Origin: Octopus sinensis
Lineage: Eukaryota
Length of the DNA stretch: 64,000 bases
Assembly (NCBI RefSeq): GCF_006345805.1
Contig: NC_043003.1
Span: 85,250,001 to 85,314,000, forward strand
Direction of reading: 5' to 3'
The notes beneath the pieces were generated by a model. That model saw only the letters and a program-made list of their open reading frames with translations, ran no database searches and was not told where the DNA came from. How positions within the stretch are numbered: the stretch's first letter is position 1; each line of letters opens with the position of its first letter. Made by a program: the position numbers and the translations under genes. Of the stretch, positions 1 to 64,000 are shown piece after piece.

Positions 1-51
1 TTACAGCCACATCATCCAAACCTTCCGGGTGAAACCAGGCTTAGCTGCTAG
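1..51 (+). mobile_element. Helitron-like 3' terminus (partial)
   Basis: GC-rich imperfect hairpin CCGGGTGAAACCAGG, then CTAG (48-51) followed by T; resembles the end at 63945-63972. Confidence 0.45.
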
Positions 52-88
<37 letters not shown>

Positions 89-211
89 ACGAGTGAGTAG
101 GCAAACGAAAGAAGGGCACTCAACACATTTATTGGGAGTTATATTTATGGATCAAAACAGTTTAATTCAGACTCATTGGCACTCTGATTTTCGAGCGTGT
201 GGCTATTCTTT

Positions 212-322
212 GGCCACTCACAAGGCTTTAGTCGTAGAAAACACTCGCCCAAGGTGAGATGCAGTGGGACTGAACTCGGAACCATGTGGTGAGAAAGCAA
301 ACTTCTTGTCACACATGTAATC
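212..322 (-). mobile_element. CORE-type tRNA-SINE head fragment
   Basis: Reverse complement of the CACATGGTTCCGAGTTCAGTCCCACTG..CACCTTGGGC..AAAGCCTTGTGAGTGG motif repeated at 9.2, 31.3, 41.2 and 60.4 kb. Confidence 0.8.
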
Positions 323-2260
323 ATTCTTCATCTTCTGAAGAGAATGCAGTAACTCTTCTGCATGAACCTCTCAAAATCCGAGACTTTGCTCTGATGCATA
401 CTCTAAAGTTGCCTCAGAATTGTACCTGCCAGCATAATATGCATGATTACATCAATCAGTCATCTAGCATTCGAAACAGCTGTAAAGATTTTACTTGATT
501 GCATCATGTAAACTGCATGCTTAACTTTACAAATAAATACTTTTCTTACCCCTGTTATCATTTGTCTTTCTTTCGATTTACTTATACGTACATACACACG
601 CACACACACATATACATAAATTTACACATGCACACACACACACACACACACAACACACACACATATATATAGTGAGTGTATAAATATATTTTTATACACG
701 CGCGAGAATATCTTTGTCAAAAGCGCAAAAGTAGTATCTTACCTATAAGTGATCCACACAAACAAATCTGTAGCGGTGCTTCTGTTTAACACCTAAACAT
801 AGCTCGATCGCACGCTAAGTACAGGCGTATTGTTTCATTTCTCTCCCTATTTTAATACTATTGCAACAGATGTTGTTTCCTTGGACACACAAATTGCTTA
901 CTTACCCCGCTTTAAACTACCCAACACATCATTTATCCTCCACTTGTTACCTCTTTTGTGTTTCCCTTCAATGAAATCACACATTACAACACTTCACACT
1001 GGTCTTTATCCAAATGCATACAACTGAATATAATCCCTCCTTCGTTTTTCTTTTTCTTTCCTAAGACTATGATCTACTAAGATCGAATCAACCGCCTTGA
1101 GCTCACTAACTTTGGGTAGCAATCAAACGTTATAGGCGACTTCTCTTTCAAGTATTTGCCCATAGAATATATAATAAAAAAGTAGACACAAATACATACA
1201 GACATATATAGTGAGTCCTATCCTTAAGTAGTTTAATTATTATCTGTTAAGGCATGTTATAGTGAATGCCACATATAGTGAATATAATGTACAATTGCTG
1301 TTGATATGTTCCCTAGCTCAGTCCCAAGATCAAAACTAGACCCGCGATCAGACAATTTAGTTGTGATTAACCTATCTTTTTAAAGTTAGGCTTTTTTTTT
1401 CAGATTACATTATCCTAATGTTATTCGTTTTCTTATTTTTTAATGATATAGTAAGATTAGGAAGAGATTTGAGTGCTATTTCCGGGAAGTAGGATTATCA
1501 TATAGGGCCGTTCATATCATGTATAGGGTATATCACATAAATGCTTCATAGACAAATCTTAATATTAATTAAGGGTGTTCATTGATAATCAAATAATAAA
1601 TAACAGAAAATGAAGGCAAATCAGATAAGCCTATTGAGAAATCTGAATTAAAATAGAGAAAATATTTACATGTTTACATTTATGTATAGCAAAAATAATT
1701 TACATTTCTCTCAAACAAAAACAGATATTTTCTTTTGAAAGTAAGTCATTCAGTTTTGTTTCGTTTATATTCTGCTGTTTTTTTTTTTTAATTAAAATTT
1801 TCATAGTGATTAATATTGTCTTTTTTCTTTGTTCTTTATATCTGAGAAATTCACGTTTTGTTTTGTTTTGTTTTTTATTGTTGCTGTCTTTATCAAATGC
1901 TCAACTTATTGGCTTCCCAATTTTTTCTTGGTTTCTTTTTCATTTTTTTTTTCACAAGCATTTACAGTTACGGAATAGATAACGACAGAGAAACATTTTG
2001 CTTGAATTTACGTTCTTTACCCCCTTCCCCCACTTCTTAGTTCACTTTCTGATTTCAAATATATGAAACACCGGAACGTCTTCTGAGACTCTGGAAATGG
2101 TGTATAGATGGAAACAGAAAAGTGAAGGTATAATAAACCTTTTTATAAATCTTGTTCATTTCCTTTAAAAAAATTACCGTAATCATTGTTTTCTTTTTTC
2201 TTTTTTTTTTCATATTACAATTACTGTTGTTTAAAATCAATTTTTCATGATCATTTTCAA

Positions 2261-3286
2261 TTAATCTTTAAGTTCTGGTTTTGATATAACAGAAATTCGA
2301 ACCGGTTTTTGCTTGTCCAAACACTCTGGCACTGAAGAATTAAGCGGATAATGGCGATGTGACAAAGTGAGATCATCTGCCGCGGCCACAGTATTTCGAC
2401 AAAAAAATCCGCGAATCGTGTACTTGTATTGTGAATTGCCGTATGCATATAAACAAGGGTTTATAAACGAATTTGCGTGACTGAGAAGAATAGCGGCAAG
2501 TAAAACATTATGCGGTAGTAAGATTTCGGTTCCTTTCAGCAACATAATGCAATTTGATATGTGAATGGGGAACCAGCAAACGACAAATAAGCAAATTATT
2601 ATCACGAGGCTTTTGGCTGCTTTTATTTCTTTATATAGTTTTCTTCGAGCAAATTTTTTTCTGCTGTCACCGCCAACATTGGGCTGCATCGCTGATATTT
2701 GTTTTAGTTGCGCCATGACTATTTTAAAGATGTGTACATAGATCACTAACATGACAATCAACGGGAATAAAACACAGCCCAAAAAGTTGAAATAGACCAT
2801 ATACTGTAAGTCAATGACGCTCATGAAGCTGCAAAATTTTTCCTCGGACGGTCCCATGTTCCATCCCATGATTGGCACGAGTCCAATAATCAAAGCTACA
2901 GTCCAGCTTATGACAACCAGCATGAGAGAAAATTTAATTGTGAAATATTTTTCATATGTAAAGGGATAGTTAATGGCAACAAAGCGATCTATTGCGATGA
3001 CAAGAAGTCCATTTATGGAACATTGAGTCAGCAAAACAATACAGGAGTTGACGAGTACACAACCACTGAAATGATGTGGTAAGCCTTTAAAACTGAGAAC
3101 TGCCAGTGGTGCCGCCAGAAATCCTACAAGTAAATCAGCAACAGCAAGACTTCCAATAAAGCAGTTAGTTGTGGTCTGTAGCTTTTGATTGCGACGAATT
3201 GCTAACAATACGAGAAAGTTACCAACTATAGACATTACAGCAATTACTGTTTCACATGTTATGTATATTATAGAGCCAGTGTCCAT
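2261..3286 (-). CDS. AdoR: Adenosine receptor-like class A GPCR (341 aa, intronless CDS)
   Basis: Seven hydrophobic helices with adenosine-receptor motifs: TM1 YITCE, TM2 SLAVAD, TM3 LTQCS..DRF, ECL2 CSF, TM5 YMVYFNF, TM6 KEIKAAKSL..CWFPIHISNC, TM7 LSHANSFINPCLY. Good Kozak context (ATAATGG). Uninterrupted ORF. Confidence 0.95.
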   Translation of the reverse strand: MDTGSIIYITCETVIAVMSIVGNFLVLLAIRRNQKLQTTTNCFIGSLAVADLLVGFLAAPLAVLSFKGLPHHFSGCVLVNSCIVLLTQCSINGLLVIAIDRFVAINYPFTYEKYFTIKFSLMLVVISWTVALIIGLVPIMGWNMGPSEEKFCSFMSVIDLQYMVYFNFLGCVLFPLIVMLVIYVHIFKIVMAQLKQISAMQPNVGGDSRKKFARRKLYKEIKAAKSLVIIICLFVVCWFPIHISNCIMLLKGTEILLPHNVLLAAILLSHANSFINPCLYAYGNSQYKYTIRGFFCRNTVAAADDLTLSHRHYPLNSSVPECLDKQKPVRISVISKPELKD

Positions 3287-3419
3287 TATTGCTATTTTGT
3301 CAGTATTGTTGTTATCATTTATATTTCATCACAAATAAAAAGGCAATTATCAGGAGAAACATTTTAAACAAGCTCCATATTTTCAAAATACCATTGCATT
3401 TTCAATGGCATAGAGGAAA

Positions 3420-3424
<5 letters not shown>

Positions 3425-3483
<59 letters not shown>

Positions 3484-3561
3484 ATATAATATAATATAAT
3501 ATTAAATAATATAATATAATATATATAATAATATATAATATATAAATATATAAATAAAATA

Positions 3562-3594
<33 letters not shown>

Positions 3595-3645
3595 GGTGTG
3601 TTGTATGTATGTATGTATGTATGATGTATGTATATATATATATTG
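3425..3645. repeat. (TA)n/(TAA)/(TATG) microsatellite directly upstream of the GPCR start
   Basis: Direct reading. Confidence 0.95.
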
Positions 3646-5339
3646 TATTAAAAATGTGTATTTATACATTTACATGAATATTTTAGAATCTATGCTGGAA
3701 TAATTTCAAAAGAGAAACATTATTTTTCACTGTTTCCTTATAAAACAGGGTTTGATTTCTTTTGGATGTAAAATAATCATTCAGTCAGTGGTTCATTGTC
3801 CTTTTTCCTTTTTTGTCTGTATGTACATAAGTGGGAGAGTGGTATTTGTCTTTTTCTTTATATATATATATATATACATTTAGTATTTCAAAATAAATGT
3901 TTTTCTTTCTTCAGCAGTTGAAAATTATAATATGAATAAAATTGGCTATAATCCTCGAATAGCATCCTGATTATAGACAATATTTAATTACACGTATACA
4001 TTTCAAGTAATCCAGGGGATTGCCTATGTTCATCTGTGAAACTTCACGCGTTAAGTTCTATCTAATAATTTTGTTTACAAAGTGGGACGGCACAATTAGT
4101 GTCGATAAAAGCAATTCATTCAGCATTTTTTTTTTTAGAAACAAGTTTTACATGTACTTTTTTAAACAGGAAATAAAACATTATCGTAACCGGTCATTTC
4201 TCCGTAACCAGACACATTTTGAAATACTGTAGGAAGTAAACAAGAAAAAAGAAAGAAAGAACAAATGAAAATCGTCCCATTCAAAGGCAAATCAATTGGA
4301 AAAATAATGTCGGTAAATATTTCGAATACGATAGTCATTAAAAGTGTGGACACAGCTATGTACAGTATATAATTTATAAAGAATATAACAGTTTATAATT
4401 TATAAAGAATACAACAGAATATAATTTATAAAGAAACATATTTGTCTTTTAAAAATTAGCATCATTTCATAAATATCGTTAATAGAAACTTTAAAGAAAT
4501 AAAAAAGGAAAATTAATATACTTAGACCTGCTTTTAAAACGTTCCTTTCATTAATTTTTCTTTTGAAATGTTATATATATATATGATTAAGAAGTATACT
4601 TTGCAACCGTACGCTTCGACGTTCGAAGTTTTGCTTCTTTTTTTTTTTGATTTGTTTTTTTTGTGTTTTTTTTGTGCAGTACCTAGAATTCCCTTGTGTT
4701 TTGCAAGTATGGAATTTGGTAGATGAATAGTTGTATAAAAATCGGTTGTGTGTGGAAGCGTCTATGTGTTTATATCCGTGTTTGTTTACTGGTGTCGAAA
4801 TCCGTTTCTTTATGTCAAAACTGTTACTTAACGATTCGAAAAAGTACCTGGCTGAGATAAGTACTGAAGTCGATATAACCTACTCAACTCTTGGAGGTGG
4901 TACACCAGCATGGCCGCACTCCAATGATTGAAGCCAGCGAAAGAACAAGAGCAAAAAAGAAATTTTATGAATAATACCTGCTAAAAAAATTGTATACTAT
5001 ACTTCTCTCGTCTATAAATCCAAGTGTGTGTGTGGTTATATATATATATATATATATAATATGTAAATATATAATATTTATTGGGTAACTGTGTGGTTTG
5101 TATAATTGATATTCTCTCTAGTCAAATATTTTCTGTATTATCAGAAGAAAACAAGTATGTCCTGTATCTTGATATGTGCGATAGATGTATCAGTCGATCT
5201 TAATTTCACCGTAGCTGCAAATCCACTGCTGTCACTATTTCTCGAGTTGAATGAAGTAATCGACAAAATAATAGATCCTGATGCATTTAGATCTGTTACT
5301 ATTTAAAAAGAAGAAGAAGAAAAAGAGAGAGAAATGATT

Positions 5340-5662
5340 TTATCGCTTCCTTCTTTGGATATTGTATGTGTATGTGTGCGCGTGTTTGTGTATGCGCACA
5401 CACACACACGCAGACACACATACGGACACACACGAACACATACATTCATACGTATGAAACTGTGTTTTTTCGTCGTTATAAACATATAAACTCTATTTAA
5501 TGAATTGAGCACTTTTTATTCTTCTTTGTAAATTCAAACGTGTGTGTGTGTGTGTGTGTGCGTGCGTGTGAATGTGCATATTTGTATAATTATGACTATT
5601 TCTCCAAAAACACTATATTCATATTCATGGACATCTACGTATATTTATTACTTATTTCACAA

Positions 5663-5698
<36 letters not shown>

Positions 5699-5986
5699 CC
5701 TCAGTGTGTTAGTTCACATGTACATATGAAAGAACATCTGAGTGCGTGTACGTGTGTGTGTGTGTGGTGTGTGTGTGTGTGTGAGCGAGCGTATGAGTGT
5801 TTTATTGTTCTCACACAACTTTTATACTTTGCGATGGTTAACAACACTCTCGACATCAACGAGAAATTCGATCTGCCGGGACAAACATATTTCTTTCTTT
5901 CTTTCATTTTTTTTATTATTTTTTTTTGCATTTTCTACTTTTTTCTTTCGTTACATTTATATTTATTTTCATTATTATTATTATTA

Positions 5987-6032
<46 letters not shown>

Positions 6033-6150
6033 TTGTAATTAAACCGACGGCTCAAAAGACACCAATCTTCAGTGCAATCAATACGCTATTTCAAATGTCT
6101 CATTTTTTGTTCTTTTCGTCTCTCGTCACTTATGTATTTTTCTCCTTTTT

Positions 6151-6190
<40 letters not shown>

Positions 6191-6415
6191 GTACTATTAT
6201 CATCATCATCATCATTATGATTATTTACTGATGTTTTTTTGTTTTTTTATTCTATCTAGTGAATGGCATAATATTGGTCGCCGTTGTCGTTGGCCTCGGG
6301 TCGAATAAAATAAGATGACAGCAAATCGTTACCTCCTGTGCTACTTTATTGCTTTCGTGCAATTATCTGAACACGACGTGGATTATGATGGTGAAGATGA
6401 TGATGATGATGATGA

Positions 6416-6446
<31 letters not shown>

Positions 6447-6937
6447 CGACGACGACGACGACGACAACGATGATGATGATGAGGAGGAGGAGGAGGATTA
6501 TGATGGTGGTGGTGGCAGTAATATTACTGCTGCTGATGGCGTTGATGATGATGGTGATGATGATGATGATGATGATGATGTTGAAAAAAAGAAGAGAAGA
6601 AAAAAACGGGGGCTGTGTTATTCCTGTACTGATTCTGGGCAAAATGTTTTCTCACACAACGAATTTATTGTGACCAAAGCCGTAGGTGGAATATAGGTAT
6701 ACTTAGAAATATGCATGTGTTGGCACAAACAATAAACACATATACTATATGTATATATTAATATATATATACATATTTTGTATATATATATATATATATA
6801 TAAGATATATATATATATATGTATGTTATATATATATATATGTGTATATATTATGTATATATATATATGTATATATATATAGTAATATATATAATGTATA
6901 TAAATATATATATAATGTATATAAATATGTATATATA

Positions 6938-6981
<44 letters not shown>

Positions 6982-7340
6982 TTGTGTGTATGTATACATG
7001 AATGCATGTATTTATGTATATAAGTTAGTATGTATAAACGCATGTATGTACGCATTATGTATGTATGTCTATATGTTTGTATGTATGTATACATTATGTA
7101 TGTACGTACGTATGTATGTATGTATGTGTGTATGTATGTATGTATGTATGTATGTATGTATGTGTATGTATGTATGTATGTATGTATCTATGTATCTATG
7201 TATCTATGTATGTATGTATGTATGAGTTTTTCCTAAAGGAAGATTAATTGGAGTTAGCCTTCTTTGTAGATATGAGTGTGAGAATGTGCATGTATAAGTA
7301 AATGTCTGTGTTTGCGTAAGCACACGCATGTGTGTGTGCG

Positions 7341-7379
<39 letters not shown>

Positions 7380-7555
7380 GTGTGTGTGTGTTTAGCATAC
7401 GGTGGCACAGAAAGCTTAGTATTCTAAAACAAATAGACTCAGGAACAGACGTTGAAATACAAACGATGTGATTTACATGGTGTCATCTGTAAGATTGATG
7501 TAAACATAGAGGCCGTGGAAACTGTGTGAAGATTGTTTCAACCGTAGTAGTAGTA

Positions 7556-7595
<40 letters not shown>

Positions 7596-7627
7596 TGGTG
7601 GTGGTGGTGGTGGTGGTGGTGGTGGTG

Positions 7628-7677
<50 letters not shown>

Positions 7678-7898
7678 GGTGGTGGTGGTGGTGGTGGTAG
7701 TAGTAGTAGTACTAGTAGTAGTAGTAGTAGTAGTAGTAGTAGCAGCAGTAGTGGAGGTAGTGGAGGTAGTGGCGGTGGCGGTGGTGGTGGTGGTGGTGGT
7801 ACCAGTAATAGTTGTACAATTACTATGTTAGTTGTACCAACAACAGTAGTGTTGTAGTCGTAGTGACTTACTTCATTGTTATTACTGCTATTGTTGCT

Positions 7899-7929
<31 letters not shown>

Positions 7930-7938
7930 ATGATGATG

Positions 7939-7972
<34 letters not shown>

Positions 7973-8020
7973 GCCGATGCTGATGCTCATGATGATGATA
8001 TTACTGCTACCGCTTTTTAA
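5340..8020. repeat. Compound microsatellite field (GT, TA, TTA, CAT, GAT, TATG, GTA, GGT)
   Basis: Direct reading; explains the low-complexity ORFs listed for 5.5-8.0 kb. Confidence 0.95.
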
Positions 8021-8134
8021 CCCTTGATCAACCCCGATAGAACAAACTTGTGATGAAAGATGTTCCAGCTGTGGGCATTCCGTACTTTTTACATGATGAA
8101 GTCTGCATTATTCCACAGATCTTTTATTATTTAA

Positions 8135-8355
8135 CCCATTAATGCATAGCGTCAAGAAAAATGGCCGCAGGAAAAATCACTATTGCTTGTTAAATAAACT
8201 ATCTATTGAGTTTATTTTTGGTATAATCTGTCTCTAAACTAGAACTCTATGAGTGAACAGGCGCTGCGTACAAACAAACCAACTATACACACGTACGAAA
8301 CAAGTAATAGTAATTTTTCCAGCGTCCATTTTTATGGACGCTATGCATTAATGGG
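8135..8355. mobile_element. piggyBac-type MITE
   Basis: ~56-bp TIRs CCCATTAATGCATAGCGTC.../...GACGCTATGCATTAATGGG; flanked by TTAA (8131-8134) and TTCA (degenerate TSD). Confidence 0.75.
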
Positions 8356-9148
8356 TTCAGGTGTGATTTGGGGGCGGGGATTCGGTTGCTATTTCTAACT
8401 GATCGATCGTTCACAGAGAGGATCCCCTGTTGGTGTTGTTGATGTTGATTGTGTTGGTGTTATGATTATGTTGGTATTATTGATGATGGCTGTGTAAGTC
8501 TTTAAAGCAGTAATAGTGGTGTGCTATCTGCTACCGTGTGATTATGCTTATTTAAGCATAGACTAAGGGAGTCAACCTTAAAACAAAAACAGGAGTCGCG
8601 CCCTCAGAAAAAGTAGGACGATTACGTCTCATACTGGCGGTCCCTGCATTCGGAACGTCTCAGTCATCTTGGTCCTATCTTATCATTGGATACCAAAAGG
8701 GCAAAAAGGGAGGCTAGATTAGCTGCTGCGCAATTCTACCTCACGTTATAAAGCTTGCGCATATCAGTGCTTTACTTATATTTGGAAGATATAAGCTACC
8801 TAAGTATTCACATGGAGTAAAGACGCTCGTCTTCAGAGACATGAAGGAGAATCTTAAAGTAGTGGTGTGATACTTTTGTTTAGGGTGTTTTAGCCCAAGG
8901 CCATCCCTAATTGTGCAGTCTATGATCAAAGCAGTTCAAGCCGTGACCATCACGTCTTTTAGATACGGTGTATCAATGATTATATTATCCAGCCAACATG
9001 TATTGCGTTTTGTTTATTTTTTTAAGACAGTACGATGTAATTCAAAAGAGAAAGATTTGGTTGTTATTTTCCAGCAAGTCAAGCGACAATGCTAAGTCCT
9101 CTCCCGTGTGTATATCAGTTACTAATTAAAAGAAAATGATGGAATATG

Positions 9149-9218
<70 letters not shown>

Positions 9219-9237
9219 CGTAGGAGTGGCTGTGTAT

Positions 9238-9407
9238 GCGTAGGAGTGGCTGTGTAGTAAGAAGCTTGCATCTCAACCATGTTGTTCCGAGTTCAGTCCC
9301 ACTGTGCGGTACCTTGGGGGAAGGGTGTCGTCTACTATAGCCCCGGGCCGACCAAAGCCTTGTGAGTGGATTTCATAGATGGAAACTGAAAGAAGCTCGT
9401 CGTATAC

Positions 9408-9462
<55 letters not shown>

Positions 9463-9675
9463 TGTGTCTTCATGTCTGTGTTTGTCCATGCTAAAGCCCA
9501 TCGATTAACAACCGATGTGGGTGTGCTTACGTCCCTGTAACTTTGCAGTTCGTCAGAAGGGACCGATAGAAGTACCAGGCTTACAAAGAATAAGTCCAGG
9601 GCTCGATTCCATCGACTAAAAGGCGGTGCTCCACTATGGCCCCAATCAAATCACTGAAACAAGTAAAAGAATAAA
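9238..9675 (+). mobile_element. CORE-type tRNA-SINE, near full length, with internal (TA)n
   Basis: tRNA-like head, CORE-like CACTGTGCGGTACCTTGGG and shared tail GGCGGTGCTCC..CAAATCACTGAAACAAGTAAAAGAATAAA. Confidence 0.85.
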
Positions 9676-9690
9676 TGAATGTATATATGA

Positions 9691-9721
<31 letters not shown>

Positions 9722-9724
9722 ATA

Positions 9725-10698
9725 CGTGGGAGAGTCAAAATTATACGCACTCTTGTTTTTTCAATGTATTTACACGAAAGCAGAAGATAGACAAGAACGT
9801 CATTTTTCGATGCACTTGGTCCAGCAGTCCCCAAGCTAGCATATTTTCTCCAAGAAGTTTTTTGGTTGGTCGTGCAACCATTTATGCACCACTTCCTCCA
9901 CATCTTCATCTGTAGGAAGTCGACAACCTCGTAAACTATCTTTGAGCAATCCAAAGATATGATAGTCGGAAGGGGCGAGATCTGAGCTGAAGGCAGGGTG
10001 TTCCAGCACCTCAAAACTTTCTTCGATAATAGGTACTTGGTGCGAATAGCTGGCCTCAGTTTGTTGTATCTTGCACTAATGATCGTACACCCATTTTCCA
10101 GGTAGTCATCTAGTATAGGCCTTTTTGAGTCCTAAAAAAGGTTTGGCATTACCTTTCCTGTGGAAGACTGAGTCTTTAATTTCTTCGTCGTTTCCATTCC
10201 TTACGCTGTGTTTTGGATTCTACCTCATAATAATGAACCCACGTTTTATTTCCTGTGACCATTCTGCTCAAAAATTCCTCGCCCTCATTGTTGAAGCGAT
10301 CGAATAAACGTTGGCAGACCTCAATATATTTGCGCTTGTGCTCTGCAGTAAGCTTTCTTGGCACCCGTCTTACACAGATATATATGGATGATTTGAAAGG
10401 CAGAACAATGACTAATCTGCAGAGAACGAGCTACATCATCGATGATAACTCGGCGGTTCAGCATTATCATCTCTCGAGCTTGCTGAATTTTCTCATCAGT
10501 GGTGGAGTTTGACGGGTGTCCTACTCCCTCTTCGTACATCACGCTTCTCTGAGCACTTTTAAATTTCTCGATCCACTCATACACACTTCTACGCAGTAAT
10601 CCACGGTAGGCGACCAGGGTTGTTGAGTGTGCGAATACGAATACAAGAGTTACGGAATGGAGTATGTAAGTTCTTGCATACTCCATTCTGTAACTCAT
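9725..10698 (-). mobile_element. Degenerate mariner transposon
   Basis: Frameshifted transposase pieces: HTH (EWIEKFKS..GHPSNST), VPRKLT, MVTGNKTWVHYY and a degraded YSPDLAP-like region. TA+CGTGGGAGAGTCAAAATT TIR-like end at 9723-9745. Confidence 0.88.
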
Positions 10699-10703
10699 GT
10701 ATA

Positions 10704-10739
<36 letters not shown>

Positions 10740-10854
10740 TGTATGTATGTATGTATGTATGTATGTATTATGTATGTATGTATGAACGCCACGCATCTAT
10801 TTCTAAGTAAGTTTATCTTAATAATTCTGATGCGACTCTATCCTGTACTGTTCC

Positions 10855-10897
<43 letters not shown>

Positions 10898-11454
10898 CTT
10901 CCCTCTCTCCCCTTTCGTTTCCTCTCTCTTCCTTCCACTAATTCTTTTTATCTCACCTTCTCCTCCTTTCGTTTTTTTCTCTCTCATCCTGTCGCTAATT
11001 GTTTTTTGCCCCTTCATCGTTTTCTATCTGTCCCTCTCTCTTTCTCACTCTTCCTCCTTTACTCTCTCGTTGCTTACACGTGACCATCGGCCATCTTTCT
11101 TTTCCTAACTTGAGCTTCTTTCTTTCTTTCCAGTCTGCCTCACAGATCAGGCGCATTCTTGTCTGTCTCCTGTCCTATCTTTTCTCCTGTCAAAGTTTGT
11201 TCTTCCAGTGTTCACCGTCTCACCTCGTTATGGCTTAGCAGCCCTCACTGTTTTGTTTTCACCAAATTTGACCCTCCGAAAATCCCAAATTTTATTTTGG
11301 TTTGCGGGAGCAACTGTTTCGTCGAAGGCACATCTTATTGTAATTGCTCGAAATGCGGAGTAGATAAACAGATAAATAGATTCATTTATTTATTAATCTT
11401 CTTTTTTTTTTACTTGTTTTAGTCAGTTAAACAACAGCTTGAATGACTATATTT

Positions 11455-11541
11455 CTAATCGGTGGGTTAGGAAATATAACTAAACCAAAACCGGATGTCA
11501 AGCGACATGGGGGACAAACACAGACACAATGACACACACAG

Positions 11542-11580
<39 letters not shown>

Positions 11581-11830
11581 GTGTGTGTGTGCGTGTGTGT
11601 GTGTGTGTGTGTACGTATGTATGTATGTATGTATGTATGGATGGATGGATGAATGGATGGATGGATGGATGGATTTACGCACATATGTGTGTATGTATAC
11701 ATGTATGTATGTGTGTATCTATATGTATGTATGTGTGAATGTGTGTGTATGCTATACACAACAGGCTTCACACAGTTTCTGTCAACCAAATTCACCCACA
11801 AGGCATTATTTCGTCAGGCAACAGCATAAG
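11455..11830 (-). mobile_element. CORE-type SINE with expanded internal microsatellite
   Basis: Reverse complement of the SINE body seen at 41215-41590. Confidence 0.7.
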
Positions 11831-12699
11831 ACATTTGTGCAAGATGTCGCACAGAATGACAGAACCCGAAGTCATAGGATTGCAAAGTGAACGTCTTAAC
11901 GACACGACCATGCGTGCACTTGTTGAACCATGCCTGCATCTTGTAAATGAAATGGAAAGGTCTGAAGTGCTAACGCAAAGTCTCTTTCATTTACAATTAA
12001 TTCGCTAGAAGTTTTACATTTGCTTGGTTCGTAAATGTTGTTGTTGTTGTTGTTGCTGAGAAGGTAATAAAAATGTCTTGTAACAAAGATCTGTACCTAA
12101 ATACTTTCTTTGCTTTGTTATCTATCTATTTATTTATTTATTTATTTATTTCCTAAAGTGTGCTAACACTCAGTCTGCTTTCATGGAAAAAGCTTTAAAT
12201 CACTGGAAACTATATTAACTAAAAGCTAGAAGAATATAGCACCTGCAACATGTTCCCTTCATCTAATAAAAAACTTATCTTAACAGCAAACAATTCATAA
12301 AGAAACAGTAAATAACCTACCCATCTCTCTCTCTCTCCCTTTCATCTCTTTTCCTCTTTTCTCCCTCTTTCCCTCAGTCTCTCCTCTCTTTCTTCGTGCT
12401 TTCTTTTATTCTCTTTCTCTCATCCATCCATGCACATTCATACAGAAACAAATACATGCATACACCCATTCTCCCTTTAAATTGGGAAACTTCTTTATAC
12501 CGTGTACTTCTGTCAGGAGATGGCGACCTTGGTATCGATAATCAGACAATTGTAGACTGGTATTCAGTTGTTATTTATTGGCAAATAATCATCATCCATT
12601 TGTCCCTGAGTCAATGGAGAGGTGAAAAAATAAATCTGAAAAGTACAATAAAATACAATCATTGTTATCTGAGTTTTTATTAATTCATGTTGAAGACGC

Positions 12700-12990
<291 letters not shown>

Positions 12991-13299
12991 GCTTGTTTGT
13001 TTGCGTGTTGAATTATATTTTTGTGATTTCTTTTTCAGAATGGTAATGATAGAACTGGCCGTTGTTGATGGTGTTCATTCCCAGGTCGTTTCGAATTGAG
13101 CAAAGGAAGTCCAACCACGACCACCTTGTCTTTTCTTTAGTTACATTTCAAGTTGGAGTACATTATTTAATGTATTCTTACTTTTTAGTGACTGCAAGGC
13201 GTGACATTCTGGGCTGCCGCTGCTATTTCTAGCAGATTATGTGACCGTATATAGAGTTCCTCCTATAGGGGAACTCTTCCGGGCCTACAGCAAATTACA

Positions 13300-13620
13300 C
13301 CTTACCTTCAATACACACCTTACCGTTTAAAAAGACATTACATAATTCTTGGATTCCTTTTGCAGAATGCAAGCATTCGAACTGGGTCTCAAGTTTAAAG
13401 ATAACTCCCTTTTTTCCTCTCACATTCCAACCTCAGAAGTCCTGTAAAGTATCACAGACGTGGCTTCCTTTCTTGAATAGATGTTACTCTGAATATGAGT
13501 AACAGACTAAAACTCTTTTAGCCATGATTCTGCTGAACTTGACCTACGTTAAAACAACAGCAATGATAACAGTAGAAGAAGCAGTTCTATCCTCACTATT
13601 CCCACATCCGTTCATTTGAC
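13300..13620 (-). mobile_element. LINE-like fragment related to 14190-14530
   Basis: Shares AAAGACATTACAT..TTCTTGGATTCCTTT..AAGCATTCG.ACTGGGTCTC..GTTTAAAGATAACTC with 14190-14530; class assignment tentative. Confidence 0.4.
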
Positions 13621-14189
13621 TCCTCTAACTTCCATTTATCTCGTCTTTATTCACTATTCTTCTCAGTGTTCTTGATCGTAAGAAACAGAAAAACGAAGAG
13701 CTTCAATAAATCTGCCCTTTTGATAAACTAATACTGAACCTAATAGTTAGGGTGTTGGGCTCACGATCATAAGGTAGCTAGTTCAATTTCTTGATTGAAT
13801 GGCACGATATTCTCTTGACTAGGCACTTCATTTCACCTTGCTCTAATCTATTCAGTTGAAAAATGAATACCGGTCTCGCACTGGTGCCGCTCCTTGTCTT
13901 TTCAGCTGTCACATCCTCAATGTTCTGCTAGGTCAAAGAGGGGAGGTCGAAGAGGATTTTTTGTCAACAAGCAAACTCATAGGCCCTTAAAACAAATAAC
14001 GAAAATACAGTATATGCTACTAAGTCATGCTCGCTTGTGATTGACGGCTATGATCTAACGATTTAAAAAAAAAACACTACACAAATCAGGTGATTAAATT
14101 CACTTCGTGCCCCTCTTTTGTGCCCATCACCAGATTCGTCAGGTGCATAGACGAGCCGACGAGGGGATACCAGCACGGTCATCGCTCTG

Positions 14190-14530
14190 TTAGAAATAAC
14201 AGCCAAATCTTCAATTCACACCATACCGTCTCAAAAGACATTACATGGTTCTTGGATTCCTTTAGTATAGTTCACTCCGTTGAAAGCATTCGGACTGGGT
14301 CTCCGGTTTAAAGATAACTCTCTTCCTCTCTTCCCTAAAAGCTTCAAAAGTTGTCATAGATGTTGTTACCCTCCTTGAATAAACGATAAGAGAAAGAAAA
14401 ACACGGAAGGGCATTTTAACTAATACAATGGTTCTTAAACCGACAAATAGTGTTTTATTAGACACGGTAATCTTTATAGTCTCCCTTATGAGAAACCCGG
14501 AGCTAATGAGGTTCCTAATGCACAAAGTGA
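14190..14530 (-). mobile_element. LINE-like fragment related to 13300-13620
   Basis: Second diverged copy of the same segment. Confidence 0.4.
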
Positions 14531-15174
14531 TGGGATGATCAGGGCTAGAATGTTTTTGATACTAATTCTCCACAAAAAAAGGGTTTACATGGGATTAAAC
14601 AACCACATAGTTTTAGTTAGAGAGTATGCATCTATCCTGAGAATTAAAAAAAAAATTTTTTTATGAAACGTAGTTATGATGATATTAGAAACCTAAACGA
14701 AATTGGACAAAAGAATTCAACTGGGAATAGAAACCTCTACATTACCTTTTACTCTAATGATGATGGTTCATTTTCTAATTGGGAAGTTTTTCTCTATTTA
14801 AGATAAATGAGAAGCGATACGTTGATGTTTCCTCACCTCATGTAAACTGCTGGAAATTTGTAAATTAATTCCGTATGGTTCATTGCTGTGAAGTATGGAA
14901 AATCTAATATTACAAATTATTGGTTTGGTAATAATTAAATTCGACTATATCAGCGTGTGAAGCTGAACGAAATTCCTTGGTTCGTAAAAAAAAAAAAAAA
15001 AAAAGACGTGATATTTGTATCCGACCAGTTCCGAGACAAGTTGTTTTTTGTTTTTAATAAGGGCGATAAACTTAATACCAGACAGATTGTTACTGAGATC
15101 GATGTAATCGACTAAAACGCTTAAAGACGGTGTCCCCAACAGTAATTTTCCACTAGTAGAGCAATACTGATGAA

Positions 15175-15384
15175 TCCTTTAGCATTTAAACAGGTCATAG
15201 CCGGTAAAAATATTCTACTTGTTTTATATTCACACTGACCAGATCTGGTGTCTCACAATGTCATTCTAAAAATAAACAATCTCGTCATCGAAATCTTGAA
15301 GTTGTAAGATAATGCATGATTAATTCATTATAATATGAATAAATAGGTATTACATTTGGCAGAGTAATCTGAATGCTAAATAGT
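15175..15384. mobile_element. Degenerate piggyBac-type MITE
   Basis: Terminal inverted CCTTTAGCATT / AATGCTAAATAG, ~210 bp. Confidence 0.45.
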
Positions 15385-15835
15385 TTATGATCTCCCACTA
15401 GCATATTACATTCTGTTTAATTTATAATTTCTATCCAGCTGATAAATGCCGGCTTATGATTTCCTACCAATTATTAATCTCTTATATATTAGTATAAACT
15501 TGATCTATTTTTCTGGCATTAAAGTTCACTTGCTGACCTCTTCTAAAATATTTTTGTATCCTAATTCTTTTAGCTGAACATAAACCTTTGTTTGTATGTA
15601 TGCTGACCATTTCTAATTATATCTTTAAACTGAACCATGAACTGTTCCTTTACAAACGATTAAGTTTACATAAAGGTATACAGTATTGCCTTGTGTACAG
15701 AAAAGAGAATAGAGGAGCAGTGTTTATCACAGGAAACATATGGCACGACTCACCAGTCAAGGGTTTTACGAATCCATTTTAAGTATTGAGCCATGAGAAG
15801 AGTTATCTTTATTAAGTCGAAGTAAGGCAACGAGC

Positions 15836-16660
15836 AAGCAGAATCGTTAGCATGCTGAGTGAAATGCTTAGCGGCGAGCTGGCAGAAACGTTAGCACGCC
15901 GGGCGAAATGCTTAGCCGTATTTCGTCTGCGTTACGTTGTGAGTTCAAATTCCGCCGAGGTCGACTTTGCCTTTCATCCTTTCGGGGTCGATAAATTAAG
16001 TACCAGTTACGCACTGGGGTCGATGTAATCGACTTAATACCTATGTATGTCCTTGTTTGTCCCCTCTGTGTTTAGCCCTTTGTGGGTAATAAAGAAATAG
16101 GTATTTCGTCTGTCGCTACGTTCTGAGCTTAAATTCCGCCGAGGTCGACTTGGCCTTTCATCCTTTCGGGGTCGATAAATTAAGTACCAGTTACGCACTG
16201 GGGTCGATATAATCGACTTAATCCGTTTGTCTATCCTTGTTTGTCCTCTCTCTCTCTGTTTAGCCCCTTGTGGGTAGTAAAGAAATAGGAATATCGTCTG
16301 TCGCTACGTTCTGAGTTTAAATTCTGCCGAGGTCGATTTTGCCTTTCCTCTTTTCGGGGTCGATAAATTAAGTACCAATGAAACACTGGAATCGATGTAA
16401 CCAACTTGTCCCCACCTTAAAAATGGCTGCCCTTCTGACAAAATTTGAAAACATTATTAAGTCGAAGTTGTAAGGCGGGAAGCTGGCAGAACCGTTAGCA
16501 CGACCGCAAAATGCTTAGCAACATTTCGCCTCTCTTTACATTTTGAGTTCAAATTCCGGTGAGGGCGACTTTGCCCTTCATCCTTTCGAGGTCGACAAAA
16601 TAAGTACTAGTCGAGTACTAGGGTCTATGTAATCAACTAGCCCTCCTCACACACACACAC
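15836..16660 (+). mobile_element. Concatemer of tRNA-SINEs with a Meta/MESC-like central domain
   Basis: Head GGCGAGCTGGCAGAAACGTTAGCACGCCGGGCG, then GAGTTCAAATTCCGCCGAGGTCGACTTTGCCTTTCATCCTTTCGGGGTCGATAAATTAAGTACC repeated with 183-188-bp period. Domain name recalled from memory. Confidence 0.85.
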
Positions 16661-17550
16661 ACACACAAACTTCAGGGCTTGAGCTTGTAGTAGAAAGGAT
16701 TATAAATTGTAGTTGATTATTGGTGTGCTAGTCATTGAAGCACCCACAATACGAAGTTCGAGGAAGTATGCTGATGTGTGGATTACTACTTTGGAGGATT
16801 GGAACACACCAACATTGAGGTAAATAGGTCTTTTAGTTATATAAAGATGTTTAGCTCCCTGTAGTGAAGATCAGTTATATTTTTTTACTAATTTCAGTTT
16901 TTGGGGTGCGATCAATGTCGGTAACCACTTCAAAGATTTTAGTCGATCATATTTTACTATTACTACTACTTATTTTAGTCCAGCACTTATTTTAAAGGTG
17001 TCTGTTTGCCGAAAGGCTAAGTTACAAGTTTCATATACAGGATGAGTAAGCGTTGATTTACAACAATAAACATAAACACTGACACAATCACATCACACAC
17101 ACACACACACACACACAAACTTCAGGGCTTGAGCTTGTAGTAGAAAGGATTATAAATTGTAGTTGATTATTGGTGTGCTAGTCATTGAAGCACCCACAAT
17201 ACGAAGTTCGAGGAAGTATGCTGATGTGTGGATTACTACTTTGGAGGATTGGAACACACCAACATTGAGGTAAATAGGTCTTTTAGTTATATAAAGATGT
17301 TTAGCTCCCTGTAGTGAAGATCAGTTATATTTTTTTACTAATTTCAGTTTTTGGGGTGCGATCAATGTCGGTAACCACTTCAAAGATTTTAGTCGATCAT
17401 ATTTTACTATTACTACTACTTATTTTAGTCCAGCACTTATTTTAAAGGTGTCTGTTTGCCGAAAGGCTAAGTTACAAGTTTCATATACAGGATGAGTAAG
17501 CGTTGATTTACAACAATAAACATAAACACTGACACAATCACATCACACAC
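16650..17550. repeat. Exact 450-bp tandem duplication bounded by (CA)n
   Basis: TTCAGGGCTT at 16671 and 17121; CATAAACACT at 17071 and 17521; no differences found by eye. Confidence 0.95.
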
Positions 17551-17907
17551 ATACACACACACACACACACACACATACACACAATATGTGCGTGCTTGTG
17601 TGTGTGTGTGTGTGTGCGCGCGCGCGTGTGAGTGTGTGCGTGCATAAGTTATTATAGCCAGTATTTGAATAAGAACTCTCAATAGTTTCATACCATGGAA
17701 ACATGATAATTCAGCGTATTTATATAACGTGCCTTGTGTCTACAAACAATATTTCAGGATCAGTGCACATGGTTAATCTTTAATCCTATTTGAAAACACG
17801 AAAAACAAAATATAAGATTGATGTAAAAAGAGAAACGAGAAATCAAAGGGTGAAAAAAAGCGAAAAGACCAAGAATTGTATCCCCAATTTGGTAGCAACC
17901 AAATGTA

Positions 17908-17970
17908 GGACTCCAACCCATATCCATTAAAGACCCCGAACTGAGTGCTTTACCATTAAGCTAAACCGCC
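17908..17970 (-). other. tRNA-derived (Pol III A/B box) sequence, not an intact tRNA
   Basis: Minus strand GGCGGTTTAGCTTAATGGTAAAGCA...GGTTGGAGTCC; no proper anticodon or acceptor stems. Confidence 0.65.
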
Positions 17971-18089
17971 CGTTGACAAATTCAGTCTCCGAATTGGACA
18001 CTAAATAGTTTAGCTTTATAGAACAACCATGTGCGTATAAATGTAAGCAAACAGATATTAGGGGGTGGTATGAGAAGCGTCGAAATGTG

Positions 18090-18168
18090 GGTACTAGTAT
18101 CGTAGAGTGGTCCCGGTTTGCGCAGACGCGCGTCTGCGCAACCTGGACCACTCTACGATACTAGTACC
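18090..18168. mobile_element. 79-bp palindromic micro-MITE with 9-bp TSD
   Basis: GGTACTAGTATCGTAGAGTGGTCC..GACGC|GCGTC..GGACCACTCTACGATACTAGTACC, flanked by CGAAATGTG (18081-18089 and 18169-18177). Empty-site paralogues at ~18405-18420 (minus) and ~18828-18842. Confidence 0.85.
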
Positions 18169-18243
18169 CGAAATGTGTATTGTACGATACAAATAAGAAG
18201 ATTTTTTTTCGATCACAGAGTTACCGTTACCATAACAGAACAC

Positions 18244-18312
18244 AGCAGTTTAGCTTATTGGTAAAGCACTCAGCCGGAGTCATTCAAGGATATAGGTTCG
18301 AGTCCCGTGGCT
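18244..18312 (+). other. tRNA-derived (Pol III A/B box) sequence, not an intact tRNA
   Basis: AGCAGTTTAGCTTATTGGTAAAGCA...GGTTCGAGTCCC; homologous to 17908-17970. Confidence 0.65.
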
Positions 18313-18356
18313 GGTTGTTGACAAATTTTTCCGCCTTTTAAGGGTAATTTACCCAG

Positions 18357-18504
18357 TATTTCTATTGTTCTAACGGCAACTCTGTGTTCGAAAAATATCG
18401 TACAATACACATTTCGGCGCTTCTAATAAAAAAATATATATTAGTTTGCTTACATTTATACACATACTGTTGATATATATATTCTTTTATTCTTTCACTC
18501 ATTT

Positions 18505-18555
<51 letters not shown>

Positions 18556-18892
18556 ATATGTATGTATTTGTGTGTCTGTGTTTGTCGCCCACCATCGCTT
18601 GACAACCGATGTCGGTATGTATACATCCCCGAGACTTAGATATTCAGCAAGGAGACCGATAGAATAAGTACTAAGCTTATAAATAATAAGTCCTGGGATC
18701 TATTTGTTCGAATAAAGGCGGTGCTCCAGCATGGTAGGAGTCAAAATGAGTGAAAGAATAAAAGAATATATATATCAACAGTATGTGTATAAATGTAAGC
18801 AAACTAATATATATTTTTTTATTAGAAGCGCCGCGAATGTGTATTGTACGATATTTTTCGAACACAGAGTTGCCGTTAGAACAATAGAAATA
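18357..18892. repeat. ~150-bp inverted duplication flanking a SINE 3' half
   Basis: 18357-18507 is the reverse complement of 18741-18892 with only a few differences. Confidence 0.9.
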
Positions 18893-18898
18893 TATATA

Positions 18899-18948
<50 letters not shown>

Positions 18949-18974
18949 TACCAGCATGGCATCACAAAGCAAAC

Positions 18975-19650
18975 AAAAACAAAAATTGCTATGTACCGAG
19001 CATGTGTATTGACGTCGCCCCTTTACTCATGTGAGACATGGACCCATTACAAACGTCATGTAAGGATCCTTGAACGCTTTCATCAGAGATGTCTCAGACA
19101 TATTCTGAATGTTCGCTGGAACTTAAAAACTCCAGACACACAGGTGCTGAGGACAGCTGATATCTTGAGTATTGAGGCGATGGTGCACAAGCACCTATTA
19201 CGTTGGACTGGACACCTTATAAGAATGAAGGATAGCAGGATCCCTAAGCAGATGCTATACGGGGAACTTTTGAATGGAAAGAGACCCCAGCGGAAACCAA
19301 GGCTGCGATTTAAGGACTGTGTCAAGTCCTCATTAAAGGCCTGTGATATGCAGGAGACTAACTGAGAGAGCAATGCCTGTCATCGCCACAGATGGAGAAA
19401 GCAGGTTAAGGAGGGGGTCGGCACTTTTGAGAGAGCACGTAATCTGTATGAAGAACTTAAGCGTGCTGTTCGAAAGCGCGCTGCTGGTGTAGTGAATGGG
19501 GTAAGGTTGGTTAGCAATGTTTGCAGTCGTGTATGTTTCTCAAGAGCAGGGCTCATTAGCCACCAAACGCAAAATATAAGTTAGTCCTAAGGCGCACAAT
19601 GTTCCTGAAGATCAGTAATGATCTTCCTCGATCATGAGTGAACGGCCATC

Positions 19651-19651
<1 letters not shown>
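18975..19651 (+). mobile_element. RTE-clade LINE 3' end
   Basis: YRACVLTSPLYSCETW..ERFHQRCLRHIL..LRWTGHLIRM..RIPKQMLYGEL..RLRFKD, C-terminal CxxC..H knuckle and short 3' tail. Confidence 0.92.
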
Positions 19652-19709
<58 letters not shown>

Positions 19710-20243
19710 TGTGTGTGTGTGTGTGTGTATGGTGTGTTTGTGTACGGTGAGATTCAACACCGTCTCTCCGTTAACCAAATTCCACTCATTGGTCAACCCA
19801 ACAACACAATGCACTACAATGACCCATGAAGTAGGATCAAATCAAAAACCATGCAACTGCTGAGAAATCTCGTTAACCTCACTCTCATGCAAATATCTGT
19901 TTCTAAATATAGAATGTCACTACAATTAAGGGAACCAATCCAGCGCGATTTTCAGCCATTGACACCGCGCAGTGCAGGTAAGCCGATACGAATTACTCAC
20001 ACCTCAGGTGGTAGAATAATTATATACAAGGTCAGTGGCTCTGTCTGTAGCTCTCATACTCAGCTGTTAAAACACTGTAGAGAAAACCAACTTACTGAAA
20101 TTACATGCAGGACAACTGCAATAAAAATATTTATGAGTTTGAGAAAAAAACTTTTAAAAATATTTTGTGACACTTTTTATTGCTGCAGAAATGCAAACTT
20201 ACTGAATCAGGAAAAAGGAAATGTAATTAAATAAAAGTATCTG

Positions 20244-20297
<54 letters not shown>

Positions 20298-21120
20298 CAC
20301 ACACACACATACACCACCACCACCACCACCACCACCACTACCACCACCACCACCATTACCACTACCACACGCAACACCACACACACACACAAATATACAA
20401 ATATGATGGTGGTGGTAAGCGTTCTTCCATTCCGGCTAAGAAACTATGCTTTCATTGGTTTTTAGAAAATGTTGATCGGACAGGATTTGACTTGAACTGA
20501 GAATGCACAAAGCTGAAACATATACCATAAGACATCCTAGCCGACGTGCTAACACTCCCAACAATTTACCACTGCCACAGACGGTACAGTTTTTTGTCGA
20601 CTCAGAAAGGATGAAAGACAAACATGACCTTGGCAAGGTTAGAATTCAAACTCAGAACGCTTAGTCTTCCGACTCTAAGTGTTCCGAGTTCATGTCCTGC
20701 AGAGGTCAACTTTGGCTTTCATTCTTTTTGAGCTGACAACGTACATGTACGATGGTGATGAGTTGAGGGAATTATTAAAGCTTCGGACGGGATATTTTGT
20801 GGAATATGATCCGGCTCTATGTATCCTAAGTTCAAATCTTATTTCTTATCTCTGAGAGAAAAAAAATGGCAACACTTCAGTCAGGAGTTGTTTCGCTAGA
20901 TGAGAGGAAAACTCCGAAAGTAAATACACTTTCAACAGGCTGACAACTCTTGAGATCAACTACCAAATAAAATTTAGACATGAAATGATCAGCAACCAGG
21001 ATAAATGGAGAGTGCTTTCGTGTATGATTGCTCAGTCTACAAATTTGTGGAGAATCGCTTAAAAGAACTTTATTTTATTAGCCGACAACAGACCTTCACT
21101 ATTACTCCCAACATACAAGA

Positions 21121-21245
21121 CGGCGAGCTGGCAGAATCATTAGCACACCGGGCAAAATTCTTAGCGGATTTCAGCCGTCTTTACCTTCTTAGTTCAAATT
21201 CTGCCGATGTCTACTTTATCTTTCATTCCTTAGTTGTTTCTTAAC
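21121..21245 (+). mobile_element. Meta-like SINE head fragment
   Basis: GGCGAGCTGGCAGAATCATTAGCAC..AGTTCAAATTCTGCC. Confidence 0.7.
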
Positions 21246-21479
21246 TCAAACTCAAGCAATACCCTCCACCCACCTTGAATATCATGGGCTGAAATAATAG
21301 TCAACCTCACTCAAATCACCCCATATCATCTGAAATTAAAGGAAGGACACAATGGAATATAGTCAAAGATTCATAGATACACCTAGAATAGTGGAATTCT
21401 CAAATTTGGAATGTCTTTGATCAGGTATCTGCTCAAATGGGCCTTACCATGGGACTAAAAATAGCAATAAAAATACTAT

Positions 21480-21710
21480 TACCGCCATCACCACTATCGC
21501 CACAATAATCACCATCATTATCACAACCATCACCACTATCACTACCTCACCACAACCATCACCATCCCCTTCACTATCATCACTACTATTACAACTATCA
21601 ATACTATCACAGCCACCATAATTACCACCACCGTCATTGCTCTTACCACCACCACCACCGTTACTACCATCACCACTAACACACCATCAGTACTACCATT
21701 AGCGCCTCTC
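21480..21710. repeat. Degenerate (ACC/ATC) triplet low-complexity tract
   Basis: Direct reading. Confidence 0.8.
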
Positions 21711-22274
21711 CAACTGGAACCGGACTCGTGAGTTAGAATTCTAGTATCAGGTAACTTATCTACTATTTCGAAAGCTCAGATGAAATGATAATATATGGAG
21801 GCCCCATCGCTCCCAAAGAAATAACACCTTGAGTAGTTGGAGCTTGCTTAATAAGCTGGTACTTTTCCATGCTAGTGATCTTCGCAAATAAGTGAGAAAT
21901 AACCGTCAAGTGAGAAATACCCATCTCCTTCTTCTGAGTTGTTTGATAATTTAACGAATGTAGGATTCAATGAGCATTTAGTATCAACCGATAAGAGATT
22001 ATGAGAATGAATTGCATTGGATTAAAATACACAAGGGAATCTCGCAAGCAGATGATACATCACTGATTTTCTAACACTCGATTTCCAACCCGATTAACTA
22101 TTTTCCTAGATAAACAAAAGGCACGTAATGATGATTCAGGGACTAGTTCCTAGAAGACTGCTGCACGTTATTATTAACTTTTATTTATTTATTCATTTAT
22201 TGCTAATAAGCCTTCACAACACACCTTTTGTTTACTCACTAGAAAATATGTTATAATACTAGTTTCAAATTTTG

Positions 22275-22815
22275 GTCCAAGGCCAGCAATTTCGGGGAAG
22301 TTACATCGACCCTGTGCTCAACTGGTACTTATTTTATCGTCCCCGAAGGACGACGGGCAAAGTCGACCACAGTAGAATGTGAAGACAGATGAAATGCCGC
22401 TAAGCATTTTTCCCGGCGTGCTAACGACTCTGCCAGGTCGCCACCAAAATATTTTATAATATTCTTTTCTACTCTAGGCACAAGACCCGAAATTGTCGAT
22501 TAGATCGACCCCAGCACGCAACAGGTACTTAATTTATCGACCTCGAAAGAATGAAAGGCAAAGTCGACCTCAGCGGAATTTGAATTCAAAACGTAAAGAC
22601 AGACGAAATACCTATTTCTTTATTACCCACAAGGGGCTAAACACAGAGAGGACAAACAAGGACAGACAAATGGGTTAAGCTGATTATATCGACCCCAATG
22701 CGCAACTGGTATTTAATTTATCGACTCCGAAAGGATGAAAGGCAAAGTCGACCTCGGCGGAATTTGAACTCAGAACGTAACGGCAGACGAAATACCGCTA
22801 AGCATTTTGCCCGGT
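22275..22815 (-). mobile_element. Meta-like SINE copies, including a dimer
   Basis: Reverse complement of the 15.9-kb unit, with the same tail/B-box junction. Confidence 0.85.
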
Positions 22816-22817
22816 GT

Positions 22818-23105
22818 GGAGGCGCAATGGCCCAGTGGTTAGGACAGCGGTCGGAGGATCGATTCCCAGACCAGGTGTTGTGTGTGTTTATAGAGCGAAA
22901 ACACCTAAAAGCTCCACGAGGCTCCGGCAGGGGATGGTGGCGACCCTTGTTGTACACTTTCGCCACAACTTTCTCTCACTTTTTCTTCCTGTTTCTTGAG
23001 TAACGCAGCGATGGACTGGCGTCCCGTCCAGCTGGGGGGAACACATACGCCACAGAAACCGGGAAACCGGGTCCATGAGCTTGGCTAGGCTTGAAAAGGG
23101 CAAAA
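22818..23105 (+). mobile_element. V-domain-like tRNA-SINE
   Basis: GGAGGCGCAATGGCCCAGTGGTTAGG head and GCGATGGACTGGCGTCCCGTCCAG; second copy at 40530-40790. Confidence 0.75.
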
Positions 23106-23656
23106 GAAAAAGAAAACAAATATTTAAAACATGATTTAAAGCCACCTACTAATCGCCTAGCCACTGGTTCCTCACCCCCATCTCCGTGGACCCTTTCTTG
23201 AAACCTAACTCTGAAGGATATTGTATTTTCGGCAATAAAGTCAAGTTATCTATTATCTTTCATTTCACAGATTGTCCTTAGAGGGTTAGCACGCGATATT
23301 GGATTTAATTATAAGCATTTTCATTTATATATTATCATAGAGGTGGCGATAGTTTTTCAGCCTTCATGATGGATTACAAGTAAATAAACAAACGTGAAGG
23401 CTTCATAGTGAAAAAAGTTATTAATTCATATATCCTGTGAGAATACTTAAATTTCCCGCGAGAGAAATTTAAGTATTCTAACATAATTATATCCAGATTA
23501 AAAGGAGTCCGAAATTATCACTTATCGGGAAATTGATTGTGTAAGCTTGTAGTTGTAATTTGAAGACTATAGTGTGAATTCAAAATGAATTATATATGTA
23601 TGTATATATACATACATATATACATATACATATACAAATATGTATTTACATATGTA

Positions 23657-24893
23657 TTGGGTTGGCAACTAAGTTCCCGCTGTTTTTTTAATTTAAATTT
23701 TTTAAAAGGTTTAATAAAAAAAATAACAACTAATTAATCAATAATGTATTCACCCTTATTGTTTACAACTTCTTCCCAACGTTCAACAAGATTTTCAATA
23801 CCACGTTGGTAGAAATCACCCGATTTTGACTCGAAAATTGATCCAACTAAGCTCGCAATTCTGCATCAGTATTGCACGAACCTCCGTGCATAGCATTTGA
23901 AAGAGATCGAAAGAGATGGAAATCCGTTGGTGCCAAATCAAGAGAGTACGGCGGGTGTGGCAGCACTTCCCAGCCATGCCTTTGAATGGCTTCCTTGGTC
24001 ATATTGCGATATGAGGGCGGCCGTTGTCGTGCAGCAGAAAAGCTCCATGCTGCCGATTAGGTCTTTTCTCTTGAATAGCCGTGTTGAGTCGTTCCATCTG
24101 TTGAACATAGAGTTCCGCGTTGACCATTTGGTTCCGTTCAAGCAATTCGTAGTGGATAATCCCTTCCCAGCCCCACCATCGTTTTACGCGGATGAAGATC
24201 TTCTTTCACGCGCGGTTTCGCTTGTTTACCGGAGCTAAGCCATTCCTTACGCTGCTTCATATTGATGTACAGGCACCATTTTTCGTCGCCAGTAACGATT
24301 CGGTAAAGAAATCATTGCTGTGTCCATGAGTTGAGCGGTGATGAGCAAGCAAACCAGCAGAAATTGTGGCTCGTTGATTTTTCTTGTTGTCACTTAAAGC
24401 ATGCAAAACCCATGCGCCATACTTCTGAAACTTGCCCCACGTATGAAGATGCTTCTCTATAACAGTGTGGGAGCATTCCATTTTCTCTGCCAGTTCCCTT
24501 GTCGTTTGACGAGAATTTTCGTGCAAAAGTTGGTTTAATCGCTCTTCATCGAAATCAACTGGACGGCCAGAATGAGATGCGTCTATGATGTCAAAATTTC
24601 CATTTTTGAACTTGGCATACCAATCACAAGCGGTTTTTTCAGCTATGGCACCCTCTCCATACACAGCACAAATGTCGTGAGCATCTTTTGCGGCCCTAGA
24701 ACCTTGATTAAAAGCAAAAAGAAGGAAGTGTCGAAAATGCTCGTTTTTCTTAGCTTGACATTCCATTTTAATAAACAAAAATTAGAGAAAAAAACAAAAG
24801 AGATTTCAAAATGATTCAAAAATGGAATTCTCGAAACAAAAAATAGATTCCAAAATTTAAAAAAAAACGGCGGGAATTTAGTTGCCAGCCTAA
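23657..24893 (-). mobile_element. Full-length but frameshifted mariner (DD34D)
   Basis: TIRs TTGGGTTGGCAACTAAGTTCCCGC / GCGGGAATTTAGTTGCCAGCCTAA with TA TSDs; N-terminal HTH ORF 24257-24778 containing WVLHAL (WVPHxL-like); 1237 bp. Confidence 0.95.
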
Positions 24894-25468
24894 TATAAAC
24901 ATACACACACATACATATATACATACATGCATACATACACACACACACACATACACACACACACACACACACACATACACATACACACATATATATATAT
25001 ATATGTGTATGCAGGGTGGTGGAAAGTAACTAGGCAACTAATGAAGGGAATATGCTTTACGTTCCCTGTCTCGCTTCTCATTTTGTTCCCGTTTTCTTGG
25101 CGTCCTGTACCCATATATGCACGTATATATACATATATATATGAAGCATACATGCATATATAAATGCACAGACTCACGCATACACACACGGATCCATATA
25201 TACACATCTGTTTTTCACTCACAAGCACACACACAAACACATACACAAATACACACACACACGCGCGCATATATATGTGTATTGGTGTGTGTGCGTGCGA
25301 GTCTTGTTTATATGACTTGCTCTTACTTGTTTATATGTTTGTGAATATGTTAGCGTCTTTCATTAATTTCTATTTTTATTGTTTCCCTGTCGTTAAAGAA
25401 TGTGTCAATCCCCGCCTTTAGATTGTGTGAGCGCCTGTGTGCCTGAGTGTGCATATATACATTTAATA

Positions 25469-25531
<63 letters not shown>

Positions 25532-25580
25532 CATACATACATACATACATACATACATACATACATACATACATACATAC

Positions 25581-26150
25581 TTTATGGCTGCCCCCTCGTT
25601 ATCGAGTATGGCCATTGCACGAAGCTTAACTGTTACTGGTGCTGTGATCGAATGTGACTTTTTAACCCAGCTAAAGATCTACAATGTCTTGTACAAAATT
25701 GGCAACTAAAACCTTTACTGGTAATAGCCGGCTGTAGTTGTAACTGGGCTTCATGTACCTTTGCATGTCGTTTAAGTCCTCCTGCCGAATTACACTCTCT
25801 TCCACATGCCCGACAGATATGATTAGTATAGTGTGTTACACCACCACCAGTGGCCAGGTTGTCACTCATCTGTCTCGTTTTATGACTACGAAGATGACTC
25901 ATGAGTCCAGCAGGATCTTGCACAGACATTGCATGTCAGAATCAAAGGAAGACCCTTCCCTTCTGGAAGTGTAACAGCGATGCCCTTCCTGACCTCCCAC
26001 TTTACTTTCTCATGTGCAACTCGAGATTTCTCAAAAGTGGCTGTCCCCTCATGCACAATCCTTCTCCACCAGCTACGATCAATAGCTATGCCTTCCCATG
26101 TGTCAGGAGAGATGCAAGCATCTCATACATACATAAGTTGCCTTAACGAA
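25581..26150 (-). mobile_element. RTE-type LINE 3' end with tandem C2H2-like zinc knuckles
   Basis: CRACGREC..GLKRH and CQFCTRHC..GLKSHIRSQH; 3' tail ATGGCCATACTCGATAACGAGG..GCAGCC running into (TATG)n. Confidence 0.8.
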
Positions 26151-26240
26151 TGAAACAGGAGTGCTAATACATGCAGAGGATATGATTTGTTTTTTATATC
26201 GAGACTAAAAGTCTCGCAGTTCGAGTTTCACAACACTGCA

Positions 26241-26276
26241 GCCTGATGAACGCAGTAACGTGAAACTCGATTCGCG
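26241..26276 (+). ncRNA. Degenerate type I hammerhead-like motif
   Basis: CTGATGA-ACG(cagtaa)CGT-GAAA-CTCGATT-C; stem III has one mismatch and stem I is only ~2 bp. Confidence 0.4.
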
Positions 26277-26319
26277 AAAGAAACTCTCAGCTTCGGCTTT
26301 AATTTTTTTTTTAAACTGT

Positions 26320-26351
<32 letters not shown>

Positions 26352-26615
26352 GCACACACTCACACGCACAAATATATATACACATACATGCATGCATACG
26401 TACATACATACATACATGCATGCATACATACATACATGTCTGCATATACCTCAGTTTATATGTTTATATGCACACGGATGTATATATGTGCATTTATGTA
26501 CACATATGAGACTGAATCTCCTGAAATACACATAATCACTAATTTATGTCCGCTTGCGTATTGCATTGTAAGTACGTATGTGCGCTGTCTACGTCTTTGT
26601 GTGTATATGCCTGAA

Positions 26616-26646
<31 letters not shown>

Positions 26647-27509
26647 AGTTTTTAAATGTATGCCTATGTGTGTTTGTATTGCATACTTGTGCCCTTTTTT
26701 ATATGTTTGCACATAATGGGAAGAAGTTAACTTTACTATTTATCACGTAATTCTCCAAAATTAAGTTTTAATCGATCATTCTAGAAAGAATTGTATTCTC
26801 CAGTATTGAATGAACTCTTGAGTTTTTAAAAGTTGGTCTCTCAAATGCTGTGCTGAAACACTTAGCCCTTGAGTCGGTTTTGTAACTTTTACTAATAAGG
26901 CAACAATCAACCCGAGGCTTTCGTAAGCGATACTTACCGTCAAACATACTGCGCAGTGGGATCGACCTGTGACTGGTAATTTTTTTTAAAACAGTCATGC
27001 TTGACGTAGAGCAGAAATCGGAAACGTCTCCGCTCCCAAAATTAATAAGAATTTGGGTGAAGTTGTTAGTATCAATACGTTCGAAATTGTAAAAGTCTCA
27101 GAAAGCAAACGCAATTTAAATATGCCTCCCACTCAACAAAATGTCAAGGAATAGGTTAAATTATTTTTCAAAAAAAAAATAAACACAGGTGCTGTGTCTA
27201 CAACAGAATATGAGTTTATATAACAATTCTCAGGATGTTGTCGAATAGCTTATCTCCTATTCCATATACAACAGCTAGATTCTTAATGATTTCATACAAT
27301 CACCGGTATTTTTACGTGAAATGAAGGTGAAGTCGTGAGAATCGTGCATGCTTTCACCAAGTGCTTTTGTAGCATAGGTATAGGGAAGGATTTTCGTATA
27401 CGAGTCGAAACCTCAAATATGGACTTTCAATTTTTATGATTCGTATAATCGGTCCTCTATTTTATAAAAGTGCGACCTTTGATGTGAAGGAGGAAAATAC
27501 AAACAGAGA

Positions 27510-29215
27510 AAAAAGCAGAGGGAGAATTACGGATGTCTTACCTGTCTACCTGGAAGGGGGCCACTCACAACATTCACATGGTCTGTCTACCGCCGAACCG
27601 TCAACCACGTCTCCCCTTGTACGCTGTGAAGCTGAGAACTTCCCGCTCAGCTGAGAACTGCCCCACGCAGCCGTTCCGGTGGTACCCGCAGGCCCCACTT
27701 CCAACAGGACCGCGCACCCCCTCACTTCCGGTCCTTGCCTCCAATACATCCTGGCTCATAACGCCACAAGCCCCCTTGATCTGAAGATCATTCAACCAAT
27801 CCGCCCACACCCTCTCCTCCAACCAGATCGCACATCTTAACTTGTCTCGTAATCAGCCAACCAGTGAGGAGGGCGCCGCTCCCTCTGCGATAGCCATGAA
27901 ACTTCAGGACTGACCTCAGTCACTGGCATGTTGCTGCCGTCTTCATCCTCTTGTTCATTGCTACTGGCTCCATCTTTCAACGCATTGATGATCCTGCGCA
28001 CGTCCAAAACATTTCGTTGCATTCCATCTACGGACACATTACACCTCGAATTTACAGAGGTTATTATCCCCTTCGTCCATTGTGATGTGCACCGCGCATT
28101 TGGGGATTTAACCCAAACTTCTTCCCCGACCTGCACAAAGGCATGCTCTTTCTCTTCCGCGGGTTGTGGTGATGCAGTACATGGATGTCTCCACTCGTAC
28201 TTGAATATTATTCTGTGTAGCATTGACTACTCAGCCTGTCCCGAGCTGGGGGACATATTGTACCAGAAATCGGCCTCGATCGGTGAGATGTGACCCCTCT
28301 CTGCCATGGTCTTAATGGTACGATGATGCCTCTCCACAACCCCATTGCCACTTTGCCAGTATGCTGCCCCGAAGAAGCGGTTAACATGCCACTTGTCGAG
28401 CATTTCTCTCAGCACCTCCGAGCGAAACGCAATGCCACTGTCCACAAGCAGTTCATAGAACGGAGCCTCGTTCTACGAATATCTTATTTAGTATTCGTGT
28501 GATTTCCTCCGTAGTTCTCGTCTTCACCTCCTTCCATATGGTCATCCGAACCGGTCTGCAGTCGACCATCGAGAGATATGTCCCCTGTCGGTAGTGCGTC
28601 ACGTCCACTGCCAGTCGTTTCCAGTTGTGTTCCACTGAAATACTTCCTGCCTCATGCACACCCGGAGCGGGGTCAATGGACTGGCACCTGTCGCAGCTTC
28701 CAACCACTTTCTGCACATTCTGCCAGGTCACGTCAGAGTCAATTTTCCTGGCTAGGAACAGGGTCCTGTCTACCTCCATGTGATGCATGGTATGCAGTCT
28801 CCCCAGCTCCGAGTCACTCAGTCGACACACTGCAGCCACTCCTTGCTCCGGATCCTCCGGAACCTGCAACAAAGCTTTGCTTACTCTGGTCAGGACGTCT
28901 GCTCTGTTCTTCACAGAGGGCACAAAAACCACACGTCTCTTCTCGTACGCTGACGAGATGGGAACTGCCCACTCACGCGTTGCAGACGCACATACCCACC
29001 GCAGCCGTTCCGTTGGCATTCGCCGGCCCCACTTCCGACAGGACCTGCGCACTCCCTCACTTCCGGTCCTTACCTCCAATATAGCCTGGCTCACAACACT
29101 ACACGACCATAAAGTTGCAATGTTCATACATTTCTCGAAAGCAATACTGACATAATCGAAACCGTATTGCAGACTAAATTCCCTTAAGTCTTTCCTCCGC
29201 TTGTTACACAAGAAA
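27510..29215 (-). mobile_element. Internally deleted Gypsy-like LTR retrotransposon
   Basis: End of RNase H (VPSVKNRADVLTR), integrase HHCC (H..H..CDRC), LAVD, DSG..F and GNGVVERHH across frameshifts. Diverged direct repeats at ~27620-27770 and ~28930-29100. Confidence 0.9.
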
Positions 29216-29229
29216 AAAGAGATTGATTT

Positions 29230-30120
29230 CGTTTTACCAAATTCAGCTTTGATTTTCCCAGTTAATGTATCCGGACGGGTGGGTAGGAACTATACCCATG
29301 ATTTTCACTGGCTCTACAGACTGACCAGATTAATGAGATTAAAGCAGATACAGGTTGGCAACTGTAGGGAGAATATGTGCTGGGAGAGAAGTTCGAGTGA
29401 GTTAGTGTATTTAAGAAGACCAAATGGACTATGTAATTAGTATGGAAACTTAGGGGAAACACAGAATGGGTGATGAGAAGGGGAGAGGTGAATGTGATGA
29501 GAGAATTTAGCTGGAGGTGGCATTCTACTAGTTAGTTCACTCAAATAGAGATTATTGTAGTAACGGTATAAGTATTGGACTCGGAAGACAGAACATCTGT
29601 AGGACAGTGTTGACTGAAACATTACCAAACAGTCAAATGGCTATCTTTTGGATGCACTCCAAGATGTTTTGTGAGTATTAGTAATGCCGTACCGGGGGTG
29701 GGAGCAGTACTATTTCAGTGCGAGTATTTCGATGCTTTATGTGGATTCAAGAGTTTTTCAAAATTAAAGTACTTAAGTAGCAGGTGAGTCTCTGAATCTA
29801 AGATACTATGAGAAATCTCCAGTGATTGTGAGACCTAGTAGTGATTATGGTTGTGTATTGACCAAGACTAAAGAAGTTAGAGTACATCAAGACTTTTGTG
29901 AAATAATTGTACATATGTGGTGCTGACAGAAATAAAATTATATTCATAGAAGTATATTACGACAGGAGCGATGGCCAATGGACATTTACAAATAATCCTG
30001 TGAATTCAAGCCTGCGGAAAACTTCCTCACACCCACCAATCAGTGTTGGATATCTTGAAATGGCTTATATATGCCGCCCTTCTTTCGGCAGCTATAATCT
30101 TAACAAAGAGAGACAGTTGT
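29230..30120 (-). mobile_element. CR1-group LINE 3' fragment
   Basis: Degraded YRCSV..LYRYYNNLYLSELTSRMPPPAKF..HPFCVS, typical of CR1-like C-termini. Confidence 0.6.
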
Positions 30121-30186
30121 AAGGAAAGAAAATGAAATAATTGTTTATTATTTGGGATCTGTTAAAATGTGTGTGTGTGTGTACAC

Positions 30187-30217
<31 letters not shown>

Positions 30218-31021
30218 TGTATGTATGTGTTCTGCAGGACATAAAAGAATTCTCGAACGCAGGTTGGCTGCAAAGAGAGCTTAGAAATACCCTTTTAGAA
30301 GACAGAAAAATGTGCGTCTGGGGGACGACTCCTTCATAACGCTGGTTGTTAAATCACCGGAAAGCTATAGACAGGCGAGACAACTCACCTCCGATCGAAT
30401 TCAAGAGTGATGGATACCGATATTTCACCATTTTTGTTGCTTATCGAAGCGGTGTCGAATCGAATCGCTAGTCTATGACAACGTGTAAATAGTGTAAGAA
30501 CTATTTGATGATATGCTTAGGTGAGGCACACGTATATCAATAAAACATAACAAAAGAATGACTTACTAATACAAGCTTACTCTATTTTAGAATCACATAA
30601 TAACATCGAGAGAATAGAGAACCCGTGCGTGGGATACAGTAATAAAAACAATGATTTTTAACATTGGCACAATGCCACATATTTGGGGAAGAAAGATATA
30701 AAGTTAATTCACTCCACTTCAATAGTTTTATTACTTTACTTATTTTATATCACATTTCGTAAGCAATATACGTTAGTTAGAACAGACCAACCATTGGTTC
30801 ACTGCATCTTACAATGGCGAGTATAACGAATGGGATTTTATAGTTTTTTTCTGGCCGCGGTTTCTATTTTCCGTAGATATACATCAGCAACACATACTTT
30901 CACGTGCACATAGGAGCTCACGTACTCGCACGCACATACACACATAATAAAATATACAGCCGTACATTTTGGGGTACATTTTGACAGGAGAGCAAATGCG
31001 AAGATAGGCATATGCCTGTGT

Positions 31022-31077
<56 letters not shown>

Positions 31078-31289
31078 GTGAGTGCGTGTGTGTGTTGTGT
31101 AAGTGTGTGTATGTACGTTCACAAGTGCAAACGAGAAGGTACGCAATATATAGAGAATTTATATATTCGCTTGTTATTCACTTGGAGACAATCTGAAGAA
31201 CAACACACGCGGGAAACTCCGAGTAGCACTAAATTGAATCCTCGATATTAAACAGATGTGTGTGTGTATGATTGCGCGCGCGCGCGTGT

Positions 31290-31445
31290 GTGTGTGTGTG
31301 CTTCTGTGTGTGGTAAGAAGCCTGGTTCCCAACCACATGATTCTACTACATGGCACCTTGGACAAGTGTTTTCTACTATAGCTTGGGGCCGACCAAAACG
31401 TTGTGAGTGGATCTGGAAGACAGAAACTGAAAGAAGCCCGTCCAA
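31290..31445 (+). mobile_element. CORE-type SINE head
   Basis: GGTAAGAAGCCTGG..CATGGCACCTTGGACAAGTG..GTGAGTGGAT. Confidence 0.75.
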
Positions 31446-32317
31446 TCTGTGTGTGTATGCGTGTGTGTGTCTGTGTCTGTCTGTGTGTAACTGCTCTCGA
31501 TAATTGTTTTGGATGTGGTCGCGAGCAGATACAGGCATCTTCTTGATACGCTCACACTTAATCCAAATGCTGGAGTGTGAAAGAGCGGTATCAAAAGTAG
31601 GCTAGAATTCACTATTAAGCAGATGATCTGAAGCAATGTAAATGAAGTTCTAAATGAAAAACCTTGCTCAAGGACATTATGCATTATCCGGTATGGAAAT
31701 TGCACCTGTAACATTGTAATCATGATGATGACAGTACCATAACAACTAATCGACGTGAGTGGCATTGCCAGCCTGCACAACTTGGCAATCTGCTTCCCAG
31801 GTTAGGGTGTTGTGTGATGAGATGATAGGTACCTGGTATTACAGAACCCCAAAGCACAGACCACCGACCGATTTAGAAAGAATAGAGATTCCTTTTTCAA
31901 GAACCTAGACATGCAGATTCCCATGCAAACGAGTTTGACCAGAGTGACATCACTTTAAACCTAACTATTTATCAGTACTTCACTTACTAGAATCGAAATT
32001 AATCTCTTCATTTTATCCACAACATTCCAACAAACCTAGGAATATCACAAGTAATTTGAATTAAAATATCTCAATTAGTCTATCACACTTTTCTACAGAC
32101 CGACAGATATTTAATGATGCAACTAAATATTATAATGATGCTCTTTCTAGGAGAGGATTAATAACCCAGCATAGTTATGGATCAGCAAACGGTATTATTT
32201 GTGCTTCGTGGAACTGCTAACCGCCTATCGCATTTCAGCGGCTATTATCGGGCTTTCAAAGTACCGCGAGTCTTCTGCGGCAGACCGTTCAGCTAAGCAT
32301 TAAAGTTGACCACCAAA

Positions 32318-32650
32318 GGCGGCGAGCTGGCAGAATCGTTAGCACGCCGGGCGAAATGCGTAGCCGTATTTCGTCTGCCGTTACGTTGTGAGTTCAAATT
32401 CCGCCGAGGTCGACTTTGCCTTTCATCCATTCGGGGTCGATAAATTAAGGACCGTCTGTCTGTCCTTGTTTGTCTCCTCTGTGTTTAGCCCCTTGTGGAT
32501 AGTATTTCGTCTGCCGTTACGTTCTGAGTTCAAATTCCACCGGGGTCAACTTTACTTTTTATCTTTTCGGGTTCGATTAAATAAGTACCAATTACGCACT
32601 GGGATCGATGTAATCGACTTAATCCCTTCCCCCAAATTTGAGGCCTTGTA
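32318..32650 (+). mobile_element. Meta-like SINE dimer
   Basis: Head plus two B-box/central-domain units. Confidence 0.85.
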
Positions 32651-33299
32651 TTTCCAGTACAAGGATTAAAGTTAACGACCATCTCCGACTCATTGTCGCC
32701 GGCTAACTGCTGCTTAATATTCGCATACGTCTGTTGGAACCAAGTACCTAGGATCACAAGAAAAGAAGGAGCTCCTCGTCAAACTTGCAGTCACAGCAAC
32801 AGATAATAACATTTTTTTAATTTAGACACAAGGCCAGTAATTTCGAGAATAGATGTAATTCGAAACTATTGACTTCAGTATTTGACTGGTATATTATTTT
32901 ATCGACTCCGAAATGATGAAAGATAAAGTTGACTTCACCAGAGTTTGAATTTAGTATATGTAAAGCGTCGCAAGAAATATTGCAAAACATTTTCTTCGAC
33001 TCTTTAGCGATTCCGCAAACCACTAAGGACTTGATAAAGTCCTGCAAAATACAATGTACGTTGTACGGAAGACATAAATTTGTGTGGACAGACGAGTTAT
33101 GTATAAATGAAAACCGGTTGAAATAAATTATACAATTAAAGTTGGGACAAGTTGAAAGATTTCGAGACGCATAACTAATTGCACAGAAACAAATAAAAAT
33201 TCATAATAAAATATACAATAATTAAAGCATGATATAATTTCAGCAGAAAAATAGAGCTTCGCACTTGGATGAGAAAATAGGTCGGATCACAGTACCCTA

Positions 33300-33960
33300 T
33301 GTTTCCAGTGTCTGCCATTACTCGTACAGCTGCTTCGTGCACCCCAATATTAAAATATTTGAGTTGGATGGGGTAGGAAATAACATATTGCTCAAGAGAA
33401 CGTTTCTGTCAGTTTAACAATATTTTTTATATTACTTTCATATTACTTTTACATCCTGTACTTCGAGTATCCTTTATAATTCAACTTCAACTGCATCTCA
33501 GTAAGAAATACATTCCCGTGATACATGTTCTTCCACACATGCCTGCAAATTTTATTTGGTCTTGGAAGAATAGTGAAATGCAATTCATCATCTTCTTTGT
33601 CGCTGTCTTCATTATTATTCTGATGAAGGACAAGAGTGTTTTGAAGAAGAGCATTATTGTACTTCCGGGGAGGCATACCATTGTTTGTTTTAAGGACTGT
33701 GTTCCTCAACACTCTTTTTTATTGTTCTCTGTTTATGTTAATCTTTTTTTTCCCCTTTGCGCTCCTACTGACGGTTTGGAAACTTTCTTCTTCAACCATC
33801 ATTTCTCCCTCGTCACAATACAATAGAGTGGTGCTACTGGTTGCTATAGTTGGGGAAAGGGATATCTGCAAATCTTGCAAATCCATACTGAGCTTACCCG
33901 ACATTCTAAGTTAACAATTCTCACATGTTTCGATGCAGAGGTGACAACCAGCAACGGGCC
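33300..33960 (-). mobile_element. Degraded retroelement-like ORF (ORF1-like)
   Basis: Consecutive in-frame ORFs 33719-33904 and 33449-33712 separated by a stop; adjoins a palindrome and a half-hammerhead. No diagnostic domain recognised. Confidence 0.3.
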
Positions 33961-33968
33961 CACATTCT

Positions 33969-34147
33969 AAGTTCATAGACCCCGAATGGCATCTGACCGT
34001 CTTCAAAATCATATAAAAGGTATAATTTATGACCTGCCTACCCGCCGACACACATTCAGTGAATGTGTGTCGGCGGGTAGGTAGGTCATAAATTATACCT
34101 TTTATGATTTTGAAGACGGTCAGATGCCATTCGGGGTTTATGAACTT
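33969..34147. repeat. ~89-bp-arm palindrome with 1-nt spacer
   Basis: Centre CACATTCA-G-TGAATGTG at 34059; two substitutions and one 2-bp indel between arms. Confidence 0.95.
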
Positions 34148-34475
34148 CGTCTATTTTGTATGTTTGTATAATCGTACTGTGGAGGTGTGTGTGTGCGTCT
34201 CTGTGTGTACGTGTGTGTTTTGTGTGTGTGTGTGTGTGTGTGTGCGTGTGTGTGTGTGTGTGTGTATCTCTGTGTGTTTGGAGTAGGGGGGAGAGACAAA
34301 TAGAGAAAAGGGAAAATAAAAATAAAAATAAAATAAGGGAGGAAGATGAGGAGAGAAGAAAATATATATATGTGTCTGTATATGTGTGGGTATATATATA
34401 TGTGTGTAGATATATATGTGCGTGTGTTTGCGTGTTTGCATGTATGTGTATGTGTATTTGTATATATGTGTATGT

Positions 34476-34507
<32 letters not shown>

Positions 34508-34910
34508 GTATATATATATATATATGTGTGTGTGCTAGTGTATTTATATGTATGTATGTGGGTGTCTGTATGTATATACATGGGCATATGTATATGTATG
34601 TGTATGGATATTCGCATGTGTATGTATGTGGGTCTGTATGTATATTTATTTTATATGTTCTTTCATGTATATTTATCTACTTCTTCCCTCCACTTAATAA
34701 CAACAACAACAAACTGACTAAAAGCAATAGTCTTCTAATTTACCTAAAACTCTATTCAATTATTTATTCATTTATTTACTTTATCACTGATTCTTTTGAC
34801 CACTCCCCTAAGAACGACAGTTTGTGCCCTGCTTACCCAAAAAACGTCCCCCACCACCACCCCATTAAATTTGCCTAAATGTATAAATACCAGAACTTAT
34901 TTTGACAGCA

Positions 34911-34961
34911 AGCTTCCTGATGATTTCATTTGAATGAAACAGTTCTAGTCCTGTAGAAGCT
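34911..34961 (+). ncRNA. Type I hammerhead ribozyme candidate
   Basis: Stem I AGCTTC/GAAGCT; CTGATGA; stem II T-TTC(attt)GAA-T; GAAA; stem III ACAG/CTGT; GUA triplet at 34953-34955. Confidence 0.75.
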
Positions 34962-35043
34962 CCTTCTATAAAATAAATTAATTTACTCTGCTATGTATTG
35001 AGTACCTTATTTACTGTGGTTAACCCCGACTCAACCCGGGACC

Positions 35044-35104
<61 letters not shown>

Positions 35105-35120
35105 ATATATATAGATACAT

Positions 35121-35164
<44 letters not shown>

Positions 35165-35347
35165 TAATAATAATAATAATAATAATATGAGGGAATATTA
35201 TTCCAAACTTACATATATATATATATATATATATCACGTGATCACGTGACCGACCAGACCATCAGATGTTTTACACATCGCTGGTCACAATGCGTTCGCA
35301 TTGTTTTAGCCTTCGAATGACGCCACCCCGCTGGCTAAGCGAGCAAG

Positions 35348-35384
<37 letters not shown>

Positions 35385-35390
<6 letters not shown>

Positions 35391-35575
35391 TAACGGGAAG
35401 GTTTACGAAAATAAACAAAAGACGAAGGCAGTTGGAGTACAAACAAACAAATGTATTAGTATGGCGCTTAGGAATAGAAATAGAACAAGTCTTTTACTCT
35501 TCGACAGAAAGATACACAGAAAAAAAAAACAAGGAGAGAAAAAAATGCGTGTAGGAGCTAACGATTTATCATGGT
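35385..35575 (-). mobile_element. Penelope-like terminal fragment (family of 53927-54062)
   Basis: Reverse complement shares GTCTTCGTCTTTTGTTT and TTTCTGT(C/T)GAAGAG..TAAAAGACTT with the 53.95-kb copy. Confidence 0.5.
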
Positions 35576-35839
35576 GATATATATATAACGCCACAACGCC
35601 AAAATAAAGAACTATATTTCATTAAAAAATTTAGACCAAGTTTAAACACCCTGGGCCAGGAATACTAAAACAAAAGATAAGTCCTCCGAAAAGGAGAACC
35701 AAATTTCACCACGGCCGCTACTTCAAACAGACACTCACTCTGACGGAAATATGCCTTAGTAAAAAAGGAAAAAAAAATTCTTTTCGTGCAAATCTGACCC
35801 TGATACATACGATACAGCTAAGGGTCAGACCCGATTCTG

Positions 35840-36300
35840 ATTGGTCAACAAGTTGATGACGTCTAGCTCTGCTAGAATGGACAGGATACAAACAGGGGAC
35901 AGTCATTAGAGAATATTGATGACGTCCTTTTCTGCTTGAATAGTCACTTAACAAGTACAGACAGGGGGCAGATCTAATGTAGCTATAAGTCGTGATTGGG
36001 CAGAATCTGGATGACGTCCCGCTCTGCTTGACTAACGAAGCGACTGGTCAAAACAGGAAACAAACAAGAGGCAGATATAATGCAGCGATTGGTCAAAATA
36101 ATGATGACGTCCCGTTCTACTTGACTAACGAAGCGACTGGTCAAAACAGGAAACAAACAAGAGGGAGTATAATGCAGCGATTGGTCAAAATAATGATGAC
36201 GTCCCGTTCTACTTGATTAAAGCCACCTAACGAAACGATTGGTCAAAACATTGATGACGTCACGCTACGCTAGATTGACCACCTAACAGGCATTATAAAA
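35840..36300 (+). promoter_or_regulatory. Array of CCAAT(ATTGG)+CRE(TGACGTC) modules followed by TATA box
   Basis: ATTGG-N12-TGACGTC at 35840, 35995, 36088, 36180 and 36238; ATTAG variant at 35905; TATAAAA at 36294-36300. Confidence 0.7.
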
Positions 36301-36637
36301 CCGAGCATTTCACAAAAACTCACTAGAACCACCCAGCGAACTTCCACCATGGGTCATCACAATTGCTTACGGTAAAAATGAATTCCTCGCTCTTTCGGAA
36401 ACATCAATCTTCTGTATTGACCGCTTTCCACCACTTTGATCTGTTTTTTGTATTGAATACGTATCGCCACCGTGGGCCACTGCATCGAACACTTTGAACA
36501 TATACTTCAAACTATATATCAACTATACATGAACTATATATCAACTATACATGAACTCTAAGATGTCTGACTCCGTTGTGTATTATAAATGATTTCTTGT
36601 GTTTGACGGCATGAGCTGTCTTTTTTATATATAATTT

Positions 36638-36670
36638 TTGATAAGGTTCATTCAGGAACTGAAACATGTT
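36638..36670 (+). ncRNA. Hammerhead-like motif with U3/A8 core
   Basis: TTGATAA-GGTTC(attcag)GAACT-GAAA-CATGT-T; stem I weak. Confidence 0.4.
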
Positions 36671-36735
36671 ATAATGTATACATAAAAATTAAAAATTGTA
36701 TAATACAGCAGCATTTTCGAACTTCATTTTTTACA

Positions 36736-36784
<49 letters not shown>

Positions 36785-36788
36785 ATAT

Positions 36789-36820
<32 letters not shown>

Positions 36821-37029
36821 CAAGAGAAAAGCATTACCATCGAAAAAAAGCATAGTCATATGAAGGAAATGATGGAAGGAAAAGTTTGATAGGGGAAAAG
36901 CTCCTCCTACGAGTAAATTACGATAAAATTTTTGTCCTTCCTAACTCAGAACATAAAGATGGACGAAATGCTGTTAAGCATTTTTTCCAGCGGGCTGACG
37001 ATTCTACCACTTCACCGCATGCAGTACCA

Positions 37030-37540
37030 GGCACTTGCTTTCACGGCTACTGATCTTAACTGATTGGAAGTGTTATCATGTACATTGTTTTGTCTTGGTA
37101 TAAAAGATGGGCTACAGCAAATATTCTGCTCAATACCACAGATTTGCTTGTCAGTTGCTTGACCTTAACCAATTGAGCATCTCCCTCGGTGGATGACAAT
37201 ATGTGCATCTCTGATCACGAGAAGGGATAGTGGGGGAGCATCATAGCTATATGTTGAGAGGAATTAGTTGAGGTTTGAATAATTCACCTTTGGAAACATG
37301 AGTGTTTCGATCAACATCCTTAAACAGACCTGATTTAGAGCGTGATGGGCTACTCGACCTGAAGAAAATTCTAACTGGGCCCCACCTGCAAGGTCATGCG
37401 CTGTTTATTTTAATATGAGATCCCCATGTCGTGCGCATATGGTTGTGATGCATGTGCCTGGTATACCTTATCAGACAGGTAGTCATGATGGGTATATTGA
37501 ACTTCGTATATTTTACCCCAGGGCCACTTTGATGTTATAC
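37030..37540 (-). mobile_element. SINE-associated repeat body
   Basis: Joined to a Meta-like SINE head at 36940-37030; family and strand not firmly assigned. Confidence 0.45.
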
Positions 37541-37914
37541 ACTGTTCTCTTACTCAATAATGATGATGGTGGTGGTGGTGGTGGTAATGATGAAGATTTG
37601 AAATTAAGGCACAAGGGGTAACATTTTCGGTGGAGGAGGTAAATCTATTACAAAGACTCTAGTGTTCGACTGGTACATATTTTATCGACCCCGAAAAGAT
37701 GAAAGGTAAAGTCGCTAAGAATTTTACCTGCTGTGCTAACGATTCTGCAAGCTGTTCTGTAAAGCTTGTACAGGACGTTTGCCATATTAGGGACAGGAAA
37801 GATTATCAGGAGGGTTCTTAGCACTTGAAAAACTATTGAAAGTTTGTGGATACTTAAGATTACAGGTAGTAACCCACTACCCACATAAATCCCACCAGAA
37901 ATAAGACTGAACCT

Positions 37915-39170
<1,256 letters not shown>

Positions 39171-39179
39171 AGATAGTCA

Positions 39180-39250
39180 AGTAAATAAACAGGAAGACAG
39201 ACAGACAGACAGACAGACAGACAGGCAGACAGACAGACAGACAGACAGAC

Positions 39251-39324
<74 letters not shown>

Positions 39325-39551
39325 GCATTACACACAAGCTCATATATATATTCAAAGGCTAGGACAGATAGACTGGTAAATACATACATACATACATACA
39401 TACATACATACATACATACATACACACATACATACATAGATACATACATACATACATACATAAGCAAGTTGGTAGATATACCGAAAGGTAGATATGTAAA
39501 TAGTTTGTAGGAAGGAGTCCGCGCGACGCGTAGAGTGCGAGAGAAGCAAAC

Positions 39552-39643
<92 letters not shown>

Positions 39644-39677
39644 GGATGGATAGACAGATAGATAGATAGATAGATAC

Positions 39678-39750
<73 letters not shown>

Positions 39751-39751
39751 C

Positions 39752-39806
<55 letters not shown>

Positions 39807-39811
39807 CAGAC

Positions 39812-39882
<71 letters not shown>

Positions 39883-39885
39883 AAG
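39180..39885. repeat. Very long (GATA)n/(GACA)n/(CATA)n tract
   Basis: Direct reading; source of the IYLS ORFs. Confidence 0.97.
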
Positions 39886-40529
39886 TGGGGAAGAGAAAAA
39901 CGTGAGAACAATAATCTATAGAAAGTAGTTTGCAGATCTTGCACATACCTGGATATTATGGGAATGTCTTGTTTAACCAACTAACATACAATAGCAACAC
40001 CTGAATTGAGACAACTGGTTCCCTTGTGCAATGCATTCTTCCGTTGTCATCGTCGTGGCTATTGTCCGAGTCATTAATTAACATAATGTTTTTAGTTATT
40101 GTTGTTTTTATGCTGTGTGTATTAGTATAGTTGTTATGGGATATTATTGTTGGCATTACTGTTATTACAACTATTGCTATCGCTGTTATTACTGTTATTA
40201 CCACTATTGGTTATTGCTGTTATTTCCATATATGTTATTTCCATATATGTTATTTCTATAAATAATATTGACGTTATTACTTTTTTTCTTACCGTTATTA
40301 CTTTTGCTAAAGCTCTTGTTATCACCATTGTTACTGCAGTTGTTATTACCACTGTTATTGCCACGTTGATATTATTACTACAGACATTCATGTTATTGTT
40401 GCTGCTGTTATTAACGTCGCTATTGCTTGGTTGTTGTTGTTGTTGTTGTTGTTACTCTTATTACTTCTCTTACCGGTGTTATTATTACTGCTATTATTGA
40501 CGTTATTACTGTTGTCATTACTGTTATTT

Positions 40530-40790
40530 GGAGGCGCAGTTCCCCAGTGGTTAGGGCAACGGACTCACGGTCGGAGGATCGCAGTTTCGATTCCCAGACC
40601 GAGCGTTGTGTGTGTTTATTGAGCGAAAACACCTAAAAAGCTCCACGACCCCTGTAGTACTCTTTCGTCACAACTTTCTCTCACTCTCTCTTCCTGTTTC
40701 TTGAGTAACGCAGCGATGGACTGGCGGGAACACATACGCCACAGAAACCGGGAAACCGGGCCCATGAGCCTGGATAGGCTTGAAAAGGGC
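40530..40790 (+). mobile_element. V-domain-like tRNA-SINE
   Basis: Homologous to 22818-23105. Confidence 0.75.
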
Positions 40791-41204
40791 GACGTTTACG
40801 TTTTCATTACCGCTATTATTGATGTTCTTACTGCTATTATTGATGTTCTTATTTTAAGTATATTATTACAACGACTTTTACTATTATTACACCAGTCATT
40901 TATTCTGCTATCACTGTTGTTAGTGTTGTTGCTAGCACTACTGTCTTTACTGCTGTCATTTAATACTGTCGTTGTTATTTCTATTAACAGGACGCTGGGT
41001 TGGCAGAATCATTAGTGCGTTGTCGTATTTCTTCCAGCTTTTTATGATCTGAGTTCAAATCTCACTGAGATCAACTTTGTTTTCATCTCTCTGGAATCAA
41101 TAAAACAAAGTTCCCGTCGAATCCTAAGGTCGATGATACCCACAGGCCCCACTCGCAGTCAAAATTGCTGGCCTTGAGCCTAAATTTAGAAACCATTTCA
41201 TTAT

Positions 41205-41590
41205 TGTAGTAGTGACTGTGTGGTAAGTAGCTTGCTTACGAACCACATGGTTCCGGGTTCAATCCCACTGCGTGGCACCTTGGGCAAGTGTCTTCTTCTA
41301 TAGCCTCGGGCCGACCAAAGCCTTGTGAGTGGATTTGGTTGACGGAAACTGAAAGAAGCCCGTTGTATATATGTATATGTATATATATGTATGTGTGTGT
41401 ATATATTTGTGTGTCTGTGTTTGTCCCCCCCAACATCGCTTGACAACTTAGCGGTTCGTCAAAAGAGAGCGATAGAATAAGTACTAGGCTTACAAAGAAT
41501 AAGTCCTGGGGTCGATTTGCTCGACTAGAGGCGGTGCCCCAGCATGGCTACAGTCAAATGACTGAAACCAGTAAAGAGGTATAAGAGTAT
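41205..41590 (+). mobile_element. CORE-type SINE, near full length
   Basis: GGTAAGTAGCTTGC..CACTGCGTGGCACCTTGGGCAAGTG..GGCGGTGCCCCAGCATGG..CAAATGACTGAAAC. Confidence 0.88.
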
Positions 41591-41840
41591 TGTCAACACT
41601 TCCATGTTTATGTTGCTGTTGTTGCTGCTGTTATTCCATCTGTTATTACTACTGATATTTCTATCCATGTCTTTTTGGAGGAGATGGGGAGTATCTGCAC
41701 AGTGCTCTACCTGCTAAAAATAGAAGTCAACTCTCCCTTAAACTATCCCCTAGCGTCTTATTAAAGGACACATTGGATGATGTCCGGAGTAAACTATTCC
41801 AGAATAGTTGTGTGTGTGTGTTGTGTGTGTGTGTGTGTGT

Positions 41841-41913
<73 letters not shown>

Positions 41914-42109
41914 CACTTCAAGTGCATTTGTGTGTACCGATTAATAATATTGCCAATAGTGGTAACATTGACCTTGTTCTTGTTCAGACCTTGGTAAACC
42001 CTGTTCGAGTAGTCCTATGATGAAAGACGTTCCCACCGTAGCAATCTCGTCCTTCTTTTTTCAGACGTGACACACGTAACCTAAAACTACATTATTGAGT
42101 GTATTCTTC

Positions 42110-42520
42110 TTTTAGGAAGGACTTTCAAGCAAACACCCATGCGACTTGCTATCACTCGAATTAGAGATAAGTTTGAAGCAAATGGAATTATTTAGGATGT
42201 TCACAAGGAACGTTCCGAAAGTCCTGGATCTCGATGAGCCTCACAAAACAGGAAAGGGTGCCAGAAACGTACCCTGAATGTTCATTAAAAATTTGCGCGG
42301 CAAATGAATCGCTAAATTCGAATTTCAAAATCAAGATTCAGCAGAATACTCCACGCGCTCAAAGGACCTCACACCGCTAGAATTTTTCATTGGAATGCTT
42401 GAAATATGAAGTTTACGATGCAAAACTAGCAACAATCGACAAAAAAGTGATTAATGTCGGGGAAATCTGTAATCAACAACGCTATTGTTAACAAGTACAT
42501 GACAATATTTTTATGTAATA
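42110..42520 (+). mobile_element. Internally deleted Tc1/mariner-superfamily fragment
   Basis: TPMRLAITRIRDKFEANG (HTH-like) joined to PRSKDLTPLEFF (WPPRSPDLTPLDFF-like). Confidence 0.6.
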
Positions 42521-42609
42521 CCAGCGGTAGATATTTGTGCACTATTTGTGTAGTAGAGTACGACATGTTGCATATCAAATTTCACTGAATTAGTTTAACA
42601 TGGGACTGT

Positions 42610-42850
42610 ATGCTGGACAGTAAATATCACATGATGAGCTTAATGTGAAAAGATATACAGTACACCAAATACCGCGTGATAGTTTTAATCGAGGTTGACA
42701 CGTTGCACAGTAAATATCACGTGATGGGTTGAATGTAAGATGATATGTGACATACCATATATTGTGTGATGTTGTAATTGCTGGATGACATGCATCACAG
42801 CAAATAACACGTGACTGGGTTTAATACGAGATGATATATTGTGCATATGT
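42610..42850. repeat. Diverged 90-bp-period tandem repeat (~3 units)
   Basis: CAG(T/C)AAATA(T/A)CAC at 42618, 42708 and 42798. Confidence 0.75.
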
Positions 42851-43111
42851 TTCTAGGGTGACTCTGGCCAACGTGTAGGCGGGATTTGGCAGCTTTTTCA
42901 TATAGGTCGAGCATCCATGCAAAAACAGCTCATCGGAAACTAATTACACTTGCGAAATTAGCCTTTCGAAAGCCTTTTTTTATATCAAGATTCACACACC
43001 TCTCTTTCAAAGAGCTGATGTCAGAACCGAAAGGCTATTTATAAAAACGTAAGCAAAACTCGTGACTGACACCCCGCATTTACATGTAGCCTGTAGCTAC
43101 CATCTTCAGCC

Positions 43112-43148
43112 CTGATGAATTACTACATGACAATGAAACCACTTGGTT
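43112..43148 (+). ncRNA. Degenerate hammerhead-like motif
   Basis: CTGATGA-ATT..AAT-GAAA-CC(actt)GGT-T; no stem I partner. Confidence 0.35.
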
Positions 43149-44749
43149 CCACATCTCAGACTATCGAAAAGGTTTTCGTAGGCTTCGTTTCACAGCGAGT
43201 CGAAAAACATTTACGTATAACTCCAAGTATATATTTACTCATGCCCAATGCTATAGTGGTCCTATAAAAAATATCGTCTTTTGTTTGACCAAGACATAGC
43301 ATCACTGATAGGATACCAACTACTGAATCAGTGGATTAGCAAAATCGTTAGAGCATACAACAAAATGCCAAATTATTTAGCTACAGTCATTTGCGTTCTT
43401 ATTTCAAATCCCACTGAGATAAACATTACCTTTCATCTTTCTGGGAGGGATAAAATTAAATACCAGTCAAGTATTACAGCGTATTTAATATTCCTATAAT
43501 GCATCCTAGATTTAATATCACTATAATGCACTCAAGATCCTGAAATTGTAATTGATGATTAATTGAAAACTCTGAAGCTGGAAACCGCTACCTAAACTGA
43601 GCCAGCCTTCTTAGACTTCATGCACTGATCAACGGTTCTCTTGGCTCCAGACTTGTCTGACAAGTTAAATAATTCGTTGATTTATATCGTTGTTCAATCA
43701 ATATATATTTTTTTTCTCTTTTATTTTATTCTGATGAAACTTATCCATTACTTCAGAGAATTATGTAATTAGTTTTGTTAGTCGTACATGTCGAAGTGAA
43801 CAGACGACACTCAGAGAGCTCTGCGGAAAAAAAAAGTAATATTTCACTGGCTTACCTTCTTTTTCCACTTTTACAAGCAGAAGTTTTTCTTATTGTTGTA
43901 GAACCTAAGCCATTACCTGGACATTTGAAACTATTTATATATATATTTAGCAGATAGTCGTTTTCAATATTTTTATACGTTGCAAAACGGCTGCTTGAGA
44001 AGTAGCAAGATGAAGTACCCACTGCAGTTGTGATGACAGTTGCCTCGGTGACATAAACAAGCACGACATTTATTTATTTTTAAATGAAATAACTCAATTT
44101 AAATAAAAAACGATAAGAATTTTAAAAAATACAGGTAGAACTCCATGCCTAAACACACATTTGTACAACACAAAACATACGCGAGAAAGAGTTGAGAGCA
44201 TTCATTAACGAAAGCAAGAACAGTATGAACAGCAACGTCAACACTAATAACAGCAGCAATATTTCATCATTTTCAAACGTTGTGGATCAAAACGAAGCAA
44301 CTCAAGTTGAACCAGTTCGTAGGAAAGTAGGTATCAACGAAGTATGTAACAAAAAGCAGTGATTCCTTGTTCGACGGATTTAAAGAGTGAGGTGATAGGT
44401 AGAGAGGACTCCGTGTTCTGGACGAAGAACTTGGAGAAGAGTGTATGTTCCATTAACTGGGACAAGATATAATGAATGGAGTTTGTGTCTGTAGTTTATG
44501 ATCGAGAACGACACGGGAAAACAAGTTGTCACACACCTACCGACAGGTGGTGCCACCGTGCACGGATCTCAGGAAAACTTGGAAAAGAACCAAAGATATT
44601 GGGATGGACATTGATCTTTGTTTGCTGTCACCTTTGTGTCACAGTGCTGTCATGTGGCGGGCATGGTGGTGACCTGAAACAACATATGACTGGGTAGGTT
44701 ATATATGGACATTCAGGTTCTAACGATCTCCGGCGCTCACAAGGCTATA

Positions 44750-45697
44750 TAGGGTGGGAAAGCAAAACTTGCATTAAAAGTTACACTGATATTTCATAGC
44801 AACCACTACCCCAAACTATATGAAACCTAATGCAGAACAAAGAGTGCGTAATCAGCTAATAATAAATTTTTTTTTTTTTTTGCAGGAATATTGGAGAATA
44901 TGATTTGGTCCCTACACAAGCCGATCCGAAGACGATCTTAAGCACAGACGGAGAATCCTTGGCAACAGTTTATAACGTGAAGAAGAGAATGGACATGGGC
45001 AACGGAATTTAGAGGATGTCTGGCAAGAGTGGGCCAACAAGAAGCGGAATGAAGACTTCATCAACACCCTCAAGTTCAAACTTTCAACGGACCCAACCAT
45101 ATCCATGAGGAAGCTGGCTTCTGAACTTGAGGTGAGCTCTAAGACCATCAAAACAGGACACCGAGACATCTGCTGAATGAACCTATGAAGGCCAGGAGAT
45201 TGAAGAGGTTGAAAAAGGTTCTTACATACCTCAAGAAGAACGAGTGCACAGTGAAAACTGTGTGGGCCCAGGATGGTGATCCCAGCCATACTGCCAATAA
45301 GGTACAGAATTACTACAAATCCAACTTTGCTGCTTTCTGGCCTGCGGACTTCTGGCCTTCTTCTAGCCCGGATCTCAACCCTCTGGACTATGTGTTGGAT
45401 ATTTTGGAGCATAGCATGCCACCAACAAAACCTCCCACCCCAACATCAATTCACTGAAGGCTGCCATCGATGAAGAGTAGGCCAGAATGTCCAGTGACTT
45501 CATGGGGAAGAGTTGAGCGGGGTTCTGGGGTCGTGTGGAGGCTGCAATTGCAAACAATGAGGGCTACATAGAATAAATTATTCGTTTTGTAATTATATGT
45601 TAATGTTAACCTATTTTTGAATTACTAAACCTATTAATGCGCAATGAGAGAGTTTCAAATGTTACAGCAATTTTGCAAGTTTGGCTTCCCCAGCCTG
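44750..45697 (+). mobile_element. DD37D (maT-like) transposon, deleted
   Basis: QDGDPSH..WPSSSPDLNPLD with 37 residues between the two Asp; TIR-like AGGGTGGGAAAGCAAAACTTGCA / TGCAAGTTTGGCTTCCCCAGCCTG. Confidence 0.85.
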
Positions 45698-46500
45698 TTG
45701 CAGGTCAGTACTCTACTACAGAACTTAGAGAAGTTCAAACAATTTCAGTAAATCGAGTAAAGGTAACGGCCACTTAACGGCCTTCTTCCCAAATGAAGAG
45801 GAAAAAATAGAAATGTAGTAAACAGCAACAACAGTAACCCTTACGGTTGCTATTATTACTACTTCCAGAGTACAACGGGTTGCAATTCGCAATCCTGGCA
45901 ATATTACCATACCTCCTTTTATATTCCTTGTTTACATTCCTCTTTTATATTCTTCTTCGCATGTACCTTATAAATTATCCATGCATTAATTTATTCATAT
46001 ATTTTTCTGTCTTTTTTACGTTCTTTTTTTTTATTGTTATTCGTTACAATGTAACTTTCAGTTTGTAAAATACCACATTGTTTTACTTCGATCAACCAGG
46101 ATTCAACACTGCTCTTAATGCAACAACCGAGATTGTCTTCATTACTTTTTTATACATCTTTGCTGCTAATCCAACCTCTCCTGCCACTGATCCTAGGAAG
46201 ATATATTTTATCGACGTCCCATTCGGCTGCTGTCTACTATTCGTGGTCTTTGTTCATCTTTTGGCATTTAGCCACTGAATTTCTTCTTTGCTCTATTTGT
46301 TAATCTCAGCTCCGCGACTTATTCACTTGTTTATTACCATAATCTTGTTTTTCCTTTCAATTTGCTTTTAAAATTAAACTCTGGTCTTCTTTCTTAAATA
46401 TCATTTTTAAAATACACTTTTCATTTCATTTTCTTTGAGATGCTATGGCATGGGGAAAAAAGCATTGTGTGGATAGATGTAATGCATAAGCATACATATA

Positions 46501-47738
46501 CGAGGGACAACTGAAAAGTTCATAAGCTGACCAAGATACTGTCATGAAATGTGACCAAATGAGGTTTATTTTTCAACACAGTCCCCCTTGCAGTCCACAC
46601 ACTTCTTAAATAGGTGTGGCAGTGATTGGATCCCATTGGTGAAGAAGCTTTCATTCTGTTGGTCGAAAAAATGAAGAGCAGATATGATGTCATAATCACT
46701 GCAATCCTGGTTCTCAGCTAAATGCCTTTTCATGTTGGGGAACAGATGTTAGTCAGAGGGGCAGGGGTAAATCTGGAGAATGGAAGGGAGATCAACCTGT
46801 TCAAAGTCTCAGTCATGCACAGCGGTCATTGAAACCAAGGATTTGTGTGCTGAAGCGTTGGCCTGAAGAAACAAGACCCCTTTCGTCAGTTTTCCTGTGC
46901 GTATGATCTTGATAGGCTTTCGTAACTGCCTCAAAGATTACATAGAACTCTCCAAGATAGTCAATAAACACAATGTCTTTTGCATCCCAAAAAACTGAGG
47001 TCATCACCTTCCCTACAGATGAAAAGATTTTTTACCTTCTTTGGAACAGGTGATGAGGAGTGTTTCCACTGCATAGATTGTCTCTTTGTCTGTGGCTCAA
47101 AGTGATGAACCCAACACTCATGTTCGGTCAAAAAACATTCAAGGGAACAAGTTGTATCTGCCTCAAACAACGTCAGATTCTCCTGTGATGTGATCGGCCT
47201 GATGCGCTTTTGGTCAGATGTCATATGGGGCGGCACCCGTCAGGCACAAACCTTCATCATGCCAAGTTCGTTATGAAGAATATTCTCAACTCTTTTTCGA
47301 GATAGGCTAATAGCATTGGCTGTCATCCATCACCATGTGATGAATACATTCAATATTTTCCTCGATCATGACAGTTGTTGGACGTCCAGACCTTGGTTAA
47401 TCTTCAAGATTCTCTCTTCTCCTCCTAAATTCGACCACCCACTTTTGTACTGATGACAAAGCTGGAACGTCATCCTCTAATATAGCAATCATGTCACCAT
47501 AAATGTCTTTGGGGGCGAAACCGTTTTTCTGCAGATAACGGATACCAAATTTTGACGGTTTTCTATAGAAGTCAGTATTAGTTACATTTAAAGTCTTCTT
47601 TGGACAGTCAAATATCAGTTTACCTGGAAAGAAACAATGTAGATACTAATAAGGAGAGTTGAAATAATGCATGCAATATTTCACAGCTCTAGCATCACTC
47701 CTTCAGAGGTAGCCTATCAAATTTTCAGCCTACCCTCG
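46501..47738 (-). mobile_element. Full-length degenerate mariner (irritans-like TIR)
   Basis: TA-CGAGGG...CCCTCG-TA ends; ECWVHHFEPQTKRQSMQWKH and MTSVFWDAKDIVFIDYL; 1238 bp. Confidence 0.93.
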
Positions 47739-47752
47739 TATGTATAATATAT

Positions 47753-47805
<53 letters not shown>

Positions 47806-48054
47806 AAAGTTATTTTATTCCACAAGAGTAGAAATATAGGAAAAATAGAAGTTGAAAATGCACTTAAAAAAATTAAAATACTTTTTTATTAATATATTTA
47901 AAGCTTTAATCGATTTCACAGTTTACACTGATTTTCAAAAACTTGAAATAGAAAGACGTGGTTTATGTCGCAGTTGTCTTGCTTTTGACTAGTGTTTGAA
48001 GCTTGTCCTATTTTTACAGGGAGTTCGTGACTCATTTTTTTCTACTGGAAGCAC

Positions 48055-48250
48055 AGGGCTTCAAATTTGGGTGGAGGGATTAAGTCGATTACATCGACCC
48101 CAGTGCGAACCTGGTACTTATTTAATCGACCCCGAAAGGATGAAAGGCAAAGTCGACCTCGGCGGAATTTGAACTCAGAATGTAGCAGCAGACGAAATAC
48201 CGCTAAGCATTTCGCCCAACATGCTACCGAGTCTGCCAGCTCGTCGCCTA
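48055..48250 (-). mobile_element. Meta-like SINE monomer
   Basis: Reverse complement of the 15.9-kb unit. Confidence 0.85.
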
Positions 48251-48300
48251 AGTACATGGCTCAAATTAGTATATGTTTTGAATAAGATTTGATTGGTAGA

Positions 48301-48338
<38 letters not shown>

Positions 48339-48594
48339 CGACACATACATACATATTGGTGCACCTGAGCACTGTATACAATAATTTCATTATTATACAT
48401 ACATACATACATAAACATGAATCAATGTTCCAGGTTGGCAACTGTTCAAAATCGCACAAAGCTAATAAATGAAATCCTAGCTGAATGCTACTTATACAAA
48501 CTGTTGAAAATCAGCCATGAATATAATATTCCTTTCGCCACTAAACTGAATCTATCCAGTTCTAATTACAATAGTGGATAAACTAAACATCAGC

Positions 48595-49602
48595 GGGGAT
48601 TTTTTTCCCGACCTCAACCTTTTCTGGATCTTTTCATTTGTGAAGCCAGTTTTTCCAAATTTTTCCTACTGAACCAAACAATTTGAAACTTCGTATACTG
48701 GTAGAATGTGTCAAAAGTAGACTTAATTGTAAACCAGAATGAAAACGGAATTGTAACTTCTAAGTTTAACATTGTTTAATAATTAGAATTTTAACCAATG
48801 GTATTCCGTCTTTCGGCTTCATATTATTTACTCCGTCTCGACCACCAATTTGGTGACGTAGTAAACATATGGTATGTAAATAAATGTAAACAAAACAATA
48901 ACGATGAAATTTTTTACTCGGTGTATGTGTATATGTATGAATGTATGTATGTATGAATGTATGTATGTATGCGTGTATGTATCTATGTATGTGTGTGTGT
49001 GTGTGTGTATGTGTGTGTGTATGTATGTGTGTGTATGTATGTATGTATGTATGTATGTATGGCCGATTCGGTGTTTAGTTTTTTCGAGTGAATACTCGGT
49101 GTATGTGTATGTGTATGTATCTATGTATCTATGTGTGTGTGTATGTATCTATGTATGTATGTGTGTGTATGTATGTGTGTGTGTGTGTATCTATGTGTGT
49201 GTGTGCGTGTGTCACACATGTATGTATGGCCGATTCAGTGTTTAGTTTTTTCGAGTGAATACTCGGTGTATGTGTATCTGTATGTATGTGTGTGTGTGTG
49301 TATGTATCTATGTATGTATGTATGTGTGTAGCCTCAAATGTGCACAGTTGCCTACGTCACAAAACTGCTTTCTACGTCACACTAACAGAATGCAGTAACG
49401 TATTAAATATGAAAACAAGCAATCTCATTGGTTAAAATTCGCAGTTTTAATCAACGATTAAAGTCATAAAATAGATTTTTCTCAAATAAACTAGTTCCAA
49501 CTTGTGTCTTGTTTTGAAACACTGTACCAGCATACGAAGTTTCAAATTATTTAGTTAAGTAGAAAGATCTGGGCTCCTGGCCACACAATTGAAAAGATCC
49601 CC
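48595..49602. mobile_element. Non-autonomous TIR DNA element with microsatellite core
   Basis: GGGGAT...ATCCCC ends; inverted TTTGAAACTTCGTAT..TGGT / ACCA..ATACGAAGTTTCAAA. A further copy starts near 50903. Confidence 0.6.
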
Positions 49603-52600
49603 TTTTCTTTCACTTTTACTATTATTGGTCTCTTATCACCTCGATATTTGTAGAACTTTTCGCGAGTTCACGTTAAAATCTATACGAGGTGTTTATTTTT
49701 AAACCTGCACGTTCCCTCGCCTCCCAAATGCATTTACTGTTTTGGGTTGATTTTTGTTTTATCATTGCTGTCTTTGTTGATGGTTAACCACTAGAGACAC
49801 GTGTTTCGATTCTCTTAAGTAAGTTTGTTTACTTTTTCCGTATCTCAGGGCAGTAGCCAAGCTGAGGCAGAGGAGGCAGTTGATGATAAAAGTGAGCCTA
49901 GTATTGAAAATCATGGGATGTTAAAATATTTGTTTTTGTGTTATTTTGATTTTATCAAGGAGCTGACAATAAATAATAATGACTTAAGATAGTAAATTTA
50001 GTTTTAGGCTAATATAATGAATGACCTTTCACAGTGGTAGTTAAAGCATGTAAAGTGACTACTTATTGAATGTTCTCTCACACACCCTGACCCCAGGTAT
50101 TTTGGCCATCTGGCTGTGGGCTATTTTTGGACATGACTGTCTGCTTGCCTGGGAATTCCTGCCATTGCTTGGTGGAGCGATTTTTTAATGCCTGTGAGAT
50201 CACACTCCTCATTGTAGGGTGAGGAAGAGAGGTTTTGGATTGGGAATTGGTGTATTTACTGTAACCATTTGCTCAACATTACACTTAACAGGATGTATAC
50301 TTGGAAGGATCCTCCTTGTAAACGTGCAAAAATAAGCGATTATTGCAAACGAGTACCATCAAACATATAAGTATCCTTAATATACTGAAAAAGGGTAAAA
50401 CAAATTGTTTCCTGTAAAAACCTGAACTGTGTTCCTCCTCTATGGCCTTTTGTCAGCAGACCTTATCTATTATTGACCCATCCATCGTCTGTTTGTTCAT
50501 CAAATTCTTCTACAATGGCTTCTCTTAAACTGTTGGCCCAAATGGGACCAGATTTTATGATAGTACCTGGTTTGGTCCTCTATCAAGTTTGTTAAACTTG
50601 TGCTGATTCAGCAATTGTTTACCATTCTTTGAACAAATTACTTAACAATCTTCTTCTTTGAAACTATTGGCTCTATTGTCAGAACAAATTACTGGAGTGT
50701 TCCTTGGGTAGTCCCCTAGAAACTTAATTGATATGTTATTAATTGGATGGGTTTTTTTATTTAATAGAAAATCTATTTTATAGAAAACACATAAGGACTT
50801 TTCATTTTCTATATGTTTTCCATGATATTTCCCGGTCAGATTCATCAAGACAAATGCCAAATGACAGCGAGAGGTTTACTGTACTGGGCAAATTACAAAG
50901 ATGGGATCTCTTCAGTTTCGCTGACAGATTAATTTTTTTTTAACTAAACAGTTTGAAACTTCGTATACTGGTTTAATATCTCACGTTGAACACGGTTTAC
51001 TTTCAACATTTCTGACAAAATTTCGTATTCTAGAAGTTATTTCGTGTTAAAGTTGTCATATTTGGGTAATTTTAATCAATCAACGACGTGCATTCAGCTG
51101 AAGAAAGCTACTGCTGTTTGCGATAGTAATCACAGAGCAACAACTTCTGGGTAGTCTCTACTAAATGTCACCACACTGTTCTATTTCATTTTTGTTTACT
51201 GCCTGTGTTGCATATTACACGCTTTTTATATTTTTGGTTCTCGCGTCGGAGCAACCAGTAAACATCAAAGAATCAACACCAAGAAGGAAGAAATATTATT
51301 TATATATAATTATTCGTTTGAAAGAGAATTTCACGTAAGCACGTTATTCCCTCGTTTCAGCCATCGCAAAAATCGATGAACAGGGAAGAAGCACTACAAA
51401 ACAAAGACACAACACGTGGCAGTATGACTTTACTCGAAGACGCCGGTTGGAAGACGGCCTGACGGTCACATTTAGTGACCGATAGCGGCGAAAGCCTGAA
51501 CTACAACGAGTTTGTACCTCAGAGAACGTTTCCGGTTACTTTTGGGTACCCACTCGTATGTACGTAGGTATGCATGACTTTTTATCAGTGTTGTAGCTGA
51601 GGTCATCCCGTTTTAATTTCCATGCACAGTATATATGGAAATACATTATAAGAAGTATCCTCCTTATATTTAGGACGATAATGTTTGATTTTAATGAGTC
51701 GTGATGATTAATTGTAGCTGTTTCAGTTACAATGTAATGCCTCCACTATTGTTTCAATGTCTGTGTACGTGTATGCATATTTGTTTCTTTAGACAAATAA
51801 GTCTTAGAGCGCGCAACAAAAACACACATACTGAGTCAATGAAATTTATATAGGTCGCTCAACAAGTGAAGAATAACAGCCATCTTGCCCTCGTATAATC
51901 CTCTACTGTTTCAAAGAAGGACACATTAGTTTGGATTATAACTGCACACAAAAATGTCCATGTGGTTAGAGCTGTATCGCTTTGATGACACGTCCCCTTC
52001 AATTAAGACCGACCATGGGTTAAACTACAACAATTGTAGCAGTAACAATAGCAACACGATGTTTCTCATAAACGATATAATTGAGAGAAAAATATCTTAG
52101 AGGGTCGATTTACCGACTAAATACAAACACGTTAGGGTCTCATATTATAATAACTTATCACGGTATCGAGTAGACTATTGTTGTACATCGCTGGTCATAA
52201 GGCACTTCCTCACGTTGTTGTAGCTTTCGAACGATGCACTCCTGCTTATTAGATCATCATTCCCACTAAACAATACGCCGATCCGACACAAGGTAAATCA
52301 ACGTGGAATGAAGTGCTTTGCTCGAGAAAAGAACGCACCGCCCAGTTCAAGAATCGAAGCTACGATCTAATGATCGTGAGTGCAACACCCTCACCACTGG
52401 GCCACGCGCTTTCACATATTGTAATACAGTGAGCGGATAAACTTCCATCGACTTCTGTTATTCGAATATTCAGCCAGAGAATACGACGAAAATTTGCTTT
52501 GACTATCATAGTTGGCTAAAGTTTTATAACTCACTACAACACATTTCAGTCACCAAAGAAATAAACAGGAAATTGTTTGCTAATTATATACCGAAAAGAA

Positions 52601-52613
52601 GATTTTATAACAT

Positions 52614-52684
<71 letters not shown>

Positions 52685-53091
52685 TGTGTGTGTAATAAAT
52701 AAAAGATTAACACCGCCTTCTATTCTATTTAACTGACAAAGTTGAAGTCAAACACAGTGATCAAACATAATTAATGGTATCTTAATATCTGTTGCTTGAT
52801 ATGATAATTAGAAGACACGATCTAAAATGGACTGATAAGAGTTTAGAAACAAAATATTCACCCTTGTGTCTTCTGTTTAATCTTTTTTTTTAATAGCAGC
52901 CACACTGAATAGAATTGTTCTTTGTTATGCATTTTACTCATTCTTGTTTTGTTTCAAGTGCTGTGTGTCAATGAAGGAACTGGAGATGCTAAAAGAAGTC
53001 TTATCAAAAGACTATATATTACACATACATACATGCTTATATATATACATACATGCATACGGATGTATGCATGTATGTATGTACATGTATG

Positions 53092-53156
<65 letters not shown>

Positions 53157-53321
53157 CTTTATTTTAAGCAGCAGAAAATTCAACAAAATCTGTTACTCTG
53201 AGTTTCTCGTTGCCGTTCATCAGACAGTTTTTGCTAGATTCTAGCAAAAACTGTCTGATGAACGGCAACGAGAAACTCAGAGTAACAGATTTTGTTGAAT
53301 TTTCTGCTGCTTAAAATAAAG
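53157..53321. repeat. Perfect 82-bp-arm palindrome, 1-nt spacer
   Basis: Arms 53157-53238 and 53240-53321 checked base by base. Confidence 0.98.
53242..53297 (+). ncRNA. Type I hammerhead candidate (mirror copy 53181-53236 on minus)
   Basis: Stem I CTGT/ACAG plus 8 more bp; CTGATGA (53255-53261); A-CG(gcaa)CG-A; GAAA; ACT(cag)AGT; GUA at 53282-53284. Confidence 0.75.
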
Positions 53322-53422
53322 CATATTACTCTACCACTGGTATTTGAGTACTCTTTTTTCCACCTTGTTTCACATTTATGTGTTTACTCCGGTATATATA
53401 TATATATATATATATAATATAA

Positions 53423-53647
53423 ACAGCAGTTTGCAACGTTTCACCAAAAGGAGAATTATAATTGTCACTAAATGTGACTAGGGTGTTAGAAACTCTTACA
53501 TTGCTAGAAATAAGAGTTAAATGTTTTAATGCTGTAGTCAACGTACATAAATATAAACATATACACTAACAGGGATCTTAATCAGCCCTAGTCACATTTA
53601 GTGACAATAATAATTCTCCTTTTTCGTGAAACATTGCAAACTTCTGT
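53423..53647. repeat. ~60-bp-arm inverted repeat
   Basis: 53423-53483 versus 53586-53647; each arm contains the GTCAC-taaat/attta-GTGAC hairpin. Confidence 0.85.
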
Positions 53648-53926
53648 ATGTATTAATTTCACGTATATACGTTAGCAAATCGCTATATCATCCGTTAATT
53701 TGGATGACGAAAACATATATACTAATAGAAAAGCAAGTCCAAAAAGAGCCAAACTTTCGAGACAGTCTTAATTGATGGGTCAACGGAAATTGCTGAAACT
53801 GAAGTCAGTATTAAGAAATCTCAATCGGCATATGTTTACATTTATGTGTTATGTGCGTTGATTGCAACATTAGAGAATTTTAGACCTTACCTCTAGCAAT
53901 ATAGGTATATAGGTATTTCTATCACC

Positions 53927-54062
53927 CTAATCACATTTAGTGACAATTTTCTGTTGAAGAGCGTAGGCTCGAAACGTAAAAGACTTTCTCACTTTCCCGA
54001 GCGTCAAACTAAAACATCTGTCTACCAGTCTTCGTCTTTTGTTTTTCTGTAAATTCAAACTA
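53927..54062 (+). mobile_element. Penelope-like terminal fragment with hammerhead-like motif
   Basis: TTTT-CTGTTGA-A-GAGC(gtag)GCTC-GAAA-CGT-A-AAAG at 53947-53982. Confidence 0.55.
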
Positions 54063-54126
54063 TATATGTGTGTGTGTGTGTATGTGAGCTTTTCGTCTCT
54101 CCACCTTCGTTACTTTGTAATTTTCA

Positions 54127-54612
54127 CATATGGGACCATAGGATGAGGCAATCATCCAAGTAGCGTTTCCAAGTCTCCAATAGGTATTTGGATTCTTCAT
54201 AAATTTATAATTCTAGATAAGCCATCACCAGGTTTGCATAAGTAGGGGCAACTTTAGTCCCCATTGCAGTCCCTGATACCTGTCTGTAGGTATTATTATT
54301 AAAATTCAAAAAGTTGTTTTGGAGGATAAACTTTGATGATAAATTCTTTTTTTATTCTTTCCGAGGTATTTTTCCGGGTATTTTTCTAGCCAGAATTTAA
54401 TGGCTTCCAGTCCATATTGATGTGGAATCATAGTGTAAAGGTTTATTACATCAAAGGAGACAACGAAAATGTCTTTATTGGTATGTTTGGGGAGATGATT
54501 TAGTAGGTCCAGGTCATCTCTTACAAAATTTCGTATGTGTTTAAATATTGGTTTTAAGAGGATTTCGATAAAGTTGCTTAATCTGTGTATTTCACAGTTT
54601 GGTCCCTTAAAA
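54127..54612 (-). mobile_element. Penelope-like reverse transcriptase fragment
   Basis: Hand translation: GPNCEIHRLSNFIEILLKP..SFDVINLYTMIPH..(frameshift)..[32 protein letters not shown]. Confidence 0.92.
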
Positions 54613-55105
54613 TAGCAAACATTCCTTAGCTACATACAAAACAAAATGCCAGAAACACAGGTCAGCTATTCCTCTACAATTTTTTATAAATTCTTAAATA
54701 TATCTCCTTCTGTGTATATATATATATATACTACCAAACAAACATGATTTTTATTGAACTCAAAATGCTATTTGGAGTCCCGTTCTGATTACTTTCGTAA
54801 ATACTTTCTTGTAAACTGTTTTTAATATTTTCTTATTATTATCAGAGAATGTACATATATGTATTTTAATATTTTTGTGATAACCAGTATTTAACACGAC
54901 AAAACTCATACAAAGCTTTACATTTTACTTTTGACAATCTTTTTCTAAAAAAAATGTGAAACCGGTCAAGTGAATAAACATCTTTAAAATTGCATTTTCA
55001 AACCTTCTTTCATATACATATGTTGTGTGTGTGTGTATGTGTGTATGTATGTATGTATGTATGTATGTATGTATGTATGTATGTATGTATGTATGTATGT
55101 AGTAT

Positions 55106-55184
<79 letters not shown>

Positions 55185-55329
55185 ATATATATAATATATA
55201 TATATATTATATATATATATACATATACATACATATGTACGTATGTATATATAATTTTAGCATAGTCTCTACTCGCGAGATGTAGTATGCGTTCCTACAT
55301 CTTTATGGGTGGCATGTCCAGTGTGATTG

Positions 55330-58150
55330 GTGTAAACATCACTCTAATTTGAATTTGAATTTGAACATTTAGATTTTTATGTCATCAGTAAAGTTTTTTA
55401 TAGGTTTGTGGCTAGTGTTTGTCTGTGCCTTCTTTTCTTAACATGGTGTTGTGTTTTGGATACAGCTTCCATCATTAACCGGCAACTTGGGAGTAACTTC
55501 CCTCATTGGTCAGCTATTTTATTTTCAAGTAATGTTTTCTGATCTTGTTTAGTTTTGCACTTTGTGTTGCTCATTGTACTTGTTCCGTGTTGTAAGTGAG
55601 TGGTTAACTAGTGAGAAAATTGCCGTTCTTTTATAGCCAGTATAACGGTAGGAGTTGTGATGTTTACAACTTTCAAATTAGCAATCGAATTTGTAGATCA
55701 GATTAGTAAAAGCTTATTGTTTCCGGGGTTACATACTTGCGACGTATTATTGAAGGTTATAAAATACTTCTTTTTTATTGTAAATTACTTGTGTTAATTT
55801 TTCGTTTATTATAATGCAGTTTTCTTTTCCACTTTACGAGTTTTTTGTGTTTTGGGATTCTATAATTAGTTTCATTCATATAATGCACTTTATGTGTGCT
55901 TTGTGTATTTTTAATAGGTTCAGTATCTGTTGTACAAGTTACGTTGTATGTTTTCGTATCGTCCAATTACTATTACTTTTTCGGAATACCCGCTGTTCAC
56001 TAGCATTTGCTTTATTCTATGGATTTATTTACAAACGTGTATGCTCTTCCAAGTAGGGATTTTAGGTCTAAGTAATATCCGTAAGTATATATGTATTTAT
56101 TTGTGTTTTGGAAGTAGACTTACGTGGTGAATTTGCTTTCTATTTGAATTATATTTATATCTAAAAATAGAGTTTTAAATGGATTTTAATTTGGAGTCAT
56201 TTTCTATGTGATGCTTTAATTTTTCAACGTCTTTCGATGTGTATTAAAATATCGTTCATATACCTTACGTATATATGTTCCCGTCATTGTACCACTTCGC
56301 TTTATATTAAGGCCTATGACGTTAAATCCAAAAGAAAAACTATGACGACTCCTTTCCTTCCTTTTTTGTTGGCTTACATAATTTGCATTGTGGCTAGCGA
56401 AAACATATTTCTGCCATATAGTACACTTTACTGTAACAATTTCTTAAGTATATTATGTTGTTTTATTTTTCACTGTTTGTATACCTTATTTGATATGCTT
56501 TCCATTGTTTGTGCCACAAGAACGACGATAAAAAAGCTTTTGCCAAACTTTTTTAATGTGATGTTGCCTACTTTGTTAGTTTTCTTTTTTCTTCTTTTTT
56601 CTAGGATTTCTAGGAACTTTTCAAATGCCTTTATAATGCTCCTCTCCGATGTGTATTGTTTGAAAGACTTTATTTCTGTTCCATGCTACCCGTGAACGAT
56701 TTCAGCAGATACCAGTTATTCTACGAGAGAAGATTACAAGTCATTCACTCAATGTTCTCTATCCGTAGAGAAAGAGGCACCATGGGTGATCTCCCATGAC
56801 CCATCTCACAATGTAACGTGACCAATATCTGGATGTTACTTTTTAATATTGTAAAACTTCCTCCAATTTCCTTGTTGAGTATTTATTTCGAATTATGTGA
56901 GTAATTATTTTTATCAGATTCACTTTAGAGTAAAACTTAAAGTTTATAATCTATACACTGATTTTGTTCCTGAGATTTTCTGGTGTTTTTTAGAGTAGTT
57001 TGATTTTAACTTTTAACTGTTTTATTCGTATTTTGGTGGTAAGTAGAAGTTGATACCGACGGCCGAGGACTGTAATTTGGGTTGAACTGTGTCTATGTTG
57101 TGAGAGGTTACAAACCCAGGGCTCTAAACATGTGATTGAAGGGCAACGATGAAAGGAGACATTGGTATGAATGAAGAATGAGAAAGAGAAAAGGGTAAAG
57201 AGGTAAAAGAAGGAAGATGGAAAATACATTAAAATAATGTGTACAGTGCAACCATCGTACACTAACAGACAGGGTTTGTATAACTGACATGTACCTGATT
57301 CCGGAACAACCAACATAGCTGAACAGAGGAGTCTACATCTTAGTCTAAAGAAATAATGATTCGAACTAGAAACTTTCACAGAGTGAGAGAATCCGGAAGT
57401 GAACACTATTAAATTTATAACTAATGTAGGATAAAATTTTTTTCGGGAAAAAAATTTTATCAATGGCCAGCATATCAAAAAATACCTTTAAAGGTTAAAC
57501 ATATAAATAATTTACAAAATAAGGACAAAAGAAAAATTCTAATGCCAATATGCCGAAAAAAAGACAAAAATCGTCAATAACCATTATAATTTATGCGTCT
57601 CGAAACAAACCGACAGAAATTTCTAGAAATCCGTTATTACCGTATTGGTCCCAATTTCGGGGTTAATTCATAAGAATCTTCCCCTCTTCAGGGTATGAGT
57701 ATGTATTTCGCTTATATCTCACGTATTTGGCATTAGAATCTTTCTTTTGCCCTTATACAATTAGTTATAAATTTAATAGTGTTCACTTCCGCATTCTCTC
57801 TCTCTCTGTGAAAGTTTCTAGTTCGAATCACACGTGTCTCGAGATGTGCCGAAGATTTTTCTATTTGGGATATATTTGGGGTACTTAGGTCTGCTCAGGA
57901 CTTAGTGCTTGCTTTTTCCATGGGTATGAGTAAGTATTTCACTTATATCTCACGTATTTATCGCTGAAAAGGGGAAAATTCTTATGAATTAACCCCGAAA
58001 TTGGGGCCAATACGGTAATAACGGATTTCTAGAAATTTCTATCGGTTTGTTTCGAGACGCATAAATTATAATGGTTATTGACGATTTTTGTCTTTTTTTC
58101 GGCATATTGGCATTAGAATTTTTCTTTTGCCCTTATTTTGTAAATTATAT
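55330..58150 (-). mobile_element. Degraded Penelope-like element with rearranged inverted terminal repeats
   Basis: RYMNDILI (YxDD-like), FLDINI..FTT*VYF..YL and GIY-YIG-like TYNVTC..HYMNET. Inverted repeats 57507-57691/57964-58148 and ~57352-57440/57755-57832. Confidence 0.75.
57637..57696 (-). ncRNA. Hammerhead candidate (mirror copy 57958-58018 on plus)
   Basis: CTGAAGA-GGGG..CCCC-GAAA-TTG(ggac)CAAT-A. The minus copy has a broken stem I; the plus copy has stem I TTATCG/CGGTAA but a CTGAAAA core. Confidence 0.6.
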
Positions 58151-58165
58151 ATATATATATATATA

Positions 58166-58605
58166 TATAAGCGAGAAAGAAGCAACAAGAATGGATAGGT
58201 TTTTAGTACGATCGTTTCATACAAGGACAGGTTTTATTAAAAGTTGCAAAGATTACAGCATATAAACGAGTCCCGTACTCATCAGCTAAAATACATGTAA
58301 GTTCTCTAGACATCCTAGTGTTTGAGGCTATACTCATGAAGTAATGTAGATAATAATAACGATTTCTAAAGTTCATTGCATCATCTTTAAAGAACTTTAA
58401 TGACTTTAGAAATCTGTTTAATTATCTACATTACTTCATGAGTATAGCCTCAACACTAGGATTCTAGAGAACTTACATGTATTTTAGCTGATGAGTACGG
58501 GACTCGTTTATATGCTGTAATCTTTGCAACTTTTAATAAAACCTGTCCTTGTATGAAACGATCGTACTAAAAACCTCCATTCTTGTTGCTTCTTTCTCGC
58601 TTATA
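58166..58605. repeat. ~210-bp-arm inverted repeat
   Basis: Arms 58166-58377 and 58399-58605; a few small indels. Confidence 0.95.
58482..58572 (+). ncRNA. Type I hammerhead candidate with long stem II (mirror copy 58201-58291 on minus)
   Basis: TTTTAG/CTAAAA stem I; CTGATGA (58488-58494); GTACGGGAC..GTCCTTGTAT; GAAA; palindromic ACGATCGT; GUA at 58564-58566. Confidence 0.8.
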
Positions 58606-58713
58606 ATCACCCCACATTACTGTATTGTTAAATCAGTATAGTTTTTTTTGGTGCATCTAAGTTAGGTACCATATTCAAGTAAATTTTTAAATTAACTTGA
58701 ATCTTTATTGCTC

Positions 58714-58755
<42 letters not shown>

Positions 58756-58857
58756 CATACATATATATATTATACCTACATACATACATACATACTACAT
58801 ACATACATACATACATACCATACATAATATATACATACATATATATATATACATATA

Positions 58858-59636
58858 TCTTTATATATATAAAACTGAGAATGTGTGTCTGTCTGTCTTT
58901 CTGTGTGTTTCCCTAAAACTTGAGAACTACACAACCAATTTCATTCAAATTTTACACATGCCTTACTTAAGGTCCATGTAGTTTCATGAACAAAAAAATG
59001 TTCAACTTCTTGCCTAGAGCGAGCCCATAGCAATATCATATCTTCTCCACTATTTCAGTATTACGTGTTAAAAGTGAAACTAAAACGTTTCTCTATTTTA
59101 TGTCAGATACTTTCACTTTAACAATAGAAATAATAACAATTGAATTATATGTAGTAAGTAATAATTAAAATCAAACTAAAGTATGATATAATTGTAACAT
59201 AACAAAAGTAAAAATAGCAATTGGTATAAAATTGCATCAATGACTTGAACTTGAATAAGTGGTTTCACATGAATGGGAATGAATTAAAAATGAAATTAGC
59301 GTGCAGAAATGGAATAGTCCAGATGGATAATAAAAAACTAAATTAAAGAAAATACTATTGTCTATAAAGTATACAATGTAGAGAAAAAAGAAGATTTGAA
59401 CACATGGAGGAAAGCACCTTCGAAAAGTGTCTTGGTGCGACTATGAAAGATATCTAATCAGAGGCGGTGAATTCGCCACAATAGAAGCAAGGTTCGAGTC
59501 AACGGAGCGTGCAAGGGAGTACTCGACACGAACTTGCAAAATGGAAATATTTTATTTTTACCTTTATATCTGAGACGTAGGACGTCCCGGAAAAAAATTT
59601 TTAATAAATTACAAGAGACGGGCTAACAATTCCAGT
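58858..59636 (+). mobile_element. Non-autonomous Helitron
   Basis: A|TCTTTATATATATAAAA..TGTCTGTCTGTC start, like 63579; degenerate 3' end ACGGGCTAACAATTCCAGT. Confidence 0.6.
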
Positions 59637-59804
59637 CTGTTATATATTTTGAGTATTGTTATCACTAGCGATATCAAGATATAACTTTGTATTTTGTATT
59701 TTATGTGTAAATGTATATATATAGATATACATGTAATATGTACACATATATACATGCACTAGCACTATGACCCGGCAACGACGGCTCTTTAATGCTAGTA
59801 TATA

Positions 59805-60100
59805 TATATATATATATATAGTTAATCCAAACAAGAAAGCACAAAAAACACAACAACGCGAGGACGTGGAACAAATATAGTATTATTGGACGCTCAGGAA
59901 AGAAGGAGGGTTTTACGTTTCGAGCGGAGCTCTTCGTTGGAAACATAGGAGAAGGAAAGATCCAGAGAAGGGGAGACAGAGGAAAAAAATCCCAAATATT
60001 TAAATGTAAGATCCAAGGGTTGAGGTGTAGGAAAAAGGTGAGCTTCAAGCAAGCCGTAGAAAATATATAAAAAAACAACTTTCAGGAACAATAACGGTTT
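59805..60100 (-). mobile_element. Penelope-like terminal fragment
   Basis: Minus strand CCAACGA-A-GAGC(tcc)GCTC-GAAA-CGT-A, same geometry as the 53.95-kb motif. Confidence 0.45.
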
Positions 60101-60374
60101 ATCGAAGCGGAAGGTTGTGCATGTTTTCCGTATCGAAGTATGGCAAGCTGAGAAAAATTATTTTTATTTCACAGTAGGCAGCCAGGGTTATCAGTTATGC
60201 AAATAAAATACAAGAGTTAAAGAATAGAATAGATAATATCCAGGCTACATATGTTTCATAGCGAGCGGAATCTCGGAAGTGACACATATCCAAGCGAGGT
60301 GTGTACTACTGACTACTCTTCAGTACGATTCGATCGAATCGTCCGTGTGTTGACATGTACCTCCATGCGACAAT

Positions 60375-60740
60375 GTAAACTTCATTTAACATTGTGTGGT
60401 ACCTTGGGAAAGTGTCTTCATCTGCAGCTTTGATCCTTGCGAGTGGTTTTGGTAGTGGAAAATTGAAAGAAGTCCATCGTATATATATATGTGTGTATGT
60501 ATGTGTGTGTCTTTGTGTCTGTGTTTATCCCCCACCACCACCACCACCATCTGACAATTGACAGTCGATGTTAGTGTGTTTACGTCCTTGTAACCTAGCG
60601 GTTCGACAAAAGAGACAGATAGAGTAAGTACCAGGTTTTAAAAAAGTAATGGAGACGATTAGTTTGACTAAAACACTTCAAGGTGATGCCCTATCATGGC
60701 CACAGTCAAATAAATGACTGAAGCAAATAAAAAATAAAAG
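60375..60740 (+). mobile_element. CORE-type SINE
   Basis: Homologous to 41205-41590. Confidence 0.75.
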
Positions 60741-60743
60741 ACG

Positions 60744-60796
<53 letters not shown>

Positions 60797-60886
60797 GTGT
60801 GTATGTGTATGCGTGTTTGTGTGCGTATTAACCAATAATTTTACAAATGTACATATATATATGTATATACAAACATATATACAAAC

Positions 60887-60920
<34 letters not shown>

Positions 60921-60922
<2 letters not shown>

Positions 60923-61915
60923 ATGACGTCCCGTTCTACTTGACTAACGAAGCGACTAGTCAAAACAGGAAACAAACAAGAGGGAGTTGTAATGTAAAAA
61001 AGGAAAAAAATTCTTTCGTGCAAATCTGACCCTGATACATACGATACAGCTACGGGTCAGACCCGATTCTGATTGCTCAACAAGTTGATGACGTCTAGCT
61101 CTGCTAGAATGGACAGGATACAAACAGGGGAAAGTCATTAGTCAGAATATTGATGACGTCCTTTTCTGCTTGAATAGTCACTTAACAAGTACAGACAGGG
61201 GGCAGATCTAATGTAGCTATAAGTCGTGATTGGGCAGAATCTGGATGACGTCCCGCTCTGCTTGACTAACGAAGCGACTGGTCAAAACAGGAAACAAACA
61301 AGAGGCAGATATAATGCAGCGATTGGTCAAAATAATGATGACGTCCCGTTCTACTTGACTAACGAAGCGACTGGTCAAAACAGGAAACAAACAAGAGGGA
61401 GTTATAATGCAGCGATTGGTCAAAATAATGATGACGTCCCGTTCTACTTGATTAAAGCCACCTAACGAAACGATTGGTCAAAACATTGATGACGTCACGC
61501 TACGCTAGATTGACCACCTAACAGGCATTATAAAACCGAGCATTTCACAAAAACTCACTAGAACCACCCAGCGAACTTCCACCATGGGTCATCACAATTG
61601 CTTACGGTAAAAATGAATTCCTCGCTCTTTCGGAAACATCAATCTTCTGTATTGACCGCTTTCCACCACTTTGATCTGTTTTTTGTATTGAATACGTATC
61701 GCCACCGTGGGCCACTGCATCGAACACTTTGAACATATACTTCAAACTATATATCAACTATACATGAACTATATATCAACTATACATGAACTCTAAGATG
61801 TCTGACTCCGTTGTGTATTATAAATGAATTTCTTGTGTTTGACGGCATGAGCTGTCTTTTTTTATATATAACTTTTTTTGATAAGGTTCATTTCAGGAAC
61901 TGAAACATGTTACAA
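60921..61915 (+). mobile_element. Second copy of the Penelope-like pLTR (continues at 63973-64000)
   Basis: Near-identical to 35759-36674, with an extra partial module at its 5' side. Confidence 0.9.
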
Positions 61916-62424
61916 TCTCTTATTATAAAAGGCAGATTTTATCTGCCTCCCTTTGGGAGTTATACAAATCTACAATATAGGATTTCTTCAATTACAATTT
62001 ACCTAGCAATTTTAAGAGTACAATGCATCGCGTCATGCCAGGTCCAGTTTTTAAAATTTAAACTCCAATTAAGCAAAATTTACAGAAAACTCACATTCTG
62101 GTGTGTGTGTCAAATGCTTTTCTTAGTCTGGTTTACACCACACGCAAACGCACACACACAGTGGGCAACGAATAAAATGAAAGTAATTGACTTACTGTAG
62201 TGAGTGATTCTTTCACTCTGCCTCCCACTTCCTCTTTCCACACATAGACACGCAAATATATAAATAAAATTGTAAGCTAACGTGCGTGTGTGTGAGTGGG
62301 TGTGTGTGGGTGTGCGCGTGTGTGTGTGTGTGAGGGTGCGTGTGTGTGTGTGTGCGTGTGCGTGAGTGTGTGACAGGAAAGTTTTTTTACGACGAATATA
62401 ACACCTATATCCAAGTAGCAGAAA

Positions 62425-62797
62425 GATAAGACAGTAAGGTGTGATTTGAGGGAGATTTGGCTGCTATTTCTACCATGTCTAGCTGCCATGTAGAGGTCTC
62501 CCTCATAGGCTCATACATACATATATACATAGATAAGACAGTAAGGTGTGATTTGGGGGAAATTTGGCTGCTATTTCTACCAGGTCTAGCTGCCATGTAG
62601 GGGTCTCCCTCATAGGCTCATACATACATATATACATAGATAAGACAGTAAGGTGTGATTTGGGGGAAATTTGGCTGCTATTTCTACCAGGTCTAGCTAC
62701 CATGTAGAGGTCCCCCTCATTGGCTCATATATATATACATACATAAGACAGTAAGGTGTGATTTGAGGGAGATTTGGCTGCTGTTTCTACCAGGTCT
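62425..62797. repeat. ~107-bp minisatellite, ~3.5 units
   Basis: GATAAGACAGTAAGGTGTGATTTG at 62425, 62532 and 62639; variant near 62742. Confidence 0.92.
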
Positions 62798-62872
62798 GTT
62801 AGGTCTTCTCATGTAAACTCAAGCTTTCTCATGCCTTGAACATAAGACCAAAGCAGAGAATGTATTCTTTTA

Positions 62873-63070
62873 TTCTGCTTTTTCCAGCCATTGGTCTGTG
62901 GCCATGCTGGGGCAATGCCTTGAAGAATTGTAGTTTAATGAATCAACTCCAGTTTTTTTTGTAAGCATTGTACTTATTCTATCTGTTTCCTTTGTCAAAC
63001 CACTAGGTGACAGGGATGTAAACAAACCAACATTCGTTGTCAAGCAGTGGTGGAGGACAATCACAAGCAC
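62873..63070 (-). mobile_element. CORE-type SINE 3' half
   Basis: Reverse complement of the SINE tail. Confidence 0.7.
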
Positions 63071-63157
63071 AGACACGCACACACACACACATACATGCAT
63101 ACACATATACACACATACATACATACATACATATATATATATGTGTGTATATATATA

Positions 63158-63416
63158 TTGCAGCGTGGAAGGTGTTTGTAAGCCATTTAAGAAACACACA
63201 AAAACCGTTACATTCACTTCAACATTTAAATTTAATTTGCCAAAATATTTTCGTCGCTTTGAGACCGCGACCTGTTCACTGACAAAAATATCGTGCTAAC
63301 AGGTCGCGGTCTCAAAGCGATGAAAATATTTTGACAAATTAAATTTAAATGTTGAAGTGAATCTAACGGTTTTTGTGTGTTTCTTAAATGGCTTATAAAC
63401 ACCTTCAACGCTGCAA
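63158..63416. repeat. 119-bp-arm inverted repeat, 21-nt spacer
   Basis: Arms 63158-63276 and 63298-63416; about five mismatches. Confidence 0.95.
63236..63288 (-). ncRNA. Non-canonical hammerhead-like fold (G3-C8)
   Basis: TTTGTCA-GTGAACA-G-GTCGC(ggtctcaaa)GCGAC-GAAA-ATATT-T-TGGCAAA. Confidence 0.4.
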
Positions 63417-63578
63417 CTGTTTTCGTTCCAGCACACGATCTCAGATCAAGTCACTTGCTATGCAAGTACATCTCTGTAACTATATATATATTTATATATA
63501 TATATATATGTATATTGGTAAAAACGGTAAGATAACAAAAGAAAGAAAGAGACCTCAATATTATGTAAATAGAGGAAA

Positions 63579-63972
63579 TCTTTATATATAAAAGTGAGGT
63601 TGTGTGTCTGTCTCCTACGATTTAGATTCCTAACTACTCCCACATTTTGCGGTGCAGTTTAACCAAAACCGGGTATCTTATAGTCGTGATTCATATCGAG
63701 ACCGTCTGGGTATTAGCGCGCGTCTACGATGAGTCTACGATTTAAAAAAAAAATTACCATCAATTTTTCCCATTTTTAATCCATTTTTGACATATATAAG
63801 GGAAGTAACTCTCTAAAATTTATTATTAAATCTCAGAACGTAAAAAGCTACAGTAACACCCCTCCCCTTTGTGGTTAGCCATATTGAGATGGCTATTATA
63901 CTTTACATCTCTAAAAATGCTTATATAATTATTTCCCTTACAAACCCGAGCAACGCCGGGCGATACTGCTAG
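63579..63972 (+). mobile_element. Complete 394-bp non-autonomous Helitron
   Basis: A|TCTTTATATATAAAAG start; hairpin CCCGAGCAACGCCGGG (63945-63960); CTAG|T end. Confidence 0.88.
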
Positions 63973-64000
63973 TGTATATATAAAAATTAAAAATTGTATA

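What the first reader, a model, noticed from the sequence alone, without database searches (positions are those of the whole stretch)
35840..36300. Retroelement promoter built from CCAAT+CRE modules with an invariant 12-bp spacer
Five modules keep exactly ATTGG-N12-TGACGTC although their spacers and flanks differ. The ATTAG module is N12 in the 61-kb copy and N10 here. The last module has a perfect TGACGTCA, about 30 bp before TATAAAA. Known: these are NF-Y and CREB/ATF motifs. Conserved spacing across diverged units suggests selection for a composite site. A dispersed cAMP-responsive cassette, here in two copies upstream of a GPCR type that commonly signals through cAMP, could rewire host genes.
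Basis: partly seen in the sequence, partly recalled or inferred. Interest (0 to 1): 0.7.

Follow-up and report, generated by a model that had tools for sequence, protein, structure and literature searches.

The report
Tandem CRE/CCAAT enhancer in octopus repeat
A 920-bp repeat present twice in this Octopus sinensis window carries six tandem copies of one small unit with a CRE-like site and an inverted CCAAT box ahead of a TATA box; the constant 12-bp gap is inherited from copying that unit and is not evidence of selection, so this is an ordinary LTR-style enhancer-promoter.

Summary
The motifs are there. ATTGG-N12-TGACGTC occurs five times at 35840-36262 and four times in a second copy at 61229-61497 (0.01 expected). 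The ATTAG module is N10 here and N12 at 61 kb. The last module is a full TGACGTCA, 31 bp before TATAAAA.

The modules are not independent. They are tandem paralogues of one unit and align without gaps over about 40 columns. A word with no assigned factor (CTTGA/CTAGA, 8 nt after the CRE) keeps its distance in 13 of 13 cases, better than ATTGG does. Only the CRE core is significantly conserved (7/7 invariant columns, p about 0.002-0.006). The CCAAT pentamer and the spacer are not.

Since the two copies diverged, 2 of 12 differences fall in modules, which is the neutral share.

The carrier is a ~920-bp repeat, with two copies 25.2 kb apart at 98.3% identity. Its layout looks like an LTR: enhancer repeats, TATA, and TGTAA...TTACA ends in one copy. 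It has no target-site duplication, no primer-binding site and no gag/pol between the copies, so "retroelement" is plausible but unproven.

The GPCR (adenosine-A2b-like, 2261-3286, minus strand) lies 32.5 and 57.7 kb away on the opposite strand, so the rewiring idea has no support. Other genomic copies could not be retrieved.

The parts
35759..36675 (+). Copy 1 of the ~920-bp LTR-like repeat. By its terminal words it spans 35758-36673, reading AGTAA...TTATA.
   Evidence: Self-BLAST: 35759-36675 matches 60994-61916 at 98.3% over 926 columns, same orientation. The flanks are unrelated.
60993..61916 (+). Copy 2 of the repeat. Its terminal words are TGTAA (60993) and TTACA (61910-61914), a 5-nt inverted terminal repeat.
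   Evidence: It differs from copy 1 by 4 substitutions and 8 indel events.
35840..35863 (+). Module 1: ATTGG-N12-TGACGTC. The pentamer sits in the NF-Y-favoured context CTGATTGG. The matching module in copy 2 (61072-61095) reads ATTGC.
35905..35926 (+). Module 2: ATTAG-N10-TGACGTC. It is N12 in copy 2 at 61137-61160.
35995..36018 (+). Module 3: ATTGG-N12-TGACGTC (copy 2: 61229-61252).
36088..36111 (+). Module 4: ATTGG-N12-TGACGTC (copy 2: 61322-61345). It lies in the 93-bp tandem array.
36180..36203 (+). Module 5: ATTGG-N12-TGACGTC, with a spacer identical to module 4 (copy 2: 61415-61438).
36238..36262 (+). Module 6: ATTGG-N12-TGACGTCA, the only full palindromic CRE (copy 2: 61473-61497).
36010..36220 (+). 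Tandem array, period 93 bp, 2.3 copies, 95% matches. Each unit also holds an 'ACTGG' half-unit (36041, 36134) that has no CRE.
   Evidence: TRF.
36294..36300 (+). TATAAAA box (copy 2: 61529-61535). An initiator-like TCACT lies at 36320-36324, 28 nt downstream. Treating it as the start site is an inference.
   Evidence: Read from the sequence.
36301..36675 (+). Post-TATA part, R/U5-like. It has no AATAAA but has TATAAA at 36584 followed by a GT-rich stretch. It also has a 22-bp tandem repeat at 36510-36557, and an ATG in CCACCATGG at 36349 that opens only an 8-codon frame.
60917..60992 (+). 78-bp fragment of a repeat unit directly 5' of copy 2. It has a CRE at 60924-60930 and a purine-rich tract ending 6 nt before copy 2, and is cut off upstream by (TA)n. 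Its origin is unexplained.
   Evidence: No matching remainder exists elsewhere in the window.
2261..3286 (-). Neighbour, not part of the element: an intronless rhodopsin-family GPCR. NCBI names its O. bimaculoides cluster partner 'adenosine receptor A2b-like'.
   Evidence: Pfam 7tm_1 E = 2.6e-50; cluster look-up; locus on O. sinensis CM016865.1.

Best explanation
The cassette is the enhancer-promoter (U3-like) part of a ~920-bp dispersed, LTR-like repeat in the Octopus sinensis genome. The two copies are most likely solo or orphaned LTRs of an LTR retroelement. One short ancestral unit carried an inverted CCAAT box and, 12 bp on, a CRE-like bZIP site. Tandem duplication copied it to six units upstream of a TATA box, with spacings of 63-65, 92, 93, 92-93 and 58 bp. 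Retroviral and ERV U3 enhancers commonly grow the same way. The constant ATTGG-to-TGACGTC distance is inherited from that unit. It is part of a block of about 40 bp that has taken substitutions but no indels. In the active element, a CREB/ATF-type bZIP factor on the invariant GATGACGTC core, probably helped by NF-Y on the CCAAT boxes, would recruit RNA polymerase II to start about 28 nt after the TATA box and transcribe rightwards. The two copies seen here are decaying neutrally. Shown: the motifs, the duplication history, CRE conservation, the copy structure. Inferred: LTR identity, factor binding, the start site, any activity. Sub-confidences: spacing inherited by duplication 0.9; Pol II promoter/enhancer using bZIP with or without NF-Y 0.55; LTR of a retroelement 0.5.
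For: The units are homologous and gap-free from about -3 to +37 relative to the pentamer. There is a 93-bp tandem array. TGACGTC-N8-CTTGA/CTAGA holds in 13/13 CREs. CRE columns are 7/7 invariant against 10-12 of 29 for spacer plus flank, p = 0.002-0.006, including when only four diverged lineages are used. GATGACGTC is invariant in all six units. Two same-orientation copies are 98.3% identical with sharp ends and unrelated flanks. Copy 2 has TGTAA...TTACA termini. TATAAAA lies 31 bp after the last, fully palindromic CRE. TATAAA plus a GT-rich stretch lies about 290 nt further on. Module changes since the copies split are 2 of 12 differences, against 16% of the length. Literature: LTRs are the commonest class of NF-Y site in human, and ERV-9/LTR12 has CCAAT-bearing U3 tandem repeats (PMC3730095). 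Deltaretroviral LTRs use three CRE-containing 21-bp repeats (PMC12957037, PMC506788). NF-Y interacts with bZIP factors ATF2, ATF3, ATF6 and c-Jun (PMC4889920).
Against: LTR hallmarks tested here failed. There is no 4-6-bp target-site duplication around either copy, and only a 4-mer with a 2-nt offset for the pair. No TGG-type primer-binding site follows copy 1. No gag/pol lies in the 24.3 kb between the copies. Copy 1 lacks the TG/CA dinucleotides. There is no canonical AATAAA. Two 99.6% (substitutions only) identical copies 25 kb apart are awkward for independent insertions of a rare family, and 84 kb of other O. sinensis DNA held none. No other genomic copy, no transcript and no binding data could be obtained. 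The sample is effectively 4-5 diverged units from a single lineage.
Confidence: 0.55

Rival explanations
1. One reading: ATTGG-N12-TGACGTC is a composite NF-Y/bZIP site whose geometry is held by selection, so that the two factors bind cooperatively. The element spreads a cAMP-responsive cassette.
For: No indel falls in any of the six paralogous spacers of copy 2, while unit lengths vary from 58 to 93 bp. Several pentamers have NF-Y-favourable flanks, judged from my own knowledge of the NF-Y consensus and not tested. One unrelated animal contig (L001, 3144-3169) has the same ATTGG-N12-TGACGTCA, followed by CCAAT and a TATA-like box. Fixed NF-Y-to-partner spacing has precedents: MHC-II X2/Y with CREB (PMC4381081), NF-Y/ATF6 in ER-stress elements, and E-box at 10-12 bp (PMC3730095, PMC4889920).
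Against: The gap-free block runs well past both motifs, and an unassigned word keeps its distance better (13/13). The spacer is no more conserved than the flank, and CCAAT is not significantly conserved. At the rough indel rate seen outside the core (at least 3 events in about 50 columns), a 12-column spacer stays indel-free about half the time (my estimate). 'ACTGG' half-units lack a CRE. One copy has already changed a spacer length and the other a pentamer. The L001 hit is a single case, and a 22-base word in a very large collection may match by chance. Only module 6 is a full CRE.
Confidence: 0.2
2. It is not a retroelement. The 920-bp unit is another kind of dispersed or locally duplicated DNA, such as a DNA-level duplication, a templated repair insertion, or an unclassified non-autonomous element carrying a minisatellite. 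The factor-site words are then incidental or belong to an unannotated host promoter.
For: No target-site duplication, no primer-binding site, no coding interior. Two copies sit close together, yet none occurs in 84 kb elsewhere. LTR elements are a minor repeat class in octopus (PMC8967140).
Against: Only 920 bp is shared, with sharp ends and unrelated flanks, which suits a mobile unit better than a segmental duplication. There are TGT...ACA-type termini in copy 2, an enhancer-repeats/TATA/downstream layout, and a purine-rich tract directly 5' of copy 2. There are no long terminal inverted repeats, no hammerhead ribozyme or small-RNA-like part and no tRNA-like part, so the tested non-LTR classes do not fit either.
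Confidence: 0.25
3. The two copies are the 5' and 3' LTRs of one very large (26-kb) non-autonomous or heavily invaded element.
For: Same orientation and near-identity, as expected for an LTR pair. A purine-rich, PPT-like tract ends 6 nt before copy 2. A weak CTTA/CTTA match lies at the outer flanks.
Against: The 4-mer needs a 2-nt offset, and about 0.3 such matches are expected from the 243 combinations tried. No primer-binding site follows copy 1. The interior has no gag/pol but holds old SINE-like repeats (about 80-90% alike), long microsatellites and a DDE-transposase remnant. Such a load is hard to fit into an element whose LTRs differ by 0.4% in substitutions.
Confidence: 0.1

Closest known systems
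ERV-9 / LTR12 U3 enhancer (human endogenous retrovirus LTR with tandem CCAAT-bearing repeats bound by NF-Y)
   Same: The U3-type region is built from tandem copies of a short unit that carries a CCAAT box, upstream of the LTR's own promoter. Copies are scattered in the genome as mostly solo LTRs (PMC3730095).
   Different: LTR12 units are shorter and pair CCAAT with GATA-type motifs, not with a CRE. NF-Y binding is shown there by ChIP, whereas nothing is shown here. The host is a mollusc, and LTR identity is unproven here.
Deltaretrovirus LTR CRE repeats (three 21-bp repeats of the HTLV-1 and BLV LTRs)
   Same: Several imperfect CRE-like sites are repeated in U3 and act as the main enhancer through CREB/ATF factors (PMC12957037, PMC506788).
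   Different: Those repeats depend on a viral transactivator and have no adjoining CCAAT box. Here there are six units, no viral genes and no evidence of activity.
MHC class II X2-Y module (CREB plus NF-Y with fixed, helically phased spacing)
   Same: A CRE-like site and an inverted CCAAT (Y box, ATTGG) sit a constant distance apart. There, spacing but not spacer sequence is conserved across mammals (PMC4381081).
   Different: There the CRE lies 5' of ATTGG, an RFX (X1) box is obligatory, and conservation is seen across independent orthologous lineages. Here the order is ATTGG then CRE, no X1 box was looked for or seen, and all units descend from one duplicated block.
ER-stress response elements (ERSE: NF-Y plus ATF6 at a strict spacing)
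   Same: NF-Y and a bZIP factor sit on neighbouring sites whose distance matters (cited in PMC3730095 as Yoshida et al. 2000).
   Different: From my own knowledge, ERSE is CCAAT-N9-CCACG and ERSE-II is ATTGG-N1-CCACG. Here the spacer is 12 and the bZIP word is TGACGTC, so the defining pattern is not met.

Membership tests
LTR of an LTR retrotransposon / endogenous retrovirus | Two direct repeats in the same orientation, near-identical | tested here: met
   35759-36675 against 60994-61916, 98.3% identical, both on the + strand.
LTR of an LTR retrotransposon / endogenous retrovirus | TG...CA termini with a short inverted terminal repeat | tested here: inconclusive
   Copy 2 reads TGTAA...TTACA. 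Copy 1 reads AGTAA...TTATA.
LTR of an LTR retrotransposon / endogenous retrovirus | 4-6-bp target-site duplication | tested here: not met
   None around either copy at any boundary offset within 4 nt. For the pair, only a CTTA 4-mer with a 2-nt offset, which is within chance.
LTR of an LTR retrotransposon / endogenous retrovirus | Primer-binding site after the 5' LTR and polypurine tract before the 3' LTR | tested here: inconclusive
   No TGG-type site follows 36675. A purine-rich tract ends 6 nt before copy 2, but it belongs to a fragment of the U3 repeat unit.
LTR of an LTR retrotransposon / endogenous retrovirus | gag/pol interior between the LTRs | tested here: not met
   No ORF of 100 aa or more resembles gag/pol. 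Octopus pol probes hit only 27.8-29.2 kb (-) and weakly 54.1 kb (-). Pfam on the ten longest open stretches gives only a weak DDE_3 match.
LTR of an LTR retrotransposon / endogenous retrovirus | U3-R-U5 layout: enhancer, TATA, poly(A) signal | tested here: inconclusive
   Enhancer repeats and TATAAAA are present. There is no AATAAA or ATTAAA inside the repeat, only the variant TATAAA at 36584.
LTR of an LTR retrotransposon / endogenous retrovirus | Many dispersed genomic copies, some full-length | not testable with these tools
   No tool searches the octopus genome by DNA. ORF-based look-ups and scans found no other copy.
Spacing-constrained NF-Y/bZIP composite element (MHC-II X2-Y, ERSE type) | Distance conserved while the spacer sequence drifts, in independent lineages | tested here: inconclusive
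   Only paralogous units of one array are available. Spacer identity is 0.73, and the spacer is not distinguishable from the flank. A control word keeps its distance 13/13.
Spacing-constrained NF-Y/bZIP composite element (MHC-II X2-Y, ERSE type) | The published patterns themselves (CCAAT-N9-CCACG; ATTGG-N1-CCACG; X1-X2-Y order) | tested here: not met
   The pattern here is ATTGG-N12-TGACGTC, with the CRE 3' of ATTGG.
Spacing-constrained NF-Y/bZIP composite element (MHC-II X2-Y, ERSE type) | Cooperative binding of the two factors | not testable with these tools
   No binding data are available.
Penelope-like element pseudo-LTR | Hammerhead ribozyme motif in the repeat | tested here: not met
   Rfam scan of 35000-39000 at E up to 1 gave no hammerhead, and nothing came near a gathering score.
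SINE or small-RNA-derived LTR (Cassandra type) | tRNA-, 5S- or other small-RNA-like segment | tested here: not met
   No Rfam match. No tRNA gene in 30-64 kb.
DNA transposon / MITE | Terminal inverted repeats of 10 nt or more, plus a target-site duplication | tested here: not met
   Only the 5-nt TGTAA/TTACA repeat is at the termini. No target-site duplication.

The most novel reading that the evidence does not exclude
The repeat belongs to a young octopus LTR family whose enhancer is a true NF-Y/CREB composite with a preferred 12-bp geometry. That geometry is also used by host promoters in molluscs (the single L001 instance would be one). The family would then scatter signal- or activity-responsive promoters through the genome of an animal with a large nervous system.
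Probability: 0.08. Interest if true: 0.55.

Novelty: new member of a known kind. Interest (0 to 1): 0.22.

Why it matters
As it stands, this is a textbook pattern. A repeat with a U3-like enhancer made of tandem copies of a factor-binding unit is how many retroviral and ERV promoters are built, and CRE and CCAAT sites are among the commonest parts. The main value of the check is methodological. Constant spacing among tandem paralogues cannot be read as selection without a control, and here a neighbouring word with no assigned factor passes the same test better. If a genome-wide census later showed a large, expressed family with a constrained geometry, it would give a first described cis-regulatory grammar for a cephalopod mobile element. 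It would also point to a possible source of CRE-bearing promoters near host genes. Nothing in this window shows that.

Tried and rejected
(1) Finding other copies through ORFs that read across the repeat. Nine such ORFs are absent from the 15-billion-protein collection, and a homology search with the 79-aa ORF spanning modules 3-5 found nothing.

(2) Exact-word scans. Three scans of viral contigs gave 0 hits. The metagenome-contig scan gave one hit, L001, which shares only a single 26-nt module and no other similarity.

(3) Fishing for the parent element through octopus pol proteins. The pol-like remnant at 27.8-29.2 kb (-) belongs to an old family at 60-65% identity. Three of its loci plus the GPCR locus (84 kb) contain no trace of the repeat. 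I stopped because the chance of hitting the right family was small.

(4) One-element hypothesis: rejected as the leading reading for lack of interior, primer-binding site and target-site duplication.

(5) Nested-insertion explanation for the 78-bp fragment: no matching remainder lies 3' of copy 2 or anywhere in the window.

(6) CpG content as a sign of youth or hypomethylation: 0.96-0.98 against a background median of 0.80 and 95th percentile of 1.22, so uninformative.

(7) Penelope-like, SINE/Cassandra-like, MITE and Helitron-like readings. No ribozyme, small-RNA part or long terminal inverted repeats were found. The Helitron-type end words (5' TC, 3' CTRR) are absent by reading of the ends.

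It was replaced by stop-free stretches.

Full report
**Source and setting.** The window is Octopus sinensis assembly GCA_006345805.1, chromosome CM016865.1, starting at about 85,240,001. This was fixed through the one clear gene, an intronless rhodopsin-family GPCR at 2261-3286 on the minus strand (Pfam 7tm_1, E = 2.6e-50). Its exact protein lies on that 117.5-Mb record. NCBI names its 90%-identity cluster partner in O. bimaculoides 'adenosine receptor A2b-like'. The rest of the window is AT-rich (30-46% GC). It is full of microsatellites, SINE-like repeats and transposon remnants.

**Checking the observation.** ATTGG-N12-TGACGTC occurs nine times, all on the + strand: at 35840, 35995, 36088, 36180 and 36238, and again at 61229, 61322, 61415 and 61473. 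Dinucleotide-preserving shuffles expect 0.01. No other spacing from 0 to 40 occurs anywhere in the window, and there are no matches on the minus strand. Between modules 1 and 3 lies an ATTAG module, which is N10 at 35905-35926 and N12 at 61137-61160. The last module ends in a full TGACGTCA (36255-36262), 31 bp before TATAAAA at 36294-36300. Outside the two copies and an adjacent fragment, the remaining 62 kb holds a single TGACGTC/GACGTCA. The description is therefore accurate, with three additions:
- The first module of the 61-kb copy reads ATTGC.
- Units 4 and 5 have identical spacers.
- A seventh CRE sits in a 78-bp unit fragment at 60917-60992.

**What the modules are.** Tandem Repeats Finder reports a 93-bp period, 2.3 copies at 95% matches, over 36010-36220. 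Aligning the six units of copy 2 shows that they are paralogues of one ancestral unit. From about 3 nt before the pentamer to 37 nt after its first base, all six align without a gap, at 66-98% pairwise identity. Successive CREs lie 63-65, 92, 93, 92-93 and 58 bp apart, so the length differences fall between the cores. The nine pattern matches thus reflect about four or five diverged lineages of a single block, seen twice. They are not five independent solutions to one constraint.

**Is the 12-bp distance informative?** Four tests say it is not.
- *A control word.* Eight nucleotides after every CRE lies CTTGA or CTAGA. This holds for 13 of 13 CREs, including the ATTAG and ATTGC modules and the orphan fragment. 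ATTGG-N12 holds for 9 of 12 full modules. A word with no assigned factor therefore keeps its distance better than the CCAAT box does.
- *Conservation by segment.* Invariant columns across the six units are CRE 7/7, pentamer 3/5, spacer 5/12 and flank 5/17. The CRE is significantly more conserved than spacer plus flank (Fisher p = 0.002; p = 0.006 with only four clearly diverged units). The pentamer is not (p about 0.3-0.4). The spacer does not differ from the flank (p = 0.12-0.39). The two bases before the CRE are also invariant, so the conserved core is GATGACGTC.
- *Half-units.* Each 93-bp unit holds a second half-unit that begins CGACTGGTCAAAA. It shares 16 of the first 22 bases with the CCAAT half and then diverges completely, with no CRE. 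In the deeper history of the array the pairing was not always kept.
- *Changes since the copies split.* The two genomic copies differ by 4 substitutions and 8 indel events. Two of these 12 differences lie in modules, one in a pentamer in one copy and one changing a spacer length in the other. Modules make up 16% of the repeat. That is the neutral share, so nothing protects the geometry at these loci.

As a rough estimate of my own, at the indel rate seen outside the core (at least 3 events in about 50 columns) a 12-column stretch stays indel-free about half the time.

**What carries the modules.** A self-comparison shows two copies of a ~920-bp repeat, 35759-36675 and 60994-61916. They are in the same orientation and 98.3% identical, or 99.6% counting substitutions only. 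Their ends are sharp and their flanks are unrelated even at high sensitivity. The layout looks like an LTR:
- about 535 bp holding the six units;
- a TATA box, with an initiator-like TCACT 28 nt downstream;
- then about 375 bp containing TATAAA at 36584 followed by a GT-rich stretch.

Copy 2 begins TGTAA and ends TTACA, whereas copy 1 reads AGTAA and TTATA.

The harder hallmarks fail:
- There is no 4-6-bp target-site duplication around either copy at any boundary offset within 4 nt. For the pair there is only a 4-mer with a 2-nt offset, within chance for the 243 combinations tried.
- No primer-binding site follows copy 1.
- No gag/pol is detectable in the 24.3 kb between the copies. No ORF of 100 aa or more looks like it. 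Octopus pol probes hit only a remnant at 27.8-29.2 kb on the other strand, plus one marginal hit at 54.1 kb. Pfam on the ten longest open stretches gives only a weak DDE_3 transposase match at 45143-45454.

Other classes fit no better. There is no hammerhead ribozyme or small-RNA-like part, no tRNA-like part and no long terminal inverted repeats. I therefore treat 'LTR of a retroelement' as the leading reading on architecture alone, at about even odds.

**The fragment beside copy 2.** Directly 5' of copy 2 lies a 78-bp piece 95% identical to the unit. It ends in a purine-rich tract 6 nt before the repeat and is cut off upstream by a (TA)n run. It could be the last interior bases of a lost element (a polypurine tract), the remains of an older copy, or a longer form of the repeat. 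No matching remainder exists in the window. It stays unexplained.

**Attempts to reach other copies.** I tried four indirect routes:
- ORFs that read through the repeat: not in the protein collection, and no homologues.
- Exact-word scans of viral contigs: three scans, nothing.
- An exact-word scan of metagenome contigs: one hit.
- Loci around octopus pol fragments: 84 kb, no trace of the repeat.

The one hit, L001 (JAAUYA010110332.1), is an animal contig with a C1q-domain exon. It carries a single, non-repeated ATTGG-N12-TGACGTCA, followed by a CCAAT and a TATA-like box. It shares nothing else with the window. It is a single case, and a 22-base word may match by chance in a collection of that size. 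I record it as a lead, not as evidence.

**How it most likely works.** The invariant GATGACGTC core repeated six times, the CCAAT boxes beside most of them, and the TATA box 31 bp after the only fully palindromic CRE together fit a Pol II enhancer-promoter. It would be driven by a CREB/ATF-type bZIP factor, with NF-Y as a likely helper, and would have expanded by tandem duplication. This is inference from sequence and from known systems:
- LTRs are the commonest class of NF-Y site in the human genome, and ERV-9/LTR12 has CCAAT-bearing U3 tandem repeats (PMC3730095).
- Deltaretroviral LTRs use three CRE-containing 21-bp repeats (PMC12957037, PMC506788).
- NF-Y interacts with several bZIP factors, and ATF1/3 peaks co-occur with CCAAT (PMC4889920).
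- Fixed NF-Y-to-partner spacing is known at MHC-II X2/Y with CREB (PMC4381081) and at NF-Y/ATF6 sites (cited in PMC3730095).

The published patterns are not met here: the order, distance and bZIP word all differ. The comparison is therefore 'works like', not 'is a member of'. A TGACGTC word does not by itself show cAMP responsiveness, because many bZIP factors bind such sites.

**The host-gene idea.** The GPCR start codon is 32.5 kb from copy 1 and 57.7 kb from copy 2. The receptor is on the minus strand and the cassette is on the plus strand, so the cassette points away from it. No gene was found downstream of either copy within the window. The co-occurrence of a CRE-bearing repeat with a receptor whose relative is named for a cAMP-coupled type rests on an annotation name. 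It has no support from position or orientation.

**Novelty and verdict.** The key inference, selection on spacing, does not survive a simple internal control. The object is an ordinary kind of thing, a repeat-borne tandem enhancer with CRE and CCAAT sites, in an organism where such elements have not been described in detail. LTR elements are a minor class in octopus, though Gypsy, BEL/Pao and Copia all occur in cephalopods (PMC8967140, PMC6238403). I rate it a new member of a known kind, of low to moderate interest. The open points are the class of the repeat and whether the 12-bp geometry recurs in independent lineages. Both can be settled by a genome-wide census and cross-species comparison.

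Noticed in passing
L001 3144-3169 (JAAUYA010110332.1): An unrelated animal contig with a C1q-domain exon at 1678-2091 carries a single ATTGG-N12-TGACGTCA. It matches module 6 of the window at 25 of 26 bases and is followed by a CCAAT about 50 bp on and a TATA-like box about 75 bp on. It may be an independent promoter with the same geometry, or a chance match.
   Followed up: partly
window 60917-60992: A 78-bp fragment of the repeat unit lies directly 5' of copy 2. It has a CRE but no pentamer, ends in a purine-rich tract, and is cut off by a (TA)n run. Its origin is unexplained, and no matching remainder exists in the window.
   Followed up: partly
window 35793-35829 (and the same place in copy 2): A perfect 9-bp inverted repeat, TCTGACCCT / AGGGTCAGA, with 19 nt between the arms, lies just upstream of module 1. 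The arms contain TGACCC/GGGTCA words that resemble nuclear-receptor half-sites.
   Followed up: no
window 36349-36375: An ATG in a strong context (CCACCATGG) 49 nt after the TATA box opens only an 8-codon frame. A splice-donor-like GGTAA at 36371 overlaps the stop codon. It is identical in both copies.
   Followed up: no
window 36510-36557: A perfect 22-bp tandem repeat (2.2 copies) lies in the post-TATA part of the repeat, in both copies.
   Followed up: no
window 27834-29211 (-): A fragmentary RNase H/integrase-like pol remnant is spread over more than one ORF. Its relatives are short 'uncharacterized' O. sinensis and O. bimaculoides proteins at 46-70% identity, so the family is old. It is not linked to the repeat studied here.
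   Followed up: partly
window 24257-24778 (-), 10321-10698 (-), 45143-45454 (+): DNA-transposon remnants: a Mos1-type HTH domain (E = 2.4e-17), a weak HTH_23 match and a weak DDE_3 match.
   Followed up: no
window 15.9-16.6, 22.4-22.8, 32.3-32.6, 37.6-38.7, 48.0-48.25 kb: An abundant SINE-like repeat family, with copies 78-91% alike on both strands. It includes three copies inside the interval between the two LTR-like repeats.
   Followed up: no
window 16648-16947 and 17098-17397; 62424-62847: An exact 300-nt direct repeat with 450-nt start-to-start spacing, and a 107-bp tandem repeat of four copies just downstream of copy 2.
   Followed up: no
window 18991-19365 (+): A 124-aa ORF that, on reading, resembles the C-terminal part of a non-LTR reverse transcriptase. 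Pfam gave no match at E up to 0.01, so this is unverified.
   Followed up: partly
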